Below are positions 1 through 63,653 of a stretch of DNA of 63,653 bases, one piece after another. Numbering within the stretch: the stretch's first letter is position 1; each line of letters opens with the position of its first letter. Below the pieces are notes generated by a model that saw only the letters and a program-made list of their open reading frames with translations, made no database searches and was not told where the DNA came from. The stretch lies in NCBI GenBank assembly GCA_017452475.1, contig JAFTMJ010000003.1, forward strand, positions 1-63,653, in the 5' to 3' direction. Made by a program: the position numbers and the translations under genes. Source of the DNA: Clostridia bacterium. GTDB lineage: Bacteria; Bacillota; Clostridia; Oscillospirales; CAG-272.

Positions 1-63
1 GTGGTACAATTAGATTTAAAGCAAAACGATTGAAAAGCAGACGGAAGGGTTGTAAGTATGTTA

Positions 64-1212
64 TTACTCAATAATCGTGTTAACCATATTCTTGATTTTA
101 TTGTGGGTACAGTCGTGCTGGGGGTTAAGCATCTGCTGACCGTAAACAATAGTTATCTGCTTTTCCGGGTCAATAGAGCACAAAAAGCCTGCGGCGCCGT
201 CCCAACCAAACTCACCTATTGAGGTAAGGTTGCCGCCTCTGCCCACACCAATCTTTGTCCTTACGCCGAAGCCGTAGCCGTATTCGTGGTTGGACATCCA
301 GGAGGAAAAGTCACGGTACATTTGGCTGTCAGTTGGCAAGGTGTTTGTGCGCATTAGATTTACGCTTGCCTTTGATAAAATCCTTGCTCCGTTTTCGCCA
401 ACGCCGTAGTTTGTCATTGCGTAGGCAAACTTAGCGTAGTCATCAACAGAGGTAATAACGCCCGCACCTCCAGAGTCATACTCCTCGCCGAAGATGTAAG
501 CATTTTTCTTTTCAACAAGCATAGCCTCATTTACAGAGTAGTCAAATTGATACTGTGTCATTACACGAGGTTCAATCTCGGGGGTCATATGGTAATATGC
601 TTCCATTCCAAGAGGGTCGAAAATAACACGTTTAACATAGTCACTGAACCTTTCTCCTGTGGAGGCTTCAACAAGCGCCGCTACAATATCGTGGCAAAGG
701 CTATATTGCCATCTTGTGCCCGGCTCAAAGTCAAGCCCCATTTTTGCGATGGCATTTGCAATTTCAAGGGTGGGAGCCTTAGGATTTTTTGCAACCGCTT
801 CCCTTATTTCGGGGGATTGGCAATCATAGTTAAAGCCTGCGGTCATATTGAAAATATCGTGTATTCTTATAAAATCCTTGGCAGGCTCAAGGGTTAGCTT
901 GCCGTTTTCATCATATCTTTTAATTTTAACATCCTTAAAGGCAGGCAAATACCACCAAAGTGGGTGGCCCATTAAAAATTTGCCCTCCTCCATAGCGCGC
1001 AAGCCTGCCGCGCAGGTAATGGGCTTGGAAGCGGAGTAGAGCATATAAAGCTCATCTCCCCTCATAGGCACCTTGTTTTCCCTGTCCTTGTAGCCGCATT
1101 GGTATCTGAAAATCTCACGACCCTTGTGTAAAACCTTTAGGTCAAGCCCCGGCACCTTTTCACGCACAGGAATAGTGTCAAGATATTTTTGCAAAGCAGA
1201 AAATGTATACAT
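64..1212 (-). CDS. Serine hydrolase, beta-lactamase class C/esterase family
   Basis: SxxK motif (YSASK), WQYS, FGWDGAAG C-terminal motif; 382 aa. Confidence 0.85.
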   Translation of the reverse strand: MYTFSALQKYLDTIPVREKVPGLDLKVLHKGREIFRYQCGYKDRENKVPMRGDELYMLYSASKPITCAAGLRAMEEGKFLMGHPLWWYLPAFKDVKIKRYDENGKLTLEPAKDFIRIHDIFNMTAGFNYDCQSPEIREAVAKNPKAPTLEIANAIAKMGLDFEPGTRWQYSLCHDIVAALVEASTGERFSDYVKRVIFDPLGMEAYYHMTPEIEPRVMTQYQFDYSVNEAMLVEKKNAYIFGEEYDSGGAGVITSVDDYAKFAYAMTNYGVGENGARILSKASVNLMRTNTLPTDSQMYRDFSSWMSNHEYGYGFGVRTKIGVGRGGNLTSIGEFGWDGAAGFLCSIDPEKQITIVYGQQMLNPQHDCTHNKIKNMVNTIIE

Positions 1213-1290
1213 TTTAGTTCTCCTTAGAATTTACTGAATACATAATAACATAAATTCAAGGGAAAAAGCAATATTTTCAAGAAAAATACA

Positions 1291-1319
1291 TTGATTTTAG
1301 TTAAATAAAATGATAGAAT
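1291..1319 (+). promoter_or_regulatory. sigmaA-type promoter for DUF1292-ClC-ARH cluster
   Basis: TTGATT (1291-1296), 17-bp spacer, TG-extended TAGAAT (1314-1319). Confidence 0.55.
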
Positions 1320-1421
1320 ATAGATATATTATGCATAAAGTCACATTCCCGTAGCCAAAAAATCGGCAAGAGCTTTTAATGCAGTATAAGGCTAAACGGT
1401 GGGTGCGCAAAAGGAGTAATT

Positions 1422-1718
1422 ATGTCAAACGAAGAATTGTATGAAAATGATGACTGTGTTGTTTTGAAAAACGCTGATGGCGAAGAGGTTGAATTTATAG
1501 AAATTGCGGGCATTGCGTATGAGGGCAAGTTCTATGCAATTTTGCAGCCTGTTGAGCGTTTTGATGGCATGGCTGATGATGAGGCGCTTGTTTTCGAGGT
1601 GTCAAGAATGTCAGACGGCAACGATAACTTCACAATAGTTTTGGATGATGAAATCATAGATGGGGTTTTCGGCGTATACTACAAGCTTCTTGACGAGGCA
1701 GACGAGGACAACAAATAA
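1422..1718 (+). CDS. DUF1292-like small acidic protein
   Basis: 98 aa, very acidic, L.N.DGEEVEF...Y..L.P pattern typical of DUF1292; AGGAG RBS. Confidence 0.75.
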   Translation: MSNEELYENDDCVVLKNADGEEVEFIEIAGIAYEGKFYAILQPVERFDGMADDEALVFEVSRMSDGNDNFTIVLDDEIIDGVFGVYYKLLDEADEDNK

Positions 1719-1727
1719 CCGAGCAAA

Positions 1728-3329
1728 ATGGGTATAAAAAAGAATTTTCAAAAGTACAAGGGCTTTATCCTGAATTTGTTGGTGCCTGCCCTTGTTTTTG
1801 GTTTTATAACGGGAGCGTTTACCTCCACCGTAGTAATACTGTACAAGCTGTGCGCATCGTATGTTATTGATTTTTCAGAGGTAGCATACAGCTTCCTTCG
1901 GTCACATTTGTACCTTTTACCTGCCGTGGCGGTTGCCCTGCTTGGGGTGAGTTGGCTTCTTGCTTGGATTTACAAAGGCTCGCCAAACCTAAAGGGCGGC
2001 GGCATTCCAACATCTGTCGGTGTGCTTCGCGGTCTTATAACATTTAAATGGCTAAGAAACCTAATTGGTGTTTTCTTTTTGTCCCTAAGCTCATTTTTAA
2101 TAGGTGTTCCCTTGGGTAACGAGGGTCCATCTGTTCAAATGGGTACCGCAATCGGTAGGGGCAGTGTCTATATGTTTGCAAAAAAGCACAGGGCATGGGA
2201 TAGGTATTCTATGACAGGCGGCGCCTGTGCAGGCTTTTCTGTTGCCACGGGCGCGCCAATTTCGGGCATACTTTTTGCTATTGAGGAGGCACACCAAAGA
2301 ATTTCTCCAACAATAGTTATTGTGGCATCCTCCTCTGTTATGTTTGCAAACATAACATCTAAGCTTTTGTGTCCTCTTGTGGGCGTTAGCGAAAGGCTTT
2401 TTGAAATTCCTGCAATTCCAACCCTTGATATAACGGATTATTTTATTCCTCTAATTGTTGGGTTGGTTGTGGGTATGTTCAGTGTCTTGTTCTTGCATTA
2501 TTACCGTTTTTTGGATTTTGTGCTTGACCGGGTATTTTCCAAAATCCCACACTTTGTAAAAATATTTATGGTTCTTGTGCTAACCGTTGCCTTTGGCTTG
2601 ATTTCCACATCCTTTGTTTCTACAGGTCACCACCTTATTTTAGATTTGTTTGTAAATAACACATCAGTGTGGTTGCTTTTGGGCATTTTGGCAGTGCGTA
2701 TGACCCTTACCCTGTCTGCCAATTCAACCGGAGTAACAGGCGGCACCTTTATTCCTATTTTGGCAATAGGCGTTCTGGTTTCATCAATTATCGCTAACTG
2801 CCTTTTGGCGCTGGGAGTTGACAGCAGCTTGTATACCGTAATTCTTGTTTTGGGAATTACCGCTTGCATTGCGGGAAGTATGAAAATGCCCTTGACGGCT
2901 ATTATCTTTTCCGTGGAGGCGTTGTCCTGCTATGACAACCTTTTGCCTGTAATAATTACCGCATTTATCGCATATTTGGTTACGGAGCTGTTTGGCGCTA
3001 AATCAATTAGTGATGCAACCATTGAAATGCGTGAGGAATATGAGGAAAAGGGTAAGGCGGTAACTACTGTTGATACCTTTGTCACAGTTCAAAGGGGCGC
3101 ATTTGCCATCGGTAAGCAGATAAGAGATATTTTCTGGCCAAGGAACCTTTTTGTTCTGTCCCTTCAGCATATTTCAAGCGAAACAGAGGTTGATGAGCAC
3201 GGCGGCAAGGAAATCCGCGAGGGGGATATTTTGCACATAAGATATTCAACGACGGAAAATGACGTAACAAAAGGTGAGCTGTTAGCCATAGTTGGTGAGC
3301 AGGATATAAATGAGGAGTGCGAGCAATGA
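1728..3329 (+). CDS. ClC-family anion channel/antiporter with C-terminal RCK_C (TrkA-C)-like domain
   Basis: GGGIP, GNEGPSVQ, GILFAIEE and GGTFIP signature motifs; many TM helices; soluble C-terminal domain GKQIRDIFWP...IREGDIL. Confidence 0.85.
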   Translation: MGIKKNFQKYKGFILNLLVPALVFGFITGAFTSTVVILYKLCASYVIDFSEVAYSFLRSHLYLLPAVAVALLGVSWLLAWIYKGSPNLKGGGIPTSVGVLRGLITFKWLRNLIGVFFLSLSSFLIGVPLGNEGPSVQMGTAIGRGSVYMFAKKHRAWDRYSMTGGACAGFSVATGAPISGILFAIEEAHQRISPTIVIVASSSVMFANITSKLLCPLVGVSERLFEIPAIPTLDITDYFIPLIVGLVVGMFSVLFLHYYRFLDFVLDRVFSKIPHFVKIFMVLVLTVAFGLISTSFVSTGHHLILDLFVNNTSVWLLLGILAVRMTLTLSANSTGVTGGTFIPILAIGVLVSSIIANCLLALGVDSSLYTVILVLGITACIAGSMKMPLTAIIFSVEALSCYDNLLPVIITAFIAYLVTELFGAKSISDATIEMREEYEEKGKAVTTVDTFVTVQRGAFAIGKQIRDIFWPRNLFVLSLQHISSETEVDEHGGKEIREGDILHIRYSTTENDVTKGELLAIVGEQDINEECEQ

Positions 3330-4114
3330 AGGGTGCAATTTTAGGTGACATAGTTGGCTCTTTATATGAGTTCTCGTCGGATAAAACAAAGGATTTTGTT
3401 TTTCTTACTCCAAGCTGTCATTTGACGGATGACAGTCTAATGACCATTGCCGTTGGGTGTGCCTGCGCCACCTCTGATATAACCGACAAGGATAGTTTTC
3501 AGGCTACCCTGTGTCGATTAATGCGGGAAATTGGTAATATGTATCCGTATGCAGGCTACGGCAGAGGCTTTTATGATTGGCTGACAAATGAGGATATGGG
3601 TCCCTATAATAGCTTCGGTAACGGTAGCGCAATGCGTGTATCCCCTGTGGCTTGGGCTGCCTCCACACTGCACGAAGCGGAAAGGCTGGCTAAGTGGAGC
3701 GCTGAGGTTACCCATAACCACGAGGAGGGCATTAAAGGGGCGCAAGCAATTGCCTCCTGCATTTTTCTTGCCAAAAGCGGAAAAAGCAAGGAAGATATTC
3801 GCAAATATGTGGAGAAGAATTACTATTCCTTGGATTTTACCTTAGACGAGATAAGACCGAGCTACCGCTTTGATGTTACCTGTCAAAGTAGTGTGCCCCA
3901 GGGTATAATGTGCTTTTTGGAAAGCGAGAGCTTTGAGGATGCCATAAGAAATGCTGTTTCCTTGGGTGGTGACGGTGACACAATTGCCGCAATGGCAGGC
4001 TCAATTGCCGAGGCATGCTACGGCATCCCAAGCGAGCTTGAGGACAAAATTCTTGATTATATCGATAGCGACCTTATTGATTATTATAATACCTATATTG
4101 ATGAACTATATTAA
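3326..4114 (+). CDS. ADP-ribosylglycohydrolase (DraG/ARH family)
   Basis: GAILGDIVGS, TDDS, SFGNGSAMR, GGDGDT motifs; ATG at 3326 overlaps ClC stop (ATGA). Confidence 0.88.
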   Translation: MKGAILGDIVGSLYEFSSDKTKDFVFLTPSCHLTDDSLMTIAVGCACATSDITDKDSFQATLCRLMREIGNMYPYAGYGRGFYDWLTNEDMGPYNSFGNGSAMRVSPVAWAASTLHEAERLAKWSAEVTHNHEEGIKGAQAIASCIFLAKSGKSKEDIRKYVEKNYYSLDFTLDEIRPSYRFDVTCQSSVPQGIMCFLESESFEDAIRNAVSLGGDGDTIAAMAGSIAEACYGIPSELEDKILDYIDSDLIDYYNTYIDELY

Positions 4115-4144
4115 AAAAGCTGTTGCAACCGCAACAGCTTTTTT
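4113..4144. terminator. Bidirectional intrinsic terminator
   Basis: AAAAAAGCTGTTGC-AACC-GCAACAGCTTTTTT between convergent genes. Confidence 0.85.
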
Positions 4145-4150
4145 AATTGG

Positions 4151-4762
4151 TTATTCAATTTTCTCAAAATCGGTGGCGCCGTGCTTGCAAATTGGGCAAA
4201 TGAAGTCATCGGGCAGGGTGTCACTTTCGTGAACATAACCGCATATTTTACACACATACCCTTTCTTTTTCTCCTGCTTCTTAGGCTTTACATTCTGGTG
4301 GTAGTAGTCATAGGTCATGCTTGGTTCATCCCCCATATGGGTTGCCTCGGTAACCTTGCAAATGAAAAGACCGTGAGAGCCTAAATCCACATATTCTAAA
4401 ACCTCAAGAGAGAAGAACGCATTTACAATCTCACCGGAAAGCACCGCCAAGCCGTTTTGGCTTTTCCAGTGGAACACATCCTTAAACTTGTCATTATCCT
4501 TGCCGCTTTGAAAGCCGAAATTTTTAAAAATGTCAAAGGGAGTGTCTGTATTTAAACAGTTTACATTCATTTTCCCCGTGCTTTTAATAACATCGTGGGA
4601 GTAGTTTTGCTTGCTGATTGATACACTTAAGGTAAGTGGAGTGCTTGATTGTTGAACAACCGTGTTTACAATTAACCCATTGTCCTTTTCTCCGTCATTA
4701 CAGGTGACAACATAAAGCCCGTAGCTTATCTTAAAAAGTGAAGCATTATCAAATTTTTCCAT
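4151..4762 (-). CDS. Flavin reductase domain protein with C-terminal rubredoxin-like domain
   Basis: SYGLYVVT, NGLIVNT, DLGSHGLFI flavin-reductase motifs; CKICG...CPIC tail; start set at MEKFD with AGGAG RBS. Confidence 0.85.
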   Translation of the reverse strand: MEKFDNASLFKISYGLYVVTCNDGEKDNGLIVNTVVQQSSTPLTLSVSISKQNYSHDVIKSTGKMNVNCLNTDTPFDIFKNFGFQSGKDNDKFKDVFHWKSQNGLAVLSGEIVNAFFSLEVLEYVDLGSHGLFICKVTEATHMGDEPSMTYDYYHQNVKPKKQEKKKGYVCKICGYVHESDTLPDDFICPICKHGATDFEKIE

Positions 4763-4801
4763 AATATAGCTCCTTTGTAGCTTTTCTACAAATAGTATAA
4801 C

Positions 4802-4830
4802 AAAAAAGCCTTGAATTAACAAGGCTTTTT
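4802..4830 (-). terminator. thrS terminator
   Basis: AAAAAAGCCTTG-N6-CAAGGCTTTTT directly after the thrS stop. Confidence 0.75.
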
Positions 4831-4837
4831 CTGTATT

Positions 4838-6766
4838 TTATCTTTTCTTTGTATCGATTTCTTCCTTAAGCATAGCTACCATTTGGTCAATTGGCATAAC
4901 ACCGCAGTCAATACCGCCGCGTGCACGCAGGGAAACTGTGCCGTTTTCCTTTTCGTTTGCGCCAACAACTACCACATAGTTTACCTTTTGGAGCTGTGCC
5001 TCTCTTATCCTCTTACCCATTGTTTCGTTACGGCAGTCAACCTCAACCCTCATACCCTGAGCGAGCATTTTGCTCTCAATTTCCTTTGCATAGTCATCAA
5101 AGTCAGAGTTAATAGGAATAATGGTTGCCTGTGTGGGGTTAAGCCACAGCGGCAATGCGCCTGCGTACTTTTCAAGGATAAGCGCAAGAGTTCTTTCGTA
5201 GCAGCCAAGAGATGTTCTGTGAATGATGTAAGGAGTTGCAAGCTGGTTGTTGGAGTCAACATATTCCATACCGAACTTCTTAGCCAAGAGCATATCAATC
5301 TGAATTGTAACAATAGTGTCCTCTTTGCCGAATACGTTCTTGCACTGAATGTCAAGCTTAGGACCGTAGAAGGCGGCCTCGTCAATACCGATTTCGTACT
5401 TCAAGCCGATTTCGTCAAGGAGCTTGCCCATAATCTCCTGCGCCTCATTCCACTGCTCGGCTGTGCCCTCGTACTTGTCTGTGCGGTTAGGGTCCCACTG
5501 TGAGAAGCGGAAGGTGCAGTCCTCCCAAAGACCAACAGTTTCAAGACAGTATTTTGCCAAGTCAAGGCAGCCCTTGAACTCCTCAGCAAGCTGGTCGGGG
5601 CGAAGCACCAAGTGACCCTCGGAAATTGTAAACTGTCTTACACGGATAAGACCGTGCATCTCGCCGCTGTCCTCGTTTCTAAACAGAGTAGAGGTTTCGC
5701 CAAGACGCATTGGCAGGTCTCTGTATGAGCGCTTCTTATTTAAAAATACCTGATATTGGAATGGGCAGGTCATAGGACGGAGTGCAAAGCATTCCTTTGT
5801 ATAGTCATCGGGGTCGCCCATAACAAACATACCGTCAAGATAGTGGTCCCAGTGGCCTGAAATCTTGTAAAGCTCACGCTTAGCCATCAAAGGTGTCTTA
5901 GTTAAAAGGTAGCCCCTCTTTTGCTCGGTGTCCTCAACCCAACGCTGCAAAAGCTGGATAACACGGGAGCCCTTAGGCAAAAGGATTGGCAAGCCCTGAC
6001 CTATTGAGTCAACTGTTGTAAAAAATTCAAGCTCACGGCCTATTTTGTTGTGGTCACGCTTTCTTGCCTCCTCCATAGCGGTTAAGTGTGCATTCAACTC
6101 ATCCTTAGATGGGAACGCAACGCCGTAAACTCTTTGGAGCTGCTTGTTCTTTTGGTCGCCCTTCCAGTATGCGCCTGTGCACTGTAAAAGCTTAAGAGCC
6201 TTAACTGCGCCTGTTGCAAAAAGGTGGGGTCCTGCGCAAAGGTCAACAAAATCGCCCTGCTGATAGAAGCTGATAACAGAGCCCTCGGGAAGCTCGTTAA
6301 TAAGCTGAACCTTGTAAGGCTCGCCCCTTTCCTCCATAAATTTAACGGCCTCATCTCTTGGAAGCTCAAAGCGTTCAACCTTCAAGTTTTCCTTAACTAT
6401 CTTCTTCATCTCATCCTCAAGCTTCTTGAGAACATCGGGAGAGAAGGCAACGTCGCTGTCAAAGTCATAGTAAAAGCCGTTTTCAATTGCAGGGCCTATT
6501 GTAAGCTTGGTTTCGGGGAACAATCTTTTTACCGCCTGCGCCAAAATGTGGGATGCAGTGTGCCAAAAAACGTGCTTGCCGTCAGCATCCGCAAAGGTTA
6601 AAAGCTCAACGCTCTGTCCGTCCTTAACAGGTGTGGTAAGACCGCATACAACACCGTCGCACTTAGCGGCAATAACGCTTCTGTCAACAAGCTCACCACG
6701 TCTTGCATGGTCAAAAACGCTTTCACCGGATACAAATTCAATTTCTTTTCCGTTAATAATAACCAT
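4838..6766 (-). CDS. thrS: Threonine--tRNA ligase
   Basis: TGS domain, HTASHILAQA, DLCAGPH, RPMTCP, AFYGPKLD, HRTSLG; start set at MVIING with GGAGG RBS. Confidence 0.97.
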   Translation of the reverse strand: MVIINGKEIEFVSGESVFDHARRGELVDRSVIAAKCDGVVCGLTTPVKDGQSVELLTFADADGKHVFWHTASHILAQAVKRLFPETKLTIGPAIENGFYYDFDSDVAFSPDVLKKLEDEMKKIVKENLKVERFELPRDEAVKFMEERGEPYKVQLINELPEGSVISFYQQGDFVDLCAGPHLFATGAVKALKLLQCTGAYWKGDQKNKQLQRVYGVAFPSKDELNAHLTAMEEARKRDHNKIGRELEFFTTVDSIGQGLPILLPKGSRVIQLLQRWVEDTEQKRGYLLTKTPLMAKRELYKISGHWDHYLDGMFVMGDPDDYTKECFALRPMTCPFQYQVFLNKKRSYRDLPMRLGETSTLFRNEDSGEMHGLIRVRQFTISEGHLVLRPDQLAEEFKGCLDLAKYCLETVGLWEDCTFRFSQWDPNRTDKYEGTAEQWNEAQEIMGKLLDEIGLKYEIGIDEAAFYGPKLDIQCKNVFGKEDTIVTIQIDMLLAKKFGMEYVDSNNQLATPYIIHRTSLGCYERTLALILEKYAGALPLWLNPTQATIIPINSDFDDYAKEIESKMLAQGMRVEVDCRNETMGKRIREAQLQKVNYVVVVGANEKENGTVSLRARGGIDCGVMPIDQMVAMLKEEIDTKKR

Positions 6767-6794
6767 TATATTTTCCTCCATTAAAAAATTCAAA

Positions 6795-6995
6795 AAATAA
6801 AACACCTCGACACATACCCTATAACAAAGGGCATTGTCGGGGTGCAGAAATATCCACACGGTTCCACCCGAGATTTAACTTAATTTTATAAAATTACAAA
6901 GGTGAGCGGTACCCTAAATACCAATTGCGGAGTTGCTTTCAGCCACGGCAACTCTCTCTGTACGCTTGAATTAAATAGGACATATTTCACCCGAA
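6795..6995 (-). promoter_or_regulatory. T-box riboswitch (Thr)
   Basis: T-box core GGGTGGAACCGTG (6857-6869, minus strand), AGAGA and GCTGAAA stem I motifs, ACC (Thr) candidate specifier at 6908-6910, terminator hairpin about 6800-6843 before thrS. Confidence 0.88.
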
Positions 6996-7021
6996 GCAAA
7001 ACAAAATTCTTACTTGTGAAC

Positions 7022-7050
7022 ATTATATCACCATAAAATTGCTTTGTCAA
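7022..7050 (-). promoter_or_regulatory. Consensus sigmaA promoter of thrS leader
   Basis: TTGACA (7045-7050), 17 bp, TG-extended TATAAT (7022-7027) on minus strand. Confidence 0.85.
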
Positions 7051-7124
7051 GTATAAATTATTAACAGTATATATGTTGACATTAAAGTGAAAAAATGTTA
7101 AAATTCAAAAAAGAGGTGAATGGA

Positions 7125-7544
7125 ATGAAGCTTAAATCTTATATAGCCGCCCTTGTGTCCCATTTGGTGGTTTTAATCGCCCTTGTTACCCCAATTATCC
7201 GCGCCAGCGATACAAGGACATCACTAACAGGCAACACAGAGTCAAGCAGCAGCTACTTAAATATTTTTCAATTTATCCAAACGGACCTATACAGCTTCAC
7301 ATCGGTTTTGATGCTGATTTTAGTGTTCATTCATTTTTTGGGCATTTCAAACGCAATTTACGGTATTGTAAAAAAGAAGTATAGCCACTGGTCAATTAAC
7401 CTAACATTTTTGTTTGGCTTTGCCTCTGCCCTTATGGGAGCTTTGCACCTATATTCAGGCTCATACGCCCTTTTTTCAATTTGTGCCGCATCTTTTTTGG
7501 TTATTTCCTTCTGCTCAATAAAGCTTATTAAATCAGAAGGCTAA
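7125..7544 (+). CDS. Hypothetical membrane protein (about 4 TM)
   Basis: Hydrophobic ORF; GAGGTG RBS upstream of ATG 7125 (alternative start 7095). Confidence 0.65.
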   Translation: MKLKSYIAALVSHLVVLIALVTPIIRASDTRTSLTGNTESSSSYLNIFQFIQTDLYSFTSVLMLILVFIHFLGISNAIYGIVKKKYSHWSINLTFLFGFASALMGALHLYSGSYALFSICAASFLVISFCSIKLIKSEG

Positions 7545-7555
7545 ATTATAACAAT

Positions 7556-7589
7556 AAATCCCCTCTCGGATTTGCCGAGAGGGGATTTT
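7556..7589. terminator. Bidirectional intrinsic terminator
   Basis: AAATCCCCTCTCGG-ATTTG-CCGAGAGGGGATTT between convergent genes. Confidence 0.85.
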
Positions 7590-7625
7590 GTTCGTTTGAA
7601 AATCGGTTCGTTTAAATAGGATAGA

Positions 7626-8564
7626 TTAAAGCTCCCAGCCGCCAAGCCAGCCTTCAAAGCCCTCGTAAACCTTGTTAAGCTCGCTCTTTAGCTCGTCGCC
7701 GCCGTTGATTGAATAAATGTTATCAAACCTGTCAAATTTTTCAACGTACTTATACTCGCTTGTGTACTCACCGTTATAAAGCTTGTTATACGCCTTCTTT
7801 GCAAGTGCCTCAGCCTGCCTTATGTTAGTAACCAAGTCCTTAAAGGCGGTCTTGTCAATCGCTTCAATCTTTTTAATTAGATTGTTAAAGTATTCAGGGT
7901 CAGTGCCGTAGCTCTTGTTTCCCTTTTCAAGGGTGTTCTTTGCATCATCTGCATAAAGATAGAAGCCGCCCTGCTTGTTTCCCTCATCGTCGGTGTAGTA
8001 ATTTACAAAGTACTCGTTCCACTTGCAAACAAAATCAACATAGTCATACATTTTGTATATCTCATCAATTATACCGCTTTGGGCAAATTTTTCCCAAACC
8101 GCAAAGTTTGCGCCCATATCGGAGCTTGTTAAGGTTTCGTATTCCGCATCAACAATTTTAAAGTTGAACTTGTAGCCGTATGGGTCGGTAAAGTAGTCGT
8201 TAACACTTGGGGCAACCGCCAGGGTTCCTCTTACCCTAACCGCGGAGGCGGTGTAGTCAAACCTTTCTCCGTTCTTTGGATAAACCTCGATGGTGTTTGA
8301 AAGCTCTGTTGTATTAGGCACACAGAAGGGGCAGCTTTGGTATGGCATATTCATCAAGAAGATGAAGGAGCCGTTAACAGGGGAAGAGGTGGCGATATAG
8401 CCGTTTATCTCAACGCTTTCACCGTCGATAGACTTTAAATAATCGTAGCTAAGGGTTGATTTAAAGCTTAACTTTATAAAATCATCTTCTCCGCAGGCAA
8501 CCGCCAAGGGGAGCAGAGTACAAATGCAAAGAATTATGCAAAGGAACTTTATAAAATTCTTCAT
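7626..8564 (-). CDS. Putative lipoprotein with DUF3299-like N-terminal domain (CPFC) plus helical C-terminal domain
   Basis: Signal peptide ending in lipobox-like AVA-C; FLMNMPYQSCPFCVPN...IEV resembles DUF3299; last gene of ABC operon. Confidence 0.6.
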   Translation of the reverse strand: MKNFIKFLCIILCICTLLPLAVACGEDDFIKLSFKSTLSYDYLKSIDGESVEINGYIATSSPVNGSFIFLMNMPYQSCPFCVPNTTELSNTIEVYPKNGERFDYTASAVRVRGTLAVAPSVNDYFTDPYGYKFNFKIVDAEYETLTSSDMGANFAVWEKFAQSGIIDEIYKMYDYVDFVCKWNEYFVNYYTDDEGNKQGGFYLYADDAKNTLEKGNKSYGTDPEYFNNLIKKIEAIDKTAFKDLVTNIRQAEALAKKAYNKLYNGEYTSEYKYVEKFDRFDNIYSINGGDELKSELNKVYEGFEGWLGGWEL

Positions 8565-8572
8565 TTCTTCTC

Positions 8573-9763
8573 CTATTCTGCCAAGCTGTCGCGCTTAGCC
8601 ATAACAAATGTGCAAATAATAGTTGGAATTACGCTGATTAGGAAAATGCCCAAAAGAATAAGTATTTCAGGCAGATATACCTTGCCAATGTCAAGCACTA
8701 CACCCATTGATGACACATAGTCGCTCATGAATATTAGGCATAGTCTTGAAGCGCCAAAGGCAAGCAGAGTGGATACCAAGCCGATTAAGCTGTTTTGGAT
8801 AAGGTATAAAAGATTTATCTTCTTCATACTGATACCAATCAAGCGCATTAGTGAAATTTCCTTTGCGGAGTGGTACATATTTAAAAGTGTGATTATGGAA
8901 ATAACGATAATATTCATAATAAGGATGATGGCACAAAGAACAAAAACGATATATTTTGTATCATCAGCCTCATCAAGCACCCCACGCACAACCTCCATTG
9001 GCTCAACCGCCTGCAAGGTAAATGCCTCCTCGTCGTGGGTGATTATTTTTCCGTCATATTCGCTTGCAAGCTGCACTGCATAGGTTGGGTTTAGGGTGTT
9101 AATCAAAATTGCGCAAACGCCGTGGCTATCGTGGTCGTGTCCGTCACCCTCGTCGCCTTCGTGCTCGTGCATTTCCCACAGGGTTTCGATTTGTGTAAAT
9201 ACCACACGGTCAAAGGATGTGTAGGATTCCTCAAGTATACCCACAACAACGATTCCCTTTTCGTGCTTGTCTCCCTCAATTGCGGAGTGGCTGGTGTGAA
9301 TTGTGTCGCCAACCTTCAGCCCGTTTTCCTTGGCAACCCTTGCGCCAACAACTGCTTGACAGGTTTTGTTTTCAGCAAAGAGAGCGCCGTCGCTCAATTC
9401 CTTGCCTTCTAAAAACGCGGGAGTAGTGCCGACAACACTGTTACCGTTATAGTTGTCCGCCATAGCATAAGGAATGGCTTTTACAACCTTGTCATTGTTC
9501 TTAAGCTCAGTATAAACAGAGTATGGGATAGTGCCAAGAGGCTCCTCTGTAAAATACATGGTGTTCATTGCAAGCTGTGTTTTGCTTCCCGCAGGACCCA
9601 CAATTAGGGAATAGTAGCCTGCGTTGTTTGTGATACCGTCACTTACCTGGCTTGAAATATTAAAGGCAAGAACGCCAACGGAGGCAGAAATGATTATGGA
9701 AACAATAATTAAGATAACCTGTACCTTTTTTATAGCCATATTCTTAAGGGCAAATTTAAGCAT
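8573..9763 (-). CDS. FtsX/MacB-like ABC transporter permease with His-rich loop
   Basis: N-terminal TM, large periplasmic-type domain, KEISLMRLIG FtsX motif, 3 C-terminal TMs; HEHEGDEGDGHDHDSH. Confidence 0.85.
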   Translation of the reverse strand: MLKFALKNMAIKKVQVILIIVSIIISASVGVLAFNISSQVSDGITNNAGYYSLIVGPAGSKTQLAMNTMYFTEEPLGTIPYSVYTELKNNDKVVKAIPYAMADNYNGNSVVGTTPAFLEGKELSDGALFAENKTCQAVVGARVAKENGLKVGDTIHTSHSAIEGDKHEKGIVVVGILEESYTSFDRVVFTQIETLWEMHEHEGDEGDGHDHDSHGVCAILINTLNPTYAVQLASEYDGKIITHDEEAFTLQAVEPMEVVRGVLDEADDTKYIVFVLCAIILIMNIIVISIITLLNMYHSAKEISLMRLIGISMKKINLLYLIQNSLIGLVSTLLAFGASRLCLIFMSDYVSSMGVVLDIGKVYLPEILILLGIFLISVIPTIICTFVMAKRDSLAE

Positions 9764-10397
9764 CGTACCGTCCTCCTGTCATCTCGTTCATATCAATTAC
9801 ATAGTCGAAATACTTGCAAAGGCGGTCATCATGGGTAACCGCAATCAAGGTCTTACCTTTGGAGATTTCGGTAAGCTGCTTAATAACAGCCTCGCCAATG
9901 GCAAAGTTTAGGTTTCCTGTCGGCTCATCTGCCAAAATAATATCCGGAGACTTAACAATGGCGCGGGCGATTGCAACCCTCTGCCTTTCGCCACCCGAAA
10001 GGTTTTTAACCTTCTTGTTCTTTTTGTCAAGCATATCAAGAGATTCAAGCACGCTTTCAGCCTTTGATGTGTCCACGCCCTCAAGCTTAAGAATGTTTAT
10101 GTTATCCATAACCGTCATTTCAGTAATCAGCTTAAAGTCCTGGAATATGTATCCTATGTTCTTAATGCGGAACAAATCCTTTTCCTTTTGGCTTGCCGCA
10201 GCCATATCCTTGCCGTCAATTTCAATCGAGCCCTTCTCGGGGGAGAGAATACCTGCAATCATATTAAGCAGGGTAGACTTACCACAGCCCGAGGCGCCGA
10301 GCAAAATGTATGATTTTCCGCTTTCAAAGGTCATATCCTTGTAGTCAATGGCAGTCTCGTTCTTGAATTTTTTAGAAACACCGATAATTTTAATCAT
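9756..10397 (-). CDS. ABC transporter ATP-binding protein (LolD/MacB type)
   Basis: [37 protein letters not shown]. Confidence 0.93.
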   Translation of the reverse strand: MIKIIGVSKKFKNETAIDYKDMTFESGKSYILLGASGCGKSTLLNMIAGILSPEKGSIEIDGKDMAAASQKEKDLFRIKNIGYIFQDFKLITEMTVMDNINILKLEGVDTSKAESVLESLDMLDKKNKKVKNLSGGERQRVAIARAIVKSPDIILADEPTGNLNFAIGEAVIKQLTEISKGKTLIAVTHDDRLCKYFDYVIDMNEMTGGRYDA

Positions 10398-10407
10398 ATT
10401 TACCTCC

Positions 10408-11289
10408 TTAATTTACTCCTATTAGCATTAAGAAAAAGCCAATAAGGGATGAAACTGAATACATTGTAATTATTATGCGCAAATTCTCCCGCTTTATGGG
10501 GTTTGCCTTTAGCAGCACCGCCACACCAACACCTGCGCCGGAGCAAAGCCCTGCAAGGGTTGCACCAAAGGAGAGGGAACCGTTTATATAAAGTGTGGTA
10601 ATAGCTGATGAAATGGCACAGTTTGGTATCAAGCCTAAAAGCGCGGTGATAAACGGCTGCGCATAGTGGCCGCTTAGCAAAAATTTATTTAAGTTGTCTG
10701 ATCCAATAAAGAAAATTGCATAGCCGATAATAACATTAACAATAAAAATAAATAAGGTAGTCTTTAGCGTGTGGATAAGAGCAGGCTTTAAAATTCCCTC
10801 CTGCTCCTCACAGCCGCAATCCTTGCACATATCGACAGAAACCTTTTTGATTTTTAAAAGCTTAAGGGCAATATCTACTCCAAAGCCCACAGTAATTCCA
10901 ATTATAATTTTTGCAACTATGATTTTCCAAATAGAGCCGTAGGCGCTCGGGGCTGAAATCAAAATCGGAATAGCTTCATCGCTTGTGGCTAAGAAAACCG
11001 CAATCAAGGTGCCCTCTGTCACCACCCCTGCGGTGTACAGGTTTGAAGCAGTGGCGGAAAAGCCGCATTGAGGGACACAGCCAAGCAAGGAGCCAACGGC
11101 AGGACCGCCATATCCGATTCTTGATAAGGTCTTTTCCATTTTAGCAGATGCCTTATGCTCAATAAATTCCATTAATAGGTAGGCTAAAAACAAAAACGGT
11201 ATAGCCTTCAGTGTGTCAATAACTCCGTGCAAAAGCGGTTCAAAATACTCAAGCACAGGGCTATGGGTTGCGTGTAAAAATAAATTCAT
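10408..11289 (-). CDS. Putative heavy-metal/manganese transporter (DUF2899/ArsP_2-like)
   Basis: PQCGFS, GTLIAVFLATSDEAIP and PNCA motifs; central CKDCGC; multi-TM; AGGAG RBS. Confidence 0.75.
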   Translation of the reverse strand: MNLFLHATHSPVLEYFEPLLHGVIDTLKAIPFLFLAYLLMEFIEHKASAKMEKTLSRIGYGGPAVGSLLGCVPQCGFSATASNLYTAGVVTEGTLIAVFLATSDEAIPILISAPSAYGSIWKIIVAKIIIGITVGFGVDIALKLLKIKKVSVDMCKDCGCEEQEGILKPALIHTLKTTLFIFIVNVIIGYAIFFIGSDNLNKFLLSGHYAQPFITALLGLIPNCAISSAITTLYINGSLSFGATLAGLCSGAGVGVAVLLKANPIKRENLRIIITMYSVSSLIGFFLMLIGVN

Positions 11290-11310
11290 TCAATCTCCTA
11301 TTTTCAAATT

Positions 11311-11340
11311 CGTTCTCAAATTGAGAACGTTTCTCAAATT
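11311..11340. promoter_or_regulatory. Palindromic operator, Fur/Zur-family-like
   Basis: TTGAGAA-CGT-TTCTCAA (11321-11337) overlapping TTCTCAA-A-TTGAGAA (11313-11327), just downstream of the minus-strand promoter. Confidence 0.6.
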
Positions 11341-11348
11341 ACAAGCCT

Positions 11349-11377
11349 ATTATAATACTCAAAACAAGAAAAGTCAA
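11349..11377 (-). promoter_or_regulatory. sigmaA promoter of the metal operon
   Basis: TTGACT (11372-11377), 17 bp, TATAAT (11349-11354), minus strand. Confidence 0.75.
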
Positions 11378-11498
11378 TACTTTTTAGCGTTAAAAACAAG
11401 CTCTTTTTACTAAAAAAAGCAAAAAATGTGGAAATTACTAATAAAAAAGTATTGAAAACGGAAAAAAGATGTGCTATTATCTATGCAGATAGATTTTA

Positions 11499-11592
11499 CA
11501 GAGTAAATGTATGTGCGTTAAGTGTTTAGAGGACGGGGAGTTGTCTCTTTAACGAAAGCCGTTGGCTGCGGTACATACGTTGCATCCCGCTG
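11499..11592 (+). promoter_or_regulatory. THF riboswitch
   Basis: CAGAGTA...GCGTTAAGTG...GGACGGGGAGTTG...AACGAAA...GCGGT...GCATCCCGCTG matches THF aptamer landmarks; upstream of folT-like CDS; promoter TTGAAA 11452-11457 / TATTAT 11475-11480. Confidence 0.9.
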
Positions 11593-11649
11593 GACTCATC
11601 TCCACAAATGGTGCAAAATCTGTATTTTCATTTGAGGAGGTGTTTTTTT

Positions 11650-13455
11650 ATGTCAAAAAAAGAAAGTATAAGAAAATTAACAACAACAGCTATGCTAATA
11701 GCCTTAAGCGTAATTATCGGTATGTTCTGCAAAACCTTTTTGAACTTCGGGGCAGGACTGTTTAGGGTTACCTTTGAAAATATACCTATTTTAATGGCAG
11801 GCATTATAATGGGACCAATTACAGGCGGCGTGGTCGGCTTGTCCTCCGACCTTTTAAGCTACCTTTTGTCCCCGCAAACATATCCCCCGAATTTGATAGT
11901 TACCTTGGGTGCTACCATGGTGGGAGTTGTGGCAGGCTTGGTGTCAAAATTTTTGGTAAAAAGGCGGGGAAGTGTCCAAATTATCGCCTCAGGAGCCTTA
12001 GCGCACATTGTTGGTTCAATGATAATTAAGCCAATAGGCTTGTTTCAATTCTACCAATACCTTGTGTTCCTAAGGATACCGTTTTATATGGTCATTGCCC
12101 CAATTGAAATTATGCTTATTTGCGTTTTATTAAGGAGGAAAAGCTTTGCCGCCGTGGTAGGATATGTTGATAAAATGAAGAAGGAAGAGGCGCTTGAATA
12201 TATTCATTCAATAAATTGGACCTTTTGCAAGCTGGGGCTTGAAAGGATAGGGGAGCTTTGCACTAAGCTCGGCAACCCACAGGATAGCTTAAGGTTTATC
12301 CATGTGGCAGGCACAAACGGCAAGGGCTCCTTTTGCTCAATGCTTTCAAGCGTATTAAAGGAGCAGGGCTACTGTGTGGGTATGTATACATCTCCATACA
12401 TTAAATGCTTTAACGAGCGCATGCAAATAAACGGTGAGCCTATAAGCGACGGTGAGCTAACGCAAATTACGGAAAAAATTAAGCCCATCGCTGACCAAAT
12501 GGATGACAAGCCAACGGAGTTTGAGCTTGTTACCGCCATTGCTTTTGAATATTTTAAAAATCACAAATGTGACTATGTTGTGCTTGAGTGCGGCTTGGGT
12601 GGCAGGCTTGACTCAACAAACATTATAAACACCCCCGTGTTGTCCGTAATAACAGGAATAGCTCTTGACCATACATCAATCTTGGGGGATACAATTGAAA
12701 AAATCGCAGGCGAAAAGGCTGGCATTATAAAGGAAGGAGTTGCAGTCCTTTGGTGCGGCACTGACAAAGAGGCGCAGGAGGTAATTTCAAATGCTTCAAA
12801 GGAGAAAAACGCACCGCTGTTTACCGTGAACAGAGAAGTGCTGAATGTGAAAAATGCGACACTGGATGGCACCTTTTTCGATTATGGCGAGCATAAGGAT
12901 TTGAAAATCTCCTTGCTTGGCGAGTACCAAACGCAAAACGCAATGAATGTGCTGTGCGCGGTCGATTTGCTAAGGGATAATGGAGTTAAAATTGACGAAA
13001 GCAGCATAAAAGCAGGCTTGGAAAAGGCTAAGTGGCAGGCAAGGTTTGAAATTATATCCCAAAACCCGTTGGTTATCTTTGACGGCTGTCACAACCCGCA
13101 GGGTGTTGACTCCTGTGTGGAAAGCATAAAAAAGTACTTCGGCGCAGAAAAGCTCATTGTTATTACAGGAGTTATGGCGGACAAGGATTACAATTACATT
13201 TCAAACAAAATCGGTCAAATTGCAAAAGAAGTATATTGCATAGCTCCAAATAACCCTCGCGCTCTTTCCGCAGGCGAATATGCCAAGGAATTTGAGAAGC
13301 AGGGCATACCTGCTTTTGGCTGTGAAAGCGTTGGCGAGGCTGCAAAAAAAGCGATTATGCGCGCAAGGGAGCTTGGCGCAGGTGTTGTTTGCTTAGGTTC
13401 CCTTTATATGTACTCGGAGGTTGAAAGCGAAATCAAGAAAAATAGTGAATTTTAG
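11650..13455 (+). CDS. folC: Fusion: folate ECF S-component (FolT) plus folylpolyglutamate synthase/dihydrofolate synthase (FolC)
   Basis: First 175 aa are a 6-TM S-component (AMLIALS, PILMAG...GPITGG); then MKKEEALEYIH...HVAGTNGKGS, YTSPY, LECGLGGRLDSTN, DGCHNP; no stop between; GAGGAGG RBS. Confidence 0.88.
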   Translation: MSKKESIRKLTTTAMLIALSVIIGMFCKTFLNFGAGLFRVTFENIPILMAGIIMGPITGGVVGLSSDLLSYLLSPQTYPPNLIVTLGATMVGVVAGLVSKFLVKRRGSVQIIASGALAHIVGSMIIKPIGLFQFYQYLVFLRIPFYMVIAPIEIMLICVLLRRKSFAAVVGYVDKMKKEEALEYIHSINWTFCKLGLERIGELCTKLGNPQDSLRFIHVAGTNGKGSFCSMLSSVLKEQGYCVGMYTSPYIKCFNERMQINGEPISDGELTQITEKIKPIADQMDDKPTEFELVTAIAFEYFKNHKCDYVVLECGLGGRLDSTNIINTPVLSVITGIALDHTSILGDTIEKIAGEKAGIIKEGVAVLWCGTDKEAQEVISNASKEKNAPLFTVNREVLNVKNATLDGTFFDYGEHKDLKISLLGEYQTQNAMNVLCAVDLLRDNGVKIDESSIKAGLEKAKWQARFEIISQNPLVIFDGCHNPQGVDSCVESIKKYFGAEKLIVITGVMADKDYNYISNKIGQIAKEVYCIAPNNPRALSAGEYAKEFEKQGIPAFGCESVGEAAKKAIMRARELGAGVVCLGSLYMYSEVESEIKKNSEF

Positions 13456-13482
13456 CAACATTTTTACAAAAAGTCGTTATAC

Positions 13483-13511
13483 TTGACAAAACCGAATATA
13501 TGTGTTATAAT
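13483..13511 (+). promoter_or_regulatory. Consensus sigmaA promoter of polysaccharide operon
   Basis: TTGACA (13483-13488), 17 bp, TATAAT (13506-13511). Confidence 0.8.
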
Positions 13512-13590
13512 TAATCAACTGTTGTACAGAATAAAACCAATATTCGTATTAGATTTTTGACGTGTTAAATTAATAGGATAGGAAGTATTT

Positions 13591-14625
13591 ATGAGTAATA
13601 AGGTTGAAAATACAAATCTGACAACCGAGGAAAAGGCCGAGCTTAAGGCTGAAAATAAGGCTGAATTCCGCGAGTGGTTAGCTTTTCAAAAAAAAGAATT
13701 TGTAAAGAATGTTAACATAGTAAAGCAGCTTGTTTTAAGGAGCATTAAGGTTCAGTACCGTAACTCCGTTATCGGCGTTTTTTGGACAATTCTTAACCCT
13801 CTTTTAAATATGCTCGTTATGTATTTGGTGTTTAGCAGTATGTTCCAAAGGAGTGGCGGTGCCACCCCGACGGACGGTGAAACATATGCGCTTTATCTCC
13901 TTTGCGGTAATATCGTGTTCGGTATGATGAGGACAGCGACGTTCCAGTCACTGCCGTCAATTGTGCAAAACAGGGGCTTGCTTACAAAGAATAAAATGTC
14001 TTACAATGTTTTCCCTCTGTCATACACGCTTAGCGCCGTGGTTAACTTCGGCTTTTCATTTATAGCCCTTTTGGGTGTTATGCTGTTTGTTCGCTTCTTC
14101 AGCGGTCAAGCGGTGTTCAGCTTCAATATTTTCTTGGTGCTTGTTGCATTGCCGGCATTGTTTTTATTCAGCTATGGCTTGTCCTTGGTTCTTTCCGCAA
14201 TGTACACATTCTTCAGAGATATTAAGCACTTCTACAATGTTTTCCTTACATTGTGGATGTATTTGACCCCGATTTTCTACAATATCAATATGTTTGACAA
14301 CGCAGGCTTCTCTGCAAGCTTTATGAAAACGGTTATTAAGCTTAACCCAATGTACTACTTTGTTGAGTATTTTAGGGATGTTGTTTACAGATGCTCGGCT
14401 CACGAGGGCGCAATCTCGGGCTTAAAGGCAGAGGTTGCAAATGCTATAGCTACAGGCTCAAATAGCTTGGCGGAGCTTCAGGTCGATTTGGCTGCAACTA
14501 TTGAAGCGGCACAGCTCCCGGGCGTTGGCGCTGTGTTCACGCTTTATGCAATTGGTGGTATAACAACGCTTATCGGTGCAATCGTGTTTATGGCAACTAA
14601 GCGTAAGTTTATTTACAACATTTAA
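13591..14625 (+). CDS. ABC-2 polysaccharide export permease (Wzm/TagG-like)
   Basis: YRNSVIGVFWTILNPL, WMYLTPIFY, LNPMYYFVEYFRD. Confidence 0.88.
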   Translation: MSNKVENTNLTTEEKAELKAENKAEFREWLAFQKKEFVKNVNIVKQLVLRSIKVQYRNSVIGVFWTILNPLLNMLVMYLVFSSMFQRSGGATPTDGETYALYLLCGNIVFGMMRTATFQSLPSIVQNRGLLTKNKMSYNVFPLSYTLSAVVNFGFSFIALLGVMLFVRFFSGQAVFSFNIFLVLVALPALFLFSYGLSLVLSAMYTFFRDIKHFYNVFLTLWMYLTPIFYNINMFDNAGFSASFMKTVIKLNPMYYFVEYFRDVVYRCSAHEGAISGLKAEVANAIATGSNSLAELQVDLAATIEAAQLPGVGAVFTLYAIGGITTLIGAIVFMATKRKFIYNI

Positions 14626-14637
14626 TGGTGGACGAAG

Positions 14638-15564
14638 ATGTTTAAGAGTCATAAAAAGCATATAATGAAAAATAGCGAGAACGTTATCGAGGTAGAAAAT
14701 GTTTGTATGGACTTCTACCGCCGTGACGAAAAGGTTGACAACCTTAAGGAGTTTTTTGTAAGACTCGTAAAGGGCAAGCTGGAGCGTAAAAAGGAAAGAA
14801 TTCTTGAAAATATCAGCTTTGAGCTTAAAAAAGGTGAGTCAATCGGTCTTATCGGTCATAACGGCGCAGGTAAGAGCACGCTGCTTAAAATTATTTCCAA
14901 TATCATTGAGCCGACCGAGGGTACGGTGCGCACGCACGGTGTAATCGCGCCGCTTCTTAACCTTGGCGCAGGCTTTGATTATGAGGCTACAGGTAAGGAA
15001 AATGTATATCTAAACGGTGCTATCTTAGGCTATTCAAAGAAGGAGCTTGAGCATAAGTACAAGGAGATAGTTGAGTTTTCCGAGCTTGAAAAGCATATGA
15101 ACATACCGCTTAAAAACTATTCCTCGGGAATGGTTGCCCGTCTTGGCTTTGCAATTGCTATTGACGTTGAGCCGCAAATTCTTTTGGTTGATGAAATTTT
15201 GTCAGTTGGTGATGAAAACTTTAGGCGTAAATGTGCTGACAAGATTGATGAGCTGCGCAGAAAGGGTGTATCCTTTGTTATCGTTTCCCATAATATTGAC
15301 CAGGTAAGGAAGCTTTGTCAAAAGGCATTGTGGATTGAAAATTCGCATGTAAGGGGCTACGGTGATGTTAACGAGGTTTGCGACAGATACGAGGAGTATT
15401 GTGCCGATATAAAAAAGAAGGCTGAACAGGCTAAGAGAGCGGCTGAGGTGGAAAAGTTTGCCAAGGCTGAGGCTGAGGCGGAAGCAAAGGCTGAAGAACT
15501 GTTAAGCGCAGTGCTAAACGAAAATAGCACGGCAGAGGCTGTTGCCGAAGCAGAAAACAAATAA
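14638..15564 (+). CDS. Polysaccharide export ABC ATPase (Wzt/TagH-like)
   Basis: GHNGAGKST, YSSGMVARLGF, ILLVDEILSVGD; Ala/Glu-rich tail. Confidence 0.9.
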   Translation: MFKSHKKHIMKNSENVIEVENVCMDFYRRDEKVDNLKEFFVRLVKGKLERKKERILENISFELKKGESIGLIGHNGAGKSTLLKIISNIIEPTEGTVRTHGVIAPLLNLGAGFDYEATGKENVYLNGAILGYSKKELEHKYKEIVEFSELEKHMNIPLKNYSSGMVARLGFAIAIDVEPQILLVDEILSVGDENFRRKCADKIDELRRKGVSFVIVSHNIDQVRKLCQKALWIENSHVRGYGDVNEVCDRYEEYCADIKKKAEQAKRAAEVEKFAKAEAEAEAKAEELLSAVLNENSTAEAVAEAENK

Positions 15565-15638
15565 TAAAGTTAGCCCGCCGAGTGATATTAATTTCTCGTC
15601 GGGCTGATTTTACTATGGAGGGGACAATGAAGGAGACA

Positions 15639-16994
15639 ATGAACAAGACAAGTGCGCTTTTTAACGCCTTGTTGGATCTTGTTTTAAATATAGGCGCCAT
15701 TTATTTGGCTATTTTGGTGGTGGGTAGAGATGTGTATGGCTTTAGCGGTACAACAATTGCCGTGTCTACCATTTGCGCATTCGCTTCAATTATTGTATAT
15801 TTTGCCAGCGATATGTACTCGCCAAAGGTGTTTGAAAAGCTGCACAGGGTGCTTATTAAGCTTTTCGGCGCGCAGATTTTTATAACAGGCGTTTTGGTTG
15901 TTTTGGTTGCAATATTTATGCCAACCGTTGCGCTATTTAAGCTCGTTCTTATAGGTGCAGGCTTTTCCTTGGCTGCGGTTTTAATCAAAACAGTGCTTTT
16001 TGTCAAGATTAGTCATAGTGCAAGAAGGGCGCAAAAGCACAAAAGAACAGTTCTTTTAGTTGGCAACGGTAAGGGTGCTTTGGAATATAAAAAGCAGCTT
16101 GACGCAAACCCACACTACGGCTATTCGGTTATTGGTTGCGTGGGAGAGCGGCAAACTGACGGGCTTAAGTGGTTCGGAAATTACAAGGATCTGCCCACCG
16201 TTTTAGAGGAGCAAAACCCCGATGAGGTGGTTATTGCGGTTTCACTAAGAGAGGAGCCGATGATACAGGAGTTTATTGATGTTTGCGACACTGCAGGTAT
16301 TAGGTCATCAATCGTTCCTCCTGTATACAGATACATCAAAGCAAAATGCCAGGTTGACATGGTTGGCTCAATGCCTGTTATCAACACAAGGGACATCCCT
16401 CTTGACAACCCTGCAAACGCAGCAATGAAAAGGCTAATGGACATTGTAGTGTCCTTGGTTGCCATAATTGTAACATCTCCCATAATGCTCGTTGCTGCCA
16501 TCGGCGTTAAGCTTTCGTCAAAGGGTCCTATCATTTTCAGGCAGGAGCGCGTGGGTAAAAACAACAAAAAGTTCACAATGTATAAGTTCCGTTCTATGCG
16601 TGTCAACGACCAGGAAACAACAGGCTGGACAACTGCAGAGGACAGAAGAAAAACAAGGTTTGGCACATTTATGCGTAAAACAGGCATTGATGAGCTGCCA
16701 CAGTTCTTTAATGTTCTTTTCGGCAGTATGTCAATTATCGGTCCCCGTCCTGAGCTTCCGACGTTTGTGGAGCAGTATTCAAAAACCGTTCCGCTATATA
16801 AGGTTAAGCACCAGGTGAAGCCGGGCATTACAGGTCTTGCGCAGATTTACGGCTTCCGTGGAGATACATCCATTGAGGGCAGAATAGAAATGGACATCAA
16901 ATACATTGAAAACTGGTCACTTTTCAACGATATAAAAATACTGTTTTTAACACCGTTTAAAATGTTTAACAGAAACGAAAAATATGTAAAATGA
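15639..16994 (+). CDS. Undecaprenyl-phosphate sugar phosphotransferase (WcaJ/WbaP-type)
   Basis: N-terminal TMs, KRLMDI, YKFRSM, DELPQFFNV, GPRPE, KPGITGLAQ; AGGAG RBS supports 15639 (15627 alternative). Confidence 0.9.
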   Translation: MNKTSALFNALLDLVLNIGAIYLAILVVGRDVYGFSGTTIAVSTICAFASIIVYFASDMYSPKVFEKLHRVLIKLFGAQIFITGVLVVLVAIFMPTVALFKLVLIGAGFSLAAVLIKTVLFVKISHSARRAQKHKRTVLLVGNGKGALEYKKQLDANPHYGYSVIGCVGERQTDGLKWFGNYKDLPTVLEEQNPDEVVIAVSLREEPMIQEFIDVCDTAGIRSSIVPPVYRYIKAKCQVDMVGSMPVINTRDIPLDNPANAAMKRLMDIVVSLVAIIVTSPIMLVAAIGVKLSSKGPIIFRQERVGKNNKKFTMYKFRSMRVNDQETTGWTTAEDRRKTRFGTFMRKTGIDELPQFFNVLFGSMSIIGPRPELPTFVEQYSKTVPLYKVKHQVKPGITGLAQIYGFRGDTSIEGRIEMDIKYIENWSLFNDIKILFLTPFKMFNRNEKYVK

Positions 16995-18025
16995 AAATAT
17001 TAATCGCCGCATCAAATATGGTGCATATCAACAACTTTCATCGCCCGTACATTGAGGAGTTTAAGGCTCGCGGGCATTCGGTGTATATAATGGCAAACGG
17101 AGAGGGCGCTGATTTCAATATTGAATTTGAAAAAAGCACCATTTCCTTTAAAAACCTTAAGCTGTCCTACAAAATAAGGGATATTATCAAGCAGGAAAGG
17201 TTTGATATAATCTATTTGCACACCACCTTGGCTGCCTTTTGGGTTAGAATGGCTTTGCGTGGGGTGAAAAACAGGCCTTATGTTGTGAATACGGTTCACG
17301 GCTATTTGTTTGGAGAAAACTCAAGCAAGGTGCATAACACGCTTTATCTAAGCTGCGAAAAGCTCCTAAGAAATCAAACAGATGAAATCGTGGTTATGAA
17401 TAAGGAGGATTACAACATAGCCAAGGATAACAAGCTTTGCCGTGGAAACATATACTTCATAAACGGTATGGGCGTTAACTTTAAGGATGTAACCGAAGAA
17501 ATATCAATGGGTCAAAAGGGCAAAATTTCCCTTGCCTTCGTTGGCGAAATAAGCAAGCGCAAAAATCAAATTTTCTTAGTTAAGTCTATGAAGCAATTGA
17601 CAAGCTATACCCTTACCCTTGTGGGCGACGGTGATGCAAGGGATGAAATTGAGGAATATATAGCAAAGGAAGGCTTAAGCGACAGGGTATTTATCACAGG
17701 CTTTACAAAGCAAGCATACGAATATGTTAAGGGCTGTGATATATATGTGTCTGCATCGAATATCGAGGGCTTACCGTTTAATATAATGGAGGCTATGTAT
17801 CTAAAAAAGCCTATTGTTGCTTCGAATATCAAGGGTCACTGTGACCTTTTGGAGGGCGGTCAGCTATTTCCCCCCAACAATATGGAGGAATATGTTCGCC
17901 TTGTTAAGAATACAACTATAGGTGAGCGCGCGTACGATATTGAGAGATATAGGCTCCAAAGCACCTTGGAGGAAAATATGAGCATATATCTTTCTAATGA
18001 AAAACAACCGTCAGTTGCAAAATAA
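16991..18025 (+). CDS. Glycosyltransferase family 4 (GT-B)
   Basis: VNTVHG, NGMGV, GEISKRKNQ, EGLPFNIMEAM; ATGA-type overlap with upstream gene. Confidence 0.88.
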   Translation: MKILIAASNMVHINNFHRPYIEEFKARGHSVYIMANGEGADFNIEFEKSTISFKNLKLSYKIRDIIKQERFDIIYLHTTLAAFWVRMALRGVKNRPYVVNTVHGYLFGENSSKVHNTLYLSCEKLLRNQTDEIVVMNKEDYNIAKDNKLCRGNIYFINGMGVNFKDVTEEISMGQKGKISLAFVGEISKRKNQIFLVKSMKQLTSYTLTLVGDGDARDEIEEYIAKEGLSDRVFITGFTKQAYEYVKGCDIYVSASNIEGLPFNIMEAMYLKKPIVASNIKGHCDLLEGGQLFPPNNMEEYVRLVKNTTIGERAYDIERYRLQSTLEENMSIYLSNEKQPSVAK

Positions 18026-18100
18026 CAACCCACTGTATGTTGACATTATTGGAAAATAGATGTATACTAAAGGTGTAAAACGAACAAAGGAGGCGTATAT

Positions 18101-18541
18101 ATGGAATGGGCTTGGCTGGCTCTTGCCATTGGCTTAATGGCTGTGGAGCTCACAACCACACAGCTTGTGTCCGTTTGGTTTGCAATCGGCGCAGGAGTGA
18201 CATCAATAGTTAAGGTTATTTTTTCCTCTCTCGGATTTCCGTGGCAGCTGCTGATTTTCACCTCGGTTTCCTTGGCACTTCTTATCGCAACAAGACCTCT
18301 TGTTAAGCGGTTTTTAGTGAAAAGGGACAGGGCGCACGAAACTAATTTGCAGCTCGTTGTCGGCAAGGATGCTGTGGTAGTGGAGGAAATAAATAATATT
18401 AAGGGCGAGGGCGCAATTAGGATAAACGGTCTTGTTTGGAGCGCCCGTTCGGATGATGATTCTCAAATCCCTGTTGATGAAATCGTCATTTTTAAAGAAA
18501 TAAACGGCAACAAAGCAATTGTATCAAAAAAAGGAGAGTAA
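18101..18541 (+). CDS. NfeD-family short membrane protein
   Basis: N-terminal TMs, G.IRINGLVWSARS OB-fold motif; paired with SPFH gene; promoter TTGACA 18040-18045 / TATACT 18063-18068. Confidence 0.85.
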   Translation: MEWAWLALAIGLMAVELTTTQLVSVWFAIGAGVTSIVKVIFSSLGFPWQLLIFTSVSLALLIATRPLVKRFLVKRDRAHETNLQLVVGKDAVVVEEINNIKGEGAIRINGLVWSARSDDDSQIPVDEIVIFKEINGNKAIVSKKGE

Positions 18542-18544
18542 ATT

Positions 18545-19477
18545 ATGTGGTGGATAATTCCATTGGTTATTGTGGTACTGCTTATAATAGTAGTTATCGC
18601 AAACATTAAAATTGTGCCTCAGTCAAAGGCATATGTAATTGAGCGTCTTGGTGCGTATCATTGTACCTGGGACACAGGCTTACATGTTCTCATTCCTATC
18701 ATTGATAGGGTAGCAAAGCAGGTTTCCTTGAAGGAGCAGGTGGCAGACTTTCCGCCGCAGCCCGTTATTACCAAGGATAATGTAACAATGCAGATAGACA
18801 CAGTTGTGTTCTTCCAAATTACAGACTCTAAGCTTTTCGCATACGGCGTTGAAAATCCGATTGCCGCTATCGAAAACTTAACCGCAACAACCCTTCGTAA
18901 CATCATTGGCGATTTGGAGCTTGACCATACCCTTACATCAAGAGATACAATCAACGCGAAAATCCGTTCCATACTTGACGAGGCAACAGACCCTTGGGGT
19001 ATAAAGATCAACAGGGTAGAGCTTAAGAATATTAAGCCACCGGCTGAAATTCAGGATGCAATGGAAAAGCAAATGAAGGCGGAGCGTCAAAGGCGTGAGG
19101 CTATCCTTCGCGCAGAGGGTGAAAAGTCCAGTAACATCCTTGTTGCGCAGGGTAAAAAGGAGAGCCAAATTCTTGAGGCTGAGGCGGCAAAGCAGGCGGC
19201 TATCCTCCAAGCAGAAGCGGAGAAGGAGGCAAGGATCAGAAGGGCAGAGGGTGAGGCTGAGGCTATTCTCAAAATCAACCAAGCGCAGGCTGAATCCATT
19301 AAGCTGATTAATGACGCAAATCCTGGCAATGAGTACCTAACCCTTAAGAAGCTTGAATCCTTTGAAAAGGTTTCTGACGGTAAGGCGACAAAGGTTATTA
19401 TCCCAAGCGACCTTCAAGGCGTTGTGGGCTTAGTTAACACTATTGCAGAAAGCACAGCTGACAAAAAGAATAACTAA
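18545..19477 (+). CDS. SPFH/Band 7 (stomatin/QmcA-like) protein
   Basis: VIERLG, ITKDNV, LRNIIG, WGIKINRVE, AERQRR coiled coil. Confidence 0.92.
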   Translation: MWWIIPLVIVVLLIIVVIANIKIVPQSKAYVIERLGAYHCTWDTGLHVLIPIIDRVAKQVSLKEQVADFPPQPVITKDNVTMQIDTVVFFQITDSKLFAYGVENPIAAIENLTATTLRNIIGDLELDHTLTSRDTINAKIRSILDEATDPWGIKINRVELKNIKPPAEIQDAMEKQMKAERQRREAILRAEGEKSSNILVAQGKKESQILEAEAAKQAAILQAEAEKEARIRRAEGEAEAILKINQAQAESIKLINDANPGNEYLTLKKLESFEKVSDGKATKVIIPSDLQGVVGLVNTIAESTADKKNN

Positions 19478-19480
19478 AAC

Positions 19481-19514
19481 AAAAGCATACAGGCGCTAAC
19501 CTGTATGCTTTTTT
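19481..19514. terminator. Bidirectional intrinsic terminator
   Basis: AAAAGCATACAGG-N6-CCTGTATGCTTTT. Confidence 0.85.
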
Positions 19515-19521
19515 GAATATA

Positions 19522-20826
19522 TTAGATTAATTTGCCGTAAACAAATTCGCCGTCTGTATGGGTCGGCTCTACAAAAAGGAATTCACACTTGCGTGGACGG
19601 TCGCTTTCAACCTTTACCTCAACAAAGCTTGGAGTGTGCCCTGAAATGTAGGTGCCGTCAAAGCTTTCGAATAACACTTCGATTTTAGGGTTTTGCTTGA
19701 TATAATCCTCAAGTAAAGCCTTTTTTATCACTTTTTGTTGGTGGCTTAGCTTGTGCAAGCGCGCCTTCTTAATCTCTTCAGGCACCTGGTTCTTCATTTC
19801 TGCGGCAGGGGTGCCATTTCTTTTGGAGTAGGGGAAAATGTGCAGATGAAGGAATTTTTCATTTTCAAAAAACTCAAGGGTTTTTGAAAAATCCTCCTCT
19901 GTTTCATTTGGAAAGCCTGTAATAACATCGGCTGAGAGCATTATGTTGGGTATGCATTTGCGCAAATAACCAATATTTTTCTTCGCCATATCAATATTGT
20001 ATTTACGCTTCATCTCGTTAAGGGTTTTGGTGCATCCGCTTTGCATTGAAATGTGGAAATGAGGCATTAGCTTGTCCGCATTTTTTATTTTATCCACAAA
20101 TTCCTTGGTAATGCTTGCAGGGTCAAGGGAGCCTAAGCGAATTCTTTTTAAATCCTCAATTTCGTTAACCTCAAGTATCAAATCCCCGAGGGAGTGTCCG
20201 TTTTTGAGGTCTTTTCCGTATGCGGCGGTTTCGATTCCCGTTAGCACAATTTCACGGCAACCCTCATTAACCACTGTGTTAACATCCGTCATCACGTCCT
20301 CCTTGCTTGCGGAGCGCACGCAGCCCCTTGCGTAAGGGATGATGCAGTATGCACACTTGGAGTTGCAGCCGTCCTGTATCTTAATAAAAGCACGCACGCG
20401 GACAAGAGGTGCGCCAACACGCATAGTGTCAAACTTGCTGCTGTAAATGTCACTCATGCAAAGCGTACACTCTTCTTTTCTGTTCCTTGCCAATTCTAAT
20501 GCCATTTTGGCAATTTTAGATTTGTCATTGTTACCGCAAACCAAGCTAACCCCGGGAATTTTCATGGCGTTTTGTGGGTTTATCTGTGAGTAACAGCCTG
20601 TAACCACAGTAACCGCGTGGGGATTTTTGGATATGAGCCGCCTTATAATTTGCTTTGACTTTCTGTCGCTTTCGTGGGTGACGGAGCAGGTGTTTATAAT
20701 GCAAATGTCGCAGGGGTCCTCGTGCCCGACGATTTCAACGCCGCTCTTTGAAAGCTCACGCATTATAGCATCGCTTTCATATTGATTAACCCTACAGCCA
20801 AGGGTATATATGCAAGCCTTTAGCAT
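19522..20826 (-). CDS. mtaB: tRNA (N6-threonylcarbamoyl-A37) methylthiotransferase
   Basis: TLGCRVNQYES, NTCSVT, radical SAM GCNSKCAYC, FPYSKRNGTPAA. Confidence 0.88.
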   Translation of the reverse strand: MLKACIYTLGCRVNQYESDAIMRELSKSGVEIVGHEDPCDICIINTCSVTHESDRKSKQIIRRLISKNPHAVTVVTGCYSQINPQNAMKIPGVSLVCGNNDKSKIAKMALELARNRKEECTLCMSDIYSSKFDTMRVGAPLVRVRAFIKIQDGCNSKCAYCIIPYARGCVRSASKEDVMTDVNTVVNEGCREIVLTGIETAAYGKDLKNGHSLGDLILEVNEIEDLKRIRLGSLDPASITKEFVDKIKNADKLMPHFHISMQSGCTKTLNEMKRKYNIDMAKKNIGYLRKCIPNIMLSADVITGFPNETEEDFSKTLEFFENEKFLHLHIFPYSKRNGTPAAEMKNQVPEEIKKARLHKLSHQQKVIKKALLEDYIKQNPKIEVLFESFDGTYISGHTPSFVEVKVESDRPRKCEFLFVEPTHTDGEFVYGKLI

Positions 20827-20964
20827 GAAAAGCCCCTCCTTTTAAGCATTTTTACCTATTTTATCACATATGAGCCCCAAAGTAAACAAAAAATCAAAAA
20901 AATTACTTGAAATGAGGGGGAAAATACAATATAATAAAATAAAGAAAGCTATTTTAGAGGAAAA

Positions 20965-21966
20965 ATGAGAGAATTTATAATTAATAAAAACGATGCAGGT
21001 CAACGTCTTGACAAGTTTGTTTTAAAGGCTGTCAAGGGTATGCCTGTTTCCTTGATGTATAAGGCAATTCGATTGAAAAAAATCAAGGTTAACAGAAAAA
21101 GGGCGGAGCAAAAGCAGGTTTTAGCCGAGGGGGACATTGTTCAAATGTTCCTAAGCGAGGATTTGTTTAGTGAAAGGGTAACCGACAACGAGCTTTTAAC
21201 GGTAAAAACCGACCTTAATATTGTTTACGAGGATGAAAATGTCCTTGTTTGCGATAAGGCGCCGGGAATTTTGGTTCATAGCGGCGACGGGGACGGTAAA
21301 ACAAGTGGTGACGGAGATGTGGGGGATAGAAACACCTTGATTTACCACATTCAGGCTTACCTTGCCCAAAAGGGAGAATATAATCCTGCAAAGGAGCAGT
21401 CCTTTGCCCCTGCTCTGTGCAACCGTATTGACAGAAATACAGGTGGTATGGTTATCGCTGCAAAGAATGCGCAAGCTCTTCGCGATGTTAACGAAAGGAT
21501 TAAAAATAACCAAATCACAAAGAAATATTTGTGCGTTGTTCACGGCGCATTACCGCAAAAATCAGACACTCTTAGGGACTTTTTGATAAAAGACAGTAAG
21601 AACAACAGGGTTCGCGTGCTTAAAAACAGGGCGCAGGGCGCCAAGGAAATTGTAACAGGCTACACCCTGCTTTCTCACAACAAGGAGAGAAATTTATCAT
21701 TGGTGGAGGTTCAGCTTTTTACAGGTCGCACCCATCAAATCAGAGCGCATATGGCATCAATCGGCAACCCGCTTTTGGGGGATGGCAAGTATGCTAAAAA
21801 CGGTGATGACAGGCAGCTTGGATACAAGCATCAAGCGCTATATTCATACAAGCTTACCTTTGAAAATGCCGAGGACAGCCTATCATATTTGAACGGCAAA
21901 ACCTTGACGGTTAAAAGGAGCAGTGTCTATTTTTTGAGAGAATTCAAGGATTTTGTATTAAAATAA
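20965..21966 (+). CDS. RluA-family pseudouridine synthase with S4 domain (RluC-like)
   Basis: GQRLDKF, NRIDRNTGG, TGRTHQIRAH, LGDGKY. Confidence 0.9.
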   Translation: MREFIINKNDAGQRLDKFVLKAVKGMPVSLMYKAIRLKKIKVNRKRAEQKQVLAEGDIVQMFLSEDLFSERVTDNELLTVKTDLNIVYEDENVLVCDKAPGILVHSGDGDGKTSGDGDVGDRNTLIYHIQAYLAQKGEYNPAKEQSFAPALCNRIDRNTGGMVIAAKNAQALRDVNERIKNNQITKKYLCVVHGALPQKSDTLRDFLIKDSKNNRVRVLKNRAQGAKEIVTGYTLLSHNKERNLSLVEVQLFTGRTHQIRAHMASIGNPLLGDGKYAKNGDDRQLGYKHQALYSYKLTFENAEDSLSYLNGKTLTVKRSSVYFLREFKDFVLK

Positions 21967-22067
21967 TGAAAATTATTCGCAAAAACTGTTGACATCTATT
22001 TTATTTTGATATATAATTTAATATATAATACTTTAGTTATTTCTTACATTCTAAGGAGGTTTCGCTA

Positions 22068-23177
22068 ATGAGTGAAAATAAGGACAGAAAAAATACCGCT
22101 TCAATTTCAGAAAATTCAGTTTTAGCAAATAGCAAGCGCGGTTTCCCATTCAAAAAGGTTTTCTTTGCTATTTTGGTAGCCTTGGTTGTTATTTCAATCA
22201 TCCTGTTGGTTATCAACATAGTTATCAATAGCTATTTTAGTAAGGTTAAGGTGTATGACGGTGAGATTACCATCAATAAGGAATTGATGGACAAAATGCC
22301 GATTTACAAGGACAACAAGGCATATTTTGCAAAGAATGAGAGCTTGCATGCGGCATATGATGCAGCACTCCTCAACTATGCTCAGGCTTCATCCGATGCA
22401 AGGGAAGATGAGAATGTGTTTAACTATGCAATCTTCGGTACTGACCAATATGACGGCTCTAAGGAAACAGCAAGCGCTGACATTATTATGTTGGCTTCCG
22501 TAAATGAGGAAAAGGACTTTGTTACTTACCTTTCATTTGAAACAAAAATGTTCGTTTACATCCCCGGTGTTGGCGTTGGTCCAATGAGTGATGCTTATCT
22601 TTTGGGCGGTCCACAGCTCTTGGCAAATACAATCGAGCAGAATTACGGTATAAAGGTTAACGGCTTTATCGACCTTAATATGTCTGCATTCAGCCAGCTT
22701 ATCGACCTTTTCGGCAATGTTGAGTTTAAGGCTGACAAGGCGTTTGTTGATGAGCTTAACGAGGATATCAAGCTATTTAACGAGGCAAAGAAGCTTACAG
22801 GGGACAAGGCAGTTAAGCCTGCAACTCTTAAGAACGGTAAGGTTTCCTTGGACGGTGACCAAACACTTGCATACCTAAGAAACGCAAGCTCTGAAAAGTC
22901 AAGAATAGCTAATGATGTTTTAGCTCAGATTACCGCAAAGATTTACGAGCAGGGTCTTGGCGGCGCAAAGACAACACTTGATATTGCCCTTGAGGAAATG
23001 ACAGTTTCACTCTCAAGAGATGATGTTGGTGCCCTTGTTTCAATAGGTACATCCGTTCTTGGCAGTGTTAAGGCTATTCCTGTTGGTAATATGGAGGGTA
23101 GAACACAAATCAGCGGTGGTTACACTTGTAACTATGCGGCTGAAAGAGCAGCAGTTATTAGAATGCTTTATCAATAA
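22068..23177 (+). CDS. LCP (LytR-CpsA-Psr) family protein
   Basis: Single N-terminal TM, ADIIMLAS, AYLLGGP, LDGDQTLAYLR. Confidence 0.75.
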   Translation: MSENKDRKNTASISENSVLANSKRGFPFKKVFFAILVALVVISIILLVINIVINSYFSKVKVYDGEITINKELMDKMPIYKDNKAYFAKNESLHAAYDAALLNYAQASSDAREDENVFNYAIFGTDQYDGSKETASADIIMLASVNEEKDFVTYLSFETKMFVYIPGVGVGPMSDAYLLGGPQLLANTIEQNYGIKVNGFIDLNMSAFSQLIDLFGNVEFKADKAFVDELNEDIKLFNEAKKLTGDKAVKPATLKNGKVSLDGDQTLAYLRNASSEKSRIANDVLAQITAKIYEQGLGGAKTTLDIALEEMTVSLSRDDVGALVSIGTSVLGSVKAIPVGNMEGRTQISGGYTCNYAAERAAVIRMLYQ

Positions 23178-23183
23178 AAAATC

Positions 23184-23208
23184 AAAGCTGACCCTTGCGG
23201 TCAGCTTT
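23184..23208 (+). terminator. Intrinsic terminator after LCP gene
   Basis: AAAGCTGACC-CTTGC-GGTCAGCTTT. Confidence 0.75.
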
Positions 23209-23221
23209 ATTTTAGGAGGGA

Positions 23222-23251
23222 TGTCACCCAATTGGGTGAACGCGGGTGACG
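23222..23251. promoter_or_regulatory. Candidate BirA operator
   Basis: GTCACCC-N14-GGGTGAC inverted repeat 10 bp upstream of birA; arm and spacer architecture like TGTnAAC-N14/16-GTTnACA. Confidence 0.45.
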
Positions 23252-23260
23252 AAAATATAA

Positions 23261-24226
23261 ATGGATACAAGAAAAGCTGTATTAGATATGCTATTTAAGG
23301 CGAACGGGGAAATATCGGGAGAGGAGCTAGCTAACCGAATGGGCATTAGCCGTAACTCCGTTTGGAAGGCGGTAAACGGGCTAAAAAAACAGGGCTATTC
23401 CATTGCTTCATCAAAGCAGGGGTACCGCTTGGTGGATGACGGTAGGTTTAATGAATATAGCATCAAAGCACACTTGAATGACGAGCATAATATTTATATA
23501 TATAAGAAGGAAACATCGTCAAACACGGTTGCAAAGGAACTTTGCCGTGATGGAGAAGGGGAGGGAAGCGTTGTTATTGTGGAGTCCCAAACCGCAGGCA
23601 AGGGCAGAATGGGCAGGAGCTTTATTTCGGAAAGCGAAAACGGGCTTTATATGTCCATTATTTTGCGTCCAACCATCCCCGCTGACAGGTGCGTAAACAT
23701 CACTGTTTTGTGCGCCGTTTCCGTGCTTGAGGCTATCGAAAAGCTAACGGGCAAGGAATGCCGCATTAAGTGGGTAAATGACATTTATATTGGGGACAAA
23801 AAATGCTGTGGCATCTTAACCGAGGCGTCAATAGATTTTGAAAGCGGCGCAATGCAATATGCGGTTGTCGGCATTGGTGTCAATATGTGTCCTCCAAAGG
23901 GCGGCTTTGACAAGGACATTGCCGATATTGCCTGTGGAATTTATGAAAATGAATGTCCCCACGGCTTTAAGGCTAAGCTTTGCGCAGAGATTATCAACCG
24001 CTTTTTCCATCATTACAGGTGCATAGAAAACAAGGAATATATAAACCTATACCGTGAAAAATCCAACATAATAGGCAACCCTGTGGATGTTTTTGTGGGT
24101 GAAAGAGTTATAAGCGGTATTGCGGTTGATATCGACTGTGATGCTCGCCTTGTGGTTAAAGATGATAGTGGGGTATCACATTCCTTCAGCTCGGGTGAAG
24201 CAAGGGTTAAAAGGCAGGGGAAATGA
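23261..24226 (+). CDS. birA: Bifunctional biotin--protein ligase/repressor
   Basis: N-terminal HTH (ISGEELA...SRNSVWKAV), QTAGKGRMGR, KWVND, GIGVN. Confidence 0.92.
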   Translation: MDTRKAVLDMLFKANGEISGEELANRMGISRNSVWKAVNGLKKQGYSIASSKQGYRLVDDGRFNEYSIKAHLNDEHNIYIYKKETSSNTVAKELCRDGEGEGSVVIVESQTAGKGRMGRSFISESENGLYMSIILRPTIPADRCVNITVLCAVSVLEAIEKLTGKECRIKWVNDIYIGDKKCCGILTEASIDFESGAMQYAVVGIGVNMCPPKGGFDKDIADIACGIYENECPHGFKAKLCAEIINRFFHHYRCIENKEYINLYREKSNIIGNPVDVFVGERVISGIAVDIDCDARLVVKDDSGVSHSFSSGEARVKRQGK

Positions 24227-24744
24227 TGAAGCGCGAAAGAATAAGGGACATTACCTTTGTGGCGCTGTGTGTGGCAATTATGGCGGTTGTTTCTCAGCTT
24301 GCTATTCCCTTCGGTCCTGTGCCTTTTACCCTTCAGGCTTTTGCCGTTTCCTTGATTGGCTATTTTTTGGGATTAAAAAGGGGCTTGGCTGCGGTGGCTG
24401 TTTATATTGCGGTAGGGGCAGTTGGAGTACCTGTTTTTGCAGGCTTTAACGGTGGCTTTGGTGCCTTAATTAGCTACACAGGGGGCTTCATCTTTGGATA
24501 TTTGCCCTTTGTGTGTCTGTGCGCCTTAGGTAAAGCAGGATGGCAAAAAATATGCTTTGGCAGCTGTGGCTTACTCCTGTGTCACCTTGTTGGGGTTATA
24601 CAGTATATGCTTTTATCAAGCCTTAGCCTGTGGGTGTCATTTTTTACAGTGTCACTGCCATTTTTGTTAAAGGACATTATCCTTGTTATCGGAGCGTATT
24701 TTGTTAGCAAAGCTTTAAATAAAAGACTAAAAAATACGGCATAG
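24223..24744 (+). CDS. bioY: Biotin ECF S-component
   Basis: PVPFTLQ, G.PVFAGF.GG, TGGFIFG; follows birA. Confidence 0.92.
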   Translation: MMKRERIRDITFVALCVAIMAVVSQLAIPFGPVPFTLQAFAVSLIGYFLGLKRGLAAVAVYIAVGAVGVPVFAGFNGGFGALISYTGGFIFGYLPFVCLCALGKAGWQKICFGSCGLLLCHLVGVIQYMLLSSLSLWVSFFTVSLPFLLKDIILVIGAYFVSKALNKRLKNTA

Positions 24745-24766
24745 ACAGTGCATCTATGCCGTATTT

Positions 24767-25444
24767 TTATATTTCGTTAACGCTGTTCCAATTAATTGGC
24801 TCTTGCTTTGTGCTAATTAAGAATTCATTCGCCTTAGAAAAATGCCTGCAACCGAAAAAGCCTCCGTAGGCAGAAAGAGGGGAAGGATGTACCGTTTCCA
24901 GCACCAAATGATGCTTGTTAGTAATAAAAGCCTTTTTGCTCCTTGCGTTGCCACCCCAAAGGAGAAAAACAATGGGGCGTGGGCTTTCGTTCAGCGCCTT
25001 AATCACATTGTCGGTAAAGGTTGCCCAGCCGATTTTTTGGTGGCTGTTTGCCTGCCCCTGCCTAACTGTCAGCGTGGCATTTAAAAGCAAAACACCTTGC
25101 CGTGCCCAGGAGGTCAGCTCCCCGTGGCTTGGTATATCCATTCCAATGTCATCGTGCAGCTCTTTATATATGTTTACAAGAGAAGGAGGAATTTTCACCC
25201 CCTGCTTAACAGAAAAGGAAAGACCGTGGGCTTGCCCCACCTCGTGGTATGGGTCTTGACCTAAAATAACAACCTTAGTGCCCGAAAAGGCGGTGAATTT
25301 CAATGCGTTAAATATATCGTGCATGGGTGGAAAAATAATTCGCGTGGCATACTCACTTTTTAAAAACTCACGTATTTTTAAATAGTAGGGCTTTTTAAAT
25401 TCGTCGCGCAAAATCTCATCCCAATCGTTACCTAAGTGTACCAT
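24767..25444 (-). CDS. ung: Uracil-DNA glycosylase family 1
   Basis: GQDPYH, PPSLVNI, GVLLLN, HPSPLS. Confidence 0.96.
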   Translation of the reverse strand: MVHLGNDWDEILRDEFKKPYYLKIREFLKSEYATRIIFPPMHDIFNALKFTAFSGTKVVILGQDPYHEVGQAHGLSFSVKQGVKIPPSLVNIYKELHDDIGMDIPSHGELTSWARQGVLLLNATLTVRQGQANSHQKIGWATFTDNVIKALNESPRPIVFLLWGGNARSKKAFITNKHHLVLETVHPSPLSAYGGFFGCRHFSKANEFLISTKQEPINWNSVNEI

Positions 25445-25583
25445 AAAATCACCTCAGTTAAATGTTACCATTTTTGATGTTTTTTGTCAATAAATTTTCT
25501 CTATTTACTTGAAATATGTGGGGTCATATGATATACTTGATTATGTAGGAAAACTACAATTTTTATATTCAAGGAGTATTGAA

Positions 25584-26324
25584 ATGATTAGAGTAACAGT
25601 TTGGAACGAGTATTGTCATGAGCAAGAGGAAGAAAGAATTAGGAAGGTGTATCCAAAGGGAATACACAGTGCTATTGCTGAATTCCTCGGCGCAAATGAG
25701 GATATCGAGGTTACAACCGCAACACTTTATGATGAAAATAAACAGTTAAGACCCAATGCAGGCATTACAGATGAATTGCTTGCCAATACAGATGTTATGT
25801 TCTGGTGGGGACATGTTAGACACGGTGAGGTGCCTGACGAAATTGCAATTAAGGTTAAGGAGGCTGTTCTTTCGGGAATGGGTATTGTTTTCCTTCACTC
25901 CGCACACCACTCCAAGCCCTTCAAGCTTTTGATGGGTACAACCTGTAACCTTGGCTGGAGAGAAAGCGACGATAAGGAAAGGCTTTGGATTCTTGACCAT
26001 AACCATCCGATTATGGCAGGCATCGAGGGCAGATATTTTGAGCTTGAGACTGAGGAAACATATACTGAGCCGTTTGGCGTTCCCGACCCTGATAAGCTTC
26101 TTTTGATTGGCTGGTACAACGGCGGTGAGGTTTTCCGTTCAGGCTGTATTTGGAGGCGTGAAAACGGTAAGATTTTCTACTTCCAGCCCGGTCACGAGTC
26201 CTACCCAACCTTCTATAACCCAACAGTACAGAAGATTTTGACAAACGCGGCTCGTTGGACAGCGCCTATTTGCCCAAGAATGCCACTTGAGTGCCCTTGG
26301 GTTGCAAGATTAGAGGAGAAATAA
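25584..26324 (+). CDS. ThuA-like (trehalose utilization) domain protein
   Basis: RVTVWNE, YPKGIH, WWGH, GIVFLHSAH, FQPGHE; start set at MIRVT. Confidence 0.88.
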   Translation: MIRVTVWNEYCHEQEEERIRKVYPKGIHSAIAEFLGANEDIEVTTATLYDENKQLRPNAGITDELLANTDVMFWWGHVRHGEVPDEIAIKVKEAVLSGMGIVFLHSAHHSKPFKLLMGTTCNLGWRESDDKERLWILDHNHPIMAGIEGRYFELETEETYTEPFGVPDPDKLLLIGWYNGGEVFRSGCIWRRENGKIFYFQPGHESYPTFYNPTVQKILTNAARWTAPICPRMPLECPWVARLEEK

Positions 26325-27346
26325 TGCTTAAGTTTGGAATAATCGGCGTGGGCAAAATCTGCCAAGGCTGTCACTTGCCCGCTTATGATAAAATTGATGA
26401 TGTAGAAATAGTTGCCCTTTGCGACATTAACGAAGAAAGGCTTAAGCAGGTTGGGGAAAAGTACCCAAATGCCAAGCTTTACACAAGCTATGAGGAAATG
26501 ATTAATAAAGAGGAGCTTGATGCGGTTGACATCTGCACCCCAAACAACATTCACTCTAAGGCAGCGGTTTACGCCCTTGACCACGGCTTGAATGTGCTGT
26601 GCGAAAAGCCCGATGCGGTTAGCGTTAGCGAGGCAGAGAAGATGAAGGCGTCTGCTGAAAAAAGCGGCAAGACCTTAATGGTTATTAGGAACAACCGCTA
26701 TCGTCCCTCCACAAAGTTCCTAAAGCAATATATTGCCGAGGGCAAGATGGGTGAGATTTACGCAGGTAGGTGCGGCTGGATTAGGCGCCGTGGCATCCCG
26801 GGCTGGGGCGGTTGGTTTACCGATAAGGCACAGGCGGGCGGCGGACCCTTGATTGACTTGGGTGTTCACATTATCGACCTTTCTATGTACTTAATGGGCA
26901 ACGCAAAGCCTGTTACCGTTAGCGGCTGTACATATCTTAAGTTCCCTCATACCTCCTATTCGAAAATAGATGTTGAGGATTTGGCAATGGGCTTTATCCG
27001 CTTTGATAACGGCGCTTGCTTGCAAATCGAGTTCTCTTGGGCTTCCAATATTCCCGGGGACCAAATGTTTGTCGAGCTTCGCGGAACGAAGGCAGGCTCA
27101 AGGATGTCAGGCATTGACAGGAAGTTTGAAATATTCACCGAGGAGTGTGGAGTTAACACATACCTCCGCCCCGACATTGACGACTATAACTGTCCTCCCC
27201 ATCACGAGCAGAATATAAGGCACTTTATTGATGTTATAAACGGCAAAGCCGAGCCGGACTTCACCCCCGAGCAGGGACTTAATATGGTTAAAATTCTTGA
27301 AGCTCTTTATAAGTCTGCAGAGCTTGGGCACGAAATTCAGCTATAA
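26324..27346 (+). CDS. Gfo/Idh/MocA family oxidoreductase
   Basis: GIIGVG, ICTPN, LCEKP, GGGPLIDLGVH; TAATG overlap with upstream stop. Confidence 0.92.
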   Translation: MLKFGIIGVGKICQGCHLPAYDKIDDVEIVALCDINEERLKQVGEKYPNAKLYTSYEEMINKEELDAVDICTPNNIHSKAAVYALDHGLNVLCEKPDAVSVSEAEKMKASAEKSGKTLMVIRNNRYRPSTKFLKQYIAEGKMGEIYAGRCGWIRRRGIPGWGGWFTDKAQAGGGPLIDLGVHIIDLSMYLMGNAKPVTVSGCTYLKFPHTSYSKIDVEDLAMGFIRFDNGACLQIEFSWASNIPGDQMFVELRGTKAGSRMSGIDRKFEIFTEECGVNTYLRPDIDDYNCPPHHEQNIRHFIDVINGKAEPDFTPEQGLNMVKILEALYKSAELGHEIQL

Positions 27347-27399
27347 AATTAAAATCCATCAGCAACGCGCAAACCGCATAATGCTGATGGATTTTTTTG

Positions 27400-27735
27400 T
27401 TATTCGTTAATGTTGATAAGAGTAATAGGCTTTGATTTTTCCTTCGCCTTGGTAACGGTATAGTTAGTTCCTCTTGATTTGCCGTCCCAAATTACCAGCA
27501 CGGAGTCAGCTATATCAATCATTTCCTCGTTGCGCTTTAAGGGCGCGCCTTTGCCGAATCTGTTATATTGCGGTCTTAAAACAAGCTTGGATATGTTATG
27601 CTTATCTGCATATTTTTCCGCTACCGTGTCAACACCCTTAGCCCCACCTGTTATAATAAGCTCCACATTGCTTGGAATATAATCATCTAAATCAAACTCT
27701 GCAATGGAACGTGATCCTGCAATTAACAGCTTCAT
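27400..27735 (-). CDS. SLOG-superfamily protein (DUF2493/YspA-like)
   Basis: IAGSR, ITGGAKGVD, APLKRN..M, WDGKSRGT motifs. Confidence 0.78.
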   Translation of the reverse strand: MKLLIAGSRSIAEFDLDDYIPSNVELIITGGAKGVDTVAEKYADKHNISKLVLRPQYNRFGKGAPLKRNEEMIDIADSVLVIWDGKSRGTNYTVTKAKEKSKPITLININE

Positions 27736-27877
27736 AATTTACCTCGCTCTTTTATATGTATTCCTATAAATCACCTTTGTTATATTAGATGAAATATAAT
27801 AATGATTGTATTTTATCATATAATTTACAAATTGTAAATAGGATATAATAAAATAAAGTAATTATTGGAGGTAAAAT

Positions 27878-28114
27878 ATGCTGGATAGTCAATACAAAAT
27901 GAATTTGATTAAGATAGGTTTAAAAATTGCATATTATAGAAAGCTCCAAGGTATGACACAGGAAGAATTGGCAGAGGCATGCGATATATCGGCAGGATAT
28001 TTAGCACAATTAGAAGGACCAAACAGCTATTTTTGTCCTTCGCTAAAGACTCTCTTTAAAATTGCTGAGGTTTTGGGCACAACAGTGTCGAAGCTTACCG
28101 ATATTGATGATTAA
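27878..28114 (+). CDS. XRE-family HTH transcriptional regulator
   Basis: YRKLQGMTQEELAE...YLAQLE...PSLKTL..IAEVLG. Confidence 0.9.
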   Translation: MLDSQYKMNLIKIGLKIAYYRKLQGMTQEELAEACDISAGYLAQLEGPNSYFCPSLKTLFKIAEVLGTTVSKLTDIDD

Positions 28115-28223
28115 TATTTGAAAAATTGCTCGGCAGAGATGCCGAGCAATTACTTTCATACTATTGATTTTTATTGTATATTGTGGTAAAATAAGTAAAA
28201 GCAAAAATAAGGAGGCTTATCCT

Positions 28224-29048
28224 ATGGGAGTTGTAGTAGGCATTGACATTGGCGGCAGCACCACCAAAATTGTGGGCTTCGACCACGATAAAAATTTAAT
28301 TCATCCAATGTTCGTTACGGCGGATGACCCAATAACATCAATTTACGGTGCCTTTGGTAAGTTTACCGACAGTAATAATTTAGGTCTTTCCGATATTGAA
28401 AGGGTTATGATAACGGGTGTTGGCGCATCCTATGTTAACAAGCCCATATATAATTTAAAGTGTGAGCATACCCCCGAGTTTAAAAGCATTGGCTTGGGCG
28501 GCTTGTATCTTTCAAAGCTTAATGAGGCAATCATTGTCAGCCTTGGCACAGGTACGGCGCTTGTCCACGCAAAGAAGGGTAAGGCGCCCGACTATCTTGG
28601 CGGTACAGGCGTTGGCGGCGGTACACTTGTGGGTCTTTCCAAGAAAATCCTTGGAGTTAACAAGGTGGAAACCATTGATGAGCTTGCCCGCTTAGGTGAC
28701 ATTAACAACATCGACTTAAAAATCAAGGATATTTCAAAAAAAGATATTGGATTAAGCGGTCAAATGACAGCGGCAAACTTTGCAAACATAAGCGAAACCG
28801 CAAGCCAAAATGACTTTGCCTTGGGTCTTATAAATATGGTTTTTGAAACCGTGGGTATGGTTGCGTATTTTGCGTCTAAGCCATACGGACTTAAGGATAT
28901 TGTGGTTACAGGTAATCTAACCCAAATGTCTCAGGCATCTGAGATTTTTGATGTGCTTAACAAGATGTTTAAAATGAACTTTGTTATTCCGGAAAATGCG
29001 CAGTTTAGCACAGTTATAGGAGCTGCCCTTTCCTACTTTGAAAAATGA
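28224..29048 (+). CDS. Type II pantothenate kinase (ASKHA fold)
   Basis: GIDIGGSTTK, TGVGA, EF..IGLGG, SLGTGT, GGTGVGGGT; GGAGG RBS. Confidence 0.8.
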   Translation: MGVVVGIDIGGSTTKIVGFDHDKNLIHPMFVTADDPITSIYGAFGKFTDSNNLGLSDIERVMITGVGASYVNKPIYNLKCEHTPEFKSIGLGGLYLSKLNEAIIVSLGTGTALVHAKKGKAPDYLGGTGVGGGTLVGLSKKILGVNKVETIDELARLGDINNIDLKIKDISKKDIGLSGQMTAANFANISETASQNDFALGLINMVFETVGMVAYFASKPYGLKDIVVTGNLTQMSQASEIFDVLNKMFKMNFVIPENAQFSTVIGAALSYFEK

Positions 29049-30046
29049 TAAAGCGGATTGAGGAAATAAATAACCGCAGGAATATAAACAACCGTGTTTT
29101 CACTCTTGTGGCGTCCTATCTTAACAATTATCCCGATTTGGTAACAAGTAAAACTATTTTGGAAATAACTAACGGAAATAAGGAGAATGAGGAAAGGGCG
29201 TTTGCCTCATTCCTTGCCAATGTTTTTTCCGAAAACGAAAATGAGATAAGAGTGCTTGAAAGGGAATATCTTTTGCCCTCTGTTAAGCGTTTATCCCCCG
29301 AGGAGTATCTGAAAAACCCGTTTTTGCAGAATATAAAAATTCCCAAAACCGCAAAGGGCGGGTGGACTCTTGGCTATCAATCCTATAAGCCGTACGAGGG
29401 ATTTATTTACCGTGATATTGAGGTAAAGCCAAATTATACCGAAATTCCCCAAATCGGCTTTTTTGACACTGAGCTTTCCTTTCCAACCGTGTTTGAAAAC
29501 GGCATTGAGTGGATGGCTATTAAGCCAAACGAAATCGAAACAATGGGTGCCCCGATTGAAAAAGCCCGTGGGCGTGTCTTAGTTTACGGTCTTGGCATAG
29601 GATATTTTGCTTATATGGTCAGCGAAAAAGCGGAGGTTGACTGTATAACCGTTGTGGAACGGGACCAAAATGTAATTGACTTGTTTTGTGAGCATATCTT
29701 GCCCCAATTTCCTAACAAAAGCAAAATTCAAATAGTTAAATCCGATGCGTTTGAGTACGCAAAAAACAAAATGAAAAGGGGCGCCTTTGACTATGTTTTC
29801 ACCGACCTGTGGCACGATGTGTCAGATGGGGTGGATTTGTATGTGAAAATGAAAAAATTCGAGGGGGAGTGTCCAAATTCCCACTTTGAATATTGGATTG
29901 AACGCTCAATTCTGTCAAGCATCCGTTGGAGCATTTTTGATGGTATTTACTCCCGTGTAAAAGCAGGTAAATTCAACGGTACTATTGAGGAAATAGAGGG
30001 CTATTTGAAGGACAGCTATCTCAAAAGCTTCGTAAAATTCGTATAA
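29045..30046 (+). CDS. Putative SAM-dependent methyltransferase (spermidine-synthase-like fold)
   Basis: VLVYGLGIGY, ITVVERD, DAFEY, DYVFTDLW. Confidence 0.6.
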   Translation: MIKRIEEINNRRNINNRVFTLVASYLNNYPDLVTSKTILEITNGNKENEERAFASFLANVFSENENEIRVLEREYLLPSVKRLSPEEYLKNPFLQNIKIPKTAKGGWTLGYQSYKPYEGFIYRDIEVKPNYTEIPQIGFFDTELSFPTVFENGIEWMAIKPNEIETMGAPIEKARGRVLVYGLGIGYFAYMVSEKAEVDCITVVERDQNVIDLFCEHILPQFPNKSKIQIVKSDAFEYAKNKMKRGAFDYVFTDLWHDVSDGVDLYVKMKKFEGECPNSHFEYWIERSILSSIRWSIFDGIYSRVKAGKFNGTIEEIEGYLKDSYLKSFVKFV

Positions 30047-30076
30047 TACAAGGGAGGAGCTATCCTCCCAATATAT

Positions 30077-30153
30077 CTACCCGTAGCCCAGCTGGATAGA
30101 GCAACAGACTCCGACTCTGTAGGTCGTAGGTTCAAATCCTATCGGGTAGGCCA
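30077..30153 (+). tRNA. tRNA-Arg(CCG)
   Basis: Acceptor CTACCCG/CGGGTAG, D-loop AGCTGGATAG, anticodon arm ACAGA-CTCCGAC-TCTGT, T-loop GGTTCAAATCC, encoded CCA. Confidence 0.95.
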
Positions 30154-30154
30154 A

Positions 30155-30192
30155 AAAAACGACAAATTTCGACAGAAATTTGTCGTTTTTTA
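30155..30192 (+). terminator. Terminator after tRNA
   Basis: AAAAACGACAAATTTC-GACA-GAAATTTGTCGTTTTT. Confidence 0.8.
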
Positions 30193-30194
30193 TT

Positions 30195-30362
30195 CAAGCC
30201 ACAGGCTTGGTATGGAATCACGCGTTAGCGTGTATGGTATCGCCGTAGGCGTATGGCATCACCAAAGGTGCATTTTTCTGCTGCTTGATTCCATACGATT
30301 GCTTTGCAATCAATTCCGTGCCGCAACAAGTTGCGGATTCCATGCACGGCTCAGCCGTGATT
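30195..30362. repeat. Modular motif-plus-hairpin array
   Basis: GTATGGNATC x3 (30210, 30232, 30251) and inverted RATTCCRTRC x3 (30287, 30312, 30336) interleaved with different short perfect hairpins. Confidence 0.75.
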
Positions 30363-30503
30363 GAGTACACGCGGGTTCAAATCCATACTGAAAAGCGAAA
30401 AATATTTTTTATCTTTCCTTTCGCACCTTTGGTCGAAAAGCATTGACTTTATGTCCCCACAGTTGTATAATATGTATGCAACCATAAAATGCAGGAGGTA
30501 GCT

Positions 30504-30791
30504 ATGAGGGAAGGAACAAGCGGATTTTGGATTAATAAAATTGACGGTGCGATAAGCATCGGCTATGAGGATTACGGCGTTTCCCAGTTCGGCGGCGGAT
30601 GCTTTGAAAAAACCTACTATTTAAACAAGGAAAATTCAAAAAAATTCCTCTCAGCCTTGAAGAAGGAGTATAAGGGTACCCTACGGGAAATGGTTGAGAC
30701 TGCCTTCGGCAAAAACTTTAATGACCCACTATTTTGGGACTTCTGCAAGAAAAACGAAATAACCTTCACCTCCTCCACCTGGAGCAGCTGA
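30504..30791 (+). CDS. Hypothetical protein
   Basis: 95-aa ORF with AGGAGG RBS; no recognised motif. Confidence 0.7.
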   Translation: MREGTSGFWINKIDGAISIGYEDYGVSQFGGGCFEKTYYLNKENSKKFLSALKKEYKGTLREMVETAFGKNFNDPLFWDFCKKNEITFTSSTWSS

Positions 30792-30810
30792 TTTTTGAAA
30801 GGCGTGTGCT

Positions 30811-31057
30811 ATGATTTATACGGAAATGACAAAAAAGGCTCTTAGCCTTTCCTTTGATGCTCACAAGGGTCAGGTTGACAAAAGCGGTATGCCATATGTT
30901 TTTCACCCCTTCCATTTGGCTGAGCAAATGGCTGACGAGGATACAACGGTTGTCGCCCTTCTTCACGATGTGGTGGAGGCTTGAGTGCATTACCCCTTAC
31001 GATATTGAAAGGGCAGAAAAATACAAACAAGCAATAAAGCTTCTTGAAAGCGAATAG
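30811..31057 (+). pseudogene. HD-domain (RelA/SpoT hydrolase-like, Mesh1-type) pseudogene with internal deletion
   Basis: MIYTEMTKKAL...AHKGQVDKSGMPYVFHP...ALLHDVVEA-stop (30811-30984); family-like C-terminus ITPYDIERAEKYKQAIKLLESE follows at once in another frame. Confidence 0.75.
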
Positions 31058-31200
31058 AATTTTAAATCCGCACGGCAGTGCGGTTTTTTGTTCTTTTTAA
31101 CTTTGTTGAAAAAACTGTTGCACTTATAAAATGCGTGTGATATAATATAATCAATATTAGTAACGGGCGAGCTATGCCCAAAAGTAAAAGGAGATACAAT

Positions 31201-32874
31201 ATGCTATCTGACATCGAAATTGCACAGGGTGCAAAGCTAAAGAGAATTAACGAAATTGCTGACCAAATCGGTCTTTTGCCAGAGGAGTATGAGCCATACG
31301 GTCACTACAAGGCAAAAATCACAGATGAGTTTTTGAACAGAATGGCGGACAAGCCAAACGGTAAGCTCATTCTTGTTACCGCTATTAACCCAACCCCCGC
31401 AGGCGAGGGTAAGACAACCACATCCGTTGGTCTTGGTATGGCGATGAATAAGATAGGTAAGAAAACTATTATCGCTCTTCGTGAGCCATCCTTAGGTCCT
31501 GTTTTCGGAGTTAAGGGCGGTGCCGCAGGCGGCGGCTACTCCCAGGTTTTGCCTATGGAGGATATTAACCTTCACTTCACAGGCGACTTCCACGCAATCA
31601 CAACCGCAAATAACCTGCTTTCTGCAGTAATTGACAACCATATTCAGCAGGGTAATGTGCTTGGCATCGACCAAAGGAGAATTCTTTTCCCAAGAGTGCT
31701 TGATATGAATGATAGAGCTCTTCGTAATGTAGTTGTAGGTCTTGGCACAAAGGTTGACGGTGTTCCCAGGGAGGACCACTTTATGATTACCGTTGCCAGC
31801 GAGATTATGGCTATCCTTTGCCTAAGTGAGTCTATTGACGACCTAAAGACACGCCTTGGCAAAATCCTTGTTGCTTATAAGTATGACGGCTCTCCCGTTT
31901 ACTGCCGTGACTTGGGTGTTAACGGCGCTATGGCGGCTGTTTTGAAGGATGCCTTGAAGCCTAACCTTGTGCAAACAATAGAGAACACCCCTGCGCTTAT
32001 CCACGGCGGTCCCTTTGCAAATATTGCCCACGGCTGTAACTCTGTTCGCGCAACAAAGCTTGCATTAAAGCTTGCTGACTACACAGTTACCGAGGCAGGC
32101 TTCGGCGCTGACCTTGGTGCTGAAAAGTTCTTTGATATTAAGTGCCGCTTTGCAGGTCTTAAGCCTGAGTGCGTTGTTCTTGTTGCAACCGTTCGTGCCC
32201 TTAAGTATAACGGCGGCGTTCCAAAGGCAGAGCTTGTAAACGAAAATCTTGAGGCGCTCAAAAAGGGTGCGGTTAACCTTGAGGCTCATATTGATAACCT
32301 CCAAAAGTACGGCGTACCTGTTGTTGTTGCTATTAACCGCTTCGGCACAGATACAGATGCAGAGCTTAAGGCAGTTGAGGAAATGTGCATTGCCAAGGGC
32401 GCTGACTTTGCCTTGTCCGATGTATTTGCTAAGGGTGGCGACGGCGGTATTGAGCTTGCAAAGAAGGTTGTTGCAGCCTGCGAAAAGCCATCTAACTTCC
32501 GTGTTCTTTACCCGGATGAAATGTCTATCAAGGATAAGATTATCACAGTAGCTAAGGAAATCTACGGCGCAGGCGACGTTAAGTTTGATGCCGCAGCATC
32601 TAAGGCAATAGCTGAGTTTGAGGCTCTTGACCCCGAGTACTCCAAGTTCCCTGTTTGTATGGCGAAAACACAGTACTCCCTGTCCGACGACCAAACAAAG
32701 CTTGGCAGACCAACAGGCTTTACCCTTACCGTGCGTGAGGTTAAGCTCTCTGCAGGCGCAGGCTTTATCGTTGCATTGACGGGCTCTATTATGACAATGC
32801 CGGGCCTTCCAAAGGCTCCTGCCGCACTTAAGATTGATGTTGATAATGACGGAAAGATAACAGGACTGTTCTAA
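31201..32874 (+). CDS. fhs: Formate--tetrahydrofolate ligase
   Basis: [49 protein letters not shown]. Confidence 0.97.
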
Positions 32875-32875
32875 T

Positions 32876-33310
32876 ATGATAAAGGAATTTCACACACAAA
32901 CTGTGGAAGAAACCGAGGATGTAGGGCGTGAGCTTGCTCTTATGCTTGATAAGGGCAAGCCGCACTTTATCGCAATGTATGGGGACTTGGGCGTTGGCAA
33001 AACCGCCTTTGTCCGTGGGCTTGCCTCCGTGCTTGCCCCCGGCGCAAGAGTAAAAAGCCCTACCTACACGGTTGTGAATAAATATGATGGTTTATCTCTT
33101 CCTTTATACCATTTGGATGTTTACCGCATAAATGATGAGGATGAGCTTTATTCCATCGGCTTTGACGACTATGTAAATACAGGAATTTGCGTGGTTGAGT
33201 GGAGCGAAAATATTCCCGACTCTATTCCCTGTGACGCAACCTGCGTTACCATTGAAAAAGAGGGGGAGAATTTTGAAAAAAGAAAAATAGTAATTGAGGT
33301 GAAGAGATGA
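32876..33310 (+). CDS. tsaE: t6A biosynthesis ATPase
   Basis: GDLGVGKT, VKSPTY, YHLDVYR, VVEW. Confidence 0.93.
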   Translation: MIKEFHTQTVEETEDVGRELALMLDKGKPHFIAMYGDLGVGKTAFVRGLASVLAPGARVKSPTYTVVNKYDGLSLPLYHLDVYRINDEDELYSIGFDDYVNTGICVVEWSENIPDSIPCDATCVTIEKEGENFEKRKIVIEVKR

Positions 33311-34002
33311 AAATTTTAGCAATAGATTCTACAGCCAACACCTCAACCGTTGCCGTGCTTGAAAATGACAAGCTTTTGTCATTATATTCAGCAAACATAA
33401 AAAACACCCATAGCGAAACGCTTTTGCCTATGGTAAAATCCGTGCTTGATACCCTAAAGCTAACAAATGAAGATATTGATGCCTATGCCGTTTCAAACGG
33501 CCCGGGCTCATTCACAGGTGTTAGAATTGGCGTTGCAACCGTTAAGGGCCTTGCCTTTAACAGGGGTAAGCCCTGCGTTGAGGTCAGCACCGTGGAGGCA
33601 TTAGCTGCCAACCTTGATGGCTTTGCGGGTATTGCGTGCCCAATTATGAATGCAAGGCGAGGGCAGGTATATACAGGCGCGTTTCTAAACGGCAGGAGAA
33701 TAATCGATGACTGCTGTATGATGCTTTGCGACCTTATTCCAATGCTTGAAAAATACGGTGAGCCCATCTATTTTGTGGGCGATGGCTATTCCTTGATTGA
33801 GGGTATGGATAATGAGAAATTCAGACACACCCCCGAGCATTTAAGATATCAAAATGCATATTCCGTTGGCAAAATTGCATATAGAATGCTTGAAAACGGT
33901 GTGTATACAAATGATACGGATTTGCGTGTGGAATACTTAAGAAAGCCACAGGCGGAAAGAGAACGAGAGGAAAGACTTAAAGGAAAAGAGAATGATGAAT
34001 AA
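33307..34002 (+). CDS. tsaB: t6A biosynthesis protein
   Basis: ILAIDS, HSETLLP, GPGSFTGVRIG. Confidence 0.93.
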   Translation: MKILAIDSTANTSTVAVLENDKLLSLYSANIKNTHSETLLPMVKSVLDTLKLTNEDIDAYAVSNGPGSFTGVRIGVATVKGLAFNRGKPCVEVSTVEALAANLDGFAGIACPIMNARRGQVYTGAFLNGRRIIDDCCMMLCDLIPMLEKYGEPIYFVGDGYSLIEGMDNEKFRHTPEHLRYQNAYSVGKIAYRMLENGVYTNDTDLRVEYLRKPQAEREREERLKGKENDE

Positions 34003-34453
34003 GCCAATTTTAGTTGCCTGCGACCACGCGGCAGTAGAAATGAAAAAAGAGGTAATTAAGCACCTTGAGGAGCAGGGCTACACCTGTGTTGATTTTGGAA
34101 CTCACACAAACGCAAGCTGCAACTATCCCGACTATGCGGAGAGGGTTTGCCAAGCCATCAACGACGGCGAAGGGGATATGGGTATTTTGATTTGCGGTAC
34201 AGGCATAGGTATGTCTATGGCTGCGAATAAGTGCAGAGGTATTCGCGCGGCTCTTTGCTCTGATACCTTTTCTGCAAGATTTACAAGGCTTCACAACAAT
34301 GCCAATGTCCTATGTATGGGCGCGCGCACAATAGGCGCAGGCTTGGCTTGTGACATTGCAGATGTTTTTGTGAAAACAGGCTTTGAGGGTGGCAGACACC
34401 AAACAAGGGTTGATATGGTGATGGCTCTTGAGGAAAAGCGTTTTAATAAGTAA
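33992..34453 (+). CDS. rpiB: Ribose-5-phosphate isomerase B
   Basis: ACDHAA, YPDYA, CGTGIG, HNNANVL, FEGGRH. Confidence 0.93.
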   Translation: MMNKPILVACDHAAVEMKKEVIKHLEEQGYTCVDFGTHTNASCNYPDYAERVCQAINDGEGDMGILICGTGIGMSMAANKCRGIRAALCSDTFSARFTRLHNNANVLCMGARTIGAGLACDIADVFVKTGFEGGRHQTRVDMVMALEEKRFNK

Positions 34454-34474
34454 TTTTTTATTGAGGTGAACAAT

Positions 34475-35935
34475 ATGAAGAAAGTTTATTTTATCACAGG
34501 CAGCCAGGATCTTTACGGTGAGGAGTGCTTACTTGATGTAGCAAAGGACTCAAAGACAATTGCAAAGTATCTTGACAAAAAAATTGACGGTGTTAAGGTT
34601 GAGTACATCGGTATCGTAAGGGATGAAAGCAGCTGTGTTGACCTTTGCAAGAGGGCAACAAACGACCCTGACTGTATCGCGGTTATTACTTGGATGCACA
34701 CCTTCAGCCCTGCAAAAATGTGGATTAAGGGCTTGCAGCTTTTGACAAAGCCGCTTTTGCACTTCCACACACAGGCAAACGAAAAGCTTCCGTATGATGA
34801 AATCGATATGGACTTTATGAACCTTAACCAAACCGCACACGGCGGACGCGAGTATGGCTTTATGTGCACACGTCTCGGCGTTAAGCGTGAGGTTATTGTT
34901 GGCTACTACAAGCACGAGGATGTTATTGAAAAAATCAGAAAATTCCTTGATGTTGCAAGGGCTGTTGATTTTTCTAAGAACCTTAATGTTGCTATGTTCG
35001 GCAGCAATATGAGGGAGGTTTCCGTAACCGACGGTGACAGAGTAGAGAGCCAAATTAAGTACGGTTGGAATGTAAACTACTACGGCATTGGCGACCTTGT
35101 TGCCCTTGTTAACGAGGTAACAAAGGAAGAGCTTGATGCTAAGATGGCAGAGTACAAAGAGCTTTACATAATGAACACAGACAATATAGATGCTGTAAAG
35201 GAGCAGGCAAAGTATGAAATCGCCCTTGATAAGTTCCTTACAAACGGTAACTTCGGCGCTTATACAGACACCTTCCAGGACCTCCACGGTATGAAGCAGC
35301 TCCCCGGTCTTGCTACTCAGAGAATGATGGCAAAGGGCATCGGCTTCGGCGCAGAGGGCGACTACAAAACAGCGGCTCTTAATGCTATTTTCTGCGAAAT
35401 GGCAAAGGGAAGAAAGGGCTCAACAGGCTTTATGGAGGACTACACCTACGACTTTACAAAGGGCGGTGAGGTTGTTCTCGGCTCCCATATGCTTGAGGTT
35501 TCGCCCGACTTTGCTTCAACTCAGCCAAAAATTGAGGTACACCACTTGGGTATCGGCGGCAAGGAGCCCCCTGCAAGGCTTGTGTTTGACGGCGTTGAGG
35601 GTGACGCTGTTGCCGTTTGTATGATTGATATGGGCAACCGCTTCCGTCTTATCTGCGCATCCGTTGAGCTTGTTAAGCAGCCTAAGCCAATGCCAAAGCT
35701 CCCCGTTGCAAGAATTATGTGGAAGCTAAAGCCCGACCACGCAACAGGTGCCGCAGCTTGGATCTATGCAGGCGGCGCACACCATACAGTTGTTTCAAGC
35801 GCACTTACAGTTGACGATGTTCGTTTGTTTGCAAAGCTTACAGATACCGAGCTTGTTGTAATTGATGAAAACACCGACCTTAATAAGCTTCAAAGCGAGC
35901 TTGATATGCTTGACCTTTTGGCAAAGCTAAAGTAA
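34475..35935 (+). CDS. araA: L-arabinose isomerase
   Basis: GSQDLYG, WMHTFSPAKMWI, MNLNQTAHG, GFGAEGD, FMEDY, HMLEV, AGGAHH. Confidence 0.93.
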   Translation: MKKVYFITGSQDLYGEECLLDVAKDSKTIAKYLDKKIDGVKVEYIGIVRDESSCVDLCKRATNDPDCIAVITWMHTFSPAKMWIKGLQLLTKPLLHFHTQANEKLPYDEIDMDFMNLNQTAHGGREYGFMCTRLGVKREVIVGYYKHEDVIEKIRKFLDVARAVDFSKNLNVAMFGSNMREVSVTDGDRVESQIKYGWNVNYYGIGDLVALVNEVTKEELDAKMAEYKELYIMNTDNIDAVKEQAKYEIALDKFLTNGNFGAYTDTFQDLHGMKQLPGLATQRMMAKGIGFGAEGDYKTAALNAIFCEMAKGRKGSTGFMEDYTYDFTKGGEVVLGSHMLEVSPDFASTQPKIEVHHLGIGGKEPPARLVFDGVEGDAVAVCMIDMGNRFRLICASVELVKQPKPMPKLPVARIMWKLKPDHATGAAAWIYAGGAHHTVVSSALTVDDVRLFAKLTDTELVVIDENTDLNKLQSELDMLDLLAKLK

Positions 35936-36154
35936 TTTTCGGCTCATATAATATATAATGAAGCAAATTCAACATAACGCAAAAAAGCTCTCTTTTGAAA
36001 AAAGGGAGCTTTTTTGATGAATAACAATGAATATTTATAATGAAATATTCACAAAATATTCACTGTGCATTATGCAATATTTACTAAAATTCAAAGCGAA
36101 AACAGTTTATTTATAATAAAAGACAATAAAAATAAAAAATATTTAAAAAAGGAC

Positions 36155-36212
36155 TTGACAAACGGTTAATAAAGATATATAATACAATTCGTAAAAAATG
36201 AATAATATTTCA
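36155..36212 (+). promoter_or_regulatory. arg operon promoter with ARG-box-like site
   Basis: TTGACA 36155-36160, 17 bp, TATAAT 36178-36183; TGAATAATATTTCA at 36199-36212 resembles the ArgR box. Confidence 0.65.
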
Positions 36213-36228
36213 TTCGGAGGAAAATAAA

Positions 36229-37455
36229 ATGGATAAGTCAAAAATCAAAAAGGTAGTTTTAGCATATTCAGGCGGTCTTGATACTTCAATTATCATTCCG
36301 TGGTTAAAGGAGAATTACAACAACTGTGAGGTTATCGCCGTTAGCGGTAATGTTGGCCAGGCTGATGAGCTTGAGGGTCTTGAGGAAAAGGCTATTAAGA
36401 CAGGCGCTTCCAAGTGCTACATTGAGGACTTAACAGAGGAGTTTGTTGATGATTATGTAATTCCTACCGTTAAGGCAGGCGCACTTTACGAGGAATATAT
36501 GCTCGGTACATCCTTTGCACGTCCTGTTATTGCAAAGAGAATAGCTGAGATTGCTATTAAAGAGGGTGCAGACGCAATCTGCCACGGCTGTACAGGTAAG
36601 GGTAATGACCAGGTTCGTTTCGAGCTTACAATTAAGGCTTTTGCTCCCGATATGCCTATTATCGCTCCTTGGAGAGAGTGGACTATTAAGTCCCGTGAGG
36701 AGGAAATTGAGTACGCAGAGGCGCACAATGTACCTCTTAAGATAAACCGTGAAACAAACTACTCAAAGGATAAGAACCTTTGGCACTTAAGCCACGAGGG
36801 CCTTGACCTTGAGGATGCAGGCAACGAGCCTCTTTACGAAAAGGAAGGCTTCCTTGAAATGGGCGTTTCTCCAATCAAGGCACCCGATGCTCCTACATAT
36901 GTAGAGCTTGATTTTGTTAAGGGTATACCAACCGCTATTAACGGTGAGAAAATGAGTGCCAAGAATATTATTCTTAAGCTTAACGAGCTTGGCGGAGCTA
37001 ACGGTATCGGTCTTCTTGACATTGTTGAAAACCGTTTGGTAGGTATGAAGTGCCGTGGTGTATACGAAACACCGGGCGGAGCTATTTTGTATGCGGCTCA
37101 TAGCTACCTTGAAACAATTTGTCTTGACAAGATGACAATGCATGAAAAGCAAAAGCTTTCCATCACCTTTGCAGAGCTTGTATATAACGGTCAGTGGTTC
37201 ACACCCCTTCGCGAGGCTCTTTCCGCCTTTGTTGACAAGACACAGGAGAACGTAACAGGTAAGGTTAAGCTCAAGCTCTATAAGGGCAACATCATCAAGG
37301 CAGGCGTATGGAGTGACTATTCCCTCTATTCCGAGGAAATCGCTACCTTTGGTGAGGACAATGTATATAACCAGGCTGACAGTGCAGGCTTTATCAACCT
37401 CTTTGGCTTGCCAATTAAGGTTCAGGCGCAGGTTAACGCAAAGAACAAGAAATAA
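36229..37455 (+). CDS. argG: Argininosuccinate synthase
   Basis: [39 protein letters not shown]. Confidence 0.97.
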
Positions 37456-37539
37456 TCAATAAACCGTTTGCGGTGGGTTTTTGCCCATCGCAATACGGCT
37501 TTATATTTATTACGCGCGTACGCACGAAAGGATATTATT

Positions 37540-38913
37540 ATGGACAAAATGTGGGCAGGAAGATTTGAAAAGGCTTTGGACAAGCAGGCTGACGATTTTA
37601 ACTCTTCCATTCATTTCGACAGTAAAATGTATAAGCAGGACATTCGCGGCTCGCTTGAGCATGCGCTTATGCTTTGCTCCTGCGGAATTTTAAACCAAAC
37701 CGAATATGAAAGGATTACCGAGGGTCTTAACTCAATTCTTGAGGACTTGAACAGCGGTAAGCTCGCATTTGATATGGATGCTGAGGACATTCATATGTTT
37801 GTGGAGGCAGAGCTGACAAAAAGGATTGGGGACTACGGCAAGAAGCTGCACACCGCAAGGAGCCGTAACGACCAGGTGGCATTAGACCTTCGCCTATATA
37901 TGCGTGACGAGGCAAACAAAATAATTGACCTTTTGCACACCCTTGTGGAAACAGTAAAGGACAAGGCGGCAGAAAATCAGGATGCGATTATGCCGGGCTA
38001 CACCCACCTTCAAAGGGCGCAGCCAATCACCTTTGCACAGCATCTTCTTGCATACTGTATGATGCTTTTGCGTGATATTACAAGGGTTAAGGATGCGGTG
38101 AAAAGAATGAATTATTCGCCTCTTGGCTCCTGCGCCTTGGCAGGCACAACCTACCCAACAAACAGGGATATGGTGGCAGAAAGCCTTGGGTTTGACGGCG
38201 TTTGTATGAACTCTATTGACGGTGTTTCCGACAGGGACTACTGCATTGAGTTAGAAAGCGCCTTTGCAACTATTATGATGCACCTGTCCCGTTTTTCCGA
38301 GGAAATTATCCTTTGGTCAAGCTGGGAGTTTAAGTTTGTGGAGCTTGATGATTCCTATACAACAGGCTCATCAATTATGCCGCAAAAGAAAAACCCCGAT
38401 ATGGCGGAGCTTGTGCGCGGTAAGACAGGCAGGGTTTACGGTGACTTGATGGCAACCTTAACAATGCTTAAGGGCATCCCACTTGCATATAACAAGGATA
38501 TGCAGGAGGACAAGGAGGCTATCTTTGACGCCACCGAAACGGTTATTAAGTGCTTACAGGTGTTCATTCCTATGGTTAAGACAATGACACCCATTAAGGA
38601 AAATATGTATAAGGCGGCAGGCAAGGGCTTTATTAACGCAACCGACTTAGCCGACTACTTGACAAAAAAGGGTATGCCCTTTAGGTCTGCCTACAAAATC
38701 GTTGGCACTATCGTTGGCGAGTGCATTAAAAATGACATTACCCTTGACCAAATGGAGCTATCCGCTTATAAAAAGCACTCTGATTTGTTTGAGGAGGATT
38801 TATATAATGAAATCTCTCTTGAAAGCTGTGTGGCAAAGAGAATTTCCAAGGGCTCCACAGGCTATGATTCTGTTAAGGAGCAGCTTGCATACGTGGAGGA
38901 GCAATTGAAATGA
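37540..38913 (+). CDS. argH: Argininosuccinate lyase
   Basis: MWAGRF, HTARSRNDQ, PGYTHLQRAQP, GSSIMPQKKNPD. Confidence 0.97.
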   Translation: MDKMWAGRFEKALDKQADDFNSSIHFDSKMYKQDIRGSLEHALMLCSCGILNQTEYERITEGLNSILEDLNSGKLAFDMDAEDIHMFVEAELTKRIGDYGKKLHTARSRNDQVALDLRLYMRDEANKIIDLLHTLVETVKDKAAENQDAIMPGYTHLQRAQPITFAQHLLAYCMMLLRDITRVKDAVKRMNYSPLGSCALAGTTYPTNRDMVAESLGFDGVCMNSIDGVSDRDYCIELESAFATIMMHLSRFSEEIILWSSWEFKFVELDDSYTTGSSIMPQKKNPDMAELVRGKTGRVYGDLMATLTMLKGIPLAYNKDMQEDKEAIFDATETVIKCLQVFIPMVKTMTPIKENMYKAAGKGFINATDLADYLTKKGMPFRSAYKIVGTIVGECIKNDITLDQMELSAYKKHSDLFEEDLYNEISLESCVAKRISKGSTGYDSVKEQLAYVEEQLK

Positions 38914-39839
38914 AAAAGGTGTTCATAGACGGCAAGGCCGGTACAACAGGCTTGCGCATTGAGGAAAGGCTTTCTCAAAGAGATGATATAGAGATTGTTA
39001 CCATCCCCGAGGAATTAAGGAAGGACCCGCAGGCGAAAAAGGAGATTTTAAACTCCGTTGACGTAGCCTTCCTTTGCTTGCCCGACCAGGCAGCAATTGA
39101 GTCTGTTAGCTTAATTGAAAATCCAAACGTGGTTGTTATAGACACGTCCACCGCCCACAGGACAAACCCTGCTTGGGCATATGGTTTTCCCGAGCTTGGC
39201 GTTGAGTTTGAGGAAAAAATCAAAAACAGTAAAAGGATAGCGGTGCCGGGCTGTCACGCAAGCGGCTTTATCGCCCTTGTTTACCCTCTTGTTAAAAACG
39301 GCATCATTTCAGCAGACACATTGCTCACCGCCACATCATTAACAGGGTATAGCGGCGGAGGCAAAAAAATGATTGCGGACTATGAATGCGATGAGCTTGA
39401 TATGCTTCTTCAAGGCCCAAGACAATACGCCTTGACCCAAAAGCACAAGCATTTGCCCGAGATGCTAAATGTAACAGGGCTTAAAAATGCGCCTGTGTTC
39501 TGCCCGATTGTTGGCACCTTCTATTCGGGTATGGAGGTTACCGTGCCTCTGTTTAAAAGCCAGCTTTTGAAGGGCGGCATTGATGAAATACGTGAGCTTT
39601 ACAAAAGCACATATAACAGTAAGATAGTACACTATGCGGAAAACGCGGATGAGGGCGGCTTTTTGTCCGCTGTGGCATTAGAGGGTAAGGACTTTATGCA
39701 AATCGAGGTTTACGGCAACGAGGACAGGATATTGCTGGTTGCAAGATATGATAACCTTGGCAAGGGCGCTTCAGGTGCCGCAGTTGAGTGCTTGAACATT
39801 GTTTTAGGCACGGACAAAACAAAAACTCTTGAATTATAA
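38910..39839 (+). CDS. argC: N-acetyl-gamma-glutamyl-phosphate reductase (short form)
   Basis: IDGKAGTTGL, IAVPGCHA, TGYSGGG, DNLGKGASG. Confidence 0.95.
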   Translation: MKKVFIDGKAGTTGLRIEERLSQRDDIEIVTIPEELRKDPQAKKEILNSVDVAFLCLPDQAAIESVSLIENPNVVVIDTSTAHRTNPAWAYGFPELGVEFEEKIKNSKRIAVPGCHASGFIALVYPLVKNGIISADTLLTATSLTGYSGGGKKMIADYECDELDMLLQGPRQYALTQKHKHLPEMLNVTGLKNAPVFCPIVGTFYSGMEVTVPLFKSQLLKGGIDEIRELYKSTYNSKIVHYAENADEGGFLSAVALEGKDFMQIEVYGNEDRILLVARYDNLGKGASGAAVECLNIVLGTDKTKTLEL

Positions 39840-39871
39840 TTTGAAAAAGGGAGCTTTCCCAAGGAGCGAAT

Positions 39872-41083
39872 ATGAAGATTATTGAAGGTGGCGTTTGCGC
39901 CGCGCAGGGCTTTTCTGCCTCTGGTATCCATTGCGGTATCCGCAAGAACAAAAGTAAGCGTGATTTGGCTCTTATTTACTCTGATGTAAAGGCAAGCTGC
40001 GCTTCCGTATACACAACAAACAAGGTTAAGGGCGCGCCCTTGACCGTTACTAAAAATAATATTAGCGACGGCTACGCACAGGCGGTTATATGCAACAGCG
40101 GCAATGCCAACACCTGTAATGCAAACGGCATCAAGGTGGCGGAGAACACCTGCGCATTAATTGCCGAAGCGCTTAAAATCAACCCAAAGGATGTGGTTGT
40201 TGCCTCCACAGGCGTTATCGGTCAGCCTCTTGATATCACTCCGATTAAGGAGGGTATACCAAGCCTTGTTGCCTCTCTTGGAAACAACAGTGAGGAGGCG
40301 GCTGAGGGTATTATGACAACTGATACACGCCTAAAGCAAATCGCTGTCAGCTTTGAAATTGGCGGTGTTGAATGTAAAATCGGCGGCATTGCCAAGGGCA
40401 GCGGTATGATACACCCTAATATGGCAACTATGCTTGTTTTCATCACGACAGACTGTAATATTTCTCCCGATATGCTCCAAAGGGCGCTTTCGGGTGACAT
40501 TAAAAACACTTTTAATATGGTTAGCGTTGATGGGGACACCTCAACAAACGATATGGTAACCGTTTTGGCAAACGGCAAGGCAGGAAATGATGAAATTAAG
40601 ACACAGGGTGAAGATTTTGACACCTTTATGAAGGCGCTTAACACCGTTACAGTATATCTTTGCCAAAGGATTGCCGCAGACGGTGAGGGTGCAACAAAGC
40701 TTCTTGAGTGCAGAGTTAGCGGCGCATATGATGAGGATAACGCAAAGGTAATTGCCAAGAGCGTTATTTGCTCATCTCTTGTAAAGGCGGCAATGTTTGG
40801 CTCGGATGCAAACTGGGGCCGTGTCCTATGCGCAATCGGATACAGCGGCGCAAATGTTGATGTTAACAAGGTGGATGTTTCCTTTAAGTCCTCAAAGGGT
40901 GAAATCATTGTTTGCCAAAATGGCGCAGGCGTTGATTTTTCCGAGGAAATTGCTAAGGAAATCTTGCTTGAAAACGAGATAACAATTAATGTTTGCTTAG
41001 GTGACGGTAACGGACAGGCAACTGCTTGGGGCTGTGACCTAACCTATGATTATGTAAAGATAAACGGAGATTATAGAACCTGA
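39872..41083 (+). CDS. argJ: Ornithine acetyltransferase/N-acetylglutamate synthase
   Basis: NSGNAN, ASTGVIG, KGSGMIHPNMATML, DTSTND, DGEGATK, NGDYRT. Confidence 0.96.
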   Translation: MKIIEGGVCAAQGFSASGIHCGIRKNKSKRDLALIYSDVKASCASVYTTNKVKGAPLTVTKNNISDGYAQAVICNSGNANTCNANGIKVAENTCALIAEALKINPKDVVVASTGVIGQPLDITPIKEGIPSLVASLGNNSEEAAEGIMTTDTRLKQIAVSFEIGGVECKIGGIAKGSGMIHPNMATMLVFITTDCNISPDMLQRALSGDIKNTFNMVSVDGDTSTNDMVTVLANGKAGNDEIKTQGEDFDTFMKALNTVTVYLCQRIAADGEGATKLLECRVSGAYDEDNAKVIAKSVICSSLVKAAMFGSDANWGRVLCAIGYSGANVDVNKVDVSFKSSKGEIIVCQNGAGVDFSEEIAKEILLENEITINVCLGDGNGQATAWGCDLTYDYVKINGDYRT

Positions 41084-41964
41084 TGGAAAATATGCCAATT
41101 AAAATTACAAATGCGCAAAGGGCGGAAATACTTACCCAAGCCCTCCCTTACATAAAGGAATATTACGGCAAGACTATCGTAATTAAATATGGCGGAAACG
41201 CAATGATTAACGAGCTTTTAAAGGAGCAGGTAATGGAGGATATTGTCCTTCTTCACCTAATCGGCGTTAATGTTGTTCTTGTTCACGGCGGCGGACCCGA
41301 GATTACCGATACACTTAAGAAAATCGGTAAGGAGTCCAAGTTTGTTGGGGGCTTGCGCGTAACAGACAAGGAAACCGTTGATGTTGTTCAAATGGTTTTG
41401 GCAGGTAAAATTAATAAGACCCTTGTTAACAAGCTTGAAATAAACGGCGGCAAGGCAATCGGAATTTCGGGCCTTGACGGACATATGATTAAGGCGGTAA
41501 TGAAAAACGAGGAGCTTGGCTATGTAGGCAAGATTACCGAGGTTGATGTTACCCCAATCAATGACTTGATTGAAAAGGGCTACATCCCCGTTGTTTCCAC
41601 CATCGGCTGTGATGAGTGCGGCAATGTATATAACATTAATGCAGATACCGCCGCTGCCTTTATAGCAGGCAATTTAAAGGCTGAAAGGCTCATTACAATG
41701 ACAGACATCGAGGGCATTTTAAAGGATAAGGATGACCCCCATTCTCTCATTCAAAAGATTGATATTAAGGGCTGCTATGAGCTTTTTGAAACAGGAGTTA
41801 TCGGCGGCGGAATGATACCAAAGGTTGAGTGCTGTATTGATGCAATCCGTAAGGGCGTTAAAACAGTTACCATTCTTGACGGTCGTGTGCCCCACGCCCT
41901 CCTTATTGAAACCTTAACAGATGAGGGCGCAGGTACAATGGTGGTAGAGGATTTGGACAAATGA
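41083..41964 (+). CDS. argB: Acetylglutamate kinase
   Basis: VIKYGGNAM, VHGGGP, NINAD, GGMIPK. Confidence 0.96.
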   Translation: MENMPIKITNAQRAEILTQALPYIKEYYGKTIVIKYGGNAMINELLKEQVMEDIVLLHLIGVNVVLVHGGGPEITDTLKKIGKESKFVGGLRVTDKETVDVVQMVLAGKINKTLVNKLEINGGKAIGISGLDGHMIKAVMKNEELGYVGKITEVDVTPINDLIEKGYIPVVSTIGCDECGNVYNINADTAAAFIAGNLKAERLITMTDIEGILKDKDDPHSLIQKIDIKGCYELFETGVIGGGMIPKVECCIDAIRKGVKTVTILDGRVPHALLIETLTDEGAGTMVVEDLDK

Positions 41965-43133
41965 GCATTAAGGAAAAGGATAAGGAATTTATAGCCAACA
42001 CCTACGCAAGGTTTGACCTTCAAATCACCCGCGGATGTGGCTCCTTGGTTTATGATGACAAGGGTAAGGAATATATTGATTTGTCAAGCGGAATTGCGGT
42101 TAATACCTTCGGTATGTGCGACCCTGTGTTTATAAATGCGGTTAATGAGCAGTTAAATAAGTGTCAGCACACATCTAATTTATATTATTCCGAGCCTTGC
42201 GTTAAGCTTGCAGAAATGCTCTGCACAAGGACAGGGGCGAAAAAGGTGTTCTTTGGTAATTCGGGCGCAGAGGCAAACGAATGTGCCATTAAGGTTGCCC
42301 GCCTTTGGGGCAGCCAAAACAAAGGAGAAAAGTATTATAACATTATCACCCTTAAAAATAGCTTCCACGGAAGAACAATTACCACTCTTGCGGCAACAGG
42401 GCAGGATGTTTTCCACGCATATTTCAATCCGTTAACCGAGGGCTTTTTGTACGGCGAGGCAAATAATGTTGACTCTATTGAAAAGCTTCTTTTGGAAAAC
42501 AAGTGCTGTGCAATAATGATGGAGCTTGTTCAAGGCGAGGGCGGAGTTATGGCGCTTAACCCGGATTTTGTGGGGGGAGTGTCTAAATTATGCGAAAAAT
42601 ACAATGTTCTTTTGCTAATTGACGAGGTTCAAACAGGCAACGGCAGGACAGGTAGTCTGTATGCATTCCAGCAGTACGGTATCACCCCGGATGTTGTAAC
42701 AACGGCAAAGGGTCTTGGCGGCGGCTTGCCAATTGGCGCTTGTATGATGTTTGGCAAAACCGAGGGCATCTTGGGCGCAGGCTTGCACGGCTCCACCTTC
42801 GGCGGCAATCCTGTTGCGTGTGCCGCAGGCGTTAGCATAATTGAAAGAATAGATGAGCCTCTTTTAAAAGAGGTTAGGGAAAAATCACAGTATGTTTTTG
42901 ATGAGCTTAGCGGAGCTGAGGGAATTAAGAGCGTTAGCGGCTTAGGCCTTATGATAGGCATTGAAACCGTGGCAGATGCGTCCCTCGTTATTTCCAAGTG
43001 TATGGAAAGGGGCTTGCTCCCAATCAAGGCGAAAAATAAGGTTAGGCTGTTGCCTCCCCTTAACATCCCCTTTGACCTTTTGAGAAAGGCTGTTAAGGTA
43101 TTTAAAGAGGTGGCAAAGGAGTGTGTACAATGA
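41961..43133 (+). CDS. argD: Acetylornithine aminotransferase
   Basis: [41 protein letters not shown]. Confidence 0.93.
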
Positions 43134-44113
43134 ACTTAAAGGGCAGAGATTTTTTAAAGCTGCTTGACTTTACCCCCGAGGAAATCGGCGGTCTTATTGA
43201 TTTGGCGGCTGAGCTAAAGGATAAAAAGAAAAAGGGCGTTCCTCACGCAACCCTATGCGGCAAGAATATTGCGTTAATTTTTGAAAAAACAAGCACCCGT
43301 ACTCGTTGCAGCTTTGAGGTTGCCGCATACGATTTAGGTATGCACGCAACATATCTTGACCCCAAGGCATCGCAGATAGGTAAGAAGGAAAGCATTGCAG
43401 ACACCGCAAGGGTTTTGTCCTCTATCTATGACGGTATTGAGTACCGCGGTTACGGGCAGGAAATAGTTGAGGAGCTTGCAAAATACTCCAAGGTTCCTGT
43501 TTGGAACGGTCTTACAAACGAGTTCCACCCAACACAAATCTTAGCGGACTTTTTAACAATCAAGGAGCATTTCGGCAAGCTTAAGGGCATTAAGCTTGTT
43601 TATATGGGAGATGCAAGGTATAATATGGGCAACTCCTTAATGGTTGGATGCGCAAAAATGGGTCTTGACTTTGTGGCATGCGCGCCTAAAAAGTATTTCC
43701 CCGACCAAGCGTTAATCGAGAAGTGCCAAGCAATCGCCAAGGAAACAGGCGCAACCCTTTCCTTTGAGGAAAATCCCGATATAGCAGTTAAGAACGCAAA
43801 TGTTATCTACACAGATGTTTGGGTTTCAATGGGCGAGCCAACTGAGGTATGGCAGGAAAGAATTAATGACCTAAGCCCATATCAAGTTAACAAAGAGCTA
43901 ATGTCCAAGGCAGATAAAAACGCAGTATTTATGCACTGCCTCCCCGCATACCACGATATGAACACAGAGGTAGGCAAGGAAATGGGCGAGAGGTTCGGCA
44001 GGGTCGATATGGAGGTAACCGATGAGGTGTTCGAAAGCGAGCAATCAATCGTGTTCCAAGAGGCAGAGAACAGAATGCACACAATAAAGGCTACAATGCT
44101 TGCAACACTCTAA
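43130..44113 (+). CDS. argF: Ornithine carbamoyltransferase
   Basis: STRTR, HPTQ, WVSMG, HCLP. Confidence 0.95.
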
Positions 44114-44165
44114 TGTTGCAAGTGTTTTGCCTTGATGGCATTTGCCAAAATAAAAAGGAGAAAAT

Positions 44166-44783
44166 ATGAAGTTCTTTTATTCCCCCAAGCAATTAATTGA
44201 GCTGATTAAAAACAGTAAAAAGTATGCCTCCTCAAAAAAGGAGATAATGACAAGGGAATGGTTCCTTTCCGAAAATGGCGAGCGCGCATATAATGAGGCA
44301 AACACTCCCACCAAGCGTCTAAGACTCTTTTTTGATTATTTCAAGGGCGTAGAAAGGGAAGTTCTTAAGCGAATTAAAAGCCAAGCCCAAGGCAAGGAAG
44401 CCTTTAAGGAGCTAATGGGAGGGGGTAAAACCTCCGCCGCCTTCAAAATGGCATATCTCCACGCCTTTGGAATTGAGGAAACAGACTTCTATTTTAGCAG
44501 CTATCCCGCAATTTTTGATGTAAGCAAAAACCCCTTCGCTAACTACTATTTGCAAAACGGCAGGTTTTCCGCCCCCGATCTTCTTGCAATCTTGAAAAAT
44601 GACAGCGCAAGGAGCTTTACAGACGGCACAAACAGACCGTACCTTAATTTGACCTACTGTCAAAACGGTCAGGCGAGTGAAATGTACAAGCTTGAACGCC
44701 TTATAATTACAATTGCGGAAATGGACAATGATGAAAATCTTGTGGCGCCGTTTATCCATCAATTTGATATGGAGATAAAATGA
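44166..44783 (+). CDS. Hypothetical protein
   Basis: 205-aa soluble ORF with AAGGAG RBS; no recognised family. Confidence 0.75.
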   Translation: MKFFYSPKQLIELIKNSKKYASSKKEIMTREWFLSENGERAYNEANTPTKRLRLFFDYFKGVEREVLKRIKSQAQGKEAFKELMGGGKTSAAFKMAYLHAFGIEETDFYFSSYPAIFDVSKNPFANYYLQNGRFSAPDLLAILKNDSARSFTDGTNRPYLNLTYCQNGQASEMYKLERLIITIAEMDNDENLVAPFIHQFDMEIK

Positions 44784-44784
44784 T

Positions 44785-45951
44785 ATGGACGAAAAGGAAA
44801 TAATTTGTAACAAGCTCCTAAAAACAAAGAGCTTATATGAAAAAAGCGAAGCCTTGCGTCAGCGCCTTGCGTCCTTCGGCTCTACCGAGGCATCAAATAG
44901 GCGCACGCTTTTGGATAATTCAAATGCAAGAAACAGAAAAATAGTAGAAGACGGCAAAAACAGAATGGCAAAAAGGCCAAAGCTTCCTGCTTGTACAGGG
45001 TCAATGCCTGTTCCACCCGACAAGCCCTTATTTAGCTCCCAAATTCAAATAATCGCTTGCGCCGTTTTAGGCTTGCTAACCTATGCAATGCTTATATTTT
45101 CTATTATTTTTGCCTTTTTGGTTGCGGTAAACATTTTTGAGGACCCGGAGCCTTACTTTGGACCCATGCGCACATTCTTTTTACTGTTCATAGGCGGCTT
45201 GGTGCTGTGGGGCTTTGTTGGTAAAAAAGTGGCGTACAATGCCGAGTATTATGAGAAAAATGAGCAATATAAAATAAAGGCTGATTTGTGGGAAAATGAG
45301 TTTGAAGCATCTATCGGTTATATAACAGGTAACGACTTTGTCAATGATTATCGCAAATTTGATGAGTCCTTTATCAATTTTGTGAAAACCACCGAGGAAA
45401 ACCTAAAGTACTCCTTTGCTCAGTACGGCAGGGATAAGAGTGACTTGGCAACAAACAGCGCCAGTGACAAAGCTCGCTTAAATGCAGAGTACGAAGCTAC
45501 TCTTAGGGAGCTTTCGAGTATTAATATGGTGGTTCCCGAGTACTATAAGTATGCAGGTCGGTTTTATGACGCCCTGCGGTGCGGACGGGCAGACTCCTTA
45601 AAGGAAGCGATTAACATAGTCCTTAACGATGTTCGCTTAGAGGAAGAGGAAAGTGCAAGAAGGGCAGAGGCAGCACGTCAAGCGGAAATTTTGCAAAGGC
45701 AGGCAGATGAAGCACGCAGGCACAATGCGGAAATGGAACGGGCGGCTAATGAGCAGGCAAGGGCGGCGGAAAAATCATATGATGAAGCTGCGCGCCACAA
45801 TCGTGAAATGGAGAAAAACGCATATAAACAGCAAAACAAAAGATATTCAAATGATATTTGCTTAAGATGTGCCAATTATGCTGGCAAGGGCGGCAGTTGC
45901 AACGGCGAATTCGTTAAACGCACAGGAACCTGCGGCTCATTCAGATCGTGA
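44785..45951 (+). CDS. Hypothetical 2-TM protein with coiled coil and C-terminal 4-Cys motif
   Basis: Two hydrophobic segments, GRADSLKEAIN, Ala/Glu/Arg coiled coil, C-x2-C-x8-C-x9-C tail. Confidence 0.75.
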   Translation: MDEKEIICNKLLKTKSLYEKSEALRQRLASFGSTEASNRRTLLDNSNARNRKIVEDGKNRMAKRPKLPACTGSMPVPPDKPLFSSQIQIIACAVLGLLTYAMLIFSIIFAFLVAVNIFEDPEPYFGPMRTFFLLFIGGLVLWGFVGKKVAYNAEYYEKNEQYKIKADLWENEFEASIGYITGNDFVNDYRKFDESFINFVKTTEENLKYSFAQYGRDKSDLATNSASDKARLNAEYEATLRELSSINMVVPEYYKYAGRFYDALRCGRADSLKEAINIVLNDVRLEEEESARRAEAARQAEILQRQADEARRHNAEMERAANEQARAAEKSYDEAARHNREMEKNAYKQQNKRYSNDICLRCANYAGKGGSCNGEFVKRTGTCGSFRS

Positions 45952-46096
45952 TTTTTATACAAGGTGAATAGTTTTACAAACAAAAATGTCCGTTAGGGCA
46001 TTTTTGTTTTATCTCAACCTTTGGTTTGGTTTTGAAACCGTGAGTTTGTTGACAAAAGTCCAAACAAATGGTAAACTAAAATAAAGAGGTGATATT

Positions 46097-46549
46097 ATGA
46101 AACGAGTATTAGCTATGGGCATACCGTATGCAATAAGCCTGTTGCTCACCCTTGTTTTAGGCTTTTTATTTACGGAAAGTATAGTATTTAATGTAGTTCC
46201 TATCATTGCTGCTGCCTTTATGACGCTTCAAATTGTGATTTTTTTGAACAGGGACTCAGCGAAAAACAGCAACATATCAAACGGCAACCTAAGTGATGAT
46301 GAGGCATATAGCCTTTTGAAAGCAGTTGCCTATACTACCGTTTTTACAATTCCTGTGCTGTTTCCGTTTGTGATATTCTTTAGCTTAACCGTAAAAACAA
46401 TTGTATCATCCTTATCGTGGGCTCTAAGCCTTGCAATAGGCTTCGTGGTGTTTAGAATAAAGCACGGGGGCGAAATTAAAAACAGAATAAGCAAGGAGGA
46501 AACAGAGCTTAAGGAGCAGCAAAAAAGAGAGGAGCAGGGTATAATTTAA
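46097..46549 (+). CDS. Hypothetical 4-TM membrane protein
   Basis: Hydrophobic 150-aa ORF, GAGGTG RBS, upstream TTGACA/TAAACT promoter-like pair. Confidence 0.75.
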   Translation: MKRVLAMGIPYAISLLLTLVLGFLFTESIVFNVVPIIAAAFMTLQIVIFLNRDSAKNSNISNGNLSDDEAYSLLKAVAYTTVFTIPVLFPFVIFFSLTVKTIVSSLSWALSLAIGFVVFRIKHGGEIKNRISKEETELKEQQKREEQGII

Positions 46550-46562
46550 CGCGAAGAATAAA

Positions 46563-46755
46563 TAATTATTTCTGTAGGCGTTGCAGTTGTTGTATGCCTG
46601 CTTGCGGTATTTATAGTAGTATACATAAATGTTAACTGTAATTACATTACTCTTTCGGGGGATTTAGACAACGGTTAAATATACTATCGTTGATGAAAAT
46701 GGCAGTATCATTTCCGAAAAAACATATACAAGAAAAACACTATATGGAGAAAATT
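46563..46755 (+). pseudogene. Possible decayed membrane-anchored protein gene
   Basis: Startless frame IIISVGVAVVVCLLAVFIVVYINVN...-stop, followed by KYTIVDENGSIISEKTYTRK in another frame. Confidence 0.3.
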
Positions 46756-46791
46756 AAAAAGATGGGAACCCCGGTTTCCATCTTTTTAATT
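46752..46791. terminator. Bidirectional terminator directly after the displaced rarA 3' copy
   Basis: AATTAAAAAGATGGGAACC-CC-GGTTTCCATCTTTTTAATT. Confidence 0.8.
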
Positions 46792-46986
46792 TATAATTTT
46801 TTACCCTTTATAGCTTCCCAATAGGCTTTTGCGGATTGCCATAGCCTCCCTCAGTGAGGGAGGGGGACCGCAACGCACAAACAAAAACCACCGCCTAAGC
46901 AAATTAAGCGGTGGAAGGAGTTGTAAGCTGTATAGTAGTTATAGCTTTTTGCCCTTGATAGCTTCCCAATAGGCTTTTGCGGATTG
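46791..46986 (-). repeat. 48-bp direct repeat of rarA 3' end (46791-46838 and 46939-46986) flanking a 100-bp hairpin element
   Basis: Both copies encode QSAKAYWEAIKGKKL-stop; 29-bp identical core (46810-46838 = 46958-46986); 4 synonymous differences. Confidence 0.92.
46839..46938. mobile_element. Non-autonomous REP/MITE-like hairpin element (candidate)
   Basis: CCTCCCTC-AGT-GAGGGAGG (46845-46863) and CCACCGC...GCGGTGG (46889-46915); GC-rich relative to flanks; bounded by direct repeat. Confidence 0.55.
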
Positions 46987-48174
46987 TTCGGTTTTATTGT
47001 TCCCAAATTCATAGTATTTTGCATTTTTTAAATCATCGGGCAAATACTGTTGCTCCACATAGTCATTGGGGTAATCGTGGGGGTACTTATAGCCTTTAAA
47101 CAATGGGGCAACCAAATGGATAGGCGTTTCTTGACCCTTGCCGTTTTTAATGTCCTCGCTTGCTTTTGCAATCGCTAAATATGCGGTGTTGGACTTCGGC
47201 GCGGTTGCCAGCATAATGGCGCAGTTAGCAAGAGGGATTCTTGCCTCGGGCAAGCCAAGCTCGCGGGCGCTTTGACATAATGCGTATGTAATTTGCGCCG
47301 CCTGTGGATAGGCAAGACCTATATCCTCACTTGCGATAACCTGTAGCCTCCTGCAGGCGGAAATTATATCTCCTCCCTCAAGCAGCCTTGCAAGGTAGAA
47401 AACCGCCGCGTCGGGGTCGGAGCCGCGGATTGATTTTTGCAAGCCTGAAAGGAGATTGTGATGTACATCACTGTCCCTGTCAAACATTCCTGCGGAAACA
47501 GAGGGTATAAACTCCCTTGCCACGCTTTCGGTGATTTCATCATCACTTGCAAAATAAGCACCCTCAAAAAGGGTAAGGGCGTGTCTTACATCACCGCCTG
47601 CGCAGGATGCCAAAAATTCAAGGGCATCATCTCCTGCTGTCTTACTTAAAGAGTTTTCCTCATTTAAAGCCGCCAAGGCTCTTTTAAGCACAGGCACAAT
47701 CTCCTTTGCGCTAATATGCTTAAACTCAAAAACGGAGCAGCGGGAAATAAGCGCATCGTAAATTGCAAAATAAGGGTTTTCGGTGGTGGATGCAATTAAT
47801 GTTACGCGGCCGTCCTCAATAAACTCAAGGAGAGATTGCTGTTGCTTTCTGTTAAAATACTGTATTTCATCAAGGTATAGCAAAATACCTTTAGAGGAAA
47901 AGACGGAATTTGCTTGGGCAATAACCTCCTTGATATCCGAAAGGGAGGCGGTGGTTGCGTTCAGCTTAAAAAGCTCCATACCTGAGTTTTTGGCAATAAT
48001 GTTTGCAACCGTTGTCTTGCCCGTGCCGGGAGGACCGAAAAATATCATATTGGAAATCCTGCCCGAGCTTATCATCCTTGTTATTACACCGCGAGCGGAA
48101 ACAAGGTGTGCCTGCCCTGCCACCTGCGAAAATGAGGAGGGACGGAGCAAATCTGCAATTGGCTTGTTGTTCAT
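46939..48174 (-). CDS. rarA: Replication-associated recombination protein A
   Basis: LRP..F..V.GQ.HL, FGPPGTGKTT, YLDEI, STTENP, QKSIRGSDPDA, ASEDIGLA, YKYPHDY. Confidence 0.95.
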   Translation of the reverse strand: MNNKPIADLLRPSSFSQVAGQAHLVSARGVITRMISSGRISNMIFFGPPGTGKTTVANIIAKNSGMELFKLNATTASLSDIKEVIAQANSVFSSKGILLYLDEIQYFNRKQQQSLLEFIEDGRVTLIASTTENPYFAIYDALISRCSVFEFKHISAKEIVPVLKRALAALNEENSLSKTAGDDALEFLASCAGGDVRHALTLFEGAYFASDDEITESVAREFIPSVSAGMFDRDSDVHHNLLSGLQKSIRGSDPDAAVFYLARLLEGGDIISACRRLQVIASEDIGLAYPQAAQITYALCQSARELGLPEARIPLANCAIMLATAPKSNTAYLAIAKASEDIKNGKGQETPIHLVAPLFKGYKYPHDYPNDYVEQQYLPDDLKNAKYYEFGNNKTEQSAKAYWEAIKGKKL

Positions 48175-48268
48175 ATATACCTCTTAAATTTGTCAAATCA
48201 TACATAAATTATTTTATCATAGTTAGTAACAAAAATCAATATAATAAAGTAATAAAGGAGAATTGACT

Positions 48269-48583
48269 ATGAAAGAAAATGAGGATATCAGCATAAGAGA
48301 AGCAATAAAGGTCTTAACACTGTTTTTCATACTATCGGTTGTTTCAATGGTGATGATTTATTCAAAATTTGAACAAGGGGTCGAGGATTTTTGGGAAAAC
48401 AGGGAGGAATATAAAAACACGGTTTTGGACAGCGAAATTTTTGACCTAATCGACCTTGATAATGTGAAAACGACGGATGGAGTGTCTGATTTTGATGCGG
48501 AAGCCAAGGTTAATGAGTATATAGAAAGCGGTGGAGAGGAGCAGGTGTTTTCGTCATTTTTCGATACACTGTGGCAAAAATAG
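48269..48583 (+). CDS. Small single-TM acidic hypothetical protein
   Basis: One N-terminal TM then acidic domain; AAGGAG RBS; 3 bp upstream of M50 protease. Confidence 0.65.
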   Translation: MKENEDISIREAIKVLTLFFILSVVSMVMIYSKFEQGVEDFWENREEYKNTVLDSEIFDLIDLDNVKTTDGVSDFDAEAKVNEYIESGGEEQVFSSFFDTLWQK

Positions 48584-48586
48584 CAA

Positions 48587-49162
48587 ATGGAGGGCTTTAG
48601 CGAAAAAGTAGGTATTTTAGCCCTGCTTGTCACAACATTGAGCTTAGGCACATCCCCTCACCCAATCATTCTGATTTTCTCATATTTGATCCACGAGCTT
48701 GGACATTTGGTTTTTTCATCTCTTGCAGGCGCAAAGCTGAAAAAGCTTAAGATAGGGCCCTTGCACCTAAGCATTTCCTATGACACAAGCGGTCTTACAT
48801 ATAAAAGGGAAATTTTAGTTCAATTAGGAGGCATAGCCTTTAACCTTTTCTTTGCCCTTTGTGCCCTTGCCTTGCCAATAAAGGGTAACGGGGCGGAGTT
48901 CTTTATAGTGAGCAATTTTTCCTTAGCCGCAATGAACCTTTATCCCGTGTCAATATTAGACGGCGGAGGTATACTTAAAAATGTGTTTTCCCTATTTTTG
49001 TCGGGGGGAGTGGCTGAAAAAGCCTCGCGCACAGTGTCCTTGGTGTGCGGAATTCTTATGTGGCTTGTGGCGGTTTATTTGCAAATAATATTTAAGTCAA
49101 ACCTGTCATTGTTCATTATATCCGTGCTATTGCTTGTTGAGCTTTGCTTTTCTTACTCATAG
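48587..49162 (+). CDS. Site-2 protease (M50, SpoIVFB-like)
   Basis: HELGH, NLYP...LDGG, multi-TM. Confidence 0.85.
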   Translation: MEGFSEKVGILALLVTTLSLGTSPHPIILIFSYLIHELGHLVFSSLAGAKLKKLKIGPLHLSISYDTSGLTYKREILVQLGGIAFNLFFALCALALPIKGNGAEFFIVSNFSLAAMNLYPVSILDGGGILKNVFSLFLSGGVAEKASRTVSLVCGILMWLVAVYLQIIFKSNLSLFIISVLLLVELCFSYS

Positions 49163-49351
49163 AGTAAAATCAACATAAATTCACCAAGCACTCGCACACG
49201 TGTGCGATTTTATAAAAAAATGTAATTTTTTTGCCCGTAACTATTGCACTGTGTGATGTTTTTTGATATAATGCAATTGATTTATCATTTTTCGACAGGT
49301 AAAGACGATACCTGTCAGTATAGATCAATCTATGAAAGAACGGGGAAAGAA

Positions 49352-50473
49352 ATGAACGAAAAAAAGATCATTGAGCTTAAGAATGTAGCTAAGTCCTACG
49401 ACGGTGAGATAATTCTTGACCACATTAATCTTGATGTTCACGAAAAGGAGTTTATGACTCTTTTGGGACCAAGCGGCTGTGGAAAAACAACTACTCTTCG
49501 TATTATCGCAGGCTTCGTTACACCAGATACAGGAGACGTGGTATTTGACGGCGTTAGAATTAACGATATCCCGGCATATAAGCGCCATGTAAACACCGTA
49601 TTCCAGAAATATGCATTGTTTCCGCATCTAAATGTTTATGAAAACATTGCTTTTGCTCTTCGATTGAACAAGGTATCAGAAGAAGAAATTTTTGAAAGAG
49701 TTACAGAAATGCTCGCTATGGTTAACCTTCGCGGCTTTGAAAAGAGAGATGTTAACCTTCTTTCGGGCGGTCAGCAACAGCGTGTTGCCATTGCCCGCGC
49801 TTTAATCAACAAGCCAAAGGTGCTTTTGCTTGACGAGCCCCTTGGCGCCCTTGACCTAAAGCTTCGCAAGGATATGCAGAACGAGCTTAAAAATATACAG
49901 AGAAAAACAGGCATTACCTTTATTTATGTTACCCACGACCAGGAGGAGGCGCTTTCTATGTCCGACACCGTTGTGGTAATGGCAGACGGTAAAATACAGC
50001 AGATTGGCACTCCAACCGACATATATAATGAGCCGGAAAACGCCTTCGTTGCTGACTTTATCGGCGAAAGTAATATAATTGACGGTATTATGCTTGATGA
50101 CTATAAGGCTAAATTCTCAGGTCACGAGTTTGTTTGTCTTGACAAGGGCTTTGAGAAAAACGAGCGTGTTGATGTTGTTGTCCGCCCTGAGGATGTGGAT
50201 GTTGTCCCTCCCGAAAAGGGTATGCTTACAGGCGTTGTCACCTCCGTTACCTTCAAGGGCGTTCACTATGAAATTATCGTAAACATCAATAATTTCAAGT
50301 GGATGATACAGTCAACAGACTATGTGGAGCCAAACCAAAAGATTGGTATTTACATTGAGCCTGATGCAATTCACATTATGAAAAGGTCTGAATATTCAGG
50401 TCAATTTGGAGATTACTCGTCCTTCAGTGATGAGCTGGACAAGCTATCCGATGTAACAGAGGAGGAAGAGTAA
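49352..50473 (+). CDS. potA: Spermidine/putrescine ABC ATPase
   Basis: [35 protein letters not shown]; promoter TTGCAC 49244-49249 / TATAAT 49267-49272. Confidence 0.93.
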
Positions 50474-50477
50474 TAAA

Positions 50478-51308
50478 ATGACAAAAAAGAGCTTTATGCA
50501 AAAGGCGGCCGCTGCCCCCCACGTTGTTTGGGCGGTGCTGTTCATAATAGCTCCCTTGATATTTGTTGTTTATTATGCCTTTACCGACAAGGACGGTGCA
50601 TTTACCTTTAGCAATATTACCGAGCTTATGCAGGCAAGCTACCTTGAAATCTTTTTAAGGAGCCTTTGCTTCGCCTTCTTAGCAACGGTTATTTGCTTGA
50701 TTATTGCATATCCAATTGCGTATTTTATGGCTAAGGCAAAGCCAAAAACCCAAAAAATACTTATAATGCTTGTTATGCTGCCACAGTGGCTCAACTTCCT
50801 AATCCGCACCTATTCTTGGATGGCGCTTTTGGAGGACACAGGCATTATCAACTCTATTTTGGGTGTTTTCGGCATCGACCCCATACATATGATAAACACA
50901 TCGGGAGCCGTTATTTTGGGTATGGTATATAACTACCTGCCTTATATGATTATTCCACTTCATTCCGTTATAAGCAAGATCGACCCTAAGCTCTTAGAGG
51001 CGGCGGCTGACCTTGGCTGTAGCCCCTTAAAGGTTATAACAAAGGTGGTTTTGCCACTTAGCGTTTCGGGCATTATTTCGGGTGTAACAATGGTGTTCGT
51101 TCCGTCAATCAGTACCTTCTACATTTCACAAAAGCTTGGCGGAGGTAACTTTGACCTAATCGGTGATACCATTGAAAGGCAGTTCCAAACCGCCTACAAC
51201 TATAACCTCGGTGCCGCTATGTCCTTTGTGCTTATGCTGATTATTATTGTCAGCATGGCAATAATGAACAGGTACTCAGGTGAGGATGACGGGGGTGTTA
51301 TAGTATGA
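50478..51308 (+). CDS. potB: Spermidine/putrescine ABC permease
   Basis: LIRTYSW, YNYLPYMI, EAAADLG. Confidence 0.92.
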   Translation: MTKKSFMQKAAAAPHVVWAVLFIIAPLIFVVYYAFTDKDGAFTFSNITELMQASYLEIFLRSLCFAFLATVICLIIAYPIAYFMAKAKPKTQKILIMLVMLPQWLNFLIRTYSWMALLEDTGIINSILGVFGIDPIHMINTSGAVILGMVYNYLPYMIIPLHSVISKIDPKLLEAAADLGCSPLKVITKVVLPLSVSGIISGVTMVFVPSISTFYISQKLGGGNFDLIGDTIERQFQTAYNYNLGAAMSFVLMLIIIVSMAIMNRYSGEDDGGVIV

Positions 51309-53443
51309 AAAAGAGTAAAATCTTCGGTAACATCTATACCGTCCTTGCATTCATCTTTCTGTATATGCCAATTGCGGTTTTGGTAATTTTCTCCTTTAAC
51401 GCATCTGACAGTACAGGAAATATTACAGGCTTTTCACTTAAGTGGTACGGTGAGCTTTTTAGCGATGCCGCCACACTAAACGCACTTAAAAACACGCTTA
51501 TCCTTGCAATTTTGTCCTCCATAATTGCCACCGTTATCGGTACAATGGCATCCTACGGTATTAACAAAATGCAAAATAAGCACATAAAGAGTGCAACTAT
51601 GTCAGTTACAAAAATACCTATGATAAACCCTGAAATCGTTGTAGGTATTTCAATGATGCTTTTGTTCGTGTTCGTTGGCGGCATTGTGGGCTCACAGTCA
51701 AGCCTTGGCTTTGGCACTGTTTTGATTGCCCACATCACCTTCAATTTGCCTTATGTTATACTTTCCGTTTTGCCTAAGTTTAAGCAAATGGACAAGTCAT
51801 TGCCTGAGGCGGCGCAGGACTTAGGCTGTACCCCCCTTCAGTCATTTTTCAAGGTTGAGCTGCCTGCTATTTTGCCGGGTGTTGTTTCGGGCTTGATTAT
51901 GGCATTTACCTTATCCCTTGACGACTTTGTTATAAGCTATTTCACAATAGGCAGCGGCTTTGAAACCTTACCTATCAGAATTTACTCAATGACAAAGAAG
52001 CGCGTTACTCCCGATATGTACGCCCTGTCAACACTTATCTTTGTGTCTATCCTTGTTCTTTTACTCATCTCCAACCTTACCTCTGACAAGAGCAGAGAAA
52101 AGATGTCCAAAAAGGCAAAGAAGATAACCAAAATAGTTGTTGGCTCCCTCTTTGGTGTGATTGCGGCTGTTACAATCGTAGTGTTTATCGTTTCCGCCTC
52201 CACAGAAACCCTTACCCTTAATGTATATAACTGGGGTGAGTATATTTCCGACGGCGGTGAGGACACCCTGGATGTTAACCAAAAATTCGAGGAGTATTAT
52301 GAGGATTGGTACTTCAAAAAGTATAATAAGCGCGTTAAGGTTAACGTAAATTACACAACCTATGCAAGCAACGAGGATTTGTACGCAAAAATCAAAAGCG
52401 GCGCGGCGGATTACGATATTATCGTTCCCTCCGACTATATGGTTGAGCGACTTAAGTCCGAAGGACTTTTGCAGACTATTGACTTAAGCAAAATCCCCAA
52501 CTATGAAAATATTTCGGAGCAGTTTAGAAACCCCTATTACGATAACGGAAAAGAGAAGTACTCCGTTATGTATACCTACGGTATTGTCGGTATTGTCTAT
52601 AACAAGGACAAGATAAATGATGATGACCTTGCTAAAATCGAGGCAGGTGAGGCAGGCTGGGAGCTTCTTTGGGATGAGGACTACAAGGGTCAAATCCTTC
52701 AGTTCAATAACGCCCGTGACGCCTTCGGCGTTGCTATGTACTCTCTCGGTATTGATGTGAACAACGCAACCGATGCTGAGTGGCAAAAGGCATACGAAAG
52801 GCTTAAGGAGCAAAAGCCATTAGTGCAGAGCTATGTTATGGACGAGATATTTAATAAAATGGAGGGTGGCGAGGCTGCCTTGGCGGCATACTACGCAGGC
52901 GACTGCCTTTCTATGATAGAAAGGGCGGCGGAGGCAGGCGTTAACCTTGGCTTCTACTATCCCAAAACCAACGGTAAATATGTCACCAACATTTTTGCAG
53001 ATGCAATGTGCATTCCAAAGAGCGCCACAAATGTGGAGCTTGCCCACGCGTATATTAACTATATGCTTAGTGAGGAGCCTGCGGTTGCAAATGCGGAATA
53101 CCTGTATTACGGCTCACCAAACAAGCTTGTTGTGAACAACGGGGACTATATTGATTACCTTGGAGATGACTACGGTGTTATATACCAAGAGGAATTTGAG
53201 TCCCAGCTTGATTATATGTTTGAAACCTATGCATACAGGAGCTTGCCCGATGAAAAGCTAAAGCTTCAAAACAACCTATGGGAAACACTTAAGGTTGGCT
53301 CTGATTCCTTCGACAGCGGTATTTATGTCATCTGCGGTGTTATTGCCGCAGTGCTTATCGGCTTTGGCGTATATTGCTACATTATTAAGCGTAAGCGCAG
53401 AAGACTGTATTGGAATACGCAAAAGGAAGCAAGCAAAAAATAA
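51305..53443 (+). CDS. potC: Fusion of PotC permease and PotD binding protein with extra C-terminal TM
   Basis: FLYMPI, AHITF, EAAQDLG, TLSLDDF; then LNVYNWGEYI, SNEDLY, YDIIVPSDY; final TM followed by KRKRRR. Confidence 0.9.
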   Translation: MKKSKIFGNIYTVLAFIFLYMPIAVLVIFSFNASDSTGNITGFSLKWYGELFSDAATLNALKNTLILAILSSIIATVIGTMASYGINKMQNKHIKSATMSVTKIPMINPEIVVGISMMLLFVFVGGIVGSQSSLGFGTVLIAHITFNLPYVILSVLPKFKQMDKSLPEAAQDLGCTPLQSFFKVELPAILPGVVSGLIMAFTLSLDDFVISYFTIGSGFETLPIRIYSMTKKRVTPDMYALSTLIFVSILVLLLISNLTSDKSREKMSKKAKKITKIVVGSLFGVIAAVTIVVFIVSASTETLTLNVYNWGEYISDGGEDTLDVNQKFEEYYEDWYFKKYNKRVKVNVNYTTYASNEDLYAKIKSGAADYDIIVPSDYMVERLKSEGLLQTIDLSKIPNYENISEQFRNPYYDNGKEKYSVMYTYGIVGIVYNKDKINDDDLAKIEAGEAGWELLWDEDYKGQILQFNNARDAFGVAMYSLGIDVNNATDAEWQKAYERLKEQKPLVQSYVMDEIFNKMEGGEAALAAYYAGDCLSMIERAAEAGVNLGFYYPKTNGKYVTNIFADAMCIPKSATNVELAHAYINYMLSEEPAVANAEYLYYGSPNKLVVNNGDYIDYLGDDYGVIYQEEFESQLDYMFETYAYRSLPDEKLKLQNNLWETLKVGSDSFDSGIYVICGVIAAVLIGFGVYCYIIKRKRRRLYWNTQKEASKK

Positions 53444-53449
53444 TACTTT

Positions 53450-53492
53450 CCCCCAAGCTATCCAAGCGGTAGCTTGGGGCTTTCTTTTTTTA
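53450..53492 (+). terminator. pot operon terminator
   Basis: CCCCAAGCTA-N9-TAGCTTGGGG followed by T-rich tract. Confidence 0.75.
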
Positions 53493-53496
53493 CTTG

Positions 53497-53578
53497 ATTT
53501 CGCTTGAACGAAGGGAGAATAAAACAAATATTTCGCTTGAACGAAAATATAATCTGTTGCAAATTTCGCTTGAACGAA
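53497..53578. repeat. Three identical 16-bp direct repeats at exact 33-bp period
   Basis: ATTTCGCTTGAACGAA at 53497, 53530, 53563; unique 17-bp spacers. Confidence 0.95.
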
Positions 53579-53782
53579 GCGCATAAGCGCCGAAAAATAA
53601 AGCTCTTTCCGCCTTTTGCCTTTACGGCATATACCAAAACCGTAAAAAAAGTACAGATGTATGTAGCCTGATACGTACATCGTTGGTACAAAAAAATATG
53701 GACAAAAAAACCGTTTTGGGGTGGTGTTTTTTCACCGAGATTTCCTGTATAATCTTATCAGTAAGCAAGAAAGGAGAGCCTT

Positions 53783-54097
53783 ATGAAAACGGTAAAGGAT
53801 GGCGATCTTTACAGGGTTGTTGAGCTGTACGGAAAAAGCTTTGAGCTTCGGTACGGCTACTACGAGGAGTACGAAAGGGAAAAATGCGACCCCGTCCCCA
53901 TATATCCCGATTTTAGAAAAAGTCCGGTATATACAAATGAAGGCTTTCCCTTCGTTACCCAAATGCAGGAGCTGTGTCAGCACGGCGAGAGCAGATTTGA
54001 GGATGGGTGCTGTGTAGATTGCAGGTATTTTGAAAACGGGGAAGAGCTGATAGGAATTTGTAAGAGCCCCAAAAACAAAAAGCATATAATGAAATAG
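53783..54097 (+). CDS. Small Cys-rich hypothetical protein
   Basis: 104 aa, AAGGAG RBS, GYYEEYE, PIYPDF, C-x-H...CC-x2-C...C. Confidence 0.8.
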   Translation: MKTVKDGDLYRVVELYGKSFELRYGYYEEYEREKCDPVPIYPDFRKSPVYTNEGFPFVTQMQELCQHGESRFEDGCCVDCRYFENGEELIGICKSPKNKKHIMK

Positions 54098-54121
54098 CAA
54101 AGCGAAATTTAGGAGATTAAT

Positions 54122-57100
54122 ATGGAAAACAGGCTTACAAGAATATTTAAGATAATGGTGGCAATGCTGGCAATTCTTTTGCTCGGCGTAATTGGCGGCT
54201 TCCTTACAACAGTCGGTGCGGAGGAGCTTCCCGAGGGCACCTTAATAGTAGAAACCGAAAACAAAAAAACATACGTTTTCTCTCCTGACGGATATAAAGC
54301 CGAGAATGAGGCGTTCGTGTCCCATACAGGACCGTATCTAATCTACGGTGAGGCAAGCCGTGATATTAGCTTTACCTCAAGCGGCGGTGAGCCCGTAACC
54401 TACGATGTTATATTTCACACATGGACGGCATGGGCGGAAGAATGGTACGGAATTTTTGGTGTTGAAACAGGGGTTACATTAAACATAACCGTGTACGGAA
54501 GCTGTACTTTAAAAGGCTTTAATCATCCGGGAATTTCCGTAGGAGAAAGGCATGTGGGGGCTTCTATGCCTGTTGTTAACTTCACAATCGCGGAGAACAG
54601 CTCCATTACAATTGGAAACCAATATTATGAAACAGAAACGTGTGTTGCAGACGGCGTTGAGATTAGTATAAACGGTGAAGCAACCTCCAGCTTGGACTTG
54701 AGTAGCAGTGATTGGCGCAACAATACAACTCTTGTGCTTTCAAGGGGCGAGAAAACCGGCCACAAAACGGTATATAGCTATGTGGATGATGCAACCTGTA
54801 GAATGACCTGTGATAGCTGTGATTGGGTTGCCAAGGATGTTAATCACCAAATCGAAAACCTTGCCTTGGAGTCCACAGATGAAAATTATGGGCTAAAGCA
54901 TGCGGCAAAATGTGTAATGTGCGGTCATGTTTACTTTGTTGAGAATCACAGTATTAGGTATAATACCAATGAGCAACAGCACATTGCATATTGCAATGAT
55001 TGCAATTACTTCGAGAATTTTACTGACCATACATTTGACAGTACAGGCTGTACTGTGTGCGGCATTACGTACATTGCCGAGCATACAGTTGATGGGGAGG
55101 CAACAAAATATCTTACGATTGATGCATTAACTGAGGTGGTAAAGGAAAAGGGCGGATTAGTTACTCTTCTTAAGAATATAGAAGAACATTACTATGAATT
55201 TGAAGCAGACACAACTAATCTTGTAATCGATTTGGCAGGGTATAAGCTTAGCGGCGTTAATATGGAAGTAGCAGTTGGCGGCTCCATAAAAGTGATAGAT
55301 TCCTCTCAAGCCAAAACAGGAATGCTGATAGGAAGAGGTTATTACAATAATAACATAGAAGGAGAACTCATAATAGATGGCGTAACTTTGGAAAATATCG
55401 CAATTCGTGTACAAAACGGGGGAAGAACTACGCTTTCTAATGCTATACTTAATGACAAATGCATCTTAGTTATGAGTGACGGCTTGTCAATTGTAATTAC
55501 AAATGTTACCTCCAACGGTGAGCTTGAAATTAGTATAAATGCAAGGGAAAATAAAGGAGTAAAAATAGTCAGCGGCGCATTTAAAAAGCTTAAAACTGTA
55601 AATCCGTACGGTCAAAATATATCCGTAAATACGCTTCTTGAAGCGGGTTATGCGTTTGCGGGCGAAAACGGCATTCTTGACGGTTCAAAAGACACCATAA
55701 GCAATGTTACCGCAATAGTTTCCCACGGTGAGCATACTATAGATTCATATCATAACGATGTGGGAACCCACTGGGTAGGCTGCAGCTGCGGATATGCTGA
55801 AGAAAATGTGGAAAAGGAAGCTCACTCAATGAACGAAAGCAACATTTGTCCCGTGTGCAAAGCTGAGATTGAGGCATTGGTTGTTGGCGGTGAAGACGTA
55901 AAATATTTTACAACCGTTAAAGGTGCGGTAGATTATGCAAACACCGTGGCAGTGGCGGAGGTTAGGCTATGCCGTGATGCCACATTTGATCAATTATATA
56001 TTAGAAGCAATATAACCTTGGAGCTTAATAATCATAAATTAACATCAACTGTTGACAGGATATATGTTTACGGCAGGCTTGGGATTATAGATAAGAGTGA
56101 AGGAAAGCAAGGCGGCATCTATGCCAAAAGTGAAGACGGCTATATCATAAATGTTTATGACAAAGCGCAGCTTAGAGTAGTTAACGTAGAAGTGTCAGGA
56201 ATTATTCACTCACCCACCGCTGAGGAAGGAATTTTGATAGAAATTTCAGGTGGCAAATTTACAGGCGCAAATAAATTCAGACTTGGCGATGGCACAAAGC
56301 TGCACATTTCAGGTGGCTTGTTTGAATGTAAAGAGTCGGTAATAGATTTGGGCTGGGGCTCGAGAATTGAGCTTGTAATCACAGGCGGAGAATTTAAAAA
56401 CTGCACTATTCTGGGCAGGTACGATGAAGAAACAAGCTCCTTTGATTTTGACGGAATTTTGAGCAATGTCGGCAATTGTAAAATTTTTATAATCACAGAA
56501 AACGGCACGAGAGTTACATTTGATGACATAACTAAGTACTACGAGGGAACAATGCTCGTAGCACACGAAATGTATGTGTTGAAAAAGGACGAGAAGTGCC
56601 ATTATTATGAATGTACAGAATGTGAAATTATGCTATCAAGCATGCTTGAGCATACCCCGTCATACGCACTGTCACAGGAGGATGCGTCATTGCATACCGC
56701 CGAATGTGCAATATGCAAATTTGATATGGGCACAAGTGAGCATAGCGGCGGCACAGCAACCTGTACAGAGGGCGCGGTGTGTCAGCATTGTAATACCATA
56801 TACAGTGAGCCGCAGGGTCATAAATACGATAATGCCTGCGATGCTGAGTGTAACAATTGTGGAAATACGCGTCAAACAAGCCATAATTATGATAATGCGT
56901 GTGATACCGTGTGTAACAAATGCGGCGCAACACGAAAAGTGAGCCACAAGTATGATAAAGACGGTAAGTGTACAGTGTGCGGCGCCACAGGCGGCAATGC
57001 ACCCGCATCTGAAATCGGTACAGGCGCCATAGTCGGCATTGTTCTTGGCTCGACTGCCGTAGGCGGCGGTATAATATTTGCAATTATCTGGTTCATTTTA

Positions 57101-57127
57101 AGAAGAAAAAAACGCCTCTTGAAATAA
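54122..57127 (+). CDS. Large membrane-anchored surface protein with Cys/His repeats
   Basis: N-terminal signal/TM, about 12 H...CxxC/CxC units, beta-rich blocks, C-terminal TM plus RRKKR; AGGAG RBS. Confidence 0.85.
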   Translation: MENRLTRIFKIMVAMLAILLLGVIGGFLTTVGAEELPEGTLIVETENKKTYVFSPDGYKAENEAFVSHTGPYLIYGEASRDISFTSSGGEPVTYDVIFHTWTAWAEEWYGIFGVETGVTLNITVYGSCTLKGFNHPGISVGERHVGASMPVVNFTIAENSSITIGNQYYETETCVADGVEISINGEATSSLDLSSSDWRNNTTLVLSRGEKTGHKTVYSYVDDATCRMTCDSCDWVAKDVNHQIENLALESTDENYGLKHAAKCVMCGHVYFVENHSIRYNTNEQQHIAYCNDCNYFENFTDHTFDSTGCTVCGITYIAEHTVDGEATKYLTIDALTEVVKEKGGLVTLLKNIEEHYYEFEADTTNLVIDLAGYKLSGVNMEVAVGGSIKVIDSSQAKTGMLIGRGYYNNNIEGELIIDGVTLENIAIRVQNGGRTTLSNAILNDKCILVMSDGLSIVITNVTSNGELEISINARENKGVKIVSGAFKKLKTVNPYGQNISVNTLLEAGYAFAGENGILDGSKDTISNVTAIVSHGEHTIDSYHNDVGTHWVGCSCGYAEENVEKEAHSMNESNICPVCKAEIEALVVGGEDVKYFTTVKGAVDYANTVAVAEVRLCRDATFDQLYIRSNITLELNNHKLTSTVDRIYVYGRLGIIDKSEGKQGGIYAKSEDGYIINVYDKAQLRVVNVEVSGIIHSPTAEEGILIEISGGKFTGANKFRLGDGTKLHISGGLFECKESVIDLGWGSRIELVITGGEFKNCTILGRYDEETSSFDFDGILSNVGNCKIFIITENGTRVTFDDITKYYEGTMLVAHEMYVLKKDEKCHYYECTECEIMLSSMLEHTPSYALSQEDASLHTAECAICKFDMGTSEHSGGTATCTEGAVCQHCNTIYSEPQGHKYDNACDAECNNCGNTRQTSHNYDNACDTVCNKCGATRKVSHKYDKDGKCTVCGATGGNAPASEIGTGAIVGIVLGSTAVGGGIIFAIIWFILRRKKRLLK

Positions 57128-57318
57128 TCAGTTTAATTACTCTCCCTAAATGTCCGTAAGGACAAAAAAGACTGTTGCTTTTATGCGGCAGTCTTTTTTA
57201 TTTTACATTTTTCAAAGCTCCTTGAATTTTTACGAAATTTTTACAATATTATTGAAAAATTGCATAATTAATGATATAATGTAATAAAATAGTGCATTTG
57301 CACAAGAAGGAGGAAATT

Positions 57319-58827
57319 ATGAACAAATTTGCGAAGCTTCTCGGCTATGATCCTGTTGAGAAGCAAACAAACGTCAAAACAGAAATCATTGCCGGCATCG
57401 TTACATTCTTGGCAATGGCGTATATTTTGACAGTTAACCCCGCGCAGATCCTTGTTGGTATGGAAAACGCCGGTGCTTATTGGCCTTCCGTATTTATGGC
57501 AACTGCAATCGGCGCGGTAATCGGCACACTTTTAATGGCATTCGTGGCTAAAATGCCGCTTGCACAGGCATCAGGTATGGGTCTTAACTCATTGCTTGGC
57601 GGTCTCATTGCAATGTGGGCAGCAACCAGCTACGGCGTTCGCTTTACAATCGGTCAGGCGTTCGCTATGGTTCTTATCTCAGGTATTATTTTCTTGCTTT
57701 TGTCTGTTGTAAAAATCAAGGGCAAGACCTTCCGTGAGCTTGTGTTTGACGGTATGCCTGTTGCGGTAAGGAGCGCTATCTCAGTTGGTATCGGCTTGTT
57801 CATTGCATACATCGGCTTCCAAAACGCAGGTGTAGTTGTTTTCAATTCATACACACAGGTTGGCTTTGTTGATCTTACAAACTGGGGTCTTCAAATAGTT
57901 AACTACGGTAACCCACCAGCCTTCGCTGCAAAGACAGCAGTTGTTGCTCTTATCGGCTTGTTCTTAATAGCTATTCTTGACAAGCTTAAGGTTAAGGGCT
58001 CTGTTATTTTCGGTATTCTTGGCGCAACAATCGTTGGTATTCCTTTCGGCGTTACAAACATCGATGCTCTTACAAATGCAGAGGGCTGGATGTTCTGGAA
58101 GAACTTTGCTAATTTCTTCACAAGTGAAAACAGTGTTTTCTGTTCCTTCACCGATGTGTTTAAGACAGGCTTCCCATCAGAGTCCATATTCACAGTTATC
58201 ATGGTTATCATTACTATGTGTATGATTGATATGTTCGATACTATGGGTACAATCGTTGGCTGCTGTGGCGGTAACAGGGTTCTTTCTGATGAGAACGATA
58301 AGCCACACAACTACGGCAAGATTATGATGTCCGATGCTATCGCTACCTGCGCAGGCGCAGTAGTTGGTACATCCACAGTTACAACCTTCGTTGAGTCAGG
58401 CGCAGGCGTTAGCGCAGGCGGCAGAACAGGCTTGACAGCACTTTCAACAGCTTGTATGTTCTTCCTTGCTATGTTTGTTATGCCTATCTTCCAGGTTATC
58501 CCATCAGCTGCAACCGCGTCAGCTCTTATCTATGTTGGCGTTCTTATGATGAAGAACAACATTAAGAGTGTTGATTTCTCAACCGCTATTAACGCAACAA
58601 GCGCATTCTTGACAATAGTTGTTATGGTTCTTTCATACTCTATTACTAAGGGAATCGGTGTTGGCTTGGTTTCCTACACTGTTATGAGCGCAATCTTGTA
58701 TCTTGTTGAGCTTATCATTGCTTGCGTTAAGAAGACAGAGAAGCCAAAGTGGAATATTTCTGTTATTTCAATAATAGTTTCACTTCTATTCTGCGTATAC
58801 TTCTTTGTTCCAACAAACCTTTTCTAA
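57319..58827 (+). CDS. NCS2-family nucleobase permease (AzgA/PbuG-like)
   Basis: EIIAGIVTFLAMAYIL.VNP, ASGMGLN, DMFDTMGT, TVTTFVES.AGV..GGRTGLTA. Confidence 0.92.
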   Translation: MNKFAKLLGYDPVEKQTNVKTEIIAGIVTFLAMAYILTVNPAQILVGMENAGAYWPSVFMATAIGAVIGTLLMAFVAKMPLAQASGMGLNSLLGGLIAMWAATSYGVRFTIGQAFAMVLISGIIFLLLSVVKIKGKTFRELVFDGMPVAVRSAISVGIGLFIAYIGFQNAGVVVFNSYTQVGFVDLTNWGLQIVNYGNPPAFAAKTAVVALIGLFLIAILDKLKVKGSVIFGILGATIVGIPFGVTNIDALTNAEGWMFWKNFANFFTSENSVFCSFTDVFKTGFPSESIFTVIMVIITMCMIDMFDTMGTIVGCCGGNRVLSDENDKPHNYGKIMMSDAIATCAGAVVGTSTVTTFVESGAGVSAGGRTGLTALSTACMFFLAMFVMPIFQVIPSAATASALIYVGVLMMKNNIKSVDFSTAINATSAFLTIVVMVLSYSITKGIGVGLVSYTVMSAILYLVELIIACVKKTEKPKWNISVISIIVSLLFCVYFFVPTNLF

Positions 58828-58830
58828 AAT

Positions 58831-58869
58831 AAAAAAACGCATTAAGCCTTGCGCTTAATGCGTTTTTTT
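58831..58869. terminator. Bidirectional intrinsic terminator
   Basis: AAAAAAACGCATTAAGC-CTTGC-GCTTAATGCGTTTTTTT. Confidence 0.85.
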
Positions 58870-61268
58870 TATTTTGCAGGGATATCGTAAACGGATATTA
58901 CACAAATATCCTTTAAAAGCTCATCTGCACATATGTCAGTTTTAGCAAAAATCTTATAAGGCTTGTCTGTTGGCAAATCAAAGTAGTTGTCACTTAGCAC
59001 AAGGTCGTGGTGCTTAAAGGAAATTTCCACGCTCTTTGCAAGAGCGCAGGCAGAAAGGGTAAAGCATACTCCCTCATCCGTTTTTTCTGCCTCAATATGT
59101 ATTTTCGGGTCAAGGAGCTTAAAGTGCTTGGGCTTTTTGCCAAGCTCCACATTTCTTGAAACAAGCTCGCCTTGATTATTATAAAGCTCTGCGTAAAAAT
59201 ATGTGTCACGCATTCCGTCAAAGTCAGTGTTGGAAAAAGCGGCAGCATCCAAGGAGAAAAGGGCATTAACCGCCACAGGCACACGCTTTTCCCAAAGTAG
59301 AGTGAAGTCGTTTTTCATAACTCCTACAACAATGTAACCGTCAAATGTGGAAAGGCTTTCATTTGCAATATTAACGGTTATGCTCTCGCCCTCGTTAAAA
59401 AGACCTAAAGCAATAGTCTGGTAGAACCGCCTTGCAAAATAGTGTAGTGCCTTGTACCTGCCATAGTAGTCAATGCTTGACCAGGAGGCAACGGGCCAGC
59501 AATCGTTTAATTGCCAGTAGATGGAGCCCATGGTGTAGCCACGGCACCTTCTGAAATGCTCAACGCCGTACCTCATTGCATTTGCTTGGTTTAGCTGAGA
59601 GGCATAAACTGTCATTTCCAAATTCTTTGGCAGGGGGTATTCCTCCGCCAAGTAACGTATGAGCTTTACGTTTCCGTGCCAATGCTTTTGGTGCATCTCC
59701 ATAGTGTAGGAAAGAGGATTTAGCTCATCCTGCGGGCAAAAATCATATACTGTCTTAATGGAAGGCAAGCTTTCAAAGCCATATTCGGAGCAGAAGCGGA
59801 ATTTGTGGCGTCTGTACTCATAAAGCTCGCATCCGCCGTTCCAAACATCCCAAAAATGAACATCTCCGCGGGTATAATCCTTAGGATTGCTGAAATTGCC
59901 TCCCGAGGTGGGGCTTGATGATGTATAGGAAATCTGCGGCGCTATTTTGGCGCACATCGTAGGGAGCAGGTCCTCATATAGCCTTAGGTAATCTGCGCGC
60001 ACCTGTGGATCATCACCGTCTGTATCCTCCCAAAAGCAAAGAGCCTCCTCCATTTCGTTGTTGCCGCAGAGAACACCTAAGCAGGCGTGGTGGCGGATTC
60101 TTTTCACATTGTACTCAGCCTCCGCCATAATCTCCCTTTCAAATTCAGGTCGTAGCCAAACATTGGCGCAGGCAACCATAAAGTCCTGCCAAACAATAAG
60201 TCCGTACCTGTCGCATAAATCGTAAAAATAATCCTCGGGGTAAAAGGCGCCGCCCCAAATTCTTATGCAGTTAAAATTGGCAAAAATACAGTCCTGTATA
60301 AGCCCTTCGGTGCGCTCCTTGCTTAGGCGAGAGGTCAGGCTGTCCATTGGCACCATATTTGCACCCATTGCAAATATTTTTATGCCGTTTACCTTGAAGC
60401 AAAATTCCTGTCCGTATTCGTCATCCTCGCGGCTTAATCCAAGGGTGCGTAAGCCCACGGTCTTGGTCACTCTGTCAATGCATTCATTTCCCTTGTAAAG
60501 GCAAAACTCCAAGTCATATAAATTCTGCTCGCCGTACCCGTTTGGATACCACAGGCGAGGGCTTTCAAAGGTATATTCACCTTGTCCGTTAATAAGCTCA
60601 ACTCTTTGTCCCTCAACCACGCAAAAAGTCTGTAAATAAGACACAGAGTGGCGTGTTTTACATTCAAGAAAAACCCTAACCTTGCCGTTTTCGTGGTATT
60701 GCGTTATTTCAATATCCCCAAGCCTGTCATCGTTGTAGCACTCAACAGTTACCTTGCGGAAAATACCCATATTGGGAAGGGTTGGTGCCCAGTCCCATCC
60801 CGACATATAAAGCGCCTTTCTTAAATGCGCCGCGCCGGGTACTGTATCTCCGTTTGTATACAAATGGTGGCTTTTTTCCATTTTTTCAAAATACTCTAAA
60901 GGACTTTTGAAAAAGAGGCGAATTTCGTTTTTCTCCCTTGCCAATCCTCGTATGTTGTATTCATACATTCTGTGCATATTGAAAACACTGTCAAGCAGTG
61001 TGCCGTTGAAGTAAATATCGCATATGGTGTCAAGCCCGTAAAAGCGAAGCTCAATATGCTCCCGCAAAAGCTCATCCTTAGTAAGGTCAACGGTGGTGTA
61101 AAAAACGCAGTCATTGCGGGAGAGTTGGCTCAGTCTCTCCTCGTTTGTGCCATAGTAAGGCTCCTCTATTATTTTGTGGTCAAGCAGTACACTGTACATA
61201 TCACAAGGCACAGTACATTCAAGTCCACTGTGCGCCATAAAATCCATTTTCCAATTCTTAATTTCCAT
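58869..61268 (-). CDS. Glycoside hydrolase family 2, beta-mannosidase-like
   Basis: GLDTI, RKALYMSGWDW.P, WYPNGYGEQ.LY, IRIWGG, WQDF, CGNNE, SEYGFES, WQLND.WP; start set at MEIKN with GGAGG RBS. Confidence 0.9.
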   Translation of the reverse strand: MEIKNWKMDFMAHSGLECTVPCDMYSVLLDHKIIEEPYYGTNEERLSQLSRNDCVFYTTVDLTKDELLREHIELRFYGLDTICDIYFNGTLLDSVFNMHRMYEYNIRGLAREKNEIRLFFKSPLEYFEKMEKSHHLYTNGDTVPGAAHLRKALYMSGWDWAPTLPNMGIFRKVTVECYNDDRLGDIEITQYHENGKVRVFLECKTRHSVSYLQTFCVVEGQRVELINGQGEYTFESPRLWYPNGYGEQNLYDLEFCLYKGNECIDRVTKTVGLRTLGLSREDDEYGQEFCFKVNGIKIFAMGANMVPMDSLTSRLSKERTEGLIQDCIFANFNCIRIWGGAFYPEDYFYDLCDRYGLIVWQDFMVACANVWLRPEFEREIMAEAEYNVKRIRHHACLGVLCGNNEMEEALCFWEDTDGDDPQVRADYLRLYEDLLPTMCAKIAPQISYTSSSPTSGGNFSNPKDYTRGDVHFWDVWNGGCELYEYRRHKFRFCSEYGFESLPSIKTVYDFCPQDELNPLSYTMEMHQKHWHGNVKLIRYLAEEYPLPKNLEMTVYASQLNQANAMRYGVEHFRRCRGYTMGSIYWQLNDCWPVASWSSIDYYGRYKALHYFARRFYQTIALGLFNEGESITVNIANESLSTFDGYIVVGVMKNDFTLLWEKRVPVAVNALFSLDAAAFSNTDFDGMRDTYFYAELYNNQGELVSRNVELGKKPKHFKLLDPKIHIEAEKTDEGVCFTLSACALAKSVEISFKHHDLVLSDNYFDLPTDKPYKIFAKTDICADELLKDICVISVYDIPAK

Positions 61269-61477
61269 AAAACCCCTCCAAAAAGAGCAATATATACATA
61301 CTTTACCACAAAACCGAAAGCATTTCAATGACATTGAGCATAAATTATCATTTGAATTCAACTTTTTAAAGCAAAAAGGCGACCTGCATTTACGCAGCTC
61401 GCCATTACTTTGACTTGAATTAATGTACAAAATGTGATATAATAACAAAAAAGGAAATTTTTGGAGTGTGATATGAA

Positions 61478-62263
61478 TTGAACGGAAAGAACTATTCTAT
61501 CCCTTTTGGAATGGTGTTTAAAAGGTATTATTGTTCCAAATGCGGAACTAAGCTTGAAAAAGAAAAAACACATCGTGTGGTCACAAAGGATGATAAGGAT
61601 TATTATCAATATCATGAATTAGGAAATTTACCGCAAATAGACTATGACGTGTATGAATATAGATTCAAATGCCCATCTTGTCAATCAAGGATATCGTTTA
61701 ACGAGCAATGCGTTATTGAAAGAATTCAAAAAAAGCAACGCCAAAAAGCTCTGTCATCCACAGAAATAAAAGAGAATTATAGAGAATGTAAGCGAAAAAA
61801 TGACAAAAGAGTTTTGTGGAGAAATATAATAATTTCTGTAATTATGGGCTTGATTGTCTTTGCAGCATCCTATTTATTCAGTAGCGACAAAAGCTTTGAA
61901 AATCTTTGGAAATATGTCCTTATTTCTGCCGTTTTAATCGTCTTTATGGTAGTGTGTAGCATAAAAGGGTACAATGGTAGCCATAAGATGAAAATCAATA
62001 AAACATATTCCTATGAAAAAGAATCTTTATATAAAAAGATACATGCATATTCATCGCATAACAGAAAGCTAATCGAGGCTTCTGAAAAATGCCACTGCTT
62101 TTATTGTAAAGGTAGTATGAATAGCAGAGAAATAGTAGAATATATTGACCAAGGGCAAACCGCAATATGCCCAAAATGTGGAATCGATGCCATAGTGCCC
62201 GATGGTATCGATGAGAAAATAGACGATGCTTTGATTAACGAAATGCACGAATATTGGTTTTAA
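61478..62263 (+). CDS. Hypothetical 2-TM protein with Cys-rich domains at both ends
   Basis: CSKC...CPSC N-terminal; two TMs; H..SS.NR...CHCFYC...CPKCGID C-terminal; TTG start. Confidence 0.75.
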   Translation: MNGKNYSIPFGMVFKRYYCSKCGTKLEKEKTHRVVTKDDKDYYQYHELGNLPQIDYDVYEYRFKCPSCQSRISFNEQCVIERIQKKQRQKALSSTEIKENYRECKRKNDKRVLWRNIIISVIMGLIVFAASYLFSSDKSFENLWKYVLISAVLIVFMVVCSIKGYNGSHKMKINKTYSYEKESLYKKIHAYSSHNRKLIEASEKCHCFYCKGSMNSREIVEYIDQGQTAICPKCGIDAIVPDGIDEKIDDALINEMHEYWF

Positions 62264-62343
62264 CACTAAAATGACACCTTGCGGTGTCCACTTCGTAGTG
62301 GATAAAGATAGATGGAAACACTAGCAAAGAAGGATAAAACAAA

Positions 62344-63222
62344 ATGTCTAAAAAAAGGTTTTCTGTGAATATGGCGGACAAAATTGCACTTGTCATCTTA
62401 AGTAGCATTCCGTTTGTAGGTGCATTGTGTTTGTTTTTTAGTTACTATTTAGACGGTATTGGCTATATGTATCACAGACAAGACGCTGTTGACGCATTTT
62501 GCTGGGCTTGTGTAATTATTGCTTTATTACTTGCACTATTTATTTCAGTAATCGTATTTATGTTCAAGGGAAAGCGTGGTGTTAAAGCTACTTGTGCCAT
62601 ATTGCTGATTATATCCATTCCTGTATCTGTATGTGCAAGCTTAGCGGGGTTTGTCTGCAGCTTTTTCGGCAATGGTTGCTCTTATACTGATGATATTGCA
62701 AATTATGGAAAATATGACCGTGAAAACCCCATTGCATATTTTCCGCAAAGCATCACAAAAGATATGACTGTTATTGATTTTTCATATTTTTATAGGTATA
62801 TTGATACACATCAAACAGATATATACCTTGAGGTTAAATTTTCCGATAGAATCACTATGGAAAAATATTTGAATACGGCAAAAGCAGCTTTTTCGCAAAA
62901 GGGCTTTATAGAATATAAAAACCCATATAATTCAAAATATACCGATATAGTTGAAAATAACAGTGTGAAATATTCAGATGGTTATTGTGCTTCAAGTATA
63001 GAATTTGACGGAGATGCGGATTACAAATATGTTGAAATGACATACTATTCGGTTTCATATTCTTATGACGAATTAACAGTAATATATAATTATACAGATA
63101 TAGGAAGCGACATAAAATGCGGAAACTCCCCCGACAACGGCGAATATTATCCGCGCTTTCTTGCTCGTTTCAATGTAGAGTGGAGCAAAGCTAATAATTT
63201 TTCCCAAAAATGCAAAATATAA
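62344..63222 (+). CDS. Hypothetical membrane protein (3 TM plus soluble C-terminal domain)
   Basis: 292-aa ORF, AAGGA RBS, hydrophobic N-terminal third. Confidence 0.75.
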   Translation: MSKKRFSVNMADKIALVILSSIPFVGALCLFFSYYLDGIGYMYHRQDAVDAFCWACVIIALLLALFISVIVFMFKGKRGVKATCAILLIISIPVSVCASLAGFVCSFFGNGCSYTDDIANYGKYDRENPIAYFPQSITKDMTVIDFSYFYRYIDTHQTDIYLEVKFSDRITMEKYLNTAKAAFSQKGFIEYKNPYNSKYTDIVENNSVKYSDGYCASSIEFDGDADYKYVEMTYYSVSYSYDELTVIYNYTDIGSDIKCGNSPDNGEYYPRFLARFNVEWSKANNFSQKCKI

Positions 63223-63324
63223 AGGAGACAAGAGACAGAAAACAGTTTTTGTCTCCTTTTTTAACATCAAATTGATACCGTTTCGGTTAATTGTTGATAA
63301 GAGAAAAAATGTAATCATTGATAC

Positions 63325-63472
63325 GTTCCCCTTGAAAATGAGTTGCAACGAGCCTTTTGCTAGCGAGCCCACGAGAACCCCCAAAACTCATTCTTCGTGT
63401 TGGGGAACCCCTACCAACGCCTTTCGTCGCACTTGCGAACTCTATTCGTGGCAAAGCCACGAGCAGAAGTTC
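63325..63472. other. Structured intergenic element (ncRNA or dispersed palindromic repeat)
   Basis: Nested pairings GTTCCCC/GGGGAAC and AATGAGTT/AACTCATT; hairpin TCGTGGC-AAA-GCCACGA. Confidence 0.45.
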
Positions 63473-63653
63473 GAACGATGATTCATAGCCAACAAAAAAG
63501 ACAGGCACAAGACCAATATCATTAAGATAAGAAACGACAAAAAATAGAAAAAGCACCTATCAAAGATTTAACGCGATGATAGGTGCAATTTTTTTGTAAA
63601 ATAGGTATGACAAAAAAGAGGCAGTGAAAAACTGTCAAAAAAATATTGCAAAA

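Follow-up and report, generated by a model that had tools for sequence, protein, structure and literature searches.

A cassette of phased palindromes, a four-cysteine protein and a surface protein represents a gene module widespread in gut Clostridia

Stand-alone regulators dedicated to surface-protein operons are known from Gram-positive bacteria and include Mga, the RofA-like proteins and the EbpR/AtxA class. The locus analysed here lies in a 63,653-nucleotide stretch of DNA from a Clostridia bacterium (the window, to which all positions refer) and holds, between two terminators and in this order, three 17-bp repeats, the gene of a 104-aa four-cysteine protein and the gene of a 1001-aa surface protein (Table 1). 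It is one copy of a widespread, previously undescribed gene module of gut Clostridia, whose anatomy, recurrence, pairing of cis-motif with regulator and variable cargo are documented below; a full-text literature search found no published description of the module. In its complete form the module consists of a promoter with 2-4 phased palindromic boxes, a regulator of ~405 aa, a four-cysteine protein of ~100 aa and 1-2 surface proteins, which are secreted, usually membrane-anchored and different between modules, and its hosts are gut Oscillospirales-type Clostridia. As in the Mga/RofA/EbpR/AtxA class, a putatively autoregulated factor lies beside dedicated surface-protein genes and the cargo varies between strains. 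Unlike the Mga class, the module has a regulator without PRD or Mga-type domain, built instead from HTH_17, TPR-like and GerE parts, as well as a conserved four-cysteine small protein and phased palindromic operators. The module is a new variant of the operon that combines a dedicated regulator with an adhesin.

The source genome encodes one ortholog of the regulator, on contig C11 and unlinked to the cassette (the C11 regulator). Its N-terminus matched HTH_17 (PF12728, residues 2-40, score 31.4 bits, cut-off 27), a domain also recorded in the linked regulators, and its C-terminus matched GerE (PF00196, residues 349-399, score 39.7 bits, cut-off 23.5, E 3.8e-10). The AlphaFold2 model (pLDDT 87.8) was all-helical and TPR-like over residues 77-342, and the fold resembled the DNA-binding domains of SdiA, QscR and DegU. 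A C-terminal GerE domain and multiple phased target sites are shared with the LuxR/GerE regulators (MalT domain III, LAL), and the similarity of the helical domain to MalT domain III was weak (E 0.37, TM 0.36-0.39). Unlike MalT and the LAL proteins, the C11 regulator is only 404 aa long, lacks a STAND/AAA ATPase (Pfam, NCBIfam) and carries its second HTH at the N-terminus. With the RRNPP proteins (Rap, NprR, PlcR, PrgX) the regulator has in common the occurrence in Firmicutes, an N-terminal HTH and a TPR-like superhelix, the last of which resembled the structures of RapF, RapH and a phage Rap weakly (E 0.04-0.5, TM about 0.3-0.4). The HTH is, however, of the HTH_17 and not the XRE type, a GerE domain stands C-terminal to the helical part, and no gene for a secreted pro-peptide adjoins; the neighbouring small protein is predicted to be folded, is ~100 aa long and has no signal peptide. 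TraR/TraM is an analogy only, in that a partner of ~100 aa is encoded nearby, but the small protein of the module is beta-rich, has four cysteines and is not a TraM homolog. At the level of DNA, NarL-type 7-2-7 sites are inverted-repeat operators of dimeric HTH proteins, with a 2-bp centre and several sites per promoter. The boxes of the module are likewise short inverted repeats with a 2-bp centre, several per promoter, but they are 6-2-6, they keep a constant distance of 32-33 bp (or 23-25 bp) and their likely reader is an HTH of the MerR/excisionase type.

Table 1. Positions of the features of the cassette within the window.
Feature	Position	Strand	Remarks
Intrinsic terminator of the potABCD operon, upstream cassette boundary	53451..53492	+	12-bp stem (7 G-C pairs; 53451-53479), then T-run
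Putative operator box 1, ATTTCGCTTGAACGAAG, core palindrome TTCGCT-TG-AACGAA	53497..53513	.	Motif class shared with boxes of relatives' regulator promoters
Putative operator box 2, ATTTCGCTTGAACGAAA	53530..53546	.	1 nt before TATAAT; register similar to the spacer box of relatives' regulator promoters, read from sequence
Putative operator box 3, ATTTCGCTTGAACGAAG	53563..53579	.	Repeat match
-10-like TATAAT embedded in the array, candidate box-controlled promoter	53548..53553	+	Read from sequence; no good -35
Conserved pre-small-gene region: TTTTGGGGTGGTG element and -10 TATAAT at 53748-53753	53696..53753	+	Homolog of the spacer between regulator and small gene in complete modules
Small cytoplasmic protein, 104 aa	53783..54097	+	GGAG ribosome-binding site 7 nt upstream; no signal peptide
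Surface protein, 1001 aa	54122..57127	+	Signal-like N-terminus, C-terminal membrane anchor
Intrinsic terminator, downstream cassette boundary	57164..57199	+	Followed by T-run

Among species genomes, at least 174 stretches contained the small gene, and a dedicated HTH regulator adjoined it in 70/72 assessable loci (62 directly upstream, 6 at a greater upstream distance with unchanged strand, 2 in divergent orientation). The trio of regulator, small gene and cargo was also present in loci reached by other routes. In most loci a signal-peptide protein of 154-2834 aa was encoded 3' of the small gene, and these proteins were mostly unrelated between loci. When 1128 locus pairs were compared, regulator and small protein aligned in 100% of the pairs and the cargo in 19%, with at least 50% coverage in 5%. 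The initial annotation had proposed a reusable module for interchangeable surface proteins and had let this proposal stand or fall with the recurrence of the parts together. The recurrence was borne out by the regulator in 70/72 loci and the secreted cargo 3' in most loci, and the interchangeability by the constancy of regulator and small protein against a cargo alignable in fewer than one in five pairs. Some distant regulator homologs had a secreted protein 3' and no small gene, and one genome retained regulator and small gene without cargo. Paralogous cassettes were searched for in the source genome and none was found, the small gene being single and the motif present at one place only; the mutually exclusive expression of paralogous cassettes suggested earlier is not applicable to such a single cassette. 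Other genomes carried 2-3 modules each.

The array of the window comprises three copies of the repeat ATTTCGCTTGAACGAAG/A, 33 and 33 bp start-to-start, which are identical over 16-17 nt and separated by unrelated spacers. The 15-mer core gave 3 matches against 0.16 expected, a number reached in 0/100 shuffles, and had no further occurrence in the 2.1-Mb genome. There were 20 TTCG-N6-CGAA sites in the source genome, and phased pairs of them were found only at the promoter of the C11 regulator (32 bp) and in the window array (33 and 33 bp); the window boxes departed from the palindrome consensus no further than the boxes at the regulator promoter. In a strain variant (98.7% identical) 5 SNPs lay within 53490-53585 and 0 of them in the 51 box bases, which suggests that the cassette boxes are under selection (about P = 0.02 for 5 sites in a region picked post hoc). 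The palindromes are 6-2-6, occur in both orientations inside one array and sit in untranscribed promoter spacers, and we infer that they are recognised at the DNA level. Dyad symmetry, helical phasing and presence at both the regulator promoter and the target, as in an operator array of a dimeric HTH regulator, were all found.

The regulator gene has 2-4 copies of the 14-bp palindrome TTCGTT-N2-AACGAA at 32-33 bp in its own promoter. Where identity to the C11 protein was 70% or more, regulators had 2-4 TTCG-N6-CGAA palindromes with 40/61 spacings of 32-33 bp, and in more distant subfamilies the spacing was 23-25 bp. One box often occupies the 17-bp -35/-10 spacer of the regulator promoter. Most boxes of complete modules lie inside the transcribed leader of the regulator gene and none between regulator and small gene, so that direct control of the small gene and the cargo by boxes would be limited to the split layout. 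Regulators with identical GerE recognition helices had different outer box bases (TTCG, GTCG/ATCG, TAGCG), which tracked the HTH_17 helix (PRR, [AV]HR, QRQ); these contrasts, between two or three lineages, suggest that it is the HTH_17 head and not the GerE head that reads box specificity.

Two further genomes have a divided module. In G341 (locus L110) and G342 (locus L082) a regulator-less cassette has 2 boxes some 230-260 nt 5' of the small gene, and an orphan regulator elsewhere in each genome has boxes matching the cassette (TTTCGCAAAAGCGAAA at the regulator and TTTCGCTTTTGCGAAA at the cassette in G341, GTTCG...CGAAC at both in G342). The unlinked C11 regulator and the small protein fell on the divergence line of the linked pairs (residual +2.0, sd 5.4), and the neighbours of the C11 gene (an endonuclease/phosphatase-family gene, a rhamnosidase and uronate genes) are the neighbours of complete modules in locus L029 and genome G325; we infer that regulator and small protein have the same ancestry as the linked pairs. 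The earlier idea that a regulator encoded elsewhere drives the cassette in trans agrees with the C11 ortholog, which has the only other phased palindrome pair, and with the two split replicates. It does not hold for the normal module, whose array is part of the regulator gene's promoter and whose regulator would act in cis; the trans layout in the source genome is a derived exception. The module appears to have been split independently at least three times. Judged by sequence comparison, the window probably carries a regulator-less module copy, with the array as the putative operator set of the trans-encoded C11 regulator.

The geometry of a box, 1-2 nt, TATAAT, 11-12 nt and a second box is common to the window array and the loci L029, L030, L034 and L038. 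A strict sigma-70 scan did not call the array TATAAT, and a recognisable -35 was absent. In an alignment of 47 pre-small-gene sequences, G25, G26, T27, T30 and TATA-T were invariant or nearly so. Given that the small gene retains its own conserved -10 region 170-250 bp 3' of the boxes, the array might be dispensable or act at a distance. The intervening 120 nt or so between array and pre-small-gene region (53580-53700) are without recognisable counterpart. Most relatives have a hairpin after the pre-small-gene region (12 folds), the 3' arm of which is absent in the window. For the CCNAAAA/TTTTNGG hairpin before the small gene, covariation did not exceed what composition gives (73.9% of cells were paired, and 72.7% after shuffling), and an Rfam search of the leader matched no RNA family.

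Four cysteines (C65, C77, C80 and C93) are invariant in the small protein. The family comprises 211 clusters among 1.84 billion representatives and had no match in Pfam, NCBIfam, PHROGs or a PDB sequence profile. The AlphaFold2 model was confident (pLDDT 87) and showed a beta-rich fold, for which no fold match was found in PDB and BFVD. A ZAS or CsfB-like small inhibitor was considered and rejected, since the protein has only one CxxC, lacks the conserved HxxxCxxC and has no family or fold match. A few homologs were longer, with extensions that had no Pfam match; in one the small protein was merged with the C-terminal part of a regulator, in two others with secreted proteins, and these were treated as uninformative or as gene-call merges. 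Most likely the small protein would be a metal-binding partner of the regulator, for example a feedback or anti-activator component, and less likely a cytoplasmic helper in cargo export.

The surface protein contains 36 Cys and 30 His and has 11 CxxC motifs, in most cases flanked by His. The H...CxxC...H units are clustered at 214-321 and 815-955, with two beta-rich regions between. The C-terminus has a membrane helix followed by RRKKRLLK; a sortase-anchored LPXTG protein was rejected, the C-terminus reading ...GNAPASEIGTGAIVGIVLG...WFILRRKKRLLK without LPXTG. Only about 10 full-length homologs were found, with 35-98% identity, and the family was not matched in searches of Pfam, NCBIfam and PHROGs.

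The initial annotation described the locus as a self-contained unit flanked by two terminators, and every part was found where it had been placed. Misassembly was ruled out by six contigs from independent metagenomes with the same order of pot, array, small gene and large gene. A minus-strand ORF at 53276-53680, which is a 134-140-aa gene in public assemblies, was treated as spurious on account of its overlap with the 3' end of potCD, the terminator and the boxes. The unit had further been described as inserted between core-looking pot and NCS2 genes. The pot operon was present in 37/41 genomes of the genus, but NCS2 was located within 1.5 kb downstream in 0/29 relatives checked, the region 3' of pot was different in every relative compared, and no empty pot-NCS2 site was found among relatives; an insertion is plausible. 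The claim that the cassette has more A-ending codons than its neighbours held mildly for the large gene (A3 0.28 against 0.18-0.21 in the neighbours; 88th percentile of a genome-wide 0.221 +/- 0.049) but not for the small gene, where A3 was an ordinary 0.229, and the compositional signal is weak. A foreign origin by composition was rejected, GC and third-position composition being inside the range of the genome.

In the arrangement that we favour, the C11 regulator gene would have remained at its ancestral site behind its own two boxes, and the small gene and cargo would now stand behind three boxes, 3' of the pot operon. The C11 regulator would bind, as dimers, the three TTCGCT-TG-AACGAA palindromes on one helix face, and the bound regulator would control transcription from the array TATAAT into the genes of the small protein and the surface protein. 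As the boxes coincide in part with the core promoter or lie 3' of it, repression would be the likeliest action, and a signal perceived through the TPR-like domain would relieve it.

An array that is the decaying remnant of a deleted regulator's promoter, with functionless boxes and a cassette driven solely by the promoter beside the small gene, would fit the degenerate -35 next to the array TATAAT, the separate -10 region that the small gene keeps as in complete modules, and the 120 nt without counterpart. We nevertheless regard it as unlikely: the boxes are identical although their spacers are unrelated, the strain SNPs miss them, they match the palindrome consensus at least as well as the regulator's own, and two independent split genomes retain boxes matching the orphan regulator. 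It is less probable still that the repeats act as RNA hairpins in the leader or bind another protein, for instance a pot- or NCS2-related factor. The 2-nt centre of the 6-2-6 symmetry is too short for an RNA loop, even if a short TTCG/CGAA stem is possible within each box, and while most boxes of complete modules are inside the transcribed regulator leader, boxes occur in both orientations and also inside untranscribed -35/-10 spacers. The missing Rfam match, the restriction of the phased motif to the cassette and the regulator gene, and the variation of the outer box bases with the regulator HTH_17 helix also speak against such a role. The idea that the array is an invertible promoter element subject to phase variation deserves hardly any credence. 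A perfect 10-nt inverted repeat, CTTTTTTTAC (53484-53493) and GTAAAAAAAG (53642-53651), does bracket the array with its TATAAT, and such switches typically target surface proteins; but this repeat, an A/T run into which the terminator tail falls, is likely due to chance, a recombinase gene is absent nearby, the orientation is the same in all six independent contigs, the strain variant disrupts the repeat at 53493, and relatives have no such repeat.

Beyond the putative trans control by the C11 regulator, the module as a whole might be a portable surface-protein platform, a reading that we put forward tentatively and consider rather doubtful. The HTH_17 head of its regulator would bind the phased CG-N6-CG palindromes and shut the regulator promoter, and the GerE head, being sigma-region-4-like, would work at the conserved GGTRRT/extended -10 of the promoter before the small gene. 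The four-cysteine protein, co-made with the cargo and metal- or redox-sensitive, would act as feedback partner of the TPR domain. Display of the plugged-in surface protein would be switch-like and possibly bistable, and the platform could be split into a trans regulator and box-tagged cassettes.

To our knowledge, nothing is known about the control of giant, fast-evolving surface proteins in uncultured gut Oscillospirales and other Clostridia. The module provides a conserved candidate control unit with a two-headed regulator, a phased palindromic operator, a four-cysteine family without known fold and a slot for swappable cargo. If its predicted pairings of protein and 14-bp site, genome by genome, hold, surface-protein regulons would become readable from MAG sequence, with the boxes marking the targets and their outer bases the controlling regulator, and the module would serve as a compact, orthogonal set of regulator and operator of anaerobic origin.

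Between two terminators, as the initial annotation had described, the cassette consists of an array of three operator boxes, a small gene and a large surface-protein gene (see table). The boxes are repeated with an exact 33-bp period, the sequences between them are unrelated, and each box holds a 14-bp near-palindrome, TTCGCT-TG-AACGAA. The 15-mer box core was found in three copies (0.16 expected), with no copy outside the array in the whole 2.1-Mb, 94-contig genome. About 200 nt separate the array from the small gene. The pot/array/small/large order was identical in six contigs from independent metagenomes and an assembly artefact was therefore ruled out. The suggested enrichment of A-ending codons was only weakly positive (A3 of the large gene 0.28 versus a genome mean of 0.221 +/- 0.049).

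Coordinates of the cassette, of neighbouring features and of related sites elsewhere
Feature	Position	Remarks
PotC-PotD fusion gene	51305-53443	712 aa
Minus-strand frame	53276-53680	134-140-aa gene called in public assemblies
potABCD terminator	53451-53479 + T-run	directly 5' of the box array
Inverted repeat, arm CTTTTTTTAC	53484-53493	perfect, 10 nt
Box 1 of ATTTCGCTTGAACGAAG/A	start 53497	
Box 2 of ATTTCGCTTGAACGAAG/A	start 53530	
TATAAT	53548-53553	one base after box 2
Box 3 of ATTTCGCTTGAACGAAG/A	start 53563	
Inverted repeat, arm GTAAAAAAAG	53642-53651	perfect, 10 nt
Pre-small region	53696-53753	homolog of the spacer between regulator and small gene in complete modules
Small gene	53783-54097	104 aa, good ribosome-binding site, no signal peptide
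Large gene	54122-57127	1001 aa, starts 24 nt after the small gene
Closing terminator	57164-57199	end of the cassette
Module-regulator ortholog	contig C11, 5043-6257	minus strand
REP-like GC-rich elements (GTAGGGGAGGGG... / GTAGGGGACGGCGCCCTCGAC...) and tRNA gene	contig C11, 4650-5040	3' of the orphan regulator
Intergenic array of about 8 AGCTAAATT repeats	contig C31, 10380-10620	own genome
Duplicate of the C31 array	contig C64, 2362-2411	adjoins an integrase-like gene
Locus L193 of genome G303	contig C8, 9084-10809	same genus

Several other features were seen around the array. The minus-strand frame overlaps the 3' end of potCD, the terminator and all three boxes, its repeated FVQAK is the product of the boxes, and the gene is almost certainly spurious. 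The inverted repeat bracketing the array is probably due to chance, and no inversion between its arms was present in the six contigs; an invertible-promoter switch was rejected given the single orientation in six contigs. The PotC permease and the PotD-type solute-binding protein upstream are a single fusion with an extra C-terminal membrane helix, retained throughout the genus, where the open frames span about 700-770 aa.

When one genome per species was scanned, at least 174 stretches proved to encode the small protein; 80 of them were kept, and the position of a regulator gene could be scored in 72 of these. The HTH gene that the initial annotation had expected to co-occur was identified as one encoding a protein of about 405 aa, which adjoins the small gene in 70/72 assessable loci: directly upstream on the same strand within 450 nt in 62, farther upstream on the same strand in six and divergent in two. 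In the remaining two no regulator was present within 3.5-5.3 kb. The trio of regulator, small gene and cargo (the surface protein encoded after the small gene) was also present in loci reached by other routes. The upstream protein is a transcription regulator, with an N-terminal HTH_17 domain (PF12728, 31.4 bits), a C-terminal GerE/LuxR domain (PF00196, 39.7 bits) and an all-helical middle (AlphaFold2 model, pLDDT 87.8) weakly resembling TPR superhelices (Rap phosphatases, MalT domain III, APC subunits; E 0.01-0.4). The window cassette is a regulator-less copy of this conserved module.

In complete modules the boxes belong to the promoter of the regulator gene itself. Each regulator that shares 70% identity or more with the one on contig C11 of the window's genome has 2-4 TTCG-N6-CGAA palindromes, spaced 32-33 bp apart in 40/61 cases; in more distant subfamilies the spacing is 23-25 bp. 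One box exactly occupies the 17-bp spacer (TTGACA-at-box-g-TATAAT) and the next lies 12 nt past the -10 in L034, L038 and L043, a layout that is degenerate in L029 and L030. The window array keeps this register (box 2, 1 nt, TATAAT, 11 nt, box 3) and has lost a recognisable -35. The 6-2-6 symmetry of the consensus (TTCGTT-N2-AACGAA), the presence of both orientations within one array and the location partly in untranscribed DNA point to recognition of the DNA by a protein dimer and away from an RNA element; no Rfam match was obtained. In a strain 98.7% identical, five SNPs were located in 53490-53585 and none in the 51 box bases (roughly P = 0.02, for a region chosen after seeing the SNPs).

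A regulator encoded elsewhere had been proposed to act on the cassette, and a single gene orthologous to that of the module regulator is indeed present in the genome, on C11; its product shares 88% identity with the counterpart in the closest complete module. Two boxes, ATTTCGTTTGGGCGAAG and TTTTCGTTTTGACGAAA, lie behind the promoter of this gene (TTGACA, 18 nt, TATAAT) with a spacing of 32 bp, and among the 20 TTCG-N6-CGAA sites genome-wide the only phased pairs are those of this promoter and of the window array. Downstream of the regulator are a terminator, REP-like elements and a tRNA; small gene and cargo are absent there. The neighbours of the C11 regulator (an endonuclease/phosphatase-family gene, a rhamnosidase and uronate-pathway genes) recur beside complete modules in L029 and in G325, a genome from the same genus; C11 is therefore the ancestral site, from which small gene and cargo became separated. 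The unlinked regulator and small protein fell on the divergence line of linked pairs (residual +2.0 versus sd 5.4) and behave as a cognate pair.

Two further loci without an adjacent regulator, L110 (genome G341) and L082 (genome G342), are laid out like the window: where the upstream gene ends, two boxes follow (33 bp apart at one locus, about 43 bp at the other), then 150-230 nt, the conserved pre-small region, small gene and cargo. In each genome a different contig encodes an orphan regulator with 67% identity to the C11 protein, and the cassette boxes match those of its promoter in a lineage-specific version (G341: regulator TTTCGCAAAAGCGAAA, cassette TTTCGCTTTTGCGAAA and TTTCGCATTTGCGAAA; G342: regulator GTTCGCAAAAACGAAC twice, cassette GTTCGTTTATACGAAC and GTTCGCTTATGCGAAC). 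Three independent splits, all with matching boxes, argue that the boxes work in trans. The cassette anatomy and the regulator-operator pairing are well supported.

Elsewhere in the window's genome, the C31 repeat array includes a pair of box-like sites (ATTTCGCTAATGCGAAG and ATTTCGCTATCACGGAG) with a spacing of 33 bp, which could be a third, weaker regulator target or unrelated. REP-like elements similar to those on C11, together with a duplicated regulator 3' end, lie between regulator and small gene in L035, L036 and L040, and such elements may mark module break points.

The CG-N6-CG core of the boxes is kept in all subfamilies and the outer bases vary: TTCG in most loci (HTH_17 helix ...PRRVQ...), GTCG or ATCG in L049, L046 and L020 (...[AV]HRVQ...), TAGCG in L104, L051 and four others (...SQRQVQ...) and GTGCG in L021 and L023 (...SLRYVQ...). 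GerE recognition helices are identical across groups with different boxes, ISESTVKQTVLRVVQK being common to the C11 regulator and L046/L049, and LSLSVVKQAVRIVSEK to L104 and L054/L058/L060. Box specificity would thus seem to follow the HTH_17 head, judging from few lineage contrasts with no phylogenetic correction.

The region before the small gene contains GGTRRT about 35-40 nt upstream of TATA(A/C)T; the latter is invariant, and many lineages have TGC on its 5' side (extended -10). In 11 of 12 close relatives folded, this -10 forms part of the 5' arm of a strong hairpin, behind which comes a T-run; in L029, L030, L034, L035, L040, L042-L044 and L064 a hairpin with embedded -10 lies about 30-90 nt upstream of the small gene. 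We infer a putative terminator against read-through from the regulator gene, with the embedded promoter driving the small gene. The 3' arm is missing in the window, L038, L110 and L082, so that transcripts from the box-controlled promoter could continue into the small gene. No covariation support was obtained for a weaker hairpin farther upstream.

The small protein had no Pfam, NCBIfam or PHROG family match and no match to PDB sequence profiles, and its confident, mostly beta AlphaFold2 model (pLDDT 87.1) had no PDB or BFVD match at E <= 0.001. About 120 close clusters are present in uncultured Clostridia, and a profile search gave 211 clusters (50% identity) among 1.84 billion representatives; C65, C77, C80 and C93 are invariant. 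The gene is identical in two strains (0/315 nt differ). Its conservation correlates with that of the regulator (r = 0.70), and it may tentatively be regarded as a putative regulatory partner. A role as a putative helper in cargo biogenesis is somewhat less probable; in its favour, the small gene stays beside the cargo in the window genome and is, across loci, often closely spaced with or overlapping the cargo gene. A strict tie to either regulator or cargo is opposed by one genome retaining regulator and small gene without cargo and by some distant regulators that directly precede cargo.

Five longer metagenomic homologs were also found (P0282, P0160, P0165, P0204 and P0237). In two of them the Cys-rich half forms the end of a secreted protein (LRR or lipoprotein-like), and three have 110-200-aa extensions without Pfam match; either genuine fusion or the merging of gene calls may account for them. 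At L193, an ABC-transporter binding-protein gene directly follows a regulator and a remnant or short form of the small gene, without surface-protein cargo; G303 has two further modules.

No description of a module of regulator, small protein and cargo was found in the literature. Membership in MalT/LAL (the module regulator is without ATPase), RRNPP (different HTH type, extra GerE domain, no pro-peptide), ZAS anti-sigma factors and LPXTG adhesins (no such motif at the C-terminus of the large protein) was rejected. In function the module resembles the stand-alone regulators dedicated to adhesin operons in Gram-positive bacteria, as well as regulators of the LuxR type that have sensor domains and several phased sites.

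The large protein has a signal-like N-terminus, 36 Cys, 30 His, 11 CxxC motifs, mostly within H...CxxC...H units that form two clusters (residues 214-321 and 815-955), and a C-terminal membrane helix with basic tail. Only about 10 full-length homologs (35-98%) were found among 5.8 billion proteins. Between two strains its gene differs by 1.4%, versus 0.6-0.7% in the flanks (23 nonsynonymous and 16 synonymous codon changes). At most loci the gene 3' of the small gene encodes a product of 154-2834 aa whose start resembles a signal peptide. When 48 loci were compared pairwise, regulators and small proteins were alignable in all 1128 pairs (median identity 53% and 50.5%), whereas the first downstream surface protein was alignable in 19% (5% at >=50% coverage). 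This bears out the proposal of interchangeable surface proteins, and the module is therefore a conserved regulatory pair with interchangeable cargo.
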